IMG/VR virus record: IMGVR_UViG_2645727715_000002 | Source of the DNA: a virus | Lineage: Duplodnaviria; Heunggongvirae; Uroviricota; Caudoviricetes | Length of the DNA stretch: 36,924 nt | Reading direction: 5' to 3' (one strand) | Notes under the pieces: generated by a model | Database searches by the model: none | Told to the model about the DNA's origin: nothing | Seen by the model: only the letters and a program-made list of their open reading frames with translations | Made by a program: the position numbers and the translations under genes | Shown here: in pieces, positions 1 through 36,924 of the stretch | Numbering within the stretch: position 1 is the first letter of the stretch | How the letters are laid out: every line of letters begins with the position of its first letter

Positions 1-83
1 TTTGATTCATTTTTTGCCATTGCCGATGGTATTTGAGATGAGACAATTAACGTAAGCCCTAAAATTAGTATTGATTTTTTCAT
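1..83 (-). CDS. Partial CDS (N-terminus only, runs off window start): secreted/periplasmic protein with cleavable signal peptide
   Basis: Reverse complement of 1-83 reads MKKSILILGLTLIVSSQIPSAMAKNES with no stop before the window edge; AGGA 9 nt upstream of the ATG (rc of 81-83). Confidence 0.45.
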   Translation of the reverse strand, partial: MKKSILILGLTLIVSSQIPSAMAKNES

Positions 84-381
84 TGTAATTTCCTTTTACT
101 TTTTACAAAGCGTTTAATCATGGCTGATTATCTCTAAGTGTAGTAACAGCCTTGTGCGAAACATGTTACCAAATCGCCATTTCAGTGTATCCGCAGTTAG
201 GCTGCCACTTCAAGGATTCCTAATTACATGGTACGTAAGCGTAAAATCCCGTTGGTTGGCGGGTAATAACTCTGATCAAATCTCCCTTGTCTTTTGCTCT
301 TACGTATGCAGCTCTTGTGTATTCAACCCAGGCCTCCAGTTCAGCAATACGCTTACTTCCATCCGAGATAACACCTTCTAC

Positions 382-633
382 TCACGCTGCTCGTTGAGTT
401 TTGATTTTTGCTGTCTCCAGCTCAACACGCAGTTTCCCCACCGTTAGCGCAATATCCTCGTTCTCCTGGTCGCGGCGTTTGATGTATTGCTGGTTTCTTT
501 CCCGTTCATCCAGCAGTGTCAGCACAATCGATGGTGTTACCAGCTCATGGAAAAGGTCCGCGTCAAATCCCCAGTTGTCAGGCATTGCCTGCTCTGCCGC
601 TTCACGCAGTGCCTGAGAGTGAATTACGCTCAC
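382..633 (-). CDS. Hypothetical phage early-region protein (83 aa, coiled-coil C-terminus)
   Basis: ORF in the same leftward operon; its start overlaps the stop of the upstream TraR-like gene by 4 nt (translational coupling). Confidence 0.5.
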   Translation of the reverse strand: MSVIHSQALREAAEQAMPDNWGFDADLFHELVTPSIVLTLLDERERNQQYIKRRDQENEDIALTVGKLRVELETAKIKTQRAA

Positions 634-851
634 TTCGAACCTCTCTGTTTACTGATAAGCTCCAGATCTTCCTGGCAACTTGCACAAGTCCGACAACCCT
701 GAACGGCCAGGCGTCTTAGCTCATCTATGGGATCGCCACACTCACAACAATGAGTGGCAGATACAGCCTGGTGGTTCAGGCGGCGCATTTTTATTGCTGT
801 GTTGCGCTGTAATTCTTCAATTTCTGATGCTGAATCAATGATGTCTGCCAT
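630..851 (-). CDS. DksA/TraR-family C4 zinc-finger protein (73 aa)
   Basis: Translation carries CxC...CxxC cysteine pairs (HCCECGDP...GCRTCASC) typical of the TraR/DksA zinc finger; common in lambdoid early-left regions. Confidence 0.6.
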   Translation of the reverse strand: MADIIDSASEIEELQRNTAIKMRRLNHQAVSATHCCECGDPIDELRRLAVQGCRTCASCQEDLELISKQRGSK

Positions 852-949
852 CTTCCATTAATCCCTGAATTGTTGGTTAATACGCTTGGGGGTAAATGCG
901 AGCAATAAAAAAGGAGCCTGTAGCTCCCTGATAATTTTGCTTTTCATGT

Positions 950-1165
950 TCATCGTTCCTTAAAGACGCCGTTTAACATGCCGATTGCCAGGCTTAAATG
1001 AGTCGGTGTGAATCCCATCAGCGTTACCGTTTCGCGGTGCTTCTTCAGTACGCTACGGCAAATGTCATCGACGTTTTTATCCGGAAACTGCTGTCTGGCT
1101 TTTTTGATTTCAGAATTAGCCTGACGGGCAATGCTGCGAAGGGCGTTTTCTTGCTGAGGTGTCAT
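950..1165 (-). CDS. Lambda orf61-like hypothetical protein (start uncertain; ORF is open up to 1231)
   Basis: C-terminal 71 aa (MTPQQENALRSIARQANSEIKK...) resembles the lambda orf61 region protein as recalled; position immediately left of orf63. Confidence 0.5.
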   Translation of the reverse strand: MTPQQENALRSIARQANSEIKKARQQFPDKNVDDICRSVLKKHRETVTLMGFTPTHLSLAIGMLNGVFKER

Positions 1166-1241
1166 TGAACAAGCCCCATGTCGGCAAGCATAAGCACACA
1201 GAATATGAAGCCCGCTGCCAGAAAAATACATTCAGTGGTTG

Positions 1242-1433
1242 TCATACCTGGTCTCTCTCATCTGCTTCTGCTTTCGCCACCATCATTTCCAGCTTTTGTG
1301 AAAGGGATGCGGCTAACGTATGAAATTCTTCGTCTGTTTCTACTGGTATTGGCACAAACCTGACTCCAATTTGAGCGAGGCTATGTGCCATCTCGATACT
1401 CGTTCTTAACTCAACGGGAGATGCTTTGTGCAT
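1242..1433 (-). CDS. Lambda orf63 homolog
   Basis: 63-aa translation matches recalled lambda orf63; conserved position left of exo. Confidence 0.7.
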   Translation of the reverse strand: MHKASPVELRTSIEMAHSLAQIGVRFVPIPVETDEEFHTLAASLSQKLEMMVAKAEADERDQV

Positions 1434-1594
1434 ACAGCTCCCCGTTTATTATTTATCTCCTCAGCCAGCCGCTGTGCTTTCAGGGGATTTCTGATAACAG
1501 AAAGGCCGGGAAATACCCAGCCTCGCTTTGTAACGGAGTAGACGAAAGTGATCGCACCTACCCGGATATTATCGTGAGGATGCTTCATCGCCAT
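1406..1594 (-). CDS. Lambda orf60a homolog
   Basis: 62-aa translation ([19 protein letters not shown]...) matches recalled lambda orf60a; overlaps exo stop region. Confidence 0.7.
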
Positions 1595-2265
1595 TGCTCC
1601 CCAAATACAAAACCAATTTCAGCCAGTGCCTCGTCCATTTTTTCGATGAACTCCGGCACCATCTCGTCAAAACTCGCCATGTACTTTTCATCCCGCTCAA
1701 CCACGACATAATGCAGTCCTTCACGCTTCATACGTGGGTCATAGTTGGCAAAGTACCAGGCATCTTTTCGTGTCACCCACATGCTGTACTGCACCTGGGC
1801 CATGTAAGCCGATTTTATGGCCTCGAAACCACCGAGCCGGAACTTCATGAAATCCCGGGAGGTAAACGGGCATTTCAGCTCAAGGCCATTGCCGTCACTG
1901 CATAAACCATCGGGAGAGCAGGCGGTACGCATACTTTCGTCGCGATAGATGATCGGGGATTCAATAACATTCACGCCGGAAGTGAACTCAAACAGGGTTC
2001 TGGCGTCGTTCTCGTACTGTTTTCCCCAGGCCAGTGCTTTAGCGTTAACTTCCGGAGCCACACCGGTGCAAACCTCGGCAAGCAGGGTGTGGAAGTAGGA
2101 CATTTTCATGTCAGGCCACTTCTTTCCTGAGCGGGGCTTTGCTATCACGTTGTGAACTTCTGAAGCGGTGATGACGCCGAGCCGTAATTTGTGCCATGCA
2201 TCATCCCCCTGTTCGACAGCTCTCACGTCGATCCCGGTACGCTGCAGGATAATGTCCGGTGTCAT
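1585..2265 (-). CDS. exo: Lambda exonuclease (Red alpha)
   Basis: 226-aa translation is near-identical to lambda Exo as recalled ([40 protein letters not shown]...). Confidence 0.95.
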
Positions 2266-3047
2266 GCTGCCACCTTCTGCTCAGTGGCTTTTTGTTTCAG
2301 GAATCCAAGAGCTTTCACTGCTTCGGCCTGTGTCAGTTCTGACGATGCACGAATGTCGCGGCGAAATATCTGGGAACAGAGCGGCAATAAGTCGTCATCC
2401 CATGTTTTATCCAGGGCGATCAGCAGAGTGTTAATCTCCTGCATGGTTTCATCGTTAACCGGAGTGATGTCGCGTTCCGGCTGACGTTCTGCAGTGTATG
2501 CGGTATTTTCGACAATGCGCTCGGCTTCATCCTTGTCATAGATACCAGCAAATCCGAAGGCGAGACGGGCACACTGAATCATGGCTTTATGCCGTAACAT
2601 CCGTTTGGGATGCGACTGCCACGGCCCCGTGATTTCTCTGCCTTCGCGGGTTTTGAATGGTTCGCGGCGGCATTCATCCATCCACTCGGTAACGCAGATC
2701 GGATGATTGCGGTCTTTGCGGTAAATCCGGCATGTGCAGGATTCGTTGTCCTGTTCAAAGTCCATGCCGTCAAACTGCTGGTTTTCGTTGATGATGCGGG
2801 ACCAGCCATCAACGCCCACCACCGGAACGATGCCGTTCTGCTTATCAGGGAAGGCGTAAATTTCTTTCGTCCACGGATTAAGACCGTACTGGTTGGCGAC
2901 GATCAGCAATGCGATGAACTGCGCATCGCTGGCATCACCTTTAAATGCCGTCTGGCGAAGAGTGGTGATCAGTTCCTGTGGGTCGACAGAATCCATGCCG
3001 ACTCGTTCAGCCAGCTTCCCAGCCAGCGTTGCGAGTGCTGTACTCAT
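2262..3047 (-). CDS. bet: Red beta single-strand annealing protein
   Basis: 261-aa translation matches lambda Bet; start overlaps exo in the lambda arrangement. Confidence 0.95.
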
Positions 3048-3052
3048 CCGTT

Positions 3053-3469
3053 TTATACCTCTGAATCAATATCAACCTGGTGGTGAGCAATGGTTTCAAC
3101 CATGTACCGGATGTGTTCTGCCATGCGCTCCTGAAACTCAACATCGTCATCAAACGCACGGGTAATGGCTTTTTTGCTGGCCCCGTGGCGTTGCAAATGA
3201 TCGATGCATAGCGATTCAAACAGGTGCTGGGGCAGGCCTTTTTCCATGTCGTCTGCCAGTTCTGCCTCTTTCTCTTCACGGGCGATCTGCTGGTAGTGAC
3301 GCGCCCAGCTCTGAGCCTCAAGACGATCCTGAATGTAATAAGCGTTCATGGCTGAACTCCTGAAATAGCTGTGAAAATATCGCCCGCGAAATGCCTGGCT
3401 GATTAGGAAAACAGGAAAGGGGGTTAGTGAATGCTTTTGCTTGATCTCAGTTTCAGCATTAATATCCAT
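3053..3469 (-). CDS. gam: Gam, RecBCD inhibitor
   Basis: 138-aa translation matches lambda Gam ([24 protein letters not shown]...). Confidence 0.95.
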
Positions 3470-3567
3470 TTTTTATAAGCGTCGACGGCTTCACGAAACA
3501 TCTTTTCATCGCCAATAAAAGTGGCGATAGTGAATTTAGTCTGGATAGCCATAAGTGTTTGATCCAT
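3424..3567 (-). CDS. kil: Kil (FtsZ inhibitor), 47 aa
   Basis: C-terminal 47 aa of ORF 3424..3693 ([47 protein letters not shown]) matches lambda Kil; ATG at 3565-3567 on the minus strand. Confidence 0.8.
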
Positions 3568-3700
3568 TCTTTGGGACTCCTGGCTGATTAAGTATGTCGA
3601 TAAGGCGTTTCCATCCGTCACGTAATTTACGGGTGATTCGTTCAAGTAAAGATTCGGAAGGGCAGCCAGCAACAGGCCACCCTGCAATGGCATATTGCAT
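3536..3700 (-). CDS. cIII: CIII, FtsH (HflB) inhibitor, 54 aa
   Basis: C-terminal 54 aa of ORF 3536..3772 ([54 protein letters not shown]) matches lambda CIII; ATG at 3698-3700. Confidence 0.85.
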   Translation of the reverse strand: MQYAIAGWPVAGCPSESLLERITRKLRDGWKRLIDILNQPGVPKNGSNTYGYPD

Positions 3701-3772
3701 GGTGTGCTCCTTATTTATACATAACGAAAAACGCCTCGAGTGAAGCGTTATTGGTATGCGGTAAAACCGCAC

Positions 3773-4141
3773 TCAGGCGGCCTTGATAGTCATATCATCT
3801 GAATCAAATATTCCTGATGTATCGATATCGGTAATTCTTATTCCTTCACTACCATCCATTGGAGGCCATCCTTCCTGACCATTTCCATCATCCCAGTCGA
3901 ACTCACAAACAACACCATATGCATTTAAGTCTTTCGAAATTGCTATAAGCAGAGCATGTTGCGCCAGCATGATTAATACAGCATTTAATAAAGAACCGTG
4001 TTTATTTAGTCGGTATTCAGAGTCTGACCAGAAATTATTAATCTGGTGAAGTTTTTCCTCTGTCATTACGTCATGGTCGATTTCAATTTCTATTGATGCT
4101 TTCCAGTCGTAATCAATGATGTATTTTTTGATGTTTGACAT
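3773..4141 (-). CDS. ea10: Ea10 (Ssb-like early protein)
   Basis: 122-aa translation matches recalled lambda Ea10; conserved position between cIII and ral. Confidence 0.8.
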   Translation of the reverse strand: MSNIKKYIIDYDWKASIEIEIDHDVMTEEKLHQINNFWSDSEYRLNKHGSLLNAVLIMLAQHALLIAISKDLNAYGVVCEFDWDDGNGQEGWPPMDGSEGIRITDIDTSGIFDSDDMTIKAA

Positions 4142-4161
4142 CTGTTCATATCCTCACAGAT

Positions 4162-4188
4162 AAAAAAATCGCCCTCACATTAGAGGGC
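4162..4188 (-). terminator. Candidate rho-independent terminator in the leftward (pL) transcript between ral and ea10
   Basis: Stem gccctc (4171-4176) / gagggc (4183-4188) with a 6-nt loop; read on the minus strand it is followed by a 7-T run (A-run 4162-4168 on the plus strand). Confidence 0.45.
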
Positions 4189-4324
4189 AAAGAAGATTTC
4201 CAATAATCAGAACAAGTCGGCTCCTGTTTAGTTACGAGCGACATTGCTCCGTGTATTCACTCGTTGGAATGAATACACAGTGCTGTGTTTATTCTGTTAT
4301 TTATGCCAAAAATAAAGGCCACTA

Positions 4325-4422
4325 TCAGGCAGCTTTGTTGTTCTGTTTACCAAGTTCTCTGGCAATCATTGCCGTCGTTCGTATTGCCCACACCATTGAT
4401 TCTTATCAATAGTCGCAGTCAT
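4325..4422 (-). pseudogene. ral: ral remnant with internal deletion and frameshift
   Basis: Minus strand from the ATG at 4420-4422 reads MTATIDKNQWCGQYERRQ then stop; a different frame reads IRTTAMIARELGKQNNKAA-stop, matching the lambda Ral C-terminus. Span is 98 nt versus about 201 nt recalled for lambda ral. Confidence 0.55.
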
Positions 4423-4492
4423 ACGGATAGTCCTGGTATTGTTCCATCACATCCTGAGGATGCTCTTCGAACTCTTCAAATTCTTCTTCCAT
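4406..4492 (-). CDS. Small acidic ORF (28 aa, MEEEFEEFEEHPQDVMEQYQDYPYDCDY) overlapping the ral start; possible lambda orf28 equivalent
   Basis: Uninterrupted 28-codon ORF on the minus strand ending 4406-4408; very short, coding status uncertain. Confidence 0.3.
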   Translation of the reverse strand: MEEEFEEFEEHPQDVMEQYQDYPYDCDY

Positions 4493-4616
4493 ATATCACC
4501 TTAAATAGTGGATTGCGGTAGTAAAGATTGTGCCTGTCTTTTAACCACATCAGGCTCGGTGGTTCTCGTGTACCCCTACAGCGAGAAATCGGATAAACTA
4601 TTACAACCCCTACAGT

Positions 4617-5171
4617 TTGATGAGTATAGAAATGGATCCACTCGTTATTCTCGGACGAGTGTTCAGTAATGAACCTCTGGAGAGAACCATGTATATGATC
4701 GTTATCTGGGTTGGACTTCTGCTTTTAAGCCCAGATAACTGGCCTGAATATGTTAATGAGAGAATCGGTATTCCTCATGTGTGGCATGTTTTCGTCTTTG
4801 CTCTTGCATTTTCGCTAGCAATTAATGTGCATCGATTATCAGCTATTGCCAGCGCCAGATATAAGCGATTTAAGCTAAGAAAACGCATTAAGATGCAAAA
4901 CGATAAAGTGCGATCAGTAATTCAAAACCTTACAGAAGAGCAATCTATGGTTTTGTGCGCAGCCCTTAATGAAGGCAGGAAGTATGTGGTTACATCAAAA
5001 CAATTCCCATACATTAGTGAGTTGATTGAGCTTGGTGTGTTGAACAAAACTTTTTCCCGATGGAACGGGAAGCATATATTATTCCCTATTGAGGATATTT
5101 ACTGGACTGAATTAGTTGCCAGCTATGATCCATATAATATTGAGATAAAGCCAAGGCCAATATCTAAGTAA
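4617..5171 (+). CDS. sieB: Superinfection exclusion protein B
   Basis: 184-aa translation with N-terminal hydrophobic segments matches recalled lambda SieB (…MYMIVIWVGLLLLSPDNWPEYVNERIGIPHVWHVFVFALAF…); converges with N. Confidence 0.8.
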   Translation: MMSIEMDPLVILGRVFSNEPLERTMYMIVIWVGLLLLSPDNWPEYVNERIGIPHVWHVFVFALAFSLAINVHRLSAIASARYKRFKLRKRIKMQNDKVRSVIQNLTEEQSMVLCAALNEGRKYVVTSKQFPYISELIELGVLNKTFSRWNGKHILFPIEDIYWTELVASYDPYNIEIKPRPISK

Positions 5172-5495
5172 CTAGGTAAGAGGAATCGATTTTCCCTTAA
5201 TTTTCTGGCGTCCACTGCATGTTATGCCGCGTTCGCCAGGCTTGCTGTACCATGTGCGCTGATTCTTGCGCTCAATACGTTGCAGGTTGCTTTCAATCTG
5301 TTTGTGGTATTCAGCCAGCACTGTAAGGTCTATCGGATTTAGTGCGCTTTCTACTCGTGATTTCGGTTTGCGATTCAGCGAGAGAATAGGGCGGTTAACT
5401 GGTTTTGCGCTTACCCCAACCAACAGGGGATTTGCTGCTTTCCATTGAGCCTGTTTCTCTGCGCGACGTTCGCGGCGGCGTGTTTGTGCATCCAT
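5172..5495 (-). CDS. N: Antitermination protein N (107 aa)
   Basis: Internal Met of ORF 5172..5585 gives MDAQTRRRERRAEKQAQWKAANPLLVGVSAKPVN..., matching lambda N including the arginine-rich motif; ATG at 5493-5495. Confidence 0.9.
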   Translation of the reverse strand: MDAQTRRRERRAEKQAQWKAANPLLVGVSAKPVNRPILSLNRKPKSRVESALNPIDLTVLAEYHKQIESNLQRIERKNQRTWYSKPGERGITCSGRQKIKGKSIPLT

Positions 5496-5605
5496 CTGGA
5501 TTCTCCTGTCAGTTAGCTTTGAGTAACGCGCCGTGATGCTTATCTCCACGGTTGCTGTCTTGCAGCTGCATTTCGCGCTACTCAAAGCTTTCTGCTTTGA
5601 ATGCT

Positions 5606-5636
5606 GCCCTTCTTCAGGGCTAAATTTTTAAGAGCC
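5606..5636 (-). promoter_or_regulatory. nutL (boxB hairpin plus boxA-like element)
   Basis: 5606-5620 gcccttcttcagggc is the reverse complement of the boxB consensus GCCCTGAAGAAGGGC; adjacent 5629-5636 is a boxA-like reverse complement (GGCTCTTA versus CGCTCTTA). Confidence 0.7.
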
Positions 5637-5676
5637 TCACCTTCAATGGTGGTTAGTGCGTCCTGCTGATGCGCTT

Positions 5677-5742
5677 AGTATCACCGCCAGTGGTATCTGT
5701 GTCAACACCGCCAGAGATAATTTACTCACCGCAGATGGTTAT
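5677..5742 (-). promoter_or_regulatory. pL promoter with OL1-OL2-OL3 operators
   Basis: OL1 tatcaccgccagtggta at 5679-5695 and OL2 at 5703-5719 match the lambda operators; -10 (rc GATACT) at 5677-5682 and -35 (rc TTGACA) at 5700-5705; OL3-like site at about 5726-5742. Confidence 0.75.
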
Positions 5743-5890
5743 CTGTATGTTTTTTTTATATAGTATTTATTTTTTGCAGGGTTGTGTGGATTGGGAAGGT
5801 GATCGAGAGATCTGAATTGCGATGTTTAGCGAGTTGTATCTATTAATTTTAAAATAAATACAATTGGTTATGTGTTTTTGGGGGCGTTAG

Positions 5891-5918
5891 GCAAAGAAAA
5901 CCCGGCGCAGATGCCGGG
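5891..5918 (-). terminator. Rho-independent terminator ending the cI / 301-aa gene leftward operon
   Basis: Stem cccggc (5901-5906) / gccggg (5913-5918) with a 6-nt loop; on the minus strand it is followed by TTTTCTTT (rc of 5891-5900), 13 nt past the gene stop. Confidence 0.6.
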
Positions 5919-5930
5919 TTGTGGTGGAGA

Positions 5931-6836
5931 TCAATGCTTATTTGGGAGTGCTGGTTTTTTTATCGACTCTAATAGCTCGGAGGCATTACTAATCTTTTTG
6001 TTCCCAAGGTAATTTGGCAGTTTTTCCATTGCGTAATTATCGTGTAGCCATTTTCTGAACACGCCAAGTGCCTCAATAGGATAAATCCAAGCTGTTATAT
6101 GCTTATTTGCAGCTGACTGCCTGTAATTTTCGGGGAATAGATGTGGGTACTGCACCCTTTCCCCGAATTTCTCAGATAGCCCATTAGCTGTCCAATACTT
6201 TCCCCAGTGAATTCCAACACTTCCATCCAAAGATGTGGTGTCATCCATTGGGAATCCTCCTCCGATCAGGTTCATGGCAATGTCAGCTATCTCTCTGAAT
6301 ACTGCAAAATGAGTTGTCGGTATCTGATCGTTTAGCTTAATCCTTGCTCTATAGTTCTCGAATGAGATATCTATTGAAGCATTTGGGTTGTAATTTGACT
6401 TTTCATAAATCATTCGCTTAAGCGTGTACTCAGCCAAGCGAACAAAATTACCTATTGCGACTGACCTATCAAAATTGGTGGCATCTAGAGCGTAGTAACG
6501 GAGGATAGCCATACAAACATAGTCAGGATAAGCATGTGTTTCAACGTTTGAGCTATTTATGACGCGGGTATACAGTCGGTCAACGTTGTTAAATCCTTTC
6601 TCAGCTAAGTATGCAGCTACTTTTTGTCCTCTTGGCTTATTTTTTTCAGTCTCCCAGTTAGATGTAAACATTCGAAGAGGTGCTTCATCTATGCCACATA
6701 ATTTGGCTAAACCGTAAAGAGTTAGATAAGGGGTTCCATCATTAAGCACCCCCATAGGAATGCCATCAGCAACAACTTCTACTGTAGGTACTAAGGGTAA
6801 TTCACCCTGCGATCCGCCCATCGGTAAATTTAGCAT
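5931..6836 (-). CDS. Unknown 301-aa protein in the rexAB position downstream of cI; candidate anti-phage defence or exclusion gene, possibly BstA-like (unverified)
   Basis: Uninterrupted 301-codon ORF with ATG at 6834-6836 and AAGGA upstream; AT-rich relative to the flanking lambda genes; same strand as cI and followed by a terminator; no similarity to RexA/RexB that I can recognise. Confidence 0.8.
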   Translation of the reverse strand: MLNLPMGGSQGELPLVPTVEVVADGIPMGVLNDGTPYLTLYGLAKLCGIDEAPLRMFTSNWETEKNKPRGQKVAAYLAEKGFNNVDRLYTRVINSSNVETHAYPDYVCMAILRYYALDATNFDRSVAIGNFVRLAEYTLKRMIYEKSNYNPNASIDISFENYRARIKLNDQIPTTHFAVFREIADIAMNLIGGGFPMDDTTSLDGSVGIHWGKYWTANGLSEKFGERVQYPHLFPENYRQSAANKHITAWIYPIEALGVFRKWLHDNYAMEKLPNYLGNKKISNASELLESIKKPALPNKH

Positions 6837-6911
6837 ATGTTATTGATTTCCTTATGTTATGCGCTGAGATCGACTATTCGCCTATATGGCGATTTCTATT
6901 TCTAATAAACA

Positions 6912-6925
6912 ATCGCATATGCGAT
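6912..6925. repeat. Perfect 14-bp palindrome atcgcatatgcgat in the cI / unknown-gene intergenic region
   Basis: Sequence equals its own reverse complement; lies 76 nt upstream of the unknown gene start and 30 nt downstream of the cI stop. Confidence 0.6.
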
Positions 6926-6954
6926 CTTTTTGCGACAACAAGGTTGTATTGTGG

Positions 6955-7671
<717 letters not shown>

Positions 7672-7678
7672 TTAAATC

Positions 7679-7744
7679 TATCACCGCAAGGGATAAATAT
7701 CTAACACCGTGCGTGTTGACTACTTTACCTCTAGCGGTGATAAT
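7679..7744. promoter_or_regulatory. OR3-OR2-OR1 operators with divergent pRM and pR promoters
   Basis: OR3 tatcaccgcaagggata 7679-7695 and OR2 taacaccgtgcgtgttg 7702-7718 match lambda; OR1 7726-7742 reads tacctctagcggtgata (one base differs from lambda TACCTCTGGCGGTGATA); pR -35 TTGACT 7716-7721 and -10 GATAAT 7739-7744. Confidence 0.85.
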
Positions 7745-7759
7745 AGTTGCATGTACTAA

Positions 7760-7969
<210 letters not shown>

Positions 7970-7976
7970 ATAACAC

Positions 7977-8008
7977 CGCTCTTACACATCCCAGCCCTGA
8001 AAAAGGGC
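7977..8008 (+). promoter_or_regulatory. nutR (boxA CGCTCTTA plus boxB GCCCTGAAAAAGGGC)
   Basis: boxA at 7977-7984 and boxB hairpin at 7994-8008 match the lambda nutR consensus. Confidence 0.8.
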
Positions 8009-8087
8009 ATCAAATTAAACCACACCTATGGTGTATGCATTTATTTGCATACATTCAATCAATTGTTATCTAAGGAAATACTTACAT

Positions 8088-8333
8088 ATGGTTCGTGCAA
8101 ACAAACGCAACGAGGCTCTACGAATCGAGAGTGCGTTGCTTAACAAAATCGCAATGCTTGGAACTGAGAAGACAGCGGAAGCTGTGGGCGTTGATAAGTC
8201 GCAGATCAGCAGGTGGAAGAGGGACTGGATTCCAAAGTTCTCAATGCTGCTTGCTGTTCTTGAATGGGGGGTCGTTGACGACGACATGGCTCGATTGGCG
8301 CGACAAGTTGCTGCGATTCTCACCAATAAATAA
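8088..8333 (+). CDS. cII: CII transcriptional activator, truncated at residue 81 (lacks the C-terminal 16 aa relative to lambda)
   Basis: MVRANKRNEALRIESALLNK...AAILTNK then TAA at 8331-8333; the missing tail KRPAATERSEQIQMEF is encoded immediately downstream in the +1 frame (ORF 8095..8382), consistent with a 1-nt insertion (aaaaaa to aaataaa). Confidence 0.8.
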   Translation: MVRANKRNEALRIESALLNKIAMLGTEKTAEAVGVDKSQISRWKRDWIPKFSMLLAVLEWGVVDDDMARLARQVAAILTNK

Positions 8334-8414
8334 ACGCCCGGCGGCAACCGAGCGTTCTGAACAAATCCAGATGGAGTTCTGAGGTCATTACTGGATCTAT
8401 CAACAGGAGTCATT

Positions 8415-9314
8415 ATGACAAATACAGCAAAAATACTCAACTTCGGCAGAGGTAACTTTGCCGGACAGGAGCGTAATGTGGCAGATCTCGATGATGGTTA
8501 CGCCAGACTATCAAATATGCTGCTTGAGGCTTATTCGGGCGCAGATCTGACCAAGCGACAGTTTAAAGTGCTGCTTGCCATTCTGCGTAAAACCTATGGG
8601 TGGAATAAACCAATGGACAGAATCACCGATTCTCAACTTAGCGAGATTACAAAGTTACCCGTCAAACGGTGCAATGAAGCCAAGTTAGAACTCGTCAGAA
8701 TGAATATTATCAAGCAGCAAGGCGGCATGTTTGGACCAAATAAAAACATCTCAGAATGGTGTATCCCTCAAAACGAGGGAAAATCCCCTAAAACGAGGGA
8801 TAAAACATCCCTCAAATTGGGGGATTGCTATCCCTCAAAACAGAGGGACACAAAAGACACTATTACAAAAGAAAAAAGAAAAGATTATTCGTCAGAGAAT
8901 TCTGGCGAATCCTCTGACCAGCCAGAAAACGATCTTTCTGTGGTGAAACCGGATGCTGCAATTCAGAGCGGCAGCAAGTGGGGGACAGCAGAAGACCTGA
9001 CCGCCGCAGAGTGGATGTTTGACATGGTGAAGACCATCGCGCCATCAGCCAGAAAACCGAATTTTGCAGGGTGGGCTAACGATATCCGCCTGATGCGTGA
9101 ACGTGACGGACGTAACCACCGCGACATGTGCGTGCTGTTCCGCTGGGCATGCCAGGACAACTTCTGGTCCGGTAACGTGCTTAGTCCGGCCAAACTCCGC
9201 GACAAGTGGACTCAGCTCGAAATCAACCGTAACAAGCAACAGGCAGTCGTGACAGCCAGCAAACCAAAACTCGACCTGACAAACACAGACTGGATTTACG
9301 GGGTGGATCTATGA
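8415..9314 (+). CDS. O: Replication initiator O, 299 aa
   Basis: Translation matches lambda O; contains the ori iterons. Confidence 0.95.
   Translation: MTNTAKILNFGRGNFAGQERNVADLDDGYARLSNMLLEAYSGADLTKRQFKVLLAILRKTYGWNKPMDRITDSQLSEITKLPVKRCNEAKLELVRMNIIKQQGGMFGPNKNISEWCIPQNEGKSPKTRDKTSLKLGDCYPSKQRDTKDTITKEKRKDYSSENSGESSDQPENDLSVVKPDAAIQSGSKWGTAEDLTAAEWMFDMVKTIAPSARKPNFAGWANDIRLMRERDGRNHRDMCVLFRWACQDNFWSGNVLSPAKLRDKWTQLEINRNKQQAVVTASKPKLDLTNTDWIYGVDL
8762..8890. other. ori-lambda: four iterons plus an A/T-rich unwinding region inside O
   Basis: Four direct repeats of the type atccctcaaaacgaggga between about 8762 and 8848, followed by an A-rich block (caaaagaaaaaagaaaagatt). Confidence 0.85.
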
Positions 9315-10012
9315 AAAACATCGCCGCACAGATGGTTAACTTTGACCGTGAGCAGATGCGTCGGATCGCCAACAACATGCCGGAACAGTACGACGAAAAG
9401 CCGCAGGTACAGCAGGTAGCGCAGATCATCAACGGTGTGTTCAGCCAGTTACTGGCAACTTTCCCGGCGAGTCTGGCTAACCGTGACCAGAACGAAGTGA
9501 ACGAAATCCGTCGCCAGTGGGTTCTGGCTTTTCGGGAAAACGGGATCACCACGATGGAACAGGTTAACGCAGGAATGCGCGTAGCCCGTCGGCAGAATCG
9601 ACCATTTCTGCCATCACCCGGGCAGTTTGTTGCATGGTGCCGGGAAGAAGCATCCGTTATCGCCGGACTGCCAAACGTCAGCGAGCTGGTTGATATGGTT
9701 TACGAGTATTGCCGGAAGCGAGGCCTGTATCCGGATGCGGAGTCTTATCCGTGGAAATCAAACGCGCACTACTGGCTGGTTACCAACCTGTATCAGAACA
9801 TGCGGGCCAATGCGCTTACTGATGCGGAATTACGGCGCAAGGCTGCCGATGAACTGACCTGTATGACAGCGCGAATTAACCGTGGTGAGACGATACCTGA
9901 ACCAGTAAAACAACTTCCTGTTATGGGCGGTAGACCTCTAAATCGTGCACAGGCTCTGGCGAAGATCGCAGAAATTAAAGCTAAGTTCGGACTGAAAGGA
10001 GCAAGTGTATGA
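9311..10012 (+). CDS. P: Replication protein P (DnaB helicase loader), 233 aa
   Basis: Translation matches lambda P; start overlaps the O stop. Confidence 0.95.
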   Translation: MKNIAAQMVNFDREQMRRIANNMPEQYDEKPQVQQVAQIINGVFSQLLATFPASLANRDQNEVNEIRRQWVLAFRENGITTMEQVNAGMRVARRQNRPFLPSPGQFVAWCREEASVIAGLPNVSELVDMVYEYCRKRGLYPDAESYPWKSNAHYWLVTNLYQNMRANALTDAELRRKAADELTCMTARINRGETIPEPVKQLPVMGGRPLNRAQALAKIAEIKAKFGLKGASV

Positions 10013-10299
10013 CGGGCAAAGAGGCAATTATTCATTACCTGGGGACGCATAATAGCTTCTGTGCGCCGGACGTTGCCGCGCTAACAGGCGCAACAGTAAC
10101 CAGCATAAATCAGGCCGCGGCTAAAATGGCACGGGCAGGTCTTCTGGTTATCGAAGGTAAGGTCTGGCGAACGGTGTATTACCGGTTTGCTACCAGGGAA
10201 GAACGGGAAGGAAAGATGAGCACGAACCTGATTTTTAAGGAGTGTCGCCAGAGTGCCGCGATGAAACGGGTATTGGCGGTATATGGAGTTAAAAGATGA
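10009..10299 (+). CDS. ren: Ren (Rex exclusion escape), 96 aa
   Basis: Translation matches recalled lambda Ren; overlaps the P stop. Confidence 0.85.
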   Translation: MTGKEAIIHYLGTHNSFCAPDVAALTGATVTSINQAAAKMARAGLLVIEGKVWRTVYYRFATREEREGKMSTNLIFKECRQSAAMKRVLAVYGVKR

Positions 10300-10372
10300 C
10301 CATCTACATTACTGAGCTAATAACAGGCCTGCTGGTAATCGCAGGCCTTTTTATTTGGGGGAGAGGGAAGTC

Positions 10373-10813
10373 ATGAAAAAACTAACCTTTGAAATTCGAT
10401 CTCCAGCACATCAGCAAAACGCTATTCACGCAGTACAGCAAATCCTTCCAGACCCAACCAAACCAATCGTAGTAACCATTCAGGAACGCAACCGCAGCTT
10501 AGACCAAAACAGGAAGCTATGGGCCTGCTTAGGTGACGTCTCTCGTCAGGTTGAATGGCATGGTCGCTGGCTGGATGCAGAAAGCTGGAAGTGTGTGTTT
10601 ACCGCAGCATTAAAGCAGCAGGATGTTGTTCCTAACCTTGCCGGGAATGGCTTTGTGGTAATAGGCCAGTCAACCAGCAGGATGCGTGTAGGCGAATTTG
10701 CGGAGCTATTAGAGCTTATACAGGCATTCGGTACAGAGCGTGGCGTTAAGTGGTCAGACGAAGCGAGACTGGCTCTGGAGTGGAAAGCGAGATGGGGAGA
10801 TCGGGCTGCATGA
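10373..10813 (+). CDS. ninB: NinB (Orf-family recombination mediator), 146 aa
   Basis: MKKLTFEIRSPAHQQNAIHAVQQILPDPTKP... matches lambda NinB; ATG at 10373. Confidence 0.85.
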   Translation: MKKLTFEIRSPAHQQNAIHAVQQILPDPTKPIVVTIQERNRSLDQNRKLWACLGDVSRQVEWHGRWLDAESWKCVFTAALKQQDVVPNLAGNGFVVIGQSTSRMRVGEFAELLELIQAFGTERGVKWSDEARLALEWKARWGDRAA

Positions 10814-11337
10814 CTATCAAATCAAATACGCCAGCACACGACAAGGACTGCTGGCAAACGCCGCTTTGGCTTTTTGATGCACTGGATATTGAGTTTGGAT
10901 TCTGGCTGGATTCGGCAGCGAGCGACAAAAATGCTCTGTGTGCTCACTGGCTAACTGAGGCCGACGACGCGCTCAATTCTGAGTGGGTAAGCCACGGTGC
11001 AATCTGGAATAACCCACCGTACAGCAATATCAGGCCGTGGGTGGAAAAAGCCGCTGAGCAGTGCATACAACAGCGACAGACGGTAGTGATGCTTGTGCCA
11101 GAGGATATGTCAGTCGGATGGTTCAGCAAGGCTCTGGAGAGTGTCGACGAAGTTCGCATTATCACTGATGGACGGATTAATTTTATCGAACCATCGACAG
11201 GGTTGGAGAAGAAGGGAAACAGCAAAGGCTCCATGCTGCTGATTTGGCGACCGTTCATCAGTCCTCGACGGATGTTTACTACCGTATCCAAAGCGGCATT
11301 GATGGCGATCGGGCAGGGCGTCAGGAGGGCGGCATGA
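10810..11337 (+). CDS. Phage Dam-like DNA N6-adenine methyltransferase (about 175 aa)
   Basis: Translation from the ATG at 10810 ([26 protein letters not shown]...NPPYSN...) has the NPPY catalytic motif of N6-adenine methyltransferases; ATGA overlap with the ninB stop; occupies the position of lambda ninC. Confidence 0.7.
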
Positions 11338-11510
11338 GGCGACAGCGACGAAGTTTCACCGACATCATCTGCGAAAACTGCAAATACCTTCCAACGAAAC
11401 GCTCCAGAAATAAACGCAAGCCAATCCCAAAAGAATCTGACGTAAAAACCTTCAATTACACAGCTCACCTGTGGGATATCCGGTGGCTAAGATATCGTGC
11501 GAGGAAATGA
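11334..11510 (+). CDS. ninE: NinE, 58 aa
   Basis: [58 protein letters not shown] resembles lambda NinE; ATGA overlap with the methyltransferase stop. Confidence 0.75.
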
Positions 11511-11854
11511 CAATGGATTATTCACAGTTAAGTGATTTTGAAATTAACAGAATGGTAGGAGACATAATTTTTAAAGGCCTTTGGGCAAGTAAACCGGAAA
11601 CATCAGGGAATAACACCAACAAATGGTATTACGGAAATGCTGATACAACTTTTGAGCCATTAAATCATTTGCCTGATTACTGCAATGATCCGAGCGCTTC
11701 ATGGCCGATTATTGAGAAATACAGGATTTCTATCTTAGACCAGTTAACTGAATGGTGTGTGGATGCAAAAGGCGTAAGCCCAATATTTGATACCAGACCT
11801 CTCCGCGCCGCCATGATTGTCTTTCTCCTGATGCAGGAGGCCAATAATGCTTAG
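11507..11854 (+). CDS. Hypothetical nin-region protein (115 aa)
   Basis: ORF with ATG at 11507 overlapping the ninE stop (ATGA); no recognisable motif. Confidence 0.5.
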
Positions 11855-12041
11855 CCCATCTCAATCCCTTCAATACCTGAAAGGAAGCATAGAGCGGGCT
11901 TCAATGTGCACAGAGTGGATTCTATCTAGGTTTAGCGCATACAGAAGATTGCCGGTAAAGGGCATGCCAAGCAAGTCGATGCTGCATATGCAAAAGAATG
12001 CGCGCTGGAAGGTATGGCGAGAACACAGGTTATCTGGCTGA
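11847..12041 (+). CDS. NinF-like small protein (N-terminus [10 protein letters not shown] conserved, remainder divergent)
   Basis: The first 10 residues match recalled lambda NinF; the remainder does not. Confidence 0.45.
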
Positions 12042-12060
12042 AAGAGGGGGTTATTAAGGC

Positions 12061-12423
12061 GTGAATACCTACAGCATCACATTACCCTGGCCTCCGAGCA
12101 ATAATCGCTATTACCGCCATAATCGCGGGCGCACGCACGTCAGCGCAGAGGGGCAGGCATACCGCGATAACGTCGCCCGAATCATTAAAAACGCAATGCT
12201 GGATATCGGCCTGACTATGCCTGTGAAAATCCGCATTGAGTGCCACATGCCGGATCGCCGTCGCCGTGACCTGGATAATCTGCAAAAAGCCGCTTTTGAC
12301 GCACTCACTAAAGCAGGTTTCTGGCTGGATGATGCTCAGGTCGTTGATTACCGCGTTGTGAAGATGCCTGTTACCAAAGGTGGGAGGCTGGAACTGACCA
12401 TCACCGAAATGGGGAATGAATGA
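12061..12423 (+). CDS. rusA: RusA Holliday-junction resolvase, 120 aa
   Basis: [47 protein letters not shown]... matches E. coli prophage (DLP12-type) RusA. Confidence 0.9.
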
Positions 12424-12560
12424 TGTTTGAGTTTAATATGGCAGAACTTCTTCGCCACCGCTGGGGGCGTCTGCGCTTATATCGTTTCCCCGGTTCTGTT
12501 TTGACCGATTACCGAATACTGAAGAATTACGCCAAAACACTGACAGGAGCAGGAGTATGA
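12420..12560 (+). CDS. ylcG: YlcG-like small protein, 46 aa
   Basis: ATG at 12420 overlapping the rusA stop; translation [46 protein letters not shown]; DLP12-type gene order rusA-ylcG-Q. Confidence 0.6.
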
Positions 12561-12645
12561 AGTCAGAGATAACAATCAACTAATACTGTTTTGTTGATTT
12601 TTGCTTGTAATTGGCGTTCTGGTCTGATTTTTGTGGAGTAAGTTG

Positions 12646-13029
12646 ATGCGTGATATTCAGATGGTTCTTGAGCGTTGGGGAGCGTGGGCGGCTAATAATC
12701 ATGAAGATGTGACCTGGTCGTCCATTGCCGCCGGTTTTAAGGGATTAATTACTTCAAAAGTAAAATCTCGCCCGCAATGTTGTGACGATGACGCGATGAT
12801 CATTTGCGGGTGCATGGCCCGTCTGAAAAAGAACAACAGCGATTTGCACGATTTATTAGTAGATTATTATGTAGTCGGTATGACATTCATGTCACTGGCA
12901 GGTAAGCATTGCTGCTCTGATGGTTATATCGGGAAAAGGTTACAGAAGGCTGAGGGTATAATTGAAGGGATGTTAATGGCATTAGATATCCGGTTAGAGA
13001 TGGATATCGTTGTTAATAACTCTAATTAA
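12646..13029 (+). CDS. Q: Late antiterminator Q (phage 82 / DLP12 quuD type), 127 aa
   Basis: [26 protein letters not shown]... with a Cys-rich zinc-binding segment; GGAG upstream of the ATG at 12646; not lambda-type Q. Confidence 0.8.
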
Positions 13030-13046
13030 TATGCCAGTTGTTTACT

Positions 13047-13080
13047 AAAAATTATTAAAAATGGGGCGTTGAGACGCCCC
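13047..13080 (-). terminator. Candidate rho-independent terminator for the porin transcript
   Basis: Stem ggggcg (13063-13068) / cgcccc (13075-13080); on the minus strand it is followed by a T-rich tract (A-rich 13047-13062 on the plus strand). Confidence 0.45.
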
Positions 13081-13218
13081 CAAAAATAAAGGGTAATATA
13101 TAACAGAAGGTTTATATAGTTAGAAGCAAGGTTGTGCTTCTAAAGGAAGTGGCTTGAGGGAGCCACTTATATGTTGGGGAGGCAACGCCTCCCGCAACAT
13201 ATCTTTTTCGTAATCAGA

Positions 13219-14316
13219 TTAGAACTGGTAAACCAGACCTACAGCAACGATGTCATCAGTGCTTACACCGAGTGCTTTAGTGAAGTCATTTTTGTCAAGC
13301 AGGTTGATTTTGTAATCAACGAAAGTAGACATATTTTTGTTGAAGTAATAGGTTGCACCTACATCAACATATTTGACTAAGTCCTGATCGCCCCATACTC
13401 CAAGATCCTTACCTTTAGATTGCAGGTAAGCAACGGACGGACGCAGACCGAAATCGAACTGATATTGTGCAACAGCTTCGAAGTTTTGGGCTTTATTAGC
13501 AACGAAGTGATCAGCAAATACAGTCATATTCTGGGTTTCAGAATAGGTAGTGGCCAGGTAAATGTTGTTAGCGTCATATTTCAGACCTGCGGCCCAAACT
13601 TCTGCATTTTTACCGGAAGCAAATACTTCAGGAAGAACTTTCCCTGCATTAACTTGAGTGTCGGTACGATCAGATTTCGCATAAGTTGCACCGATACCGA
13701 ATCCTTCGTATTCATAGGTAGCAGAGAAACCGAAGCCATCACCGTTACCTTCAGTGTAGTTATCGAAATCGCTACGATCGTTTTTGCCTTGGTACTGAGC
13801 AGCAAAATTCAGACCATCAACCAGACCAAAGAAGTCGTTGTTACGATAGGTTGCAACACCAGTTGCACGTTGAGTCATGAACACGTCGGTTTGAGTCCAA
13901 GTGTCACCACCGAATTCTGGCAGGACGTCAGTCCACGCACCGATGTCGTATGCTACACCGTAGTTACGGCCGTAATCGATGGAGCCGTAGTCACCGAATT
14001 TCAGGCCAGCGAAGGCAAGACGGGTTTTATCTTTGGAGGAACCTTGAGATTCAGCGCGGTTGCCTTTGAATTCATATTCCCACTGACCGAAACCAGTCAG
14101 TTGATCGTTGATTTGGGTTTCACCTTTGAAGCCAAGACGGGCATAAGTAGTATCACCATCATCTGCATCATTAGAGGAGAAGTAGTGCTTAGCATTAACT
14201 TTCCCGTACAGATCCAGCTTGTTACTGTCTTTATTATAAATTTCAGCTGCCTGAGCAGACATCGCCATCAGTACTGATGCAGCTACAGCAGAAATTGCCA
14301 CTGTTAATTTTTTCAT
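13219..14316 (-). CDS. OmpC/NmpC/Lc-family general porin (phage-borne lysogenic-conversion porin), 365 aa
   Basis: Signal peptide [23 protein letters not shown], 16-strand porin hallmarks and C-terminal ...VGLVYQF; placed between Q and the lysis genes as nmpC is in DLP12 and lc in PA-2. Confidence 0.9.
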
Positions 14317-14746
14317 CGTGAGCCCTTTTTTGAACTATTATTAAAAAATGATGTCACTGCGCGATAAATATTCATCTAATCAATGTGATTATTTCAAGAT
14401 GTAAGTTTTGGTTTCTCGTTTGATTTGTGAAGTAGATCTCTATTTTTATCTGAACTTTTTTTTCTATCGAATCCTATTCATGGCTCTTGGCTGAATAAAA
14501 AATAAATCTGTTAGCCAATTTATATTAACGGCTGTTATTTATAAGTGCTCTATAATTTGAAAGTTCAATTTAAACCGGCTAAAAATAACACTGGAAATTA
14601 TTTGTTGGTTATTTGTTGAGATTTGCTTATGTATTTGTAGTGGTGTTTTCAATACTCGGTAGCATTCTCGCAAATATCATTTAGTGGTTTACGTACGTAA
14701 AAAATTGGTTATGCTGTTAAGAGTGGTTACTTCGTCACACAGCTTA

Positions 14747-14770
14747 AACCCGCCGTCGAGCGGGTTTTTC
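14747..14770 (+). terminator. Rho-independent terminator upstream of the lysis cassette (candidate tR'-equivalent)
   Basis: Stem cccgc (14749-14753) / gcggg (14760-14764) with a 6-nt loop, followed by TTTTT (14765-14769). Confidence 0.55.
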
Positions 14771-14890
14771 CATTTTTTGAGTCTCGATATTAGCTGATAA
14801 CCCAATACCTGAGTTATTCACTGACTCCGAGTCTGTTACGTTTCGTAGTATTCCCTCAATTTACACCCGCTTTGTCTGCGAGGTGGGGTT

Positions 14891-15106
14891 ATGAAATCCA
14901 TGGATAAGTTAACAACGGGTGTCGCCTATGGCACCTCAGCAGGTAGTGCCGGGTACTGGTTTTTACAGCTGCTAGATAAAGTCACGCCCTCACAGTGGGC
15001 GGCAATTGGAGTGCTGGGTAGCCTGGTATTTGGCCTGCTGACGTACCTGACAAACCTTTATTTCAAGATTAAAGAAGATAAGCGCAAGGCTGCGAGAGGT
15101 GGATAA
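14891..15106 (+). CDS. S: Holin/antiholin, phage-21-type pinholin (71 aa, dual-start motif MKSM)
   Basis: [71 protein letters not shown]; two TM segments; resembles S21. Confidence 0.85.
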
Positions 15107-15603
15107 TGCCTCCATCATTACGAAAAGCTGTTGCTGCTGCTATTGGTGGCGGGGCTATTGCTATAGCATCTGTATTAATCACTGGCCCAAGTGGTAACGA
15201 TGGTCTGGAAGGTGTGAGACATAATCCTTACAAAGACATAGTTGGTGTATGGACTGTATGTCACGGGCATACAGGAAAAGACATCATTCCCGGTAAAACG
15301 TATACCGAAGCAGAGTGCAAAGCCCTCCTGAATAAAGACCTTGCCACTGTCGCCAGACAAATTAACCCGTACATCAAAGTCGATATACCGGAAACAACGC
15401 GCGGCGCTCTTTACTCGTTCGTCTACAACGTGGGTGCTGGCAATTTCAGAACATCGACGCTTCTTCGCAAAATAAACCAGGGTGATATTAAAGGCGCATG
15501 TGATCAGCTACGTCGCTGGACATATGCTGGCGGTAAGCAATGGAAAGGTCTCATGACTCGTCGTGAGATTGAGCGTGAAATCTGTTTGTGGGGTCAGCAA
15601 TGA
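15106..15603 (+). CDS. R: SAR endolysin (T4-lysozyme-like muramidase with N-terminal signal-anchor-release domain), phage-21 R type
   Basis: N-terminal Gly/Ala-rich weakly hydrophobic segment ([20 protein letters not shown]) followed by a lysozyme domain; ATGA overlap with the S stop. Confidence 0.85.
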
Positions 15604-16061
15604 ACAGAGTAACCGCGATTATCTCCGCTCTGGTTATCTGCATCATCGTCGGCCTGTCATGGGCTGTTAATCATTACCGTGATAACGCCATTACCTACAA
15701 AGCCCAGCGCGACAAAAATGCCAGAGAACTGAAGCTGGCGAACGCGGCAATTACTGACATGCAGATGCGTCAGCGTGATGTTGCTGCGCTCGATGCAAAA
15801 TACACGAAGGAGTTAGCTGATGCGAAAGCTGAAAATGATGCTCTGCGTGATGATGTTGCCGCTGGTCGTCGTCGGTTGCACATCAAAGCAGTCTGTCAGT
15901 CAGTGCGTGAAGCCACCACCGCCTCCGGCGTGGATAATGCAGCCTCCCCCCGACTGGCAGACACCGCTGAACGGGATTATTTCACCCTCAGAGAGAGGCT
16001 GATTACTATGCAAAAACAACTGGAAGGAACCCAGAAGTATATTAATGAGCAGTGCAGATAG
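15600..16061 (+). CDS. Rz: Rz spanin (inner-membrane subunit)
   Basis: [45 protein letters not shown]... matches lambda Rz; ATG 15600 overlaps the R stop. Confidence 0.85.
15820..16002 (+). CDS. Rz1: Rz1 spanin (outer-membrane lipoprotein) embedded in Rz in the +1 frame
   Basis: 60-aa ORF with lipobox LVVVGC and a proline-rich segment ([16 protein letters not shown]), as in lambda Rz1. Confidence 0.75.
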
Positions 16062-16092
16062 AGCTGCCCATATCTATGGGCAACTCATGCAA

Positions 16093-16377
16093 TTATTGTG
16101 AGCAATACACACGCGCTTCCAGCGGAGTATAAATGCCTAAAGTAATAAAACCGAGAAATCCATTTACGAATGTTTGCTGGGTTTCTGTTTTAACAACATT
16201 TTCTGCGCCGCCACAAATTTTGGCTGCATCAACAGTTTTCTCCTGTCCAATTCCCGAAACGAAGAAATGATGGGTGATGGTTTCCTTTGGTGTTACTGCT
16301 GTCGGTTTGTTTCCAACAGTAAACGTCTGTTGAGCACATCCTGTAATAAGCATTGCCAGAGCGGCAGAAAACAACAT
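16093..16377 (-). CDS. bor: Bor lipoprotein (serum-resistance homolog)
   Basis: MLFSAALAMLITGCAQQTFTVGNKPTAVTPKETITHHFFVSGIGQEK... with lipobox LITGC; a further upstream ATG (16383-16385) is out of frame by one base. Confidence 0.8.
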   Translation of the reverse strand: MLFSAALAMLITGCAQQTFTVGNKPTAVTPKETITHHFFVSGIGQEKTVDAAKICGGAENVVKTETQQTFVNGFLGFITLGIYTPLEARVYCSQ

Positions 16378-16745
16378 TTTTTCATCTTATTATCCTGCAT
16401 TGTTAAAAACGGCAGAATCCTATGTGACAACAATTAAACGATAGTTAAATGGATTGATGAAAATTAAAACTATATAGGTGGATGCTCAGCCTATTGGAGG
16501 AGGGGGGGGCACTCAGAATCCTGTGGAATGAAATAAACCGCTCTTTCTGTCCATTACCCTTTTAGCTGCGCTGTATCGTCGCCGTATTCCCGCATTAACC
16601 ATGACCGTAGCCCGACGGGGAATTCCTTCTGCGTGAGTGTGCGGGAATAATCAAAACGATGCACACCGGGTTTTACTGTGCTGACAGACGCAGGGTTACC
16701 CTCATAGTCGCTTTTCCGGTGCGATGGTGGAAGAAACCGGGATGT

Positions 16746-16940
16746 TTATTCATCATCACTCTGGATTGATGTATATGCTCTCTTTTCTGACGTTAGTCTC
16801 CGACGGCAGGCTTCAATGACCCAGGCTGAGAAATTCCCGGACCCTTTTTGCTCAAGAGCGATGTTAATTTGTTCAATCATTTGGTTAGGAAAGCGGATGT
16901 TGCGGGTTGTTGTTCTGCGGGTTCTGTTCTTCGTTGACAT
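16746..16940 (-). CDS. Small basic protein (64 aa), YlcI/DUF3950-like, right-end lambda ORF
   Basis: ORF MSTKNRTRRTTTRNIRFPNQMIEQINIALEQKGSGNFSAWVIEACRRRL...; the flanking sequence matches the lambda right end as recalled. Confidence 0.55.
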   Translation of the reverse strand: MSTKNRTRRTTTRNIRFPNQMIEQINIALEQKGSGNFSAWVIEACRRRLTSEKRAYTSIQSDDE

Positions 16941-17099
16941 GAGGTTGTCCCGTATTCAGTGTCGCTGATTTGTATTGTCTGAAGTTGTTTTTACGTTAAG
17001 TTGATGCAGATCAATTAATATGATACCTGCGTCATAATTGATTATTTGACGTGGTTTGATGGCGTAGATGCACGTTGTGACATGCAGATGATAATTATT

Positions 17100-17329
17100 A
17101 TCATTTTGCGGGTCCTTTCCGGCGATCCGACAGGTTACGGGGCGGCGACCTCGCGGGTTTTCGCTATTTATGAAAATTTTCCGGTTTAAGGCATTTCCGT
17201 TCTTCTTCGTTGTAACTTAATGTTTTTATTTAAAATACCCCCTGAAAAGAAAGGAAACGACAGGTGCTGAAAACGGGCTTTTTTGGCCTCTGTCGTTTCC
17301 TTTCTCTGTTTTTGTCCGTGGAATGAACA
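17100..17329. other. cos region (cosQ-cosN-cosB); cosN 12-nt cohesive-end sequence GGGCGGCGACCT at 17140-17151
   Basis: The cohesive-end sequence and flanking bases (…acggggcggcgacctcgcgggttttcgctatttatgaaaattttccggtttaaggc…) match lambda cos as recalled; sits immediately upstream of Nu1. Confidence 0.8.
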
Positions 17330-17849
17330 ATGGAAGTCAACAAAAAGCAGCTGGCTGACATTTTCGGTGCGAGTATCCGTACCATTCAGAACTGGCAGGA
17401 ACAGGGAATGCCCGTTCTGCGAGGCGGTGGCAAGGGTAATGAGGTGCTTTATGACTCTGCCGCCGTTATAAGATGGTATGCCGAAAGGGATGCTGAAATT
17501 GAGAACGAAAAGCTGCGCCGGGAAGTTGAAGAACTGCGGCAGGCCAGCGAGACAGATCTCCAGCCAGGGACTATTGAGTACGAACGCCATCGACTTACGC
17601 GTGCGCAGGCCGACGCACAGGAACTGAAGAATGCCAGAGACTCCGCTGAAGTGGTGGAAACCGCATTCTGTACTTTCGTGCTGTCGCGGATCGCAGGTGA
17701 AATTGCCAGTATTCTCGACGGGATCCCCCTCTCGGTGCAGCGGCGTTTTCCGGAACTGGAAAACCGACATGTTGATTTCCTGAAACGGGATATCATCAAA
17801 GCCATGAACAAAGCAGCCGCGCTGGATGAACTGATACCGGGGTTGCTGA

Positions 17850-17875
<26 letters not shown>
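17330..17875 (+). CDS. nu1: Terminase small subunit Nu1, 181 aa
   Basis: MEVNKKQLADIFGASIRTIQNWQEQGMPVLRGGGKGNEVLYDSAAVI... matches lambda Nu1. Confidence 0.95.
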
Positions 17876-21557
<3,682 letters not shown>

Positions 21558-21577
<20 letters not shown>

Positions 21578-22877
21578 TCTCCCGCATATTGCCAGTATGG
21601 CCTTTAATGAGCCGCTGATGCTTGAACCCGCCTATGCGCGGGTTTTCTTTTGTGCGCTTGCAGGCCAGCTGGGGATCAGCCGCCTGACGGATGCGGTGTC
21701 CGGTGACAGCCTGACTGCCGGAGAGGCACCCGCGACGCTGGCGTTATCCGGTAATGATGACGGGCCACGACAGGCCCGCAGTTATCAGGTCATGAACGGC
21801 ATCGCCGTGCTGCCGGTGTCCGGCACGCTGGTCAGCCGGACGCGGGCGCTGCAGCCGTACTCGGGGATGACCGGTTACAACGGCATTATCGCCCGTCTGC
21901 AACAGGCTGCCAGCGACCCGATGGTGGACGGCATTCTGCTCGATATGGACACGCCAGGCGGAATGGTGGCGGGGGCATTTGACTGCGCTGACATCATCGC
22001 CCGTGTGCGAGACATAAAACCGGTATGGGCGCTGGCCAACGACATGAACTGCAGTGCAGGTCAGCTGCTTGCCAGTGCCGCCTCCCGGCGTCTGGTCACG
22101 CAGACCGCCCGGACAGGCTCCATCGGCGTCATGATGGCTCACAGTAATTACGGTGCTGCCCTGGAGAAACAGGGGGTGGAAATCACGCTGATTTACAGCG
22201 GCAGCCATAAGGTGGATGGCAATCCCTACAGCCATCTTCCGGATGACGTCCGGGAGACACTGCAGTCCCGGATGGACGCAACCCGCCAGATGTTTGCGCA
22301 GAAGGTGTCGGCATATACCGGCCTGTCTGTGCAGGCTGTGCTGGATACCGAGGCTGCAGTGTACAGCGGTCAGGAGGCCATTGATGTCGGACTGGCTGAT
22401 GAACTTGTTAACAGCACCGATGCGATCACCGTCATGCGTGATGCACTGGATGCGCGTAAATCCCGTCTCTCAGGAGGGCGAATGACCAAAGAGACTCAAT
22501 CAACAACTGTTTCAGCCACTGCTTCGCAGACTGACGTTACTGACGTGGTGCCAGCGACGGAGGGCGAAAACGCCAGCGCGGCGCAGCCGGACGTGAACGC
22601 GCAGATCACCGCTGCGGTTGCGGCAGAAAACAGCCGCATTATGGGGATCCTCAACTGTGAGGAGGCTCACGGACGCGAAGAACAGGCCCGCGTGCTGGCA
22701 GAAACCCCCGGTATGACCGTGGAAACGGCCCGCCGCATTCTGGCAGCTGCACCACAGAGTGCACAGGCGCGCAGTGACACTGCGCTGGATCGTCTGATGC
22801 AGGGGGCACCGGCACCGCTGGCTGCAGGTAACCCGGCATCTGATGCCGTTAACGATTTGCTGAACACACCAGTGTAA
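21558..22877 (+). CDS. C: Capsid assembly protease C (with in-frame nested scaffold Nu3 at its 3' end), GTG start
   Basis: From GTG 21558 (GAGGAG RBS upstream) the translation VTAELRNLPHIASMAFNEPLMLEPAYARVFF… matches lambda gpC; the upstream extension of the ORF lies inside B and is not coding. Confidence 0.85.
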
Positions 22878-22886
22878 GGGATGTTT

Positions 22887-23220
22887 ATGACGAGCAAAGA
22901 AACCTTTACCCATTACCAGCCGCTGGGCAACAGTGACCCGGCACATACGGCAACCGCGCCCGGCGGATTGAGTGCGAAAGCGCCTGCAATGACCCTGCTG
23001 ATGCTGGACACCTCCACCCGTAAGCTGGTTGCGTGGGATGGCACCACCGACGGTACTGCCGTTGGCATTCTGGCGGTTGATGCTGACCAGACCAGCACCA
23101 CGCTGACGTTCTACAAGTCCGGCACGTTCCGTTATGAGGATGTGCTCTGGCCGGAGGCTGCCAGCGACGAGACGAAAAAAACGGACCGCGTTTGCCGGAA
23201 CGGCAATCAGCATCGTTTAA
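22887..23220 (+). pseudogene. D: Head decoration protein D with a +1 frameshift near the C-terminus (A7 run 23175-23181)
   Basis: [27 protein letters not shown]… matches lambda gpD to …DETKK, then leaves frame; the expected ending [12 protein letters not shown]-stop is encoded in the +1 frame ending 23218-23220. Confidence 0.75.
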
Positions 23221-23269
23221 CCTTACCCTTCATCACTAAAGGCCGCCTGTGCAGCTATTTACGATTTTT

Positions 23270-24295
23270 ATGTCGATGTACACAACCGCCCAGCTGCTGG
23301 CGGCAAATGAGAAGAAATTTAAGTTTGATCCGCTGTTTCTGCGTCTCTTTTTCCGTGAGAGCTATCCCTTCACCACGGAGAAAGTCTATCTCTCACAAAT
23401 TCCGGGACTGGTAAACATGGCGCTGTACGTTTCGCCGATTGTTTCCGGTGAGGTTATCCGCTCCCGTGGCGGCTCCACCTCTGAATTTACACCGGGATAT
23501 GTCAAGCCGAAGCATGAGGTGAATCCGCAGATGACCCTGCGTCGCCTGCCGGATGAAGATCCGCAGAATCTGGCGGACCCGGCTTACCGCCGCCGTCGCA
23601 TCATCATGCAGAACATGCGAGACGAAGAGCTGGCCATTGCTCAGGTCGAAGAGATGCAGGCAGTTTCTGCTGTGCTTAAGGGCAAATACACCATGACCGG
23701 TGAAGCCTTCGATCCGGTTGAGGTGGATATGGGCCGCAGTGCGGCGAACAACATCACACAGTCCGGTGGTACGGAGTGGAGCAAGCGTGACAAGTCCACG
23801 TATGACCCGACCGACGATATCGAAGCCTATGCGCTGAACGCCAGCGGAGTGGTGAATATCATCGTGTTTGATCCGAAAGGCTGGGCGCTGTTCCGTTCCT
23901 TCAAAGCCGTCAAGGAGAAGCTGGATACCCGTCGCGGCTCTAATTCCGAGCTGGAGACAGCGGTAAAAGACCTGGGCGAAGCGGTGTCCTATAAGGGGAT
24001 GTATGGCGATACGGCGATCGTCGTGTATTCCGGACAGTACGTGGAAAACGACGTCAAAAAGAACTTCCTTCCGGACAACACGATGGTGCTGGGGAACACT
24101 CAGGCACGCGGTCTGCGCACCTATGGCTGCATTCAGGATGCGGACGCACAGCGCGAAGGTATTAACGCCTCTGCCCGCTACCCGAAAAACTGGGTGACCA
24201 CCGGCGATCCGGCGCGTGAGTTCACCATGATTCAGTCAGCACCGCTGATGCTGCTGGCTGACCCTGATGCGTTCGTGTCCGTACAACTGGCGTAA
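23270..24295 (+). CDS. E: Major capsid protein E, 341 aa
   Basis: [41 protein letters not shown]… matches lambda gpE. Confidence 0.95.
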
Positions 24296-24336
24296 TCATG
24301 GCCCTTCGGGGCCATTTTCTCTCTGTGGAGGAGTCT

Positions 24337-24732
24337 ATGACGAAAGATGAACTGATTGCCCGTCTTCAGGTGCTGGGTGAGCAACTGAACCGTGATGTCA
24401 GCCTGACGGGGACGAAAGAAGAACTGGTGCTCCGTGTGGCAGAGCTGGAAGAGGAGCTTGATGACACGGATGACGCTGCCGGTCAGGACACATCTGTCAG
24501 CCCGGAAAATGCGCTGACCGGACATGAAAATGAGGTGGTATCAGCGCAGCCGGATACCGTGATTGATACGGCTGCTCTGGTCACGGTCGTGGCACTGGTG
24601 ACGCTGCATACTGATGCACTTCACGCCACGCGGGATGAGCCTGTGGCATTTGTGCTGCCGGGAACGGCGTTTCGTGTCTCTGCCGGTGTGGCAGCCGAAA
24701 TGACAGAACATGGCCTGGCCAGAATGCAATAA
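24337..24732 (+). CDS. FI: DNA packaging protein FI
   Basis: MTKDELIARLQVLGEQLNRDVSLTGTKEEL… matches lambda FI; GGAGG RBS upstream. Confidence 0.85.
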   Translation: MTKDELIARLQVLGEQLNRDVSLTGTKEELVLRVAELEEELDDTDDAAGQDTSVSPENALTGHENEVVSAQPDTVIDTAALVTVVALVTLHTDALHATRDEPVAFVLPGTAFRVSAGVAAEMTEHGLARMQ

Positions 24733-24743
24733 CGGGAGGCGCT

Positions 24744-25097
24744 GTGGCTGATTCCGATAACCTGTTCGATGCTGCCATTGCCCGCGCCGATGAAACGATA
24801 CGCGGGTACATGGGAACGTCAGCCACCATGACATCCGGTGAGCTGTCCGGTGCTGTGATACGTGGTGTTTTTGATGACCCTGAAAATATCAGCTATGCCG
24901 GACAGGGGGTGCGCGTTGAAGGCTCCAGCCCGTCCCTGTTTGTCCGGACTGATGATGTGCGGCAGCTGCGGCGTGGAGACACACTGACCATCGGCGAGGA
25001 AAACTTCTGGGTGGACCGGATTTCGCCGGATGATGGCGGAAGCTGTCATCTCTGGCTTGGGCGTGGCGTGCCGCCTGCCGTTAACCGTCGCCGCTGA
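24744..25097 (+). CDS. FII: Head completion protein FII, 117 aa
   Basis: Translation matches lambda FII. Confidence 0.9.
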   Translation: MADSDNLFDAAIARADETIRGYMGTSATMTSGELSGAVIRGVFDDPENISYAGQGVRVEGSSPSLFVRTDDVRQLRRGDTLTIGEENFWVDRISPDDGGSCHLWLGRGVPPAVNRRR

Positions 25098-25108
25098 AAG
25101 GGGGATGT

Positions 25109-25687
25109 ATGGCCATAAAAGGTCTTGAGCAGGCCGTTGAAAACCTCAGCCGTATCAGCAAAACGGCGGTGCCTGGTGCCGCCGCAATGGCCATTAACCG
25201 CGTTGCGTCATCCGCGATATCGCAGTCTGCGTCACAGGTTGCCCGTGAGACAAAGGTACGCCGGAAACTGGTAAAGGAAAGGGCCAGGCTGAAAAGGGCC
25301 ACGGTCAAAAATCCGCAGGCCAGAATCAGGGTTAACCGGGGGGATTTGCCCGTAATCAAGCTGGGTAACGCGCGGGTTGTCCTTTCCCGCCGCAGACGTC
25401 GTAAAAAGGGGCAGCGTTCATCCCTGAAAGGTGGCGGCAGCGTGCTTGTGGTGGGAAACCGTCGTATTCCCGGCGCGTTTATTCAGCAACTGAAAAATGG
25501 CCGGTGGCATGTCATGCAGCGTGTGGCCGGGAAAAACCGTTACCCCATTGATGTGGTGAAAATCCCGATGGTGGTGCCGCTTACCACGGCGTTTAAACAG
25601 AATATTGAACGGATACGGCGTGAACGTCTTCCGAAAGAGCTGGGCTATGCGCTGCAGCATCAACTGAGAATGGTAATAAAGCGATGA
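25109..25687 (+). CDS. Z: Tail completion protein Z, 192 aa
   Basis: Translation matches lambda Z. Confidence 0.9.
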   Translation: MAIKGLEQAVENLSRISKTAVPGAAAMAINRVASSAISQSASQVARETKVRRKLVKERARLKRATVKNPQARIRVNRGDLPVIKLGNARVVLSRRRRRKKGQRSSLKGGGSVLVVGNRRIPGAFIQQLKNGRWHVMQRVAGKNRYPIDVVKIPMVVPLTTAFKQNIERIRRERLPKELGYALQHQLRMVIKR

Positions 25688-26079
25688 AACATACTGAACT
25701 CCGTGCAGCCGTACTGGATGCACTGGAGAAGCATGACACCGGGGCGACGCTTTTTGATGGTCGCCCCGCTGTTTTTGATGAGGCGGATTTTCCGGCAATT
25801 GCCGTTTATCTCACCGACGCTGAATACACGGGCGAAGAGCTGGACAGTGATACCTGGCAGGCGGAGCTGCATATTGAAGTTTTCCTGCCTGCTCAGGTGC
25901 CGGATTCAGAGCTGGATTCGTGGATGGAGTCCCGGATTTATCCGGTGATGAGCGATGTCCCGGCACTGTCAGATTTGATCACCAGTATGGTGGCCAGTGG
26001 CTATGACTACCGGCGCGACGATGATGCGGGCCTGTGGAGTTCAGCCGATCTGACTTATGTCATTACCTATGAAATGTGA
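25684..26079 (+). CDS. U: Tail terminator protein U, 131 aa
   Basis: Translation matches lambda U; overlaps the Z stop. Confidence 0.9.
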
Positions 26080-26086
26080 GGACGAT

Positions 26087-26827
26087 ATGCCTGTACCAAA
26101 TCCAGTAATGCCGGTGAAAGGGGCCGGGACCACACTGTGGGTTTATAAGGGGAACGGTGACCCTTATGCGAACCCGCTTTCAGACGTTGACTGGTCGCGT
26201 CTGGCTAAAGTTAAAGACCTGACGCCCGGCGAACTGACCGCTGAGTCCTATGACGACAGCTATCTCGATGATGAAGATGCGGACTGGACTGCGACCGGGC
26301 AGGGGCAGAAATCTGCCGGAGATACCAGCTTCACGCTGGCGTGGATGCCCGGAGAGCAGGGGCAGCAGGCGCTGCTGGCGTGGTTTAATGAAGGGGATAC
26401 CCGTGCCTATAAAATCCGCTTCCCGAACGGCACGGTCGATGTGTTCCGCGGCTGGGTCAGCAGTATCGGTAAGGCGGTGACGGCGAAGGAAGTGATCACC
26501 CGCACGGTGAAAGTCACCAACGTGGGACGTCCGTCGATGGCAGAAGATCGCAGCACGGTAACAGCGGCAACCGGCATGACCGTGACGCCTGCCAGCACTT
26601 CGGTGGTGAAAGGGCAGAGCACCACGCTGACCGTGGCATTCCAGCCGGAAGGCGCAACCGACAAGAGCTTCCGTGCGGTGTCTGCGGATAAAACAAAAGC
26701 CACCGTGTCGGTCAGTGGTATGACCATCACCGTGAAAGGTGTTGCTGCAGGCAAGGTCAACATTCCGGTTGTATCCGGTAATGGTGAACTTGCTGTGGTT
26801 GCAGAAATCACCGTCACCGACAGTTAA
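26087..26827 (+). CDS. V: Major tail protein V, 246 aa
   Basis: [22 protein letters not shown]… matches lambda V, including the C-terminal Ig-like domain. Confidence 0.9.
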
Positions 26828-26842
26828 TCCGGAGAGTCAGCG

Positions 26843-27265
26843 ATGTTCCTGAAAACCGAATCATTTGAATATAACGGTGTGAGCGTCACGCTTTCTGAAC
26901 TGTCAGCCCTGCAGCGAATTGAGCATCTCGCCCTGCTGAAACGGCAGGCAGAACAGGCGGAGTCAGACAGCAACCGGAAGTTTACTGTGGAAGACGCCAT
27001 CAGAACCGGCGCGTTTCTGGTGGCGATGTCCCTGTGGCATAACCATCCGCAGAAGACGCAGATGCCGTCCATGAATGAAGCCGTTAAACAGATTGAGCAG
27101 GAAGTGCTTACCACCTGGCCCACGGAGGCAATTTCTCATGCTGAAAACGTGGTGTACCGGCTGTCTGGTATGTATGAGTTTGTGGTGAATAATGCCCCTG
27201 AACAGACAGAGGACGCCGGGCCCGCAGAGCCTGTTTCTGCGGGAAAGTGTTCGACGGTGAGCTGA
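26843..27265 (+). CDS. G: Tail assembly chaperone G, 140 aa
   Basis: Translation matches lambda G. Confidence 0.9.
   Translation: MFLKTESFEYNGVSVTLSELSALQRIEHLALLKRQAEQAESDSNRKFTVEDAIRTGAFLVAMSLWHNHPQKTQMPSMNEAVKQIEQEVLTTWPTEAISHAENVVYRLSGMYEFVVNNAPEQTEDAGPAEPVSAGKCSTVS
27241..27247 (+). other. Programmed -1 ribosomal frameshift slippery heptamer G GGA AAG (G to G-T fusion)
   Basis: GGGAAAG in the correct phase near the 3' end of G, with the T reading frame open in the -1 frame downstream; this is the canonical lambda G-T recoding site. Confidence 0.85.
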
Positions 27266-27681
27266 GTTTTGCCCTGAAACTGGCGCGTGAGATGGGGCGA
27301 CCCGACTGGCGTGCCATGCTTGCCGGGATGTCATCCACGGAGTATGCCGACTGGCACCGCTTTTACAGTACCCATTATTTTCATGATGTTCTGCTGGATA
27401 TGCACTTTTCCGGGCTGACGTACACCGTGCTCAGCCTGTTTTTCAGCGATCCGGATATGCATCCGCTGGATTTCAGTTTGCTGAACCGGCGTGAGGCTGA
27501 CGAAGAGCCTGAAGATGATGTGCTGATGCAGAAAGCGGCAGGGCTTGCCGGAGGTGTCCGCTTTGGCCCGGACGGGAATGAAGTTATCCCTACTTCCCCG
27601 GATGTGGCGGACATGACGGAGGATGACGTAATGCTGATGACAGTATCAGAAGGGATCGCAGGAGGAGTCCGGTATGGCTGA
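27247..27681 (+). CDS. T: Tail assembly chaperone T portion of the G-T frameshift product
   Basis: The -1 frame ORF downstream of the slippery site matches lambda T. Confidence 0.8.
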   Translation: MFDGELSFALKLAREMGRPDWRAMLAGMSSTEYADWHRFYSTHYFHDVLLDMHFSGLTYTVLSLFFSDPDMHPLDFSLLNRREADEEPEDDVLMQKAAGLAGGVRFGPDGNEVIPTSPDVADMTEDDVMLMTVSEGIAGGVRYG

Positions 27682-30235
27682 ACCGGTAGGCGATCTGGTC
27701 GTTGATTTGAGTCTGGATGCGGCCAGATTTGACGAGCAGATGGCCAGAGTCAGGCGTCATTTTTCCGGTACGGAAAGTGATGCGAAAAAAAACAGCGGCA
27801 GTCGTTGAACAGTCGATGAACCGGCAGGCGCTGGCTGCACAGAAAGCGGGAATTTCCGTCGGGCAGTATAAAGCCGCCATGCGTATGCTGCCTGCGCAGT
27901 TCACTGACGTGGCCACGCAGCTTGCAGGCGGGCAAAGTCCGTGGCTGATCCTGCTGCAACAGGGGGGTCAGGTGAAGGACTCCTTCGGCGGGATGATCCC
28001 CATGTTCCGGGGGCTTGCCGGTGCGATCACCCTGCCGATGGTGGGGGCCACCTCGCTGGCGGTGGCGACCGGTGCGCTGGCGTATGCCTGGTATCAGGGC
28101 AACTCAACCCTGTCCGATTTCAACAAAACGCTGGTCCTTTCCGGCAATCAGGCCGGGCTGACGGCAGATCGTATGCTGGTCCTGTCCAGAGCCGGGCAGG
28201 CGGCAGGGCTGACGTTTAACCAGACCAGCGAGTCACTCAGCGCACTGGTTAAGGCGGGGGTAAGCGGTGAGGCTCAGATTGCGTCCATCAGCCAGAGTGT
28301 GGCGCGTTTCTCCTCTGCATCCGGCGTGGAGGTGGACAAGGTCGCTGAAGCCTTCGGGAAGCTGACCACTGACCGACGTCGGGCGTGACAGCGATGGCGC
28401 GCCAGTTCCATAACGTGACGGCGGAGCAGATTGCGTATGTTGCTCAGTTGCAGCGTTCCGGCGAAGAAGCCGGGGCATTGCAGGCGGCGAACGAGGCCGC
28501 GACGAAAGGGTTTGATGACCAGACCCGCCGCCTGAAAGAGAACATGGGCACGCTGGAAACCTGGGCAGACAGGACAGCACGGGCATTCAAATCCATGTGG
28601 GATGCGGTGCTGGATATTGGTCGTCCTGATACCGCGCAGGAGATGCTGATTAAGGCAGAGGCCGCGTTTAAGAAAGCGGACGATATCTGGAATCTGCGCA
28701 AGGATGATTATTTTGTTAACGATGAAGCGCGGGCGCGTTACTGGGATGATCGTGAAAAGGCCCGTCTTGCGCTTGAAGCCGCCCGAAAGAAGGCTGAGCA
28801 GCAGAGTCAACAGGACAAAAATGCGCAGCAGCAGAGCGATACCGAAGCGTCACGGCTGAAATATACCGAAGAGGCGCAGAAGGCTTACGAACGGCTGCAG
28901 ACGCCGCTGGAGAAATATACCGCCCGTCAGGAAGAACTGAACAAGGCACTGAAAGACGGGAAAATCCTGCAGGCGGATTACAACACGCTGATGGCGGCGG
29001 CGAAAAAGGATTATGAAGCGACGCTGAAAAAGCCGAAACAGTCCGGCGTGAAGGTGTCTGCGGGCGATCGTCAGGAAGACAGTGCTCATGCTGCCCTGCT
29101 GACGCTTCAGGCAGAACTCCGGACGCTGGAGAAGCATGCCGGAGCAAATGAGAAAATCAGCCAGCAGCGCCGGGATTTGTGGAAGGCGGAGAGTCAGTTC
29201 GCGGTACTGGAGGAGGCGGCGCAACGTCGCCAGCTGTCTGCACAGGAGAAATCCCTGCTGGCGCATAAAGATGAGACGCTGGAGTACAAACGCCAGCTGG
29301 CTGCACTTGGCGACAAGGTTACGTATCAGGAGCGCCTGAACGCGCTGGCGCAGCAGGCGGATAAATTCGCACAGCAGCAACGGGCAAAACGGGCCGCCAT
29401 TGATGCGAAAAGCCGGGGGCTGACTGACCGGCAGGCAGAACGGGAAGCCACGGAACAGCGCCTGAAGGAACAGTATGGCGATAATCCGCTGGCGCTGAAT
29501 AACGTCATGTCAGAGCAGAAAAAGACCTGGGCGGCTGAAGACCAGCTTCGCGGGAGCTGGATGGCAGGCCTGAAGTCCGGCTGGAGTGAGTGGGAAGAGA
29601 GCGCCACGGACAGTATGTCGCAGGTTAAAAGTGCAGCCACGCAGACCTTTGATGGTATTGCACAGAATATGGCGGCGATGCTGACCGGCAGTGAGCAGAA
29701 CTGGCGCAGCTTCACCCGTTCCGTGCTGTCCATGATGACAGAAATTCTGCTTAAGCAGGCAATGGTGGGGATTGTCGGGAGTATCGGCAGCGCCATTGGC
29801 GGGGCTGTTGGTGGCGGCGCATCCGCGTCAGGCGGTACAGCCATTCAGGCCGCTGCGGCGAAATTCCATTTTGCAACCGGAGGATTTACGGGAACCGGCG
29901 GCAAATATGAGCCAGCGGGGATTGTTCACCGTGGTGAATTTGTCTTCACGAAGGAGGCAACCAGCCGGATTGGCGTGGGGACTCTTTACCGGCTGATGCG
30001 CGGCTATGCCACCGGCGGTTATGTCGGTACACCGGGCAGCATGGCAGACAGCCGGTCGCAGGCGTCCGGGACGTTTGAGCAGAATAACCATGTGGTGATT
30101 AACAACGACGGCACGAACGGGCAGATAGGTCCGGCTGCTCTGAAGGCGGTGTATGACATGGCCCGCAAGGGTGCCCGTGATGAAATTCAGACACAGATGC
30201 GTGATGGTGGCCTGTTCTCCGGAGGTGGACGATGA
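27674..30235 (+). pseudogene. H: Tail tape-measure protein H, interrupted by a +1 (A8 run) and a -1 (CC) frameshift (or sequencing errors)
   Basis: ATG 27674 gives MAEPVGDLVVDLSLDAARFDEQMARVRRHFSGTESDAKK then a stop; the lambda-matching sequence continues in frame 0 (27717..28388) and again in frame 2 (28385..30235); junctions at A8 run 27785-27792 and CC 28373-28374. Confidence 0.85.
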
Positions 30236-30561
30236 AGACCTTCCGCTGGAAAGTGAAACCCGGTATGGATGTGGCTTCGGTCCCTTCTGTAAGAAAGGTG
30301 CGCTTTGGTGATGGCTATTCTCAGCGAGCGCCTGCCGGGCTGAATGCCAACCTGAAAACGTACAGCGTGACGCTTTCTGTCCCCCGTGAGGAGGCCACGG
30401 TACTGGAGTCGTTTCTGGAAGAGCACGGGGGCTGGAAATCCTTTCTGTGGACGCCGCCTTATGAGTGGCGGCAGATAAAGGTGACCTGCGCAAAATGGTC
30501 GTCGCGGGTCAGTATGTTGCGTGTTGAGTTCAGCGCAGAGTTTGAACAGGTGGTGAACTGA
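30232..30561 (+). CDS. M: Tail tip protein M, 109 aa
   Basis: Translation matches lambda M. Confidence 0.9.
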   Translation: MKTFRWKVKPGMDVASVPSVRKVRFGDGYSQRAPAGLNANLKTYSVTLSVPREEATVLESFLEEHGGWKSFLWTPPYEWRQIKVTCAKWSSRVSMLRVEFSAEFEQVVN

Positions 30562-31259
30562 TGCAGGATATCCGGCAGGAAACACTGAATGAATGCACCC
30601 GTGCGGAGCAGTCGGCCAGCGTGGTGCTCTGGGAAATCGACCTGACAGAGGTCGGTGGAGAACGTTATTTTTTCTGTAATGAGCAGAACGAAAAAGGTGA
30701 GCCGGTCACCTGGCAGGGGCGACAGTATCAGCCGTATCCCATTCAGGGGAGCGGTTTTGAACTGAATGGCAAAGGCACCAGTACGCGCCCCACGCTGACG
30801 GTTTCTAACCTGTACGGTATGGTCACCGGGATGGCGGAAGATATGCAGAGTCTGGTCGGCGGAACGGTGGTCCGGCGTAAGGTTTACGCCCGTTTTCTGG
30901 ATGCGGTGAACTTCGTCAACGGAAACAGTTACGCCGATCCGGAGCAGGAGGTGATCAGCCGCTGGCGCATTGAGCAGTGCAGCGAACTGAGCGCGGTGAG
31001 TGCCTCCTTTGTACTGTCCACGCCGACGGAAACGGATGGCGCTGTTTTTCCGGGACGTATCATGCTGGCCAACACCTGCACCTGGACCTATCGCGGTGAC
31101 GAGTGCGGTTATAGCGGTCCGGCTGTCGCGGATGAATATGACCAGCCAACGTCCGATATCACGAAGGATAAATGCAGCAAATGCCTGAGCGGTTGTAAGT
31201 TCCGCAATAACGTCGGCAACTTTGGCGGCTTCCTTTCCATTAACAAACTTTCGCAGTAA
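30561..31259 (+). CDS. L: Tail tip protein L, 232 aa
   Basis: Translation matches lambda L, including the C-terminal Cys cluster. Confidence 0.9.
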   Translation: MQDIRQETLNECTRAEQSASVVLWEIDLTEVGGERYFFCNEQNEKGEPVTWQGRQYQPYPIQGSGFELNGKGTSTRPTLTVSNLYGMVTGMAEDMQSLVGGTVVRRKVYARFLDAVNFVNGNSYADPEQEVISRWRIEQCSELSAVSASFVLSTPTETDGAVFPGRIMLANTCTWTYRGDECGYSGPAVADEYDQPTSDITKDKCSKCLSGCKFRNNVGNFGGFLSINKLSQ

Positions 31260-31264
31260 ATCCC

Positions 31265-32008
31265 ATGACACAGACAGAATCAGCGATTCTGGCGCACGCC
31301 CGGCGATGTGCGCCAGCGGAGTCGTGCGGCTTCGTGGTAAGCACGCCGGAGGGGGAAAGATATTTCCCCTGCGTGAATATCTCCGGTGAGCCGGAGGCGT
31401 ATTTCCGTATGTCGCCGGAAGACTGGCTGCAGGCAGAAATGCAGGGTGAGATTGTGGCGCTGGTCCACAGCCACCCCGGTGGTCTGCCCTGGCTGAGTGA
31501 GGCCGACCGGCGGCTGCAGGTGCAGAGTGATTTGCCGTGGTGGCTGGTCTGCCGGGGGACGATTCATAAGTTCCGCTGTGTGCCGCATCTCACCGGGCGG
31601 CGCTTTGAGCACGGTGTGACGGACTGTTACACACTGTTCCGGGATGCTTATCATCTGGCGGGGATTGAGATGCCGGATTTTCATCGCGAGGATGACTGGT
31701 GGCGTCACGGTCAGAATCTCTATCTGGATAATCTGGAGGCCACAGGGCTGTATCAGGTGGCGTTGTCAGCGGCGCAGCCGGGCGATGTGCTGCTGTGCTG
31801 TTTTGGTTCATCGGTGCCGAATCATGCCGCCATTTACTGTGGTGACGGTGAGCTGCTGCACCATATTCCTGAACAACTGAGTAAACGAGAGAGGTACACC
31901 GACAAATGGCAGCGACGCACACACTCCCTCTGGCGTCACCGGGAATGGCACGCATCTGCCTTTACGGGGATTTGCAACGATTTGGCCGCCGCATCGACCT
32001 TCGTGTGA
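31265..32008 (+). CDS. K: Tail tip assembly protein K (full ORF 247 aa; an internal ATG at 31409 would give 199 aa)
   Basis: The HSHP motif of a JAB/MPN-type domain lies in the N-terminal part, followed by an NlpC/P60-like region; matches lambda K. Confidence 0.8.
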   Translation: MTQTESAILAHARRCAPAESCGFVVSTPEGERYFPCVNISGEPEAYFRMSPEDWLQAEMQGEIVALVHSHPGGLPWLSEADRRLQVQSDLPWWLVCRGTIHKFRCVPHLTGRRFEHGVTDCYTLFRDAYHLAGIEMPDFHREDDWWRHGQNLYLDNLEATGLYQVALSAAQPGDVLLCCFGSSVPNHAAIYCGDGELLHHIPEQLSKRERYTDKWQRRTHSLWRHREWHASAFTGICNDLAAASTFV

Positions 32009-32577
32009 AAACGGGGGCTGAAGCCATCCGCGCACTGGCCACACAGCTCCCGGCGTTTCGTCAGAAACTGAGCGACGGCTGGTATCAGGTACGGATTGCC
32101 GGGCAGGATGTCAGCACGTCCGGATTAACGGCGCAGTTACATGAGACTCTGCCTGATGGCGCTGTGATTCATATTGTTCCCAGAGTCGCCGGGGCCAAGT
32201 CAGGTGGCGTATTCCAGATTGTCCTGGGAGCAGCCGCCATTGCCGGATCATTCTTTACCGCCGGAGCCACCCTTGCAGCATGGGGGGCAGCCATTGGGGC
32301 CGGTGGTATGACCGGCATCCTGTTTTCTCTCGGTGCCAGTATGGTGCTCGGTGGTGTGGCGCAGATGCTGGCACCGAAAGCCAGAACTCCCCGTACACAG
32401 ACAACGGATAACGGCAAACAGAACACCTATTTCTCCTCACTGGATAACATGGTTGCCCAGGGCAATGTTCTGCCTGTTCTGTACGGTGAAATGCGCGTGG
32501 GGTCACGCGTGGTTTCTCAGGAGATCAGCACGGCAGACGAAGGGGATGGTGGTCAGGTTGTGGTGATTGGTCGCTGA
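31906..32577 (+). CDS. I: Tail tip assembly protein I, 223 aa
   Basis: Translation matches lambda I; overlaps the 3' end of K by 103 nt. Confidence 0.9.
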   Translation: MAATHTLPLASPGMARICLYGDLQRFGRRIDLRVKTGAEAIRALATQLPAFRQKLSDGWYQVRIAGQDVSTSGLTAQLHETLPDGAVIHIVPRVAGAKSGGVFQIVLGAAAIAGSFFTAGATLAAWGAAIGAGGMTGILFSLGASMVLGGVAQMLAPKARTPRTQTTDNGKQNTYFSSLDNMVAQGNVLPVLYGEMRVGSRVVSQEISTADEGDGGQVVVIGR

Positions 32578-32634
32578 TGCAAAATGTTTTATGTGAAACC
32601 GCCTGCGGGCGGTTTTGTCGTTTATGGAGCGTGA

Positions 32635-36121
<3,487 letters not shown>

Positions 36122-36188
36122 ATGTTATAACCCAGAACGGGCGTCAGAAATGACGCCTTTTTTTATTGCAGAAAAGCGAGAGGTAATT

Positions 36189-36788
36189 ATGCGTAAACTT
36201 TATGCCGCCATTTTGTCCGCAGCCATTTGTCTGGCCGTATCCGGTGCGCCTGCATGGGCGTCTGAACATCAGTCCACGCTGAGCGCGGGGTATCTTCATG
36301 CCCGGACGAACGTTCCCGGCAGTGATGATCTGAACGGGATTAACGTGAAATACCGTTATGAGTTTACGGACACACTGGGGCTGGTGACGTCATTCAGCTA
36401 TGCAGGAGACAAGAATCGCCAGCTTACCCGTTACAGCGATACCCGCTGGCATGAAGATTCAGTGCGTAACCGCTGGTTCAGCGTGATGGCGGGGCCGTCT
36501 GTACGCGTGAATGAATGGTTCAGCGCGTATGCGATGGCGGGTGTGGCTTACAGCCGTGTGTCGACTTTCTCCGGGGATTATCTCCGCGTAACTGACAACA
36601 AGGGGAAAACGCACGACGTGCTGACCGGAAGTGATGACGGTCGCCACAGCAACACGTCTCTGGCGTGGGGAGCTGGCGTGCAGTTTAACCCGACCGAATC
36701 CGTGGCCATTGATATTGCTTATGAAGGCTCCGGCAGTGGCGACTGGCGCACTGACGGTTTCATCGTGGGTGTCGGTTATAAGTTCTGA
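36189..36788 (+). CDS. lom: Lom outer-membrane protein (Ail/Lom family)
   Basis: [59 protein letters not shown]… matches lambda Lom; ends in an aromatic residue (…VGVGYKF). Confidence 0.9.
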
Positions 36789-36815
36789 TTAGCCAGGTAA
36801 CACAGTGTTATGACA

Positions 36816-36842
36816 GCCCGCCGGTTCAGGCGGGCTTTTTTT
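36816..36842 (+). terminator. Rho-independent terminator downstream of lom
   Basis: Stem gcccgcc (36816-36822) / ggcgggc (36829-36835) followed by TTTTTTT. Confidence 0.65.
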
Positions 36843-36853
36843 GTGGGGTGAAT

Positions 36854-36924
36854 ATGGCAGTAAAGATTTCAGGTGTACTGAAAGACGGCACAGGAAAACC
36901 GGTACAGAACTGCACAATCCAGCT
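36854..36924 (+). CDS. stf: Side tail fibre Stf, N-terminus only (runs off window end)
   Basis: ATG 36854 gives MAVKISGVLKDGTGKPVQNCTIQ…, matching the lambda stf (orf401) start. Confidence 0.75.
   Translation, partial: MAVKISGVLKDGTGKPVQNCTIQ

What the first reader, a model, noticed from the sequence alone, without database searches (positions are those of the whole stretch)
6837..6954. Perfect 14-bp palindrome and a second short inverted repeat in the cI / unknown-gene spacer
The 118-bp spacer between the cI stop and the unknown gene contains atcgcatatgcgat (6912-6925), which is a perfect palindrome, and an imperfect inverted repeat cgcc-tatat-ggcg (6883-6895). Lambda has no comparable spacer because rexA follows cI closely. 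This could be an operator for a dimeric regulator, an attenuator or partial terminator setting expression of the downstream gene relative to cI, or a cis element of the putative defence module (BstA loci are reported to carry a cis-acting self-immunity DNA element).
Basis: seen in the sequence. Interest (0 to 1): 0.4.

Follow-up and report, generated by a model that had tools for sequence, protein, structure and literature searches.

The report
Palindromes in a cI–bstA spacer
The 14-bp palindrome is real, but it lies in a non-conserved stretch between the lambda-type repressor gene and a BstA phage-defence gene; the part of this spacer that is conserved across BstA loci is a pair of direct repeats 57 bp apart around the bstA start codon, which matches the known "aba" self-immunity element.

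Summary
The palindrome ATCGCATATGCGAT is at 6912-6925 as reported. The second inverted repeat is TCGCC-N5-GGCGA at 6878-6892, about 4 bp from the stated coordinates.

The "unknown gene" is a BstA abortive-infection gene sitting where lambda has rexAB.

Comparison of about 120 BstA loci splits the spacer in two:
- **bstA-proximal part:** the 35 bp next to bstA plus the first 30 bp of the gene (6807-6871) carry direct repeats GATCTCAG/GATCGCAG 57 bp apart. This is the geometry of the experimentally defined BTP1 aba element, and 55 of 90 non-redundant loci show it.
- **Distal part:** the 83 bp holding both palindromes occurs only in one near-clonal E. coli lineage. Relatives with the same aba type and N-terminus have unrelated sequence there. 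It corresponds to the part of the BTP1 spacer shown to be dispensable.

A 14-bp palindrome is not exceptional window-wide (3 seen, 2.4 expected). The hairpins are weak (-6 to -8 kcal/mol), and the spacer has no promoter-like site and no Rfam match.

The palindromes are most likely incidental, or at most weak hairpins in the cI-bstA mRNA. A minority reading remains open: the left arm GATCGCA equals the downstream aba repeat, so they could be extra BstA sites. Overall this is an ordinary new member of a known kind.

The parts
6955..7668 (-). cI repressor gene, 237 aa, lambda immunity type
   Evidence: 98% identical to lambda CI; HTH_3 and Peptidase_S24 domains
6837..6954 (-). 118-bp cI-bstA intercistronic spacer
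   Evidence: ORF coordinates. The analogous lambda cI-rexA spacer is 112 bp. In BTP1 the 88-bp cI-bstA spacer is read through from the cI promoter (PMC7067206).
6872..6954 (-). Distal, lineage-specific part of the spacer, holding all three inverted repeats
   Evidence: 100% identical in 33 of 5426 E. coli genomes, always in this context. Identity to the other loci of the same N-terminus type is at random level from -120 to -41. No Rfam match. RNA fold z = -1.25 for 6800-6960, which spans the whole spacer.
6935..6947 (.). Small inverted repeat ACAAC-AAG-GTTGT, 7 nt after the cI stop codon
   Evidence: chance-level arm length
6912..6925 (.). Perfect 14-bp palindrome ATCGCATATGCGAT (the finding)
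   Evidence: RNA hairpin -5.8 to -7 kcal/mol, z = -1.4. Terminator-like by consensus on both strands. The minus-strand left arm GATCGCA equals the R2 7-mer.
6878..6892 (.). Second inverted repeat TCGCC-TATAT-GGCGA (corrected coordinates)
   Evidence: Hairpin -7.6 kcal/mol on the - strand (z = -2.4) and -8.2 on the + strand (z = -4.2). Appears as an insertion relative to other spacers in the alignment.
6864..6871 (-). R1, upstream direct repeat GATCTCAG of the predicted aba-like element (-35 from the ATG)
   Evidence: GATCGCGG in the EHEC variant. Homology to other GSQG-type loci starts here.
6844..6853 (-). AAGGAAATCA, Shine-Dalgarno region conserved at DNA level across distant BstA loci
   Evidence: Present in the window, CL707, BTP1 (AAGGAAAATCA) and Klebsiella and Serratia loci. 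It is itself the 57-bp repeat unit in many alphaproteobacterial loci.
6807..6814 (-). R2, downstream direct repeat GATCGCAG inside bstA codons 8-10 (+22 from the ATG), 57 bp from R1
   Evidence: Spacing of 56 or 57 bp in 55 of 90 non-redundant loci. It encodes part of an N-terminal tail with pLDDT below 50.
6794..6808 (.). Inverted repeat AGGGTGAATTACCCT inside bstA, directly after R2
   Evidence: Different inverted repeats sit at the same place in the CL707, Klebsiella and Serratia loci. About 2-fold enriched in the family.
5931..6836 (-). bstA, 301 aa, abortive-infection defence gene; a natural chimera
   Evidence: From -150 to +330 it is identical to the EHEC type; from +300 to the stop it is identical to the CL707/BstA-Ec type.
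5899..5920 (-). Timm-like intrinsic terminator ending the cI-bstA operon
   Evidence: 8-bp stem, -15 kcal/mol, followed by a U-tract. The homologous site is annotated Timm in CL707.

Best explanation
The interval is the intercistronic spacer of a cI-bstA operon. The prophage has lambda immunity, and the BstA abortive-infection gene occupies the place of rexAB. The spacer has two parts.

(1) The 35 bp next to bstA (6837-6871) plus the first 30 bp of the gene (down to 6807) correspond to the BTP1 'aba' self-immunity DNA. Two direct repeats, GATCTCAG and GATCGCAG, lie 57 bp apart around a conserved AAGGAAATCA-N7-ATG. By analogy with BTP1, this DNA on the replicating prophage neutralises its own BstA so that induction is not aborted.

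(2) The distal 83 bp (6872-6954), which hold the 14-bp palindrome and the second inverted repeat, are lineage-specific DNA lying between the conserved cI 3' end and the conserved aba block. This stretch is transcribed from PRM (and PRE) as part of the cI-bstA mRNA. There the repeats can form only weak hairpins. They most likely have no conserved role; at most they slightly attenuate read-through or buffer the end of the cI message.

Shown here: gene identities, the conservation boundary at -40, the family-wide 56/57-bp repeat architecture, and the weakness and lineage restriction of the palindromes.

Inferred: aba function in this phage, co-transcription, and any hairpin effect.
For: Identity of the locus:
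- BstA by PADLOC and PHROG, and 43% identity to BTP1 BstA.
- cI is 98% identical to lambda CI.
- A Timm-like terminator follows bstA.

The known aba element: in BTP1 it spans -29 to +34, needs its terminal CCCGCC direct repeats, and acts as DNA. Truncating the upstream region from 88 to 49 and then to 29 bp kept immunity (PMC8585504).

Family-wide repeat architecture:
- Exact repeats of 6 bp or more straddling the start pile up at spacings of 56 bp (18) and 57 bp (29), summed over 77 loci and carried by 45 of them. Shifted controls give 1-2 per spacing.
- With 8-mers and up to 1 mismatch, 55 of 90 loci have the repeat, against about 2 at any other spacing.
- The repeat word differs between lineages: CCCGCCA, CCGCCAG, GATCGCCA, TGGTCA, GATCCC, ATCCCT, GATCGC and others.
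- The window has GATCTCAG and GATCGCAG at -35 and +22.

Conservation boundary:
- Identity of the window to L115, L101, L116, L119 and L120 (same R2, same N-terminus type) is about 25% from -120 to -41 and mostly 50-100% per 10-bp block from -40 onwards.
- None of those loci has the palindromes.
- The distal 85 bp is invariant and confined to one lineage: 33 genomes, 5 IMG/VR contigs and 2 metagenome contigs.

No sign that palindromes matter here:
- No family-wide enrichment of palindromes upstream of bstA: arm of 6 or more in 17.8% of loci against 15.3% of controls.
- Hairpins of -5.8 to -7.6 kcal/mol, against -15 for Timm.
- No promoter-like site in the spacer.
- BTP1 cI-bstA is a single-TSS operon (PMC7067206).
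Against: - A perfect 14-bp palindrome in a 118-bp spacer has P of about 0.013.
- The two inverted repeats share ATCGC...GCGA arms and ATAT(A) centres and lie 33 bp apart, which is more alike than two chance repeats should be.
- The palindrome's left arm GATCGCA is the same 7-mer as R2 and lies 55 bp upstream of R1. In the EHEC variant GATCGC occurs at -90, -35 and +22.
- This is the densest ATCGC/GCGAT cluster in the 36.9-kb window.
- Both hairpins are followed by T-rich runs on the + strand, and the palindrome also on the - strand.
- Distal spacers can be functional. Another BstA lineage carries a conserved element of about 67 nt there, with a covarying hairpin.
- All known copies of the window-type distal spacer are identical, so there is no direct test of constraint.
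Confidence: 0.55

Rival explanations
1. The palindrome (and perhaps the second inverted repeat) is an auxiliary BstA recognition site. It would be two inverted copies of the same (G/A)ATCGCA half-site that forms the aba repeats in this lineage. These copies would add binding sites in cis and so strengthen or extend self-immunity, or autoregulate bstA.
For: - GATCGCA occurs on the gene strand at the palindrome's left arm and at R2 (6920 and 6808 in + strand coordinates); AATCGC occurs in the right arm and in the second repeat.
- In the EHEC variant GATCGC sits at -90, -35 and +22.
- The spacer and the N-terminal third of BstA (the part with a DNA-binding-like fold) travel together as one mosaic unit from -150 to +330, even behind an unrelated repressor.
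- BstA acts on DNA and aba works as DNA, with a copy-number effect (PMC8585504).
Against: - The spacing from the -90 copy to R1 is 55 bp. The family rule is tightly 56 or 57: the counts are 2 at 55, 18 at 56, 29 at 57 and 0 at 58.
- Third copies of the repeat word are not a family feature.
- Relatives with the same R2 and N-terminus type have no such sites.
- Given the palindrome, two more ATCGC copies within 200 bp is not significant (expected 0.55, P about 0.1, computed). For RATCGC the P is about 0.025, chosen post hoc.
- In CL707-type and other lineages the spacer palindromes do not resemble their own repeats.
- The distal spacer shows no alignment to the aba unit beyond that 7-mer; its Smith-Waterman score is below the shuffles.
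- The BTP1 distal spacer is dispensable.
Confidence: 0.17
2. The palindrome, with or without the second repeat, is a genuine but leaky intrinsic terminator or an mRNA-stabilising hairpin. On the - strand it would set BstA expression below that of cI. On the + strand it would stop antisense transcription from running into cI.
For: - Consensus scan hits: on the - strand GATCGCATATGCGATT followed by GTTTATTAGA; on the + strand ATCGCATATGCGAT followed by CTTTTTGCGA, and TCGCCTATATGGCGA followed by TTTCTATTTC.
- An A-run precedes the palindrome and a T-rich run follows it, as in bidirectional terminators.
- The + strand hairpin of the second repeat has z = -4.2.
Against: - The stems are only 5-6 bp, -5.4 to -8.2 kcal/mol, against -15 for the operon's real terminator.
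- The - strand U-tract is interrupted.
- The scan finds 6 terminator-like sites against 2.2 expected in this 2.3-kb region, so such hits are cheap.
- No + strand promoter-like site lies within about 800 bp to the left; the only one found in bstA is at 6014-6043.
- In BTP1, reads cross the spacer and both genes are highly expressed from one start site.
- The feature is not conserved in relatives.
Confidence: 0.15
3. The palindrome is an operator for a dimeric regulator other than BstA (CI, Cro, CII or a host factor) that controls a separate bstA promoter in the spacer.
For: Perfect dyad symmetry of 14 bp in an intergenic region.
Against: - No sigma-70-like promoter on either strand of the spacer.
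- No resemblance to the 17-bp OL/OR operators visible at about 5700-5760 and 7680-7745.
- The same spacer sits behind an unrelated repressor (24% identity) in EHEC strains.
- The sequence is unique in the window. Its other occurrences in IMG/VR are in unrelated contexts.
- The two inverted repeats have different half-site spacing (4 versus 7 bp), which does not fit one rigid dimer.
Confidence: 0.04

Closest known systems
BstA-aba abortive-infection and self-immunity system of Salmonella prophage BTP1 (Owen et al. 2021, PMC8585504)
   Same: - The gene lies directly downstream of the prophage repressor on the same strand, and the protein is 43% identical over its full length.
- A short spacer is followed by direct repeats that bracket the start codon: BTP1 has CCCGCCA at -28 and +28, 56 bp apart; the window has GATCTCAG and GATCGCAG at -35 and +22, 57 bp apart.
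- The same AAGGAAA(A)TCA motif sits before the ATG.
   Different: - The repeat word is different, as expected for cognate specificity.
- The spacer is 118 bp rather than 88 bp and carries three small inverted repeats that BTP1 lacks.
- aba function has not been tested for this locus.
BstA-Ec locus of E. coli NCTC10963 / phage CL707 type (EF120459; Owen et al. 2021; CL707 is a wild phage of lambda immunity type)
   Same: - Same lambda-type cI, and the same gene body: identical to the window from +300 to the stop, with the same Timm-like terminator.
- The primer NW_761 used to clone bstA-Ec starts at the first base of this type of spacer.
   Different: - The spacer (86 bp) and the first 300 bp or so of the gene are a different allele. 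The repeats are ATCCCT(A/G)CA and the palindrome is CATCTAGATG.
- That palindrome is itself not kept in L096.
- The window is therefore predicted to have a different aba specificity from BstA-Ec.
Lambda cI-rexA-rexB immunity-region operon
   Same: - cI is 98% identical.
- An accessory exclusion gene follows a spacer of about 115 bp and ends at Timm.
- The last part of the spacer shares CTCAGnnCATAACATA with lambda's rexA leader, and lambda also has a small inverted repeat (GGGGA-N8-TCCCC) just before it.
   Different: rexAB is replaced by bstA, and the rest of the spacer is unrelated to lambda's.
Rho-independent terminators and intercistronic stabiliser hairpins
   Same: A short GC-containing hairpin flanked by an A-run and a T-rich run.
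   Different: The stem energy is about half that of the operon's own terminator or less, the U-tract is interrupted, and the feature is not conserved.

Membership tests
BstA phage-defence protein family | Full-length sequence homology to BstA | tested here: met
   PADLOC PDLC02356 E=3.6e-106 over residues 8-286. PHROG 6287 E=4.9e-135. 43% identity to BTP1 BstA over 298 aa. Homologues carry PF26567 BstA_C. The local Pfam and NCBIfam copies gave no hit.
BstA phage-defence protein family | N-terminal KilA-N-like (APSES-related) DNA-binding domain | tested here: inconclusive
BstA phage-defence protein family | Encoded directly downstream of the prophage repressor, co-oriented | tested here: met
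   cI 6955-7668 (-) and bstA 5931-6836 (-). The same layout is seen in L001-L004, L086, L087 and L117.
BstA phage-defence protein family | Confers abortive-infection defence by blocking phage DNA replication | not testable with these tools
   Needs plaque and replication assays.
aba (anti-BstA) self-immunity DNA element | Short DNA overlapping the bstA start codon (BTP1: -29 to +34) | tested here: met
   The predicted element at 6807-6871 spans -35 to +30. Homology among relatives starts at -40.
aba (anti-BstA) self-immunity DNA element | Terminal direct repeats about 56 bp apart that are needed for function | tested here: met
   GATCTCAG and GATCGCAG lie 57 bp apart. This architecture is present in 55 of 90 loci. 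The requirement for function was not tested.
aba (anti-BstA) self-immunity DNA element | The 14-bp palindrome or the second inverted repeat belongs to the element | tested here: not met
   Both lie at -89 to -42, outside the conserved block, and are absent from relatives with the same R2. The equivalent BTP1 region is dispensable.
aba (anti-BstA) self-immunity DNA element | Suppresses the cognate BstA as DNA on a replicating element | not testable with these tools
   Needs phage and plasmid complementation as in PMC8585504.
Intrinsic (Rho-independent) terminator | Stable GC-rich stem followed by a U-tract | tested here: inconclusive
   It passes a loose consensus scan on both strands. The stems are only -5.4 to -8.2 kcal/mol against -15 for Timm, and z is only -1.1 to -1.4 for the palindrome hairpin (-2.4 and -4.2 for the second repeat).
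Operator of a dimeric transcription regulator | Dyad-symmetric site overlapping or next to a promoter, recurring or conserved | tested here: not met
   The dyad symmetry is present, but the spacer has no promoter-like site, the sequence is unique in the window, it is not conserved in related loci, and it is found only in unrelated contexts elsewhere.

The most novel reading that the evidence does not exclude
The palindrome and the neighbouring inverted repeat could be extra, inverted copies of the lineage's aba repeat half-site (G/A)ATCGCA. That would make this spacer an extended aba with additional BstA-binding sites that boost self-immunity in cis or autoregulate bstA.

Together with the family-wide 56/57-bp repeat rule, and the clustering of micro-variation inside the repeat-bounded core, this would give a readable 'grammar' for cognate BstA-aba specificity.
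Probability: 0.15. Interest if true: 0.55.

Novelty: new member of a known kind. Interest (0 to 1): 0.3.

Why it matters
The palindrome itself matters little: it is a lineage-specific feature with no comparative support.

The locus is more useful. It is a natural chimera of two BstA alleles behind a lambda-type cI. The comparison made here suggests that the aba self-immunity element, mapped experimentally only in BTP1, can be predicted in most BstA loci as two direct repeats 56-57 bp apart around the start codon.

I found no description of this generalisation in the held literature. If it holds, it gives direct targets for testing how BstA recognises its own phage and how specificity diversifies.

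Tried and rejected
- **Promoter in the spacer:** none on either strand.
- **Known RNA family:** no credible Rfam hit in 5600-7800; all hits were E > 3.
- **Stable RNA structure of the spacer:** z = -1.25.
- **Palindromes as a family-wide feature upstream of bstA:** no enrichment over shifted controls.
- **The palindrome's left arm as a canonical third aba repeat:** the spacing is 55 bp, not 56 or 57, and third copies are not seen in other loci.
- **The distal spacer as a decayed duplicate of the aba unit:** the Smith-Waterman score is below the shuffles.
- **Homology of the window spacer to the conserved 'ACACAG-hairpin-CAGGGAAA' element of other BstA lineages:** the covariance model finds 10 loci but nothing in the window at E <= 1.
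- **Recurrence of the palindrome as a shared operator:** GATCGCATATGCGATT occurs in 35 IMG/VR stretches. Only 5 are this lineage; the rest are unrelated, some of them probably coding.
- **Search for diverged copies to test constraint:** all copies were identical in the distal spacer, so there is no power. The copies are 33 E. coli genomes, 2 metagenome contigs found with flank anchors and a free 85-110 nt gap, and the IMG/VR copies.
- **Follow-up literature on the aba mechanism:** none in the held library.

Full report
**What is there.** The window is a lambdoid prophage. On the minus strand, cI (6955-7668) is followed by a 118-bp spacer (6837-6954), then a 301-aa gene (5931-6836), then a strong hairpin with a U-tract at 5899-5920.
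- CI is 98% identical to lambda CI.
- The 301-aa protein is BstA: PADLOC E=3.6e-106, PHROG 6287 E=4.9e-135, and 43% identity over the full length to BstA of Salmonella phage BTP1.
- The AF2 model is confident apart from residues 1-12 and a few at the C-terminus. Its distant fold matches are to DNA-binding domains, including the APSES domain of Mbp1, and they are weak.
- This is therefore a prophage of lambda immunity type in which bstA occupies the rexAB position, as in wild phage CL707.

**The observation.**
- ATCGCATATGCGAT is a perfect palindrome at 6912-6925, as stated.
- The second inverted repeat is TCGCC-TATAT-GGCGA at 6878-6892, about 4 bp from the coordinates given. A third small repeat lies at 6935-6947.
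- The statement that lambda lacks a comparable spacer is wrong: the lambda cI-rexA gap is 112 bp.
- The window holds 3 perfect 14-bp palindromes against 2.4 expected. For the spacer alone, P is 0.013 to 0.05.
- Inverted repeats with 5-bp arms are at chance frequency.

**What is known about BstA cis elements.** Owen et al. (PMC8585504) mapped the BTP1 self-immunity element aba to 63 bp, from -29 to +34 around the bstA start codon.
- It has terminal CCCGCC direct repeats that are each required.
- It acts as DNA.
- Upstream truncations from 88 to 49 to 29 bp kept immunity.
- Each BstA has a cognate aba.

BTP1 cI-bstA is an operon with one start site, and reads run across the spacer (PMC7067206).

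**Comparative analysis.** I collected about 120 BstA loci from genomes, phages and viral contigs.

*Repeats around the start codon.*
- Exact direct repeats of 6 bp or more that straddle the start region pile up at spacings of 56 bp (18) and 57 bp (29), summed over 77 non-redundant loci and carried by 45 of them. Shifted controls give 1-2 per spacing.
- With 8-mers and one mismatch allowed, 55 of 90 loci have the repeat, against about 2 at any other spacing.
- The repeated word differs from lineage to lineage. This is what cognate specificity predicts.
- The window has GATCTCAG at -35 (6864-6871) and GATCGCAG at +22 (6807-6814), 57 bp apart. They flank AAGGAAATCA, a motif kept at DNA level even in homologues only 40% identical in protein.
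- The downstream repeat lies in codons for the low-confidence N-terminal tail.

*Where conservation starts.* The palindromes lie upstream of this block, at -89 to -76 and -56 to -42.
- Relatives with the same downstream repeat and N-terminus type (L115, L101, L116, L119, L120) match the window at mostly 50-100% per 10-bp block from -40 onwards.
- From -120 to -41 they match only at random level, and they have no such palindromes.

*Where the distal spacer occurs.*
- The distal 85 bp is found in 33 of 5426 E. coli genomes, always in this context and always 100% identical. This includes EHEC strains where it follows an unrelated repressor plus a remnant of the lambda-type cI 3' end.
- Viral and metagenome copies are also identical there.
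- There is therefore no variation with which to test constraint. The element is also absent wherever the sequence has had time to diverge.

*Palindromes across the family.* Palindromes upstream of bstA are no more frequent than in control DNA.

**Function of the palindromes.**
- The spacer has no promoter-like site and no Rfam match, and a fold of 6800-6960, which spans it, is unremarkable.
- The hairpins are weak: -5.8 to -7 kcal/mol for the palindrome and -7.6 for the second repeat, against -15 for the Timm-like terminator. They do pass a loose terminator scan on both strands.
- I therefore think they are most likely incidental. At most they act as weak hairpins in the cI-bstA mRNA.

**What keeps a functional reading alive.**
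- The two repeats resemble each other (ATCGC...GCGA arms, ATAT centres).
- The palindrome's left arm GATCGCA equals the downstream aba repeat and lies 55 bp upstream of R1. The locus is the densest ATCGC cluster in the window.

Against this:
- 55 bp is off the tight 56/57 rule.
- Third copies are not seen in other loci.
- The excess of half-sites is marginal once the palindrome itself is discounted.
- The distal spacer is not a decayed copy of the aba unit.

Distal spacers are not always inert, however. Ten loci of another BstA lineage share an element of about 67 nt with a covarying hairpin directly upstream of R1. The window has no match to it.

**Mosaic structure.**
- From -150 to +330 the window is identical to the EHEC allele.
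- From +300 to the stop it is identical to the CL707 allele. That allele is the BstA-Ec type used by Owen et al..
- The spacer, the aba and the N-terminal third of the protein therefore move as one unit.
- Among 7 copies of this unit, 6 of 7 variable sites fall between -31 and +25.
- Three of those sites make the window identical to lambda's rexA leader. A conversion patch is therefore as likely an explanation as diversifying selection.

**Verdict.** This is a new member of the known BstA-aba kind. The by-product, a general repeat rule for aba, is the more interesting result, and I did not find it described in the held literature.

Noticed in passing
Window 6807-6871; loci L001-L120: Direct repeats 56-57 bp apart bracketing the bstA start codon occur in 55 of 90 non-redundant BstA loci, from gamma- to alphaproteobacteria. 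The repeat word is lineage-specific. In many alphaproteobacterial loci the repeated unit is AAGGAAATC(ACC). This generalises the BTP1 aba architecture; I found no description of it in the held papers.
   Followed up: yes
L102:1410-1475, L103:1410-1475, L110:1409-1475, L017:2400-2468, L009:2406-2475, L116:1106-1175, L015:2402-2468, L113:969-1036, L018:2374-2445, L056:2318-2384: A conserved non-coding element of about 67 nt, 'ACACAG - small hairpin with loop C(R)NAGAC - TTCAGGGGAAA', lies directly upstream of the first aba-type repeat in ten BstA loci of Yersinia, Erwinia, Izhakiella, Serratia and unassigned viral contigs (L102, L103, L110, L113). In 4 of the 5 stem pairs both sides change together. 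Four of these loci also have a GCGGCAT(A/T)TGCCG palindrome just after the repressor stop codon. The element is absent from the window.
   Followed up: partly
Window 5931-6836: bstA is a natural chimera. From -150 to +330 it is identical to the allele of O111-type EHEC strains; from +300 to the stop it is identical to the CL707/NCTC10963 (BstA-Ec) allele. The crossover lies near the end of the N-terminal domain.
   Followed up: yes
Window 6811-6867: Among 7 near-identical copies of the -145 to +330 unit, 6 of 7 variable sites lie between -31 and +25, inside the predicted aba core. The rest of the spacer and the next 300 bp of the gene are invariant.
   Followed up: partly
Window 6852-6868 and lambda L005:1730-1750: The stretch CTCAGCGCATAACATA just after R1 matches lambda's rexA leader CTCAGAACATAACATA (15 of 17 by my count, which extends the match one base to each side). 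The three sites where the window differs from the EHEC allele are exactly the sites where it agrees with lambda, which suggests a small conversion patch. Lambda has its own inverted repeat GGGGA-N8-TCCCC just before the motif.
   Followed up: no
Window 6794-6808: The inverted repeat AGGGTGAATTACCCT lies inside bstA directly after R2. Other lineages have different inverted repeats at the same place (CTGCATCAAATGCAG in CL707, CTGGTCACCAG in a Klebsiella phage, TCGCCAGGGCGA in Serratia). Inverted repeats at +10 to +60 are about 2-fold enriched over coding controls.
   Followed up: partly
Window 6811-6814, 6868-6871, 6923-6926: R1, R2 and the flank of the palindrome each contain a Dam site (GATC). 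Most Enterobacterales BstA loci have GATC or GATT in the core of both repeats, whereas the BTP1 aba has none.
   Followed up: no
Window 6826-6848 versus 6907-6929: The palindrome region is 74% complementary over 23 nt to the bstA translation-initiation region. Both contain CATATG, so in RNA the palindrome could pair with the start codon instead of with itself. This was not tested further.
   Followed up: no
L002:3461-3629: In O111-type EHEC prophages the same spacer and bstA 5' unit follow an unrelated 235-aa repressor. A remnant of roughly 30 bp of the lambda-type cI 3' end (CCAGTGGCCTGAAGAGACGTTTGGGTAA) is kept between them. This conserved cI tail looks like the recombination joint used to move the module.
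   Followed up: partly

Follow-up and report, generated by a model that had tools for sequence, protein, structure and literature searches.

A one-base insertion in the cII gene and oop terminator of a lambda-immunity prophage contig from Escherichia coli D92/09 is most likely a sequencing artefact

The closest described relative of the locus considered here is the cII gene of bacteriophage lambda (NC_001416 38360-38653; Pfam family PF05269; PDB entries 1XWR, 1ZPQ and 1ZS4), which has 97 codons, the last 16 of which (82-97) encode the degradation tag recognized by FtsH. The 3′ end of the gene is covered from the opposite strand by the antisense oop RNA, 52 bases of which overlap cII and which terminates at the tO hairpin (PMC5869508). 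Engineered CII truncations carried on plasmids or phage provide a second point of reference (Kobiler et al. 2002 PNAS 99:14964; Hayes laboratory 2018, PMC5869508). In the part of PMC5869508 that treats this series, with reference to Kobiler 2002, CII1-82 is degraded very slowly by FtsH, CII1-81 is functional and CII1-80 is not, and CII1-81, lacking the 16-residue FtsH tag, is the shortest truncation reported there as functional. A third reference is the error profile of the Ion Torrent PGM (Bragg et al. 2013, PMC3623719), on which indels are about 10 times as frequent as substitutions, runs of 6 bases are called with an accuracy of about 68% and calls of a non-existent base, mainly in A and T flows, are 'not improbable'. 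High-frequency single-base indels occur at about one per kb of reference on this platform, are mostly A/T insertions, and lie in homopolymers in only 29% of cases (PMC3623719).

The window, by which we mean the whole 36,924-nt stretch of DNA analyzed, corresponds to the entire contig LEKZ01000085.1 of assembly GCA_001038025.1 from E. coli D92/09, an isolate from Crohn's disease. Its immunity region has the gene order cI, cro, cII, O, P and is colinear with lambda 37231-41084. As in lambda, cII is positioned between cro/tR1 and the replication gene O and is accompanied by antisense oop, and cro, nutR/tR1, O, P, oop and pO are neighbors common to both. Gene and flanks are identical to lambda bar one base: across 670 nt (window 7990-8660) the sole difference is an extra T at 8331, which blastn against NC_001416 places between lambda 38602 and 38603. 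The features of this region, in window coordinates, are as follows.

8088-8333, plus strand: cII as assembled, 81 codons equal to lambda CII 1-81, then TAA at 8331-8333
8331, plus strand: extra T within the lambda A6 run (AAAAAA to AAATAAA)
8332-8382, plus strand: remainder of cII, codons 82-97 KRPAATERSEQIQMEF and TGA, in the +1 frame; the FtsH degradation tag in lambda
8327-8404, minus strand: antisense oop RNA, overlapping the 3′ end of cII, with its 5′ end at 8404 (lambda 38675)
8322-8357, minus strand: oop terminator tO, with an intact GC-rich hairpin and the U-tract UUUAUUUAUU as compared to UUUUUUAUU in lambda
8412-8440, minus strand: promoter-like site at the pO position (TTGAGT, 17 nt, CATAAT), identical to lambda

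The window letters at 8322-8333 read ...ACC AAT AAA TAA, so that the extra T at codon 82 creates a TAA stop and shifts codons 82-97 out of frame. The full 97-codon frame with its C-terminal FtsH tag is thus absent as assembled, while 8332-8382 (AAA CGC ... TTC TGA) encodes KRPAATERSEQIQMEF and a stop in the +1 frame. The 81-residue product is identical at 81/81 positions to lambda CII residues 1-81 in chain A of PDB 1XWR, and a Pfam hit to PF05269 (Phage_CII) is recorded for it. The original prediction had held that the cII frame stops at 8331-8333, that the residues following K81 are encoded downstream in the +1 frame, and that a 1-nt insertion turning A6 into AAATAAA costs the protein its 16 C-terminal residues; all of this is borne out by the open reading frame at 8088-8333 (81 codons plus stop), by the coding content of 8332-8382 and by the alignment to lambda.

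What the original prediction overlooked is that the T at 8331 is at the same time a base of the oop terminator's U-tract. Read on the minus strand, the UUUUUUAUU of lambda becomes UUUAUUUAUU in the window, that is, UUUUUU in lambda tO as opposed to UUUAUUU as assembled. The hairpin is untouched: a scan gives 11 pairs at 8357-8332, with a 9-pair GC-rich core ending at 8335. The U-tract directly following it is therefore interrupted in the assembly, although a pattern scan still calls the element terminator-like. Window and lambda agree exactly in the promoter-like site, in the 5′ end of the RNA, in its two hairpins and in its antisense placement at the cII 3′ end; a pO, a transcript of about 77 nt running opposite that end and a GC-rich hairpin at its terminus are all present. 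The identification of oop draws on the fold and on the promoter-like site and hairpin being found in both window and lambda; no Rfam family, for oop or anything else, matched in 7600-8800. The ends of oop in the window are presumed ones, placed by way of lambda coordinates; tO also serves as the 'T0' terminator of cloning vectors.

The origin of the sequence bears directly on how the extra T should be read. For D92/09, an Ion Torrent PGM 314 chip yielded 399,241 reads, a coverage of 16.5x, which were assembled into 343 contigs with 5,893 CDS in 5.08 Mb (PMC4588619). This genome-wide CDS count is inflated, which suggests that the same fragmentation affecting the prophage genes extends outside the prophage. 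A prophage of strain T43 (NZ_CP106954.1), residing at the lambda attachment site and with all morphogenesis genes annotated as intact, matches the structural half of the window at 99.9% identity, and it was on this half, compared to T43, that private indels and substitutions were counted, relatives of the immunity region being only about 99% identical. In the roughly 15 kb at 17140-32400 the comparison with T43 gives about 7 substitutions as against at least 10 indels (A5 to A6, A6 to A7, T6 to T5, A6 to A7, A7 to A8, C3 to C2 and T5 to T6, in addition to a cluster at 23253-23269). The sites concerned in the morphogenesis genes, with a further one in gene J, are the following.

18261-18348, plus strand: terminase gene A, two private insertions (A5 to A6 at 18261-18266, A6 to A7 at 18342-18348), gene in three frames
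20228-20232, plus strand: portal gene B, private T6 to T5, gene in two frames
23175-23181, plus strand: head-decoration gene D, private A6 to A7, last 12 residues lost
23253-23269, plus strand: cluster between D and E beside a GC hairpin (T7 to TATTT, GGG to G, T7 to T5)
27785-28375, plus strand: tape-measure gene H, private A7 to A8 at 27785-27792 and C3 to C2 at 28373-28375, gene in three frames
34993, plus strand: tail-tip gene J, 1-base insertion TT to TAT, gene in two frames

Altogether A (17850-19777), B (19977-21577), D (22881-23214), H (27674-30235) and J (32638-36121) carry seven frameshifts, mostly at homopolymers. Differences from T43 are found in 3/8 of the 6-base runs, 3/4 of the 7-base runs and 2/51 of the 5-base runs, and in almost none of the shorter ones; among homopolymers of at least 6 bases, 6 of 12 differ. 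The encoded proteins are in contrast barely affected. In tblastn searches with the T43 proteins, protein identity was about 98-100% for the larger fragments of genes A, B, D and H and for residues 1-787 of J, and 95-100% when all fragments outside the out-of-frame stretches are taken together. The short pieces beside the indels, which are out of frame between paired indels, were of lower identity, and the C-terminal fragment of J, in a diverged region, was 74% identical. Fifteen other window proteins are 100% identical to their T43 counterparts. Almost certainly, these seven frameshifts stem from Ion Torrent errors and do not mark pseudogenes. The D-E cluster also includes a G to A change, and its version in the window was present in no complete E. 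coli genome, the best full-length match being 96.1% identical; the two records nearest to it have homopolymer differences of their own. Within this cluster, the change of T7 to TATTT at 23256 resembles the cII event in that a homopolymer is broken by the complementary base beside a GC hairpin, after which a T run follows.

Private indels are also seen in and around the immunity region. An A6 to A7 change at 4162 is private with respect both to lambda and to the 99% identical prophage of S1-CAM-02-A, the closest relative for this region. In the OL3 operator a private C insertion at 5725, by which TTTATCACCGC reads TTTACTCACCGC, is absent from lambda and from S1-CAM-02-A and is probably another sequencing error. 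Between lambda and S1-CAM-02-A themselves there are 86 substitutions, but 0 indels, in the 3.85-kb stretch cI to ninB.

The insertion allele was then sought in other collections. A 55-nt query centered on the site, with the T at position 29 such that wild-type alleles would seed as well and identity bands would separate the alleles, was run by BLAST against 5,426 complete E. coli genomes. All 477 flank-matching records aligned at 98.2% (54/55) and none at 100%, giving the T allele in 0 of 477. Phage records did not contain it either, the best matches there being 99.7% identical and differing by the one gap. Searching IMG/VR and the JGI metagenomes for exact copies of the allele with the T gave 0 matches, and a pattern scan of IMG/VR and of a collection with one genome per species, with 5-8 bases allowed between the flanks, retrieved 146 loci of which 145 had AAAAAA, one AAAAA and none the T. 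The original prediction had proposed a comparison with related prophages as a check; none carries the T, an intact 97-codon cII frame is present in 128 of the 135 loci that could be evaluated, and the arrangement of the window in 0 of 135. Across all collections searched, the variant is private to the assembly of the window.

Several by-products of these searches should be mentioned. An exact-protein look-up of the 81-residue CII retrieved, besides the window's own record, nine independent short-read Logan/ENA contigs (our loci L148-L156) with a lambda-type cII, ending after codon 81 with AATAAA, AATAAAA or AATAAAAA. These were considered as support for the allele and rejected, since each breaks off within the A run and lacks a stop codon. 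Such contig ends suggest that the run is a recurrent break point of the assembly graph, perhaps due to a mosaic junction between lambdoid prophages or to homopolymer noise. An A5 allele belongs to locus L002 (IMGVR_UViG_2531839468_000008, 848-880), where it replaces A6 at the cII run; this locus and another, L098, both appear to be out of frame further upstream in cII as well, and these anomalies are probably more homopolymer errors of draft assemblies. The 3′ end of lambda cII together with tO was also encountered in unrelated genomes (L120-L146), among them Bradyrhizobium, Shewanella, Kitasatospora and Ruminococcus, mostly on low-coverage contigs, some of which are about 48.5 kb in size, and a pSEVA plasmid likewise carries the cII 3′ end and tO. 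This points to lambda contamination or spike-in, in addition to the use of the lambda terminator in vectors.

Judging from sequence comparison, we consider it very probable that the T at 8331 is a sequencing artefact, one of the errors of this contig, since it is unique to a low-coverage Ion Torrent contig with many one-base errors. The source is a low-coverage PGM draft, the differences from a near-identical reference are dominated by indels, and the variant is private. The original prediction had conceded in passing that the insertion could also be a sequencing error; with 16.5x PGM data, other private indels in the same contig and an allele confined to this assembly, what was a fallback becomes much the likelier reading. 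A base-calling or consensus error in the draft would have produced the T. Besides mis-measuring long homopolymers, the PGM makes spurious insertions of single A or T bases, and at 16.5x such errors reach the consensus; an A6/T6 run beside the GC-rich tO hairpin is a site prone to them. With the described PGM errors the cII event shares its nature, the insertion of one A/T base at a long A/T run, its place beside a GC-rich hairpin, and its occurrence in an assembly whose other differences from a near-identical relative are mostly indels. It departs from the typical run-length error in that a different base is placed inside the run, which is a rarer kind. That the T is not a simple run-length miscall, the commonest PGM error, is the main point against an artefact, and there is only one comparable different-base insertion in the near-identical part of the contig (at 23256). 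Together with the C inserted in OL3 at 5725, however, that case shows that private events other than changes of run length do occur in this contig. For any one 6-base run of this contig the probability of being miscalled is on the order of 40% and A/T insertions are documented for the platform, whereas a real insertion not due to slippage, at this very position in a gene otherwise equal to that of lambda, is orders of magnitude less likely. What the D92/09 prophage has is most likely a normal 97-codon lambda cII, A6 run included, and an unaltered oop terminator.

It could also be that the T is real, which we regard as unlikely. The prophage would then make CII(1-81) without the FtsH tag, a protein that would tetramerize, bind DNA and activate pE, pI and paQ. 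Being long-lived, it would push infection towards lysogeny, and the change from U6 to U3AU3 could at the same time weaken termination at tO or alter the 3′ end or stability of OOP RNA; we hold these consequences to be jointly as unlikely as the T itself. The deposited sequence does read this way, the crystal structure of the CII-DNA complex (1ZS4) was obtained with a chain of 83 residues, an A run broken by a T is atypical of homopolymer-length errors, and both the tO hairpin and pO are intact. Against this, the allele was found nowhere else, miscalls affect half of the runs with at least 6 bases in this 16.5x PGM draft, judged by a 99.9% identical and intact relative, natural relatives show no indels in the cI-ninB module, and spurious A/T insertions are documented for the PGM. 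As for the mechanism put forward originally, that a tail-less CII would be more stable and bias the decision towards lysogeny, it agrees with what PMC5869508 reports, and it is the feature itself that is probably not real. The product predicted from the window as assembled would correspond to CII1-81 in the part of the laboratory series described by Kobiler et al. 2002 and in PMC5869508. The laboratory truncations were made on plasmids and phage, as opposed to a frameshift that would also change the oop terminator and that probably does not exist. That the lambda-immunity prophage of D92/09 naturally possesses a minimal active, FtsH-resistant CII(1-81) together with an altered oop terminator is accordingly improbable.

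A considerably less likely explanation is that all one-base indels of the contig are real, cII included, and that the prophage is a decaying remnant in which the truncation of cII has no regulatory meaning. Cryptic lambdoid prophages are common in E. coli, and eight frameshifts spread over cII, A, B, D, H and J would fit such a remnant. In mutation-accumulation spectra, though, substitutions outnumber indels in runs many-fold, even in mismatch-repair mutants. The window shows the reverse against its 99.9% relative, with at least 10 indels to about 7 substitutions over 15 kb, the indels being concentrated in runs of 5 or more bases, and its protein fragments are still about 100% identical. The inflated CDS count suggests moreover that fragmentation reaches beyond the prophage. 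An excess of indels over substitutions with half of the long homopolymers changed and the proteins untouched is the pattern of the PGM, not of real decay. Finally, programmed +1 ribosomal frameshifting at AAA-UAA-A, by which the stop would be bypassed and full-length CII still be made, can practically be dismissed and was rejected, because, even if a stop codon in the A-site and a slippery tRNA-Lys could in principle allow low-level slippage into a downstream frame that stays open as far as the regular TGA, the tRNA-Lys in the P-site would need to re-pair, poorly, with AAU, no stimulatory element is apparent, and, the arrangement occurring at none of the 135 evaluable loci and the plain in-frame gene at 128 of them, nothing indicates a conserved recoding site.

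Apart from the cII site, the window differs from lambda in gene content. In the place of rexA/rexB, between cI and N, there is a gene for a 301-aa protein with a BstA_C domain (PF26567; 5931-6836, minus strand). BstA is an abortive-infection defense protein, and the presence of a BstA-type gene instead of rexA/rexB looks like a swap of defense cassettes in a lambda-immunity prophage. The Logan contig L149 and several complete E. coli genomes share this arrangement. A porin gene (PF00267, OmpC/NmpC-like; 13219-14316, minus strand) is located between Q and the lysis genes, and a gene for a Dam-type N6-adenine methyltransferase (10810-11337, plus strand) stands in place of lambda ninC; these two genes represent cargo or mosaic departures from the lambda genome.

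Were the truncation real after all, a single base would alter both the half-life of CII and its antisense regulator, biasing the phage towards lysogeny. It would be a natural case of a truncation already characterized in the laboratory and involve no new mechanism, the mildly new aspect being that one base touches both the stability of CII and the tO terminator of the antisense RNA. In the likely case that the base is an error, the lesson is a practical one: neither in the D92/09 assembly nor in other PGM drafts should frameshifts be taken as biology, and cII, A, B, D, H and J, pseudogenes in appearance, are to be treated as intact genes until they are resequenced.

Follow-up and report, generated by a model that had tools for sequence, protein, structure and literature searches.

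What does the gene between ninB and ninE in this lambda-like prophage encode, when would it be expressed, and on which DNA would its product act? The locus was analysed within a window, i.e. the whole stretch of DNA of 36,924 nucleotides (IMG/VR record IMGVR_UViG_2645727715_000002). The window is a lambda-like prophage, 97.8% identical to phage mEp332 over 93% of its first 25 kb, and a very similar prophage was found in E. coli LD22-1 at the lambda attachment site, beside ybhC. An earlier note on this DNA had both identified the gene and read functions into it; the identification stood, and the functional readings, which concerned the host methylome and a pairing with ral, found no support. 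The gene is real, correctly identified and already known, being a very common and routinely annotated module of lambdoid phages. The explanation that very probably accounts for the evidence as a whole is that it encodes a stand-alone SAM-dependent N6-adenine DNA methyltransferase of the HP1-Dam/M.EcoVT2Dam family, which lacks a partner restriction enzyme and would top up GATC methylation during lytic growth.

In the list of open reading frames and in the raw sequence, the methylase gene is an intact frame of 175 codons on the plus strand, running from the ATG at 10810 to the TGA at 11335-11337. The earlier note had placed an N6-adenine methyltransferase after ninB at exactly these coordinates, and the NPPY motif is indeed encoded within it (Table 1). 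The start codon overlaps the ninB stop codon (10811-10813) as ATGA at 10810-10813, and the stop codon overlaps the ninE start codon (ATG at 11334) as ATGA at 11334-11337; tight gene packing of this kind is typical of the nin regions of lambdoid phages (PMC8022706). Pfam analysis of the genes following ninE revealed a NinX-family gene, rusA and the Q antiterminator. The methylase is an orphan in that none of its flanking genes (ninB, ninE, the NinX-family gene and rusA) is a restriction-system nuclease by Pfam, and the RefSeq annotation of a 100%-identical locus agrees in having no adjacent restriction endonuclease. A 64-aa ORF at 11847-12041 (plus strand), between the NinX-family gene and rusA, had no convincing family match, and in the LD22-1 relative the matching stretch carries the annotation of a partial DUF1364 pseudogene. 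An antisense ORF of 174 aa at 10944-11468 was taken as a shadow ORF, since it lies across the methylase gene, which is well supported, and RefSeq has no gene there in an identical locus. No RNA family was found within or near the methylase gene by an Rfam scan, the sole Rfam match in the window being the lambda cIII thermoregulator element at 3655-3713 on the minus strand (88.5 bits).

Table 1. Positions of the methylase gene, its neighbours and its motif codons, and of the late genes split by length changes, in the window
Feature	Position	Strand	Basis
Orphan phage N6-adenine DNA methyltransferase gene, 175 aa, M.EcoVT2Dam / HP1-Dam type	10810..11337	+	PF05869, TIGR01712
ninB (orf), recombination mediator gene, upstream of the methylase gene	10373..10813	+	PF05772, 2e-54; DNA nearly identical to lambda ninB
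ninE, downstream of the methylase gene; lambda homology resumes	11334..11510	+	PF05322, 3e-42; alignment
tR2-type intrinsic terminator, between ren and ninB	10325..10348	+	Terminator scan; same sequence as lambda there
NPPY codons (AAC CCA CCG TAC), residues 68-71, catalytic motif IV of amino-methyltransferases	11011..11022	+	Read from sequence
F31-W-L-D34-S-A36-A37 codons, putative family variant of SAM-binding motif I, predicted strand beta-1	10900..10920	+	Conservation and AF2 model
Terminase large subunit, split by length changes	17850-18278 and 18305-19777		
Portal, split by length changes	19977-20384 and 20381-21577		
Tape measure, split by length changes	27717-28388 and 28385-30235		
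J, split by length changes	32638-35064 and 34985-36121		

The protein matched PF05869 (Dam) in Pfam with 218.4 bits against a cut-off of 28.1 (6.4e-65, profile positions 1-167 of 169) and the equivalog TIGR01712 (phage N-6-adenine-methyltransferase) in NCBIfam with 265.9 bits against a cut-off of 97.05 (9.7e-80, positions 1-165 of 165). It also matched PHROG 111 (phrog_111, "DNA methyltransferase", 8.6e-88), and its best matches in PADLOC were orphan methyltransferase ("oMTase") models. NPPY is not a chance motif, since the whole protein matches the family HMMs, and the call that the earlier note had made from the motif thus came through the HMM searches with scores far over the cut-offs of PF05869 and TIGR01712. 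The same note had stated that the gene is not lambda NinC, and this was borne out as well: NinC, a phosphoadenosine-phosphosulfate-reductase-like protein of 290 aa, occupies the same slot directly after ninB in lambda and is unrelated in sequence, no similarity to the methylase being found by BLASTP (E = 9.5).

The term "Dam-like" refers here to the reported target and the chemistry, i.e. to function, and not to ancestry. E. coli Dam, T4 Dam and DpnM belong to another family (PF02086, alpha class), to which the methylase had no match in Pfam; the methylase is about 100 residues shorter and differs from these enzymes in that motif IV follows motif I and a separate target-recognition domain is lacking. 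HP1 Dam and T1 Dam, which are small GATC-specific enzymes, belong by HMM to the same PF05869/TIGR01712 family but are distant in sequence. Members of that family beyond the enterobacterial lambdoid group are 30-43% identical to the methylase.

Conservation was examined in an alignment of 47 homologues, which are 59-86% identical. Residues T17, P18, F31, L33, D34, A36, N68, P69, P70, Y71 and S72 are invariant in all of them, and W15, in an N-terminal W-x-T-P element, is nearly so. N68-P69-P70-Y71 conforms to motif IV, (D/N)PPY, and the F-x-L-D-x-A-A and W-x-T-P elements probably form the SAM-binding region. A single-sequence AF2 model was unusable (pLDDT 43), and the model used was that built with the 47-sequence alignment (pLDDT 81, pTM 0.82). 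In this model a predicted strand at residues 31-36 carries F-x-L-D-x-A, a poorly defined loop spans residues 37-63, and a predicted strand at residues 64-68 runs into NPPY and is followed by alternating helices and strands. The predicted fold is a compact class-I Rossmann-like SAM methyltransferase domain, and the model places it closest to the gamma-type N6-adenine methyltransferases. A fold search of the model gave PCIF1/CAPAM and M.TaqI as the nearest solved folds, at 16-18% identity; both of these, M.TaqI being a gamma-class DNA N6-adenine methyltransferase, are much larger than the methylase and carry extra recognition domains. The DNA adenine methyltransferases M.TaqI, M.BseCI, MmeI, HsdM and Dam follow closely in the same search, and the Foldseek matches to METTL3-14 were weak (E about 0.08-0.14). 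Sequence and profile searches of the PDB matched nothing meaningful and revealed no PF05869 member among the solved structures, which leaves a structural gap for the family as a whole.

The protein is identical at 175 of 175 residues to orf32 of VT2-Sakai (NP_050531) and at 174 of 175 to the 933W homologue (NP_049494). According to PMC6602927, M.EcoVT2Dam was cloned and has 5'-GATC-3' as its known target (Radlinska & Bujnicki 2001, as cited there), and VT-2 is listed among the phage Dam enzymes in PMC7556043. Because orf32 is the only annotated methyltransferase in the whole VT2-Sakai record, we infer by elimination that it is M.EcoVT2Dam. This is consistent with the 933W record, which calls its copy "similar to methylases of bacteriophage HP1 and T1". 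By analogy, the copy in the window would have the GATC-specific m6A activity that the literature reports for the VT-2 enzyme. The identification as an orphan Dam-like N6-adenine methyltransferase is thus upheld by the HMM matches, the identity to the VT2-Sakai gene, the conservation of the motifs and the predicted fold. As a discovery the gene matters little, since its product is the VT2-Sakai enzyme, reported as cloned and with an assigned specificity; its value lies in annotating the prophage, whose virion GATC methylation may be more complete than that of lambda.

A different or broader substrate, i.e. RNA, single-stranded DNA or adenines outside GATC, has been considered and is highly improbable. 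There is a precedent in an MT-A70-type "Dam-like" Stx-phage enzyme that prefers 16S rRNA when partner-bound, which illustrates that annotation alone can mislead (PMC10810198). M.EcoGV / M.EcoPA8orf6770P is, like the methylase, prophage-borne, orphan and annotated as GATC-specific, but it has the motif DPPW, is encoded near int, needs PNB-2, prefers 16S rRNA in vitro and is unrelated to the methylase at the Pfam level (PMC10810198). The methylase carries NPPY rather than DPPW and has no MT-A70 match in Pfam at E <= 0.01, DNA adenine methyltransferases stand close to it in the fold search, and the literature gives GATC as the target of the VT-2 enzyme, which is probably the very protein encoded by orf32. 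For the same reasons (MT-A70 type, DPPW, position near int and dependence on a partner), the STEC prophage "rRNA methyltransferase" of PMC10810198 was rejected as a counterpart of this gene. A link to the non-specific adenine methylases Hin1523, Nma1821 and Hia5 was also dropped, the paper on these enzymes mentioning neither HP1 nor VT-2.

A three-way DNA alignment showed that the window is virtually the same as lambda from ren to the end of ninB, is identical to 933W-type sequence across the whole methylase gene, and returns to lambda a few bases into ninE. Since lambda identity ends after ninB and resumes at ninE, ninC and ninD have both been replaced by the methylase module, at clean mosaic junctions; the earlier note had the gene in place of ninC, which is right as far as it goes, and the loss of ninD has to be added. 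The homologues of VT2-Sakai, 933W, Phi24B, HK97, HK544, Sf6 and Sf101 have the same length and occupy the same slot directly after ninB, and in most of this group, 933W excepted, ninE follows directly. Compared with VT2-Sakai, the gene itself does not differ, whereas the backbone is of the lambda type (O/P/ren/ninB) here and of the Stx-phage type there. DNA 95-100% identical to the methylase gene was found in 244 phage records, among them HK544, Sf6, Sf101 and numerous lambda-like isolates and Stx1/Stx2 phages, and the order in annotated records is usually ninB, methylase, ninE. At 95% identity or more, the gene is present in 1566 of 5426 complete E. coli genomes (about 29%), where RefSeq names it "phage N-6-adenine-methyltransferase". 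More distant members of the family were found in about 1900 phage records from many hosts.

As to the timing of expression, the terminator between ren and ninB is one that we take, from the lambda map, to be tR2. Because the methylase gene is downstream of this tR2-type terminator, it is in the N-dependent delayed-early transcript of the pR operon and therefore should be silent in the repressed prophage. A promoter scan just upstream of the gene gave no convincing candidate, and fewer promoter-like sites than in shuffled sequence. The earlier note had supposed that expression from the prophage alters host methylation. Such an enzyme, made by the resting prophage and changing the methylation pattern and gene expression of its host, has some points in its favour: the Phi24B protein, which is 100% identical to NP_050531, was detected with a lysogen-specific antiserum, its authors speculate on a role in lysogens in which it supplements host Dam, and host Dam has been reported as necessary for stable 933W lysogeny (Murphy et al. 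2008, as cited by the same authors). We nevertheless regard it as very unlikely, and the evidence together argues against a prophage copy that reshapes the host methylome. Besides the position behind pR and the terminator, there is qPCR evidence: expression of the identical Phi24B gene changed significantly upon induction with norfloxacin, and the gene fell into one group with four CMAT-identified genes showing patterns of expression tied to the lytic cycle. The Phi24B authors attribute such signals to a spontaneously induced subpopulation. In addition, according to PMC6602927, GATC was 99.9% methylated both in STEC 95JB1, which has no copy, and in 95NR1, which has two copies; the only extra motif in 95NR1 is assigned to a type IIG enzyme and none is attributable to the methylase. 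E. coli hosts are already Dam+, with the reported target GATC methylated to about 99.9% by host Dam on the evidence of the same paper, and a change of the methylome by the methylase is not expected in a Dam+ lysogen.

The role that we favour, lytic GATC top-up, would proceed as follows. Transcription from pR would reach the gene only after loss of the repressor and N-mediated read-through of the tR2-type terminator, translation would probably be coupled to that of ninB, and the enzyme would thus act on phage DNA as it replicates in the lytic cycle. On this DNA it may top up the GATC methylation that host Dam cannot finish when phage genomes replicate fast. Progeny DNA fully methylated at GATC would be safe in the next host from restriction enzymes whose cutting at GATC is blocked by methylation, and would presumably be treated as "old" by MutH and SeqA. 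Virion DNA of lambda and P22 is reported to be incompletely methylated at Dam sites, perhaps because the host enzyme cannot keep pace with replication (PMC8022706), and the window contains 102 GATC sites. The function of phage Dam enzymes has been described as "still not well understood" (PMC7556043), and the literature found contains no demonstration that restriction evasion or methylation top-up by the enzyme benefits a lambdoid phage when the host is Dam+. It is conceivable, though improbable, that the enzyme has a role so far unrecognised, either in tuning spontaneous induction or the stability of lysogeny, on which the 933W report cited above bears, or in countering a host defence that detects phage DNA left under-methylated during replication. 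If true, such a role could explain why an enzyme seemingly redundant where the host is Dam+ persists with hardly any sequence change in about 29% of complete E. coli genomes.

The earlier note had also pointed to the methylase together with a degraded ral gene as a notable combination. That ral is degraded was confirmed: compared with lambda, the remnant at about 4325-4422 on the minus strand has an internal deletion of 103 bp, which breaks the frame. The identical junction was recovered, in one ungapped alignment at 100% identity, from at least 8 complete E. coli genomes among the matches listed, and RefSeq marks the deletion allele as a frameshifted Ral pseudogene; given its presence at 100% identity in other genomes, it is a real, circulating allele. 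The pairing with the methylase is coincidental. Strain 5CRE51 carries the deletion allele in a lambdoid prophage in which ninE directly follows ninB without a methylase, LD22-1 carries a 100%-identical methylase gene together with an intact ral, and the two traits therefore assort independently. No functional link between them was seen, the targets being type I systems for Ral and, reportedly, GATC for the methylase.

With ral broken and several late genes frameshifted relative to close relatives, the prophage might be suspected of decaying and the methylase of being a non-functional passenger. This is extremely unlikely, since the methylase ORF is intact, encodes the same protein as VT2-Sakai, shows no indel against the references and keeps all the invariant residues of the family, and the late-gene frameshifts, mostly single-base homopolymer changes, may be sequencing errors. 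Using the LD22-1 prophage as the reference for indels, single-base length changes were located at 17279, 18261, 18342, 20228, 23175, 27785, 28375, 34993, 36158 and 36836, nearly all within A or T homopolymer runs; the late genes split by length changes are listed in Table 1. The two terminase insertions occur together in none of the 3343 complete E. coli genomes that have this terminase segment, and the late-gene length changes go back either to sequencing errors or to private decay of this prophage.

Two further genes of the prophage were recorded. A gene of 301 aa at 5931-6836 on the minus strand, lying between N and cI where lambda has rexAB, matches the abortive-infection defence protein BstA (PADLOC 3.6e-106, PHROG 6287 4.9e-135) and has no Pfam family. 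Between Q and the lysis genes, on the opposite strand, a complete Gram-negative porin gene of 365 aa (PF00267, 5e-157) was identified at 13219-14316 on the minus strand; this NmpC/OmpD-type moron has counterparts in DLP12-like prophages.

Follow-up and report, generated by a model that had tools for sequence, protein, structure and literature searches.

The window analyzed here is the whole 36,924-nucleotide stretch of prophage DNA, and the locus of interest is a porin gene on its minus strand that is located between quuD and essD, both on the plus strand. The genes and transcript features of the locus are the following:

12646..13029, plus strand: quuD, a Q-family late antiterminator gene (127 aa), from a Pfam Phage_antitermQ match (E=4e-53) and the RefSeq annotation of a 99.7% identical locus
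13052..13218, minus strand: ipeX element, the 167-nt 3' UTR of the porin mRNA, with inferred 5' and 3' ends
13063-13080 and 13057-13061, minus strand: hairpin and U run of an intrinsic terminator, from a terminator scan
13171-13380, plus strand: antisense ORF, 'ORF1' of the PA-2 record
13219..14316, minus strand: nmpC/lc porin coding sequence, ATG start, 365 codons, the end coordinate including the stop codon
13277..13280, minus strand: CTAA, the IS5 target site, single and unoccupied (nt 1037-1040 of the coding sequence)
13420-14277, plus strand: antisense ORF, 285 aa
14248-14316, minus strand: signal peptide, codons 1-23, leaving a mature porin of 342 residues
14891-15106, plus strand: essD holin (Pfam Phage_holin_2_1)
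15106-15603, plus strand: rrrD lysozyme (Pfam Phage_lysozyme)
15588-16061 as listed, plus strand: rzpD (Rz) spanin with embedded rzoD (Pfam Phage_lysis)

The porin gene is an uninterrupted open reading frame with exactly these coordinates in the ORF list. Its product matches the Pfam Porin_1 family (PF00267) end to end (profile positions 1-337 of 337, E=4.7e-157, 523.1 bits against a cutoff of 23.7) and passes the NCBIfam OmpC subfamily model (529.8 bits, cutoff 484), while scoring below the cutoffs of the equivalog models for PhoE (NF007544, 502.3 vs 599) and OmpF (NF007446, 474.5 vs 583). Because the OmpC subfamily model alone is passed, the profile scores indicate that this porin is neither PhoE nor OmpF, and that the name 'OmpC' fits it solely in a broad sense. 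The 23-residue N-terminal signal sequence ends in the Ala-X-Ala cleavage motif of a Sec signal peptide, with AEIYNKD as the mature N-terminus; in the solved structures of OmpC, OmpF and PhoE, the mature chains begin at the residue that aligns with residue 24, and the PA-2 record annotates an identical 69-nt signal peptide. Residues 24-365 match solved OmpC chains with E=4e-137, and in the alignment with OmpC, OmpF and PhoE both the L3 constriction-loop motif PEFGGD (P133-D138) and the final residue (F365) of the C-terminal YQF are invariant. The three E. coli K-12 porins share Porin_1 over the full length, these motifs and the mature N-terminus with the window porin, at 66%, 62% and 65% identity for OmpC, OmpF and PhoE, respectively, but the window porin is prophage-borne, its surface loops are different, as shown by indels there in the alignment, and NmpC regulation is Crp-dependent rather than classical osmoregulation. 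Homology thus predicts a trimeric 16-strand general-diffusion porin of the OmpC/OmpF/PhoE class. A chromosomal ompC paralogue was ruled out by the phage genes on both flanks, and we take the two antisense ORFs as shadows of the porin reading frame.

The closest described relative is Lc (protein 2, J02580.1) of phage PA-2, with 98.9-99% amino acid identity over 365 residues and an identical signal peptide, the two proteins differing by four replacements (R106H, Q156G, A158T and V161F). The sequence-only reading had called this gene a complete OmpC/NmpC/Lc-type porin with a signal peptide, and the reading frame, the full-length family match, the signal peptide and the approximately 99% identity to Lc all bear this out. 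The observed gene is real but ordinary: the Lc/NmpC porin gene, of which this is an intact copy, has long been known, having first been sequenced in 1986, and is found at this position between Q and the lysis genes in many lambda-like prophages of E. coli.

The same reading held that nmpC of the K-12 prophage DLP12 is inactivated by IS5 and that the window copy appears intact, as is indeed the case. In K-12, IS5B is inserted after codon 346 with the CTAA duplicated around it, the junctions reading ...CACTAA, IS5, CTAAAGCAC..., whereas the window copy carries the single CTAA, and its alignment with K-12 is continuous across the insertion point, with IS5 absent. Over the first 1040 nt, the coding sequences are 99.8% identical. 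The nmpC::IS5 copy of phage 434B, in a region acquired from K-12, is 100% identical at the amino acid level over residues 1-347. Of the 5426 complete E. coli genomes, 4047 contain related DNA. An intact nmpC copy is not unusual: the uninterrupted IS5 site of the window's allele is present in at least 760 complete genomes and the K-12 IS5 junction in only 297, with all eight of the junction matches listed coming from K-12 or laboratory-derived strains.

The neighborhood likewise conforms to the earlier reading, which had placed the porin between Q and the lysis cassette on the opposite strand. The quuD product shows weak similarity to the solved Q21, and the genes of the lysis cassette (14891..16061) were named from Pfam matches and the annotation of the E166 and K-12 loci. 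The order quuD, porin (minus strand), essD/rrrD/rzpD recurs in K-12, E166, Nissle 1917, O104:H4 and many isolated phages, and in PA-2 the porin also adjoins lysis genes on the opposite strand, although the DNA from the late terminator to the holin differs there by a 16-nt indel (84.7% identity). The likeness to DLP12 (qsr') extends over rusA, ylcG, quuD, nmpC (minus strand), essD, rrrD, rzpD, bor, ylcI and nohD, with 99.6% DNA identity for 12000-13285 (rusA, ylcG, quuD, ipeX and the 3' end of nmpC) and 96.6% for 13277-16439 with IS5 absent in the window. The window prophage itself is not DLP12, a possibility ruled out by the restriction of the K-12 match to rusA through nohD, by the lambda-type early, head and tail genes, and by the location of a relative beside ybhC rather than at the DLP12 site. 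It carries lambda-type exo/bet/gam, cIII, O, P and ren along with a complete set of lambda-like head and tail genes, and its identity to Chlobot, an isolated phage, is 97-99%; its nearest chromosomal relative adjoins ybhC, and its own insertion site falls beyond the ends of the window. A tRNA scan of the window found none.

Upstream of the porin gene, the DNA is A/T-rich, with a G+C content of 30.7% in 14317-14740 and 29.7% in 14317-14686, compared to 44.2% in the coding sequence and 51.7% in the whole window. The following control signals were located in or next to this region:

14317..14515, minus strand: PnmpC promoter region including the 5' UTR, equal to the −199..−1 stretch, 97.8% identical to K-12
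14332..14366, plus strand: candidate sigma-E-type lysis promoter (GAACTA, 16 nt, TCACT; +1 at ~14365), inferred
14423..14443, minus strand: PnmpC-proximal CRP-binding-like site ATAGAGATCTACTTCACAAAT, identical to misc_binding CRP 1363-1383 of J02580.1
14687..14772, plus strand: probable late promoter cassette of the pR'-leader-tR' type, from conservation and consensus
14688-14693, plus strand: putative late promoter −35, TTTACG
14710-14715, plus strand: putative late promoter −10, TATGCT, after a 16-nt spacer
~14720-14722, plus strand: predicted +1 of the late promoter
14722..14742, minus strand: second CRP-like site CTGTGTGACGAAGTAACCACT, identical to PA-2 feature 1067-1087
14746-14767, plus strand: hairpin of the late terminator, followed by a U run, from a terminator scan

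In K-12, deletion of −199..−1 abolishes nmpC promoter function, and 5' RACE of the nmpC transcript placed the transcription start at a 'G' (PMC11677980). On the minus strand of the window, TATTTA at 14365-14370 is the likely −10, and the reported 'G', read from the sequence, would correspond to 14357, 14360 or 14362. The same study describes Crp as an activator of PnmpC and names OmpR, IHF and MprA as its repressors, and the regulators named there do not include H-NS (PMC11677980). A consensus promoter scan of 12900-15000 at a 9-of-12 threshold returned a single weak plus-strand match (14557-14586) and reported neither PnmpC nor the proposed late promoter, both being sub-threshold or activator-dependent. 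The suggestion that the A/T-rich 14317-14740 is the control region of the porin was correct insofar as the region holds PnmpC and OmpR is reported to act on this promoter, as a repressor, but the region also carries plus-strand signals of the lysis cassette. Because the late promoter cassette probably lies beyond the porin, we regard the A/T-rich region as a shared divergent control region, in which the second CRP-like site and the late promoter leader overlap on opposite strands. The candidate sigma-E-type promoter lies back to back with the nmpC 5' UTR and overlaps it. A DLP12 lysis-operon reporter, which is said to span −121 to +650, has a start primer that maps to 14244-14263 and so gives a +1 at ~14365; because this published fragment implies a start near that position, there may be more than one plus-strand promoter here.

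Downstream of the stop codon, the porin transcript would continue into ipeX, a 167-nt RNA that is produced within the porin transcript and controls OmpC (PMC12197685; also PMC3333887). The window element folds into four local hairpins and the intrinsic terminator, and is very strongly structured (MFE −62.9 kcal/mol, z=−10.1). The UTR is 99.5% identical to those of K-12 and PA-2 (189/189 nt aligned); compared to the ev207 allele, it is 93% identical, against only 85% for the coding sequence, so that the UTR is more conserved than the gene it follows, and it accompanies the porin gene in 2510 genomes. Substitutions are depleted in the stems (5 of 90 columns vs 18 of 75, p=0.0012). Compensatory base-pair changes were found in none of the 49 pairs of the fold among eight copies, because these copies are all at least 90% identical, so that the informative test was the weaker one of where substitutions fall. 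In an Rfam scan of the whole window at gathering thresholds, the sole match was the lambda cIII thermoregulator (3655-3713), with none for ipeX or the late leader. Overexpressed ipeX reportedly lowers OmpF as well.

These features fit a lysogenic-conversion module of the lc/nmpC type known from PA-2 and DLP12 ('qsr'), carried by a lambda-like prophage, and we consider this reading, including expression, ipeX, the porin swap and the placement of the module, to be highly probable. Under this model, the porin would be expressed from the repressed prophage by its own promoter in the A/T-rich upstream DNA, would rise through Crp activation when carbon is limiting and be held down by OmpR, IHF and MprA, and would be exported via its 23-residue Sec signal peptide. 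The mRNA would run 167 nt beyond the stop codon into the structured ipeX, ending at the intrinsic terminator, and ipeX would lower OmpC post-transcriptionally. The lysogen would thus trade OmpC for the phage porin, keeping its permeability and losing a common phage receptor. The module would lie between Q and its cognate late promoter and terminator, facing away from them, such that late transcription does not cross it. The identity and intactness of the gene, its context, its conservation and the RNA structure come from the present analysis, and the expression, the regulators and the effect on OmpC are taken from the literature.

The earlier reading had proposed lysogenic conversion via the porin, which appears right in substance, but missed the 3' UTR, the published route to lower OmpC (PMC12197685). 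Its claim that a prophage porin alters the outer-membrane profile of the lysogen agrees with data on strain NCM3722, where nmpC is intact: NmpC makes up about 2% of the proteome and rises under carbon limitation, being, along with OmpF, the major porin in that condition, while the OmpC level is more than 10-fold below that of MG1655 (PMC8144880). We infer an exclusion benefit for the window prophage by extension. Self-exclusion through the loss of OmpC is at most a tentative suggestion for this prophage; its J protein most resembles those of phages Chlobot and PhiR70_1 at the C-terminus, where it is 88% identical to phage 21, and the data examined name no receptor for the closest relatives.

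The same observations can be read to mean that the main selected function of the porin is nutrient uptake or a changed permeability under carbon limitation, in effect a foraging aid, with phage exclusion being incidental. The membership of NmpC in the carbon-limitation sector, as one of the two major porins there (PMC8144880), speaks for such a role and agrees with the reported activation by Crp and the conservation of the CRP sites. However, the gene is accompanied across genomes by a structured UTR that acts against OmpC, which suggests that one porin is exchanged for another and not merely added, and nmpC expression has been reported to raise sensitivity to some colicins and phages. We consider foraging as the main function somewhat unlikely; the two functions are not mutually exclusive.

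A different possibility is that the gene, albeit intact, is silent in this host and leaves the lysogen unaffected in ordinary conditions. In E. coli B, nmpC is reportedly one of 'two quiescent porin genes', as worded in the title of Prilipov et al. 1998, as cited, and going by this status, an intact nmpC is not always expressed. Silence would also be in line with the poor −35 of PnmpC, its dependence on Crp, the reported repression by OmpR, IHF and MprA (PMC11677980) and the report of nmpC mRNA as a RybB target. Nevertheless, PnmpC of K-12 has enough activity to act as the chief source of transcription of the IS5 transposase, the intact gene yields an abundant protein in NCM3722 (PMC8144880), and the window promoter region is nearly identical to that of K-12, with both CRP sites unchanged. 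A silent gene therefore seems quite improbable to us.

The placement of the module depends on where late transcription starts, and we infer the position of the late promoter from comparisons among phages. The block 14687-14772 is 100% identical to K-12 and 98.9% identical to PA-2 and ev207, and the leader motif TAAGAGTGGTTAC is invariant among the compared copies. The Stx1 phage BP-4795 has this block overlapping the 3' terminus of Q and flanked by unrelated DNA; in PhiR55_1, it is displaced and follows a different antisense ORF (148 aa), and here too neither flank is related. The promoter-leader-terminator block thus accompanies this Q family through three distinct gene arrangements. In the literature, the leader motif was met only in a deletion primer for an Stx2d phage, just after the Q gene of that phage. 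Phage 1H12, in which a related Q is followed by an antisense Blc lipocalin gene, was not counted as support, the promoter block not being found there. Taken together, these comparisons suggest that 14687-14772 is probably the Q-dependent late promoter and terminator, which would place the porin gene after Q but ahead of the late promoter. Because their start lies beyond the porin gene, late transcripts would not cross it, and only read-through of the early rightward operon via Q would run antisense to the porin. The earlier description of the porin as antisense to late transcription accordingly stands with regard to the strand but not with regard to the late promoter and terminator, which the comparative evidence places beyond the gene. 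The opposite arrangement, with the late promoter directly after Q (13030-13218) and Q-modified polymerase passing antisense through the porin to the lysis genes, follows the layout of lambda and Stx phages, where the late promoter is immediately after Q (PMC7547250), and would meet no stop at the minus-strand terminator 13063-13080, which lacks a T run on the plus strand, but appears very unlikely given that the Q-abutting sequence of BP-4795 (hexamers, invariant leader and terminator) is found here at 14687-14772, that homology to BP-4795 Q ends at 12978 with nothing shared in 13030-14686, that in PhiR55_1 the block is likewise displaced, there by another antisense ORF, and that the promoter scan reported no plus-strand promoter-like site in 13030-13218.

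With the late promoter placed beyond the porin, the interval separating Q from its cognate late promoter and terminator could be an 'insulated cargo slot' that recurs across this Q family, in which backward genes with their own promoters escape Q-dependent late transcription. We put this forward tentatively, as a rather doubtful generalization, the examples being the porin with ipeX here and the 148-aa antisense ORF in PhiR55_1. Early transcription that is antiterminated by N and continues past Q would still run antisense across genes in such a slot, so that prophage induction could shut off the porin/ipeX swap via transcriptional interference. In envelope stress, PnmpC would be opposed in a similar way by the overlapping lysis promoter of sigma-E type around 14365. 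Stx phages have the same Q family (77% nt identity), the same promoter-leader-terminator block and cargo inserted beside it, but the Stx cargo lies downstream of tR', in sense orientation and dependent on Q, whereas the window cargo lies upstream of the late promoter, in the opposite orientation and with its own promoter. The nmpC gene of P7, a P1-like temperate phage, encodes a porin of the same subfamily (80-82% aa identity) that also has a signal peptide, but its flanks are non-homologous, the gene being located between odaA and ssb, and it shares neither an ipeX-like 3' UTR nor the promoter region.

Little in this account is new, given that the gene, its position, the K-12 IS5 allele, the regulators, the 3' UTR effector and the outer-membrane proteome effect have all been published. 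Strains with the intact allele, many natural isolates among them, should differ from K-12 in their porin set and have lower OmpC, and this is relevant to the choice of OmpC-dependent phages and to the interpretation of antibiotic permeability. Annotation pipelines leave ipeX and the late promoter cassette unlabelled, so the logic of the module is easily overlooked. The labels of the porin gene itself vary among pipelines ('porin', 'OmpC', 'OmpD' or 'hypothetical protein'), and many phage records name this type of porin OmpD, after a Salmonella porin.

The reading frame of 365 codons that runs on the minus strand from an ATG at 14316 to 13219 is, as the sequence-only reading had claimed, a complete porin gene with a signal peptide. 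Its product covers the whole of the Pfam Porin_1 profile (E=4.7e-157) and passes the NCBI OmpC-subfamily model (529.8 bits vs a cutoff of 484). The PhoE and OmpF equivalog cutoffs of the NCBI models are not reached, and by these cutoffs the protein is neither PhoE nor OmpF; the names OmpC and OmpD fit it only in the loose sense of annotation pipelines. Identity to K-12 OmpC, OmpF and PhoE is 66%, 62% and 65%, respectively, and in the alignment with these proteins neither the PEFGGD eyelet motif nor the terminal Phe varies. The N-terminus has 23 residues of the usual signal-peptide layout followed by AEIYNK, with residue 24 aligned to the first residue of the mature OmpC, OmpK36, PhoE and OmpF chains in crystal structures; the 69-nt signal peptide annotated in the PA-2 GenBank record is the same. 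The gene lies, as proposed, between Q and the lysis cassette, with rusA, ylcG and the antiterminator gene quuD on the plus strand on its upstream side and the holin gene essD, the lysozyme gene rrrD and the spanin genes, likewise on the plus strand, on its downstream side. An open reading frame of 285 aa antisense to it, at 13420-14277 (+), and one of 69 aa at 13171-13380 (+), the latter being 'ORF1' of the 1986 PA-2 record, are more likely shadows cast by the porin frame than genes.

The porin is 98.9% identical to Lc of PA-2 (J02580.1) and 99-100% identical to the porins of a dozen recently isolated lambdoid phages; a second allele class, common to many other phages, shows 90-92% identity. 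In the cryptic K-12 prophage DLP12, the two sides of IS5B in nmpC align with window positions 12000-13285 and 13277-16439, and the CTAA found on both sides of IS5 is single here, at 13277-13280. The window gene is therefore an uninterrupted nmpC/lc, which bears out the reading of an intact counterpart to the K-12 copy. Of 5426 complete E. coli genomes, 4047 contain DNA related to 13000-14900. By a 120-nt probe that spans the IS5 insertion point, the site is uninterrupted in at least 760 genomes, and the K-12 nmpC::IS5 junction occurs in 297, the matches listed for it being laboratory K-12 derivatives. All the testable defining features of the Lc/NmpC module, namely protein identity, position, orientation, ipeX and CRP sites, are present, and the window copy departs in nothing from this already known kind. 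Expression and pore function, documented for near-identical copies, would by likeness extend to this one. The anticipated effect on the outer-membrane profile is on record for another carrier, the K-12 strain NCM3722 with intact nmpC, where NmpC makes up about 2% of the proteome, NmpC and OmpF are the major porins under carbon limitation, and OmpC is more than 10-fold lower than in MG1655, whose nmpC is broken (PMC8144880); the profiling suggested earlier has thus in effect already been done.

The porin coding sequence has none of the homopolymer length changes found in the window. Relative to both Chlobot, an isolated phage, and the prophage of E. coli E166, in which they are absent, the window carries single-base length changes in A/T runs (for example, at 18266, 18348, 20233, 27792, 28375 and 34993) that split into two reading frames each of the genes for the large terminase (17850-19777), portal (19977-21577), tape-measure protein (27717-30235) and tail tip protein J (32638-36121). 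Likewise, the Bor/Iss-family lipoprotein gene (Pfam Lambda_Bor; 16093-16377, minus strand), which bears the name 'iss' (increased serum survival) in the E166 locus of 99.7% identity, has 94 codons instead of 97: a T run at 16377 lacks 1 nt, and the codons lost are N-terminal, where the presumed lipoprotein signal peptide begins. Long-read assembly errors typically look like this, although real decay of the prophage is a conceivable alternative. Upstream of the porin, three runs differ in length from E166 (at 14326, 14456 and 14497: T6 vs T7 just before the ribosome-binding site, T8 vs T6, and A6 vs A5), which could be assembly noise or altered promoter spacing.

The sequence-only reading missed the 3' UTR element ipeX. 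The spacer between the porin stop codon and quuD spans 189 nt and ends, on the porin strand, with a G+C-rich hairpin (13063-13080) and a T run. Castillo-Keller and colleagues reportedly found in 2006 that the ipeX sequence also lies 3' of lc in PA-2, and that lc transcription lowers OmpC. According to a 2025 review, the DLP12 element ipeX is 167 nt long, is transcribed from the porin promoter within the porin mRNA, and controls OmpC through a mechanism not based on simple complementarity (PMC12197685). In the window, the stretch shares 99.5% identity with each of K-12 and PA-2, and in the ev207 allele it retains 93% identity vs only 85% for the coding sequence; it is found in 2510 complete genomes. 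The predicted fold, four local hairpins and the terminator, has an energy of -62.9 kcal/mol, whereas shuffled sequences give -30.4 (z=-10.1). An alignment of eight copies shows substitutions in 5 of 90 stem columns vs 18 of 75 unpaired columns (p=0.0012), none of these changes being compensatory. The module thus combines a porin gene with an RNA element lowering host OmpC, so that a porin swap, in which ipeX RNA would lower OmpC while the phage porin is made, can be explained without protein-protein competition.

More than 100 Stx phages match the window at the Q gene and, just 0.5 kb away, at a short segment that ends at 14769. This segment (window 14687-14769) starts 13 nt before the Q stop codon in the Stx1 phage BP-4795, and in PhiR55_1 it follows another minus-strand reading frame located after Q. 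No other part of the locus is as well conserved as the aligned block (98.9-100% identity). It begins exactly with GTTTAC and stops at the T run behind a hairpin, and the DNA on either side is unrelated between phages. The block contains:

Features of the conserved block
Within the block, plus strand: -35 TTTACG, 16-nt spacer and -10 TATGCT, read from the sequence
Within the block, plus strand: invariant leader TAAGAGTGGTTAC, from the alignment
14746-14767, plus strand: terminator, from a terminator scan

The Q proteins of lambda, 21 and 82 are known to act only at their own late promoters. Because the block accompanies one Q family in three architectures, it is most simply read as the putative pR'-qut-tR' cassette of that family. 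The porin module (~13006-14686) would then have Q on one side and the late promoter on the other and point away from the latter, so that late transcripts would never cross the porin and only early rightward transcription reading through Q would do so. Of the proposed antisense relation to late transcription, the opposite strand holds and the crossing probably does not.

As noted earlier, the porin start is preceded by A/T-rich DNA (30% G+C vs 52% for the window). A 2024 study of K-12 located the nmpC promoter in the 199 bp preceding the start codon, mapped the transcription start 'G' by 5' RACE, and listed Crp as activating the promoter and OmpR, IHF and MprA as repressing it; it names RyhB as the small RNA exerting post-transcriptional control (PMC11677980), and elsewhere the small RNA targeting nmpC mRNA is named RybB (PMC3333887). 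The 199-bp region is 97.8% identical between the window and K-12, and both CRP sites annotated in PA-2 are identical here (14423-14443 and 14722-14742). A DLP12 lysis-operon reporter fragment said to cover -121 to +650 has its start primer at 14244-14263, which puts the lysis +1 near 14365, where a sigma-E-like GAACTA-16-TCACT is readable on the plus strand, a second plus-strand signal implied by the literature. Because these lysis signals lie in porin upstream DNA, the region is a shared, divergent control region: it does hold the porin promoter, but its role is not the porin's alone.

By comparison among phages, the gap between Q and the late promoter may be an insulated slot for backward-facing cargo, a mildly new angle, though perhaps already self-evident to specialists. 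Directly after a related Q, phage 1H12 carries a backward-facing gene for a Blc-type outer-membrane lipocalin (L017 3035-3559) and PhiR55_1 one for a 148-aa hypothetical protein (L005 1493-1939), which suggests that this position is a recurrent site for antisense cargo.

The window's prophage is not DLP12: it is a lambda-like genome 97-99% identical to Chlobot, its closest chromosomal relative, that of E166, adjoins ybhC, and the DLP12/PA-2 type is limited to the stretch from rusA to nohD. The lambda cIII thermoregulator RNA element is matched perfectly (Rfam RF01804; 3655-3713, minus strand, 88.5 bits), which confirms a lambda-type early-left region. In E166, a P4-like element with integrase, primase, Icd-like and SSB genes (L001 26274-33899, window ~23515) lies inside the major capsid gene, which is uninterrupted here (23249-24295). 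The immunity-proximal region 4293-6957 is unlike that of E166, only short patches aligning, and contains reading frames at 4617-5171 (+), 5172-5585 (-) and 5931-6836 (-, 301 aa), next to a cI-like repressor gene (6955-7668, minus strand).

Follow-up and report, generated by a model that had tools for sequence, protein, structure and literature searches.

Opposite one-base length differences in the tape-measure gene H of an Escherichia coli prophage contig are most likely sequencing errors

A lambda-type tape-measure gene in three fragments

The window, by which we mean the whole 36,924-nt stretch of DNA that was analyzed, is the entire contig LEKZ01000085.1 of assembly GCA_001038025.1, from Escherichia coli D92/09. 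It carries a lambda-type tail tape-measure gene, H, that aligns over 100% of its length with its lambda counterpart (J02459, 10542-13103) at 98.7% nucleotide identity; with H of ET245 and of 2018-01-1CC, the identity is 99.65%. ORF layout, called genes, and lambda annotation place H as in lambda, with V, G, and T upstream and M, L, K, I, and J downstream. No single ORF spans the gene as deposited; it is read as fragments of 44, 202/223, and 616 aa, compared with the ~853 codons expected (Table 1). The middle and C-terminal fragments match the Pfam families TMP_2 and Tape_meas_lam_C, respectively.

Two one-base length differences separate these fragments. At the positions equivalent to 27785-27792 and 28373-28374, lambda J02459 and the closest E. 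coli prophages (AR_0077, ET245, and 2018-01-1CC) have A7 and CCC, where the window has A8 and CC. From its ATG, frame 0 runs for 39 lambda-like codons (ending in SDAKK), continues as NSGSR, and closes at a TGA, the first of eight frame-0 stops between 27806 and 28372. The +1 frame carries the gene from codon 40 until frame 0 is picked up again as PTSGVTAMARQ and is read through to the normal stop. The sequence-only reading had described a +1 at A8 and a -1 at CC that leave 39 N-terminal and 616 C-terminal codons in the original frame, with ~195 codons displaced in between; both changes are present where it put them, and its codon counts are correct by frame-by-frame translation. Translation also bore out its view that the three segments are each lambda-H-like, with the coding information kept but non-contiguous. 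With one A taken out and one C put back in silico, H encodes 853 aa with no internal stop, and the repaired protein has 10 aa substitutions relative to lambda gpH and 4 relative to the ET245 protein.

Apart from the A7 tract of H, the coding sequence of the late operon contains just one A7 run, and the CCC of the references forms the left arm of a perfect 12-nt palindrome, CCCGACGTCGGG. Ten nucleotides downstream of CC lies a third change, absent from the sequence-only reading, in which a reference GC is swapped to CG. Together with the extra A and the missing C, this swap accounts for every difference between the first 827 nt of H and AR_0077.

Table 1. Coordinates of gene H, of the one-base indels in the late operon, and of other features in the window
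Feature	Position	Strand	Details
Tail tape-measure gene H, lambda-type	27674..30235	+	2562 nt; two frames, three fragments
A8 run	27785..27792	+	+1 relative to A7 of lambda and closest relatives; H codons 38-40
TGA closing frame 0	27806..27808	+	Five codons past the extra A; 44-aa product from ATG 27674
Middle H fragment, +1 frame	27780..28388	+	H codons 40 to ~233; 202 aa from ATG 27780; Pfam TMP_2
Mechanical ORF of middle H fragment	27717..28388		
CC	28373..28374	+	-1 relative to CCC in all references (C3 to C2); outside A/T runs
CG in place of reference GC	28384..28385	+	GGGGCT to GGGCGT; length unchanged; H residue 238 Leu to Val
C-terminal H fragment, frame 0	28385..30235	+	616 aa from GTG 28385; Pfam Tape_meas_lam_C
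Gene G	26843..27265		
T frame	27247..27681		
GGGAAAG heptamer	27241..27247		Intact, in the G-T overlap
Terminase A	17850..19777		ORFs of 142 and 490 aa, with a short third-frame stretch
Portal B	19977..21577		Split into 135 and 398 aa
D (decoration protein)	22881..23414		110 aa extended to 177 aa
Tail tip protein J	32638..36121		Split into 808 and 378 aa
Indel, intergenic	17279		T5 to T6
Indel, terminase A	18261		A5 to A6
Indel, terminase A	18342		A6 to A7
Indel, portal B	20228		T6 to T5
Indel, D	23175		A6 to A7; near the 3' end
Indel, H	27785		A7 to A8
Indel, J	34993		Extra A; outside A/T runs
Indel, intergenic	36158		T6 to T7
Indel, intergenic	36836		T6 to T7
AC dinucleotide	11021..11022		Missing from XH990
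iss/bor-like lipoprotein gene start	16375..16383	-	T7 to T6 relative to XH990; codons 2-4
D-E intergenic spacer	23257..23266		6-nt net length difference relative to ET245

One-base length differences along the late operon

Aligned with the intact ET245 and 2018-01-1CC prophages, the late operon (17000-36924) is 98.5% identical to them. Over these 20 kb, the window has ten 1-nt indels relative to its intact relatives, eight of which fall in A/T runs where the longer allele is at least 6 nt. Seven of these eight are +1 changes. A run-by-run comparison revealed a 1-nt length change in 6 of the 12 reference A/T runs of at least 6 nt and in 2 of the 38 A/T runs of 5 nt, while none of the 97 A/T runs of 4 nt and none of the 100 G/C runs of at least 4 nt was altered in length. 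Intergenic runs were affected alongside coding ones (17279, 36158, and 36836). As controls, we compared other prophages with ET245 in the same manner: 2018-01-1CC has zero homopolymer indels, and three further clean assemblies (L011, L014, and L016), which are at least as divergent from ET245, have one each over 12-19 kb.

The coding changes break four late genes besides H. Terminase A carries two +1 shifts 81 nt apart and is the same-sign counterpart of the H pair. Portal B is split by the loss of a T, and D runs on into a longer product after an extra A. In J, an extra A converts TTATTAT to TTATATAT, which is not a homopolymer change; it is consistent with over-calling of a zero-length A flow, though it may be real. 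H accounts for 12.9% of the length of the late region, and the probability that at least two of ten indels fall in it is 0.375; the probability that two drawn indels have opposite signs is 0.356. Given these values, and given that terminase A is also doubly shifted, the pair in H is unremarkable on this contig and is no more than expected by chance.

To view the late genes with their indels removed, we mapped the window to the gene coordinates of ET245. In this indel-free projection, all 21 late genes are full length and have 0 internal stops. Substitutions relative to ET245 fall in 195 synonymous and 74 non-synonymous codons across the 21 genes, and broken genes are like the rest in this respect (synonymous/non-synonymous: A, 8/2; B, 19/3; J, 56/22). 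Neither nonsense codons nor IS elements nor deletions were found in the 20-kb late operon, in which 1-nt indels are the only damage. Were the prophage truly without five essential genes, some other decay would be expected. We rejected a long-decayed prophage, because the repaired genes lack stops and synonymous codon changes outnumber non-synonymous ones.

Length differences are not confined to one-base changes in the late operon. Differences of a similar type occur in the early half of the window, at 4162, 5875, 16377, and 16653. The shortened T run at the start of an iss/bor-like lipoprotein gene (ATG AAA AAA ATG; compared with strain XH990) puts the first ATG out of frame, leaving an ORF of 94 aa from an internal Met. 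Elsewhere, XH990 lacks an AC dinucleotide that is present in the window, and its phage N-6-adenine-methyltransferase is annotated as 'frameshifted'; from the sequence, the intact version appears to be the one in the window, so not every indel difference here appears to be a defect. The D-E spacer, which is T-rich, differs from that of ET245 by several substitutions as well as in length, a pattern more suggestive of natural variation than of a single-base miscall.

Occurrence of the H alleles in other genomes

We searched for the H alleles in other genomes. No identical match across either H site was found among 5426 complete E. coli genomes (83-nt and 86-nt queries), and no full-length match in complete E. 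coli genomes shared the CG swap, the best being 96.6% identical over 86 nt. The exact 202-aa and 616-aa products of H are on record only on LEKZ01000085.1. Likewise, the combination of A8 and CC is on record only on this contig; elsewhere, each allele is rare and always alone.

A8 with identical flanks is present in two complete genomes, CP024228 and CP051751, where H carries the PGAP label 'frameshifted' and is net +1. The 44-aa product specific to A8 is found on 54 contigs, some of which are shredded by frameshifts throughout, while others (L011, L014, and L016) have clean late operons. The H backgrounds that carry A8 are only 95.6-98.2% identical to one another. The exact 36-nt pattern across A8 returned 0 matches in GTDB species-representative genomes and 0 in IMG/VR. 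The CC allele alone was found at 1 of 5043 places in complete E. coli genomes, in strain 16843 (CP113503), where both H and gene I are labelled 'frameshifted'. In IMG/VR, the CC pattern is found in one contig (L009); we rejected it as a shared allele because it has A7, a normal GGGGCT, and a separate G3-to-G2 loss, all of which point to an unrelated event or error. The H pseudogenes of CP024228, CP051751, and CP113503 thus have one change only and are net +1 or -1, whereas the window has both. We regard both H sites as hot spots, whether for real slippage or for miscalls.

In prophages with A8 alone, the ATG equivalent to 27780-27782 (GTG ATG CGA AAA AAA ACA) is in frame with the rest of H. 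Three such loci (L010, L011, and L016, at 10107) have an open H ORF of 818-824 aa that is minus 36 N-terminal residues. It is conceivable, if highly improbable, that the extra A is genuine and that the A7 tract at codons 38-40 of lambda-type H acts as a recurrent slippage switch. If so, A8-only prophages would encode an 818-aa H' without those residues, and full-length H might return by transcriptional slippage, making the allele a heritable on/off or tail-length variant. In the window, however, the -1 change would abort H' at 28388, and the pair would be functionless here even with such a switch.

Origin of the two shifts in H

Strain D92/09 was sequenced with Ion Torrent PGM reads only, from a 314 chip that yielded 399,241 reads and 16.5x coverage, and its draft comprises 343 contigs, 5,893 CDS, and 5.08 Mb (PMC4588619). 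Its CDS density is 1.16 per kb, compared with 0.97-0.99 annotated features per kb in four complete relatives, although RAST and PGAP annotation are mixed in this comparison; we infer that the density fits genome-wide gene splitting. Homopolymer over- and under-calls predominate among PGM errors, with A and T flows affected most, and zero-length flows are sometimes over-called (Bragg et al. 2013, PMC3623719). The same study describes 'high frequency indel' errors at ~1 per kb of reference that cause frameshifts in assemblies, and finds a tendency to under-call long homopolymers in raw reads (PMC3623719). The indels of this contig share with Ion Torrent PGM and 454 errors their 1-nt size, a steep rise with run length, a concentration in A/T, a frequency of ~1 per 2-3 kb, and their presence in both coding and intergenic DNA. 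They differ from those in PMC3623719 in being mostly over-calls of long runs, whereas under-calls dominate in that paper.

We consider it likely that the H length differences and the GC/CG swap are Ion Torrent PGM base-calling errors that were kept in a 16.5x draft consensus. A7 would have been over-called as A8 and C3 under-called as C2 in two independent miscalls, and G4-C would have been read as G3-C-G, we infer, through a lagging G signal in flow space. The equal and opposite signs would then be a coincidence among the many such errors on the contig, with no compensation, recoding, or selection at work, and H in the real strain D92/09 is probably intact, with 853 codons. The resequencing proposed in the sequence-only reading, with runs of lambda length at both sites as the result that would refute its frameshifts, fits sequencing error as the cause. 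Two observations stand against miscalls. The +1 bias runs opposite to the under-call trend of the raw reads in PMC3623719 and is left unaccounted for; at a guess, it may be due to later chemistry, the base-caller, or the assembler. Moreover, both alleles are found elsewhere, so real slippage does occur, and in the window either change, or both, could be genuine. We also considered Sanger gel compression, since the C loss and the swap flank the palindrome, and dropped it because the project was Ion Torrent-only; the palindrome may nonetheless contribute to poor signal.

The recurrence of the alleles bears on two explanations in which slippage took place in the phage DNA. We think it unlikely that the origins are mixed, with A8 a genuine recurrent +1 at the longest A run of H and with CC and the CG swap in error, or the reverse. 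The spread of A8 over divergent H backgrounds, its 44-aa product on dozens of contigs, and its presence in assemblies that otherwise have no late-operon homopolymer indels all argue for such an origin. Against it, every one of the closest relatives of this H allele (99.65%) has A7, and several other A/T runs on the contig are over-called by +1, so no separate explanation is needed for A8. That both indels are real is quite unlikely in our judgment. The window would then hold a recently inactivated, decaying lambdoid prophage with slippage frameshifts in H, A, B, D, and J, in which H is a true pseudogene and the signs of its shifts are coincidental. Homopolymer slippage is the commonest natural frameshift too, and the PGAP-labelled H genes described above are shifted at exactly these sites. 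Nevertheless, an absence of any other damage over 20 kb, with a strong signature of purifying selection in the substitutions, argues against a real origin for both. So does the alteration of half of the long A/T runs, intergenic ones included, where clean relatives at similar divergence have 0 or 1 such change. Furthermore, an artefact of exactly this kind is predicted by the platform and the coverage.

The sequence-only reading had called the two shifts compensating. The term holds for the arithmetic, since the opposite signs cancel and leave a net length of 2562 nt, as in lambda H, and it fails for function. The shifted reading is closed, with a frame-0 stop five codons after the insertion and eight stops in the interval, and hence the second shift cannot rescue the first. 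Judged as a Crick-Brenner pair, H has opposite-sign shifts within one gene and lacks an open shifted interval. It is accordingly vanishingly improbable that full-length H is made, whether by intragenic suppression of the Crick type or by programmed slippage, ribosomal or transcriptional, at the two sites. Besides the signs and the net length, two features speak for function: A8 runs belong to the sequences on which RNA polymerase can slip, and G/T, 430 nt upstream, contains a genuine programmed -1 frameshift site, GGGAAAG. In lambda, this slippery heptamer in the G-T overlap directs the programmed -1 ribosomal frameshift of G/GT. Both the G/GT site and the H shifts are frame changes within the tail assembly gene block, but only the former is conserved, relies on a slippery heptamer, and connects two open frames. 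The second H site (GAC CGA CGT) has no slippery run, in contrast to the possible motif at A8. Neither change is conserved, the relatives having A7 and CCC, and where an allele does occur elsewhere, it is single and uncompensated. The same contig also has uncompensated shifts in A, B, D, and J. We rejected a suppressor pair or recoding because frame 0 is stopped, the second site has no slippery motif, and neither change is conserved.

The finding in H is therefore ordinary, and its shifts are most likely errors. Its significance is for quality control only: scans for recoding or compensated pseudogenes will catch such pairs in Ion Torrent, 454, and unpolished long-read drafts. As a rule, the other homopolymers on a contig should be inspected before a frameshift is interpreted; on this contig, half of the long A/T runs differ in length by one base and five late genes are interrupted, with no other damage. 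If the shifts in H were real, they would still be commonplace, a dead tail gene in a defective prophage.
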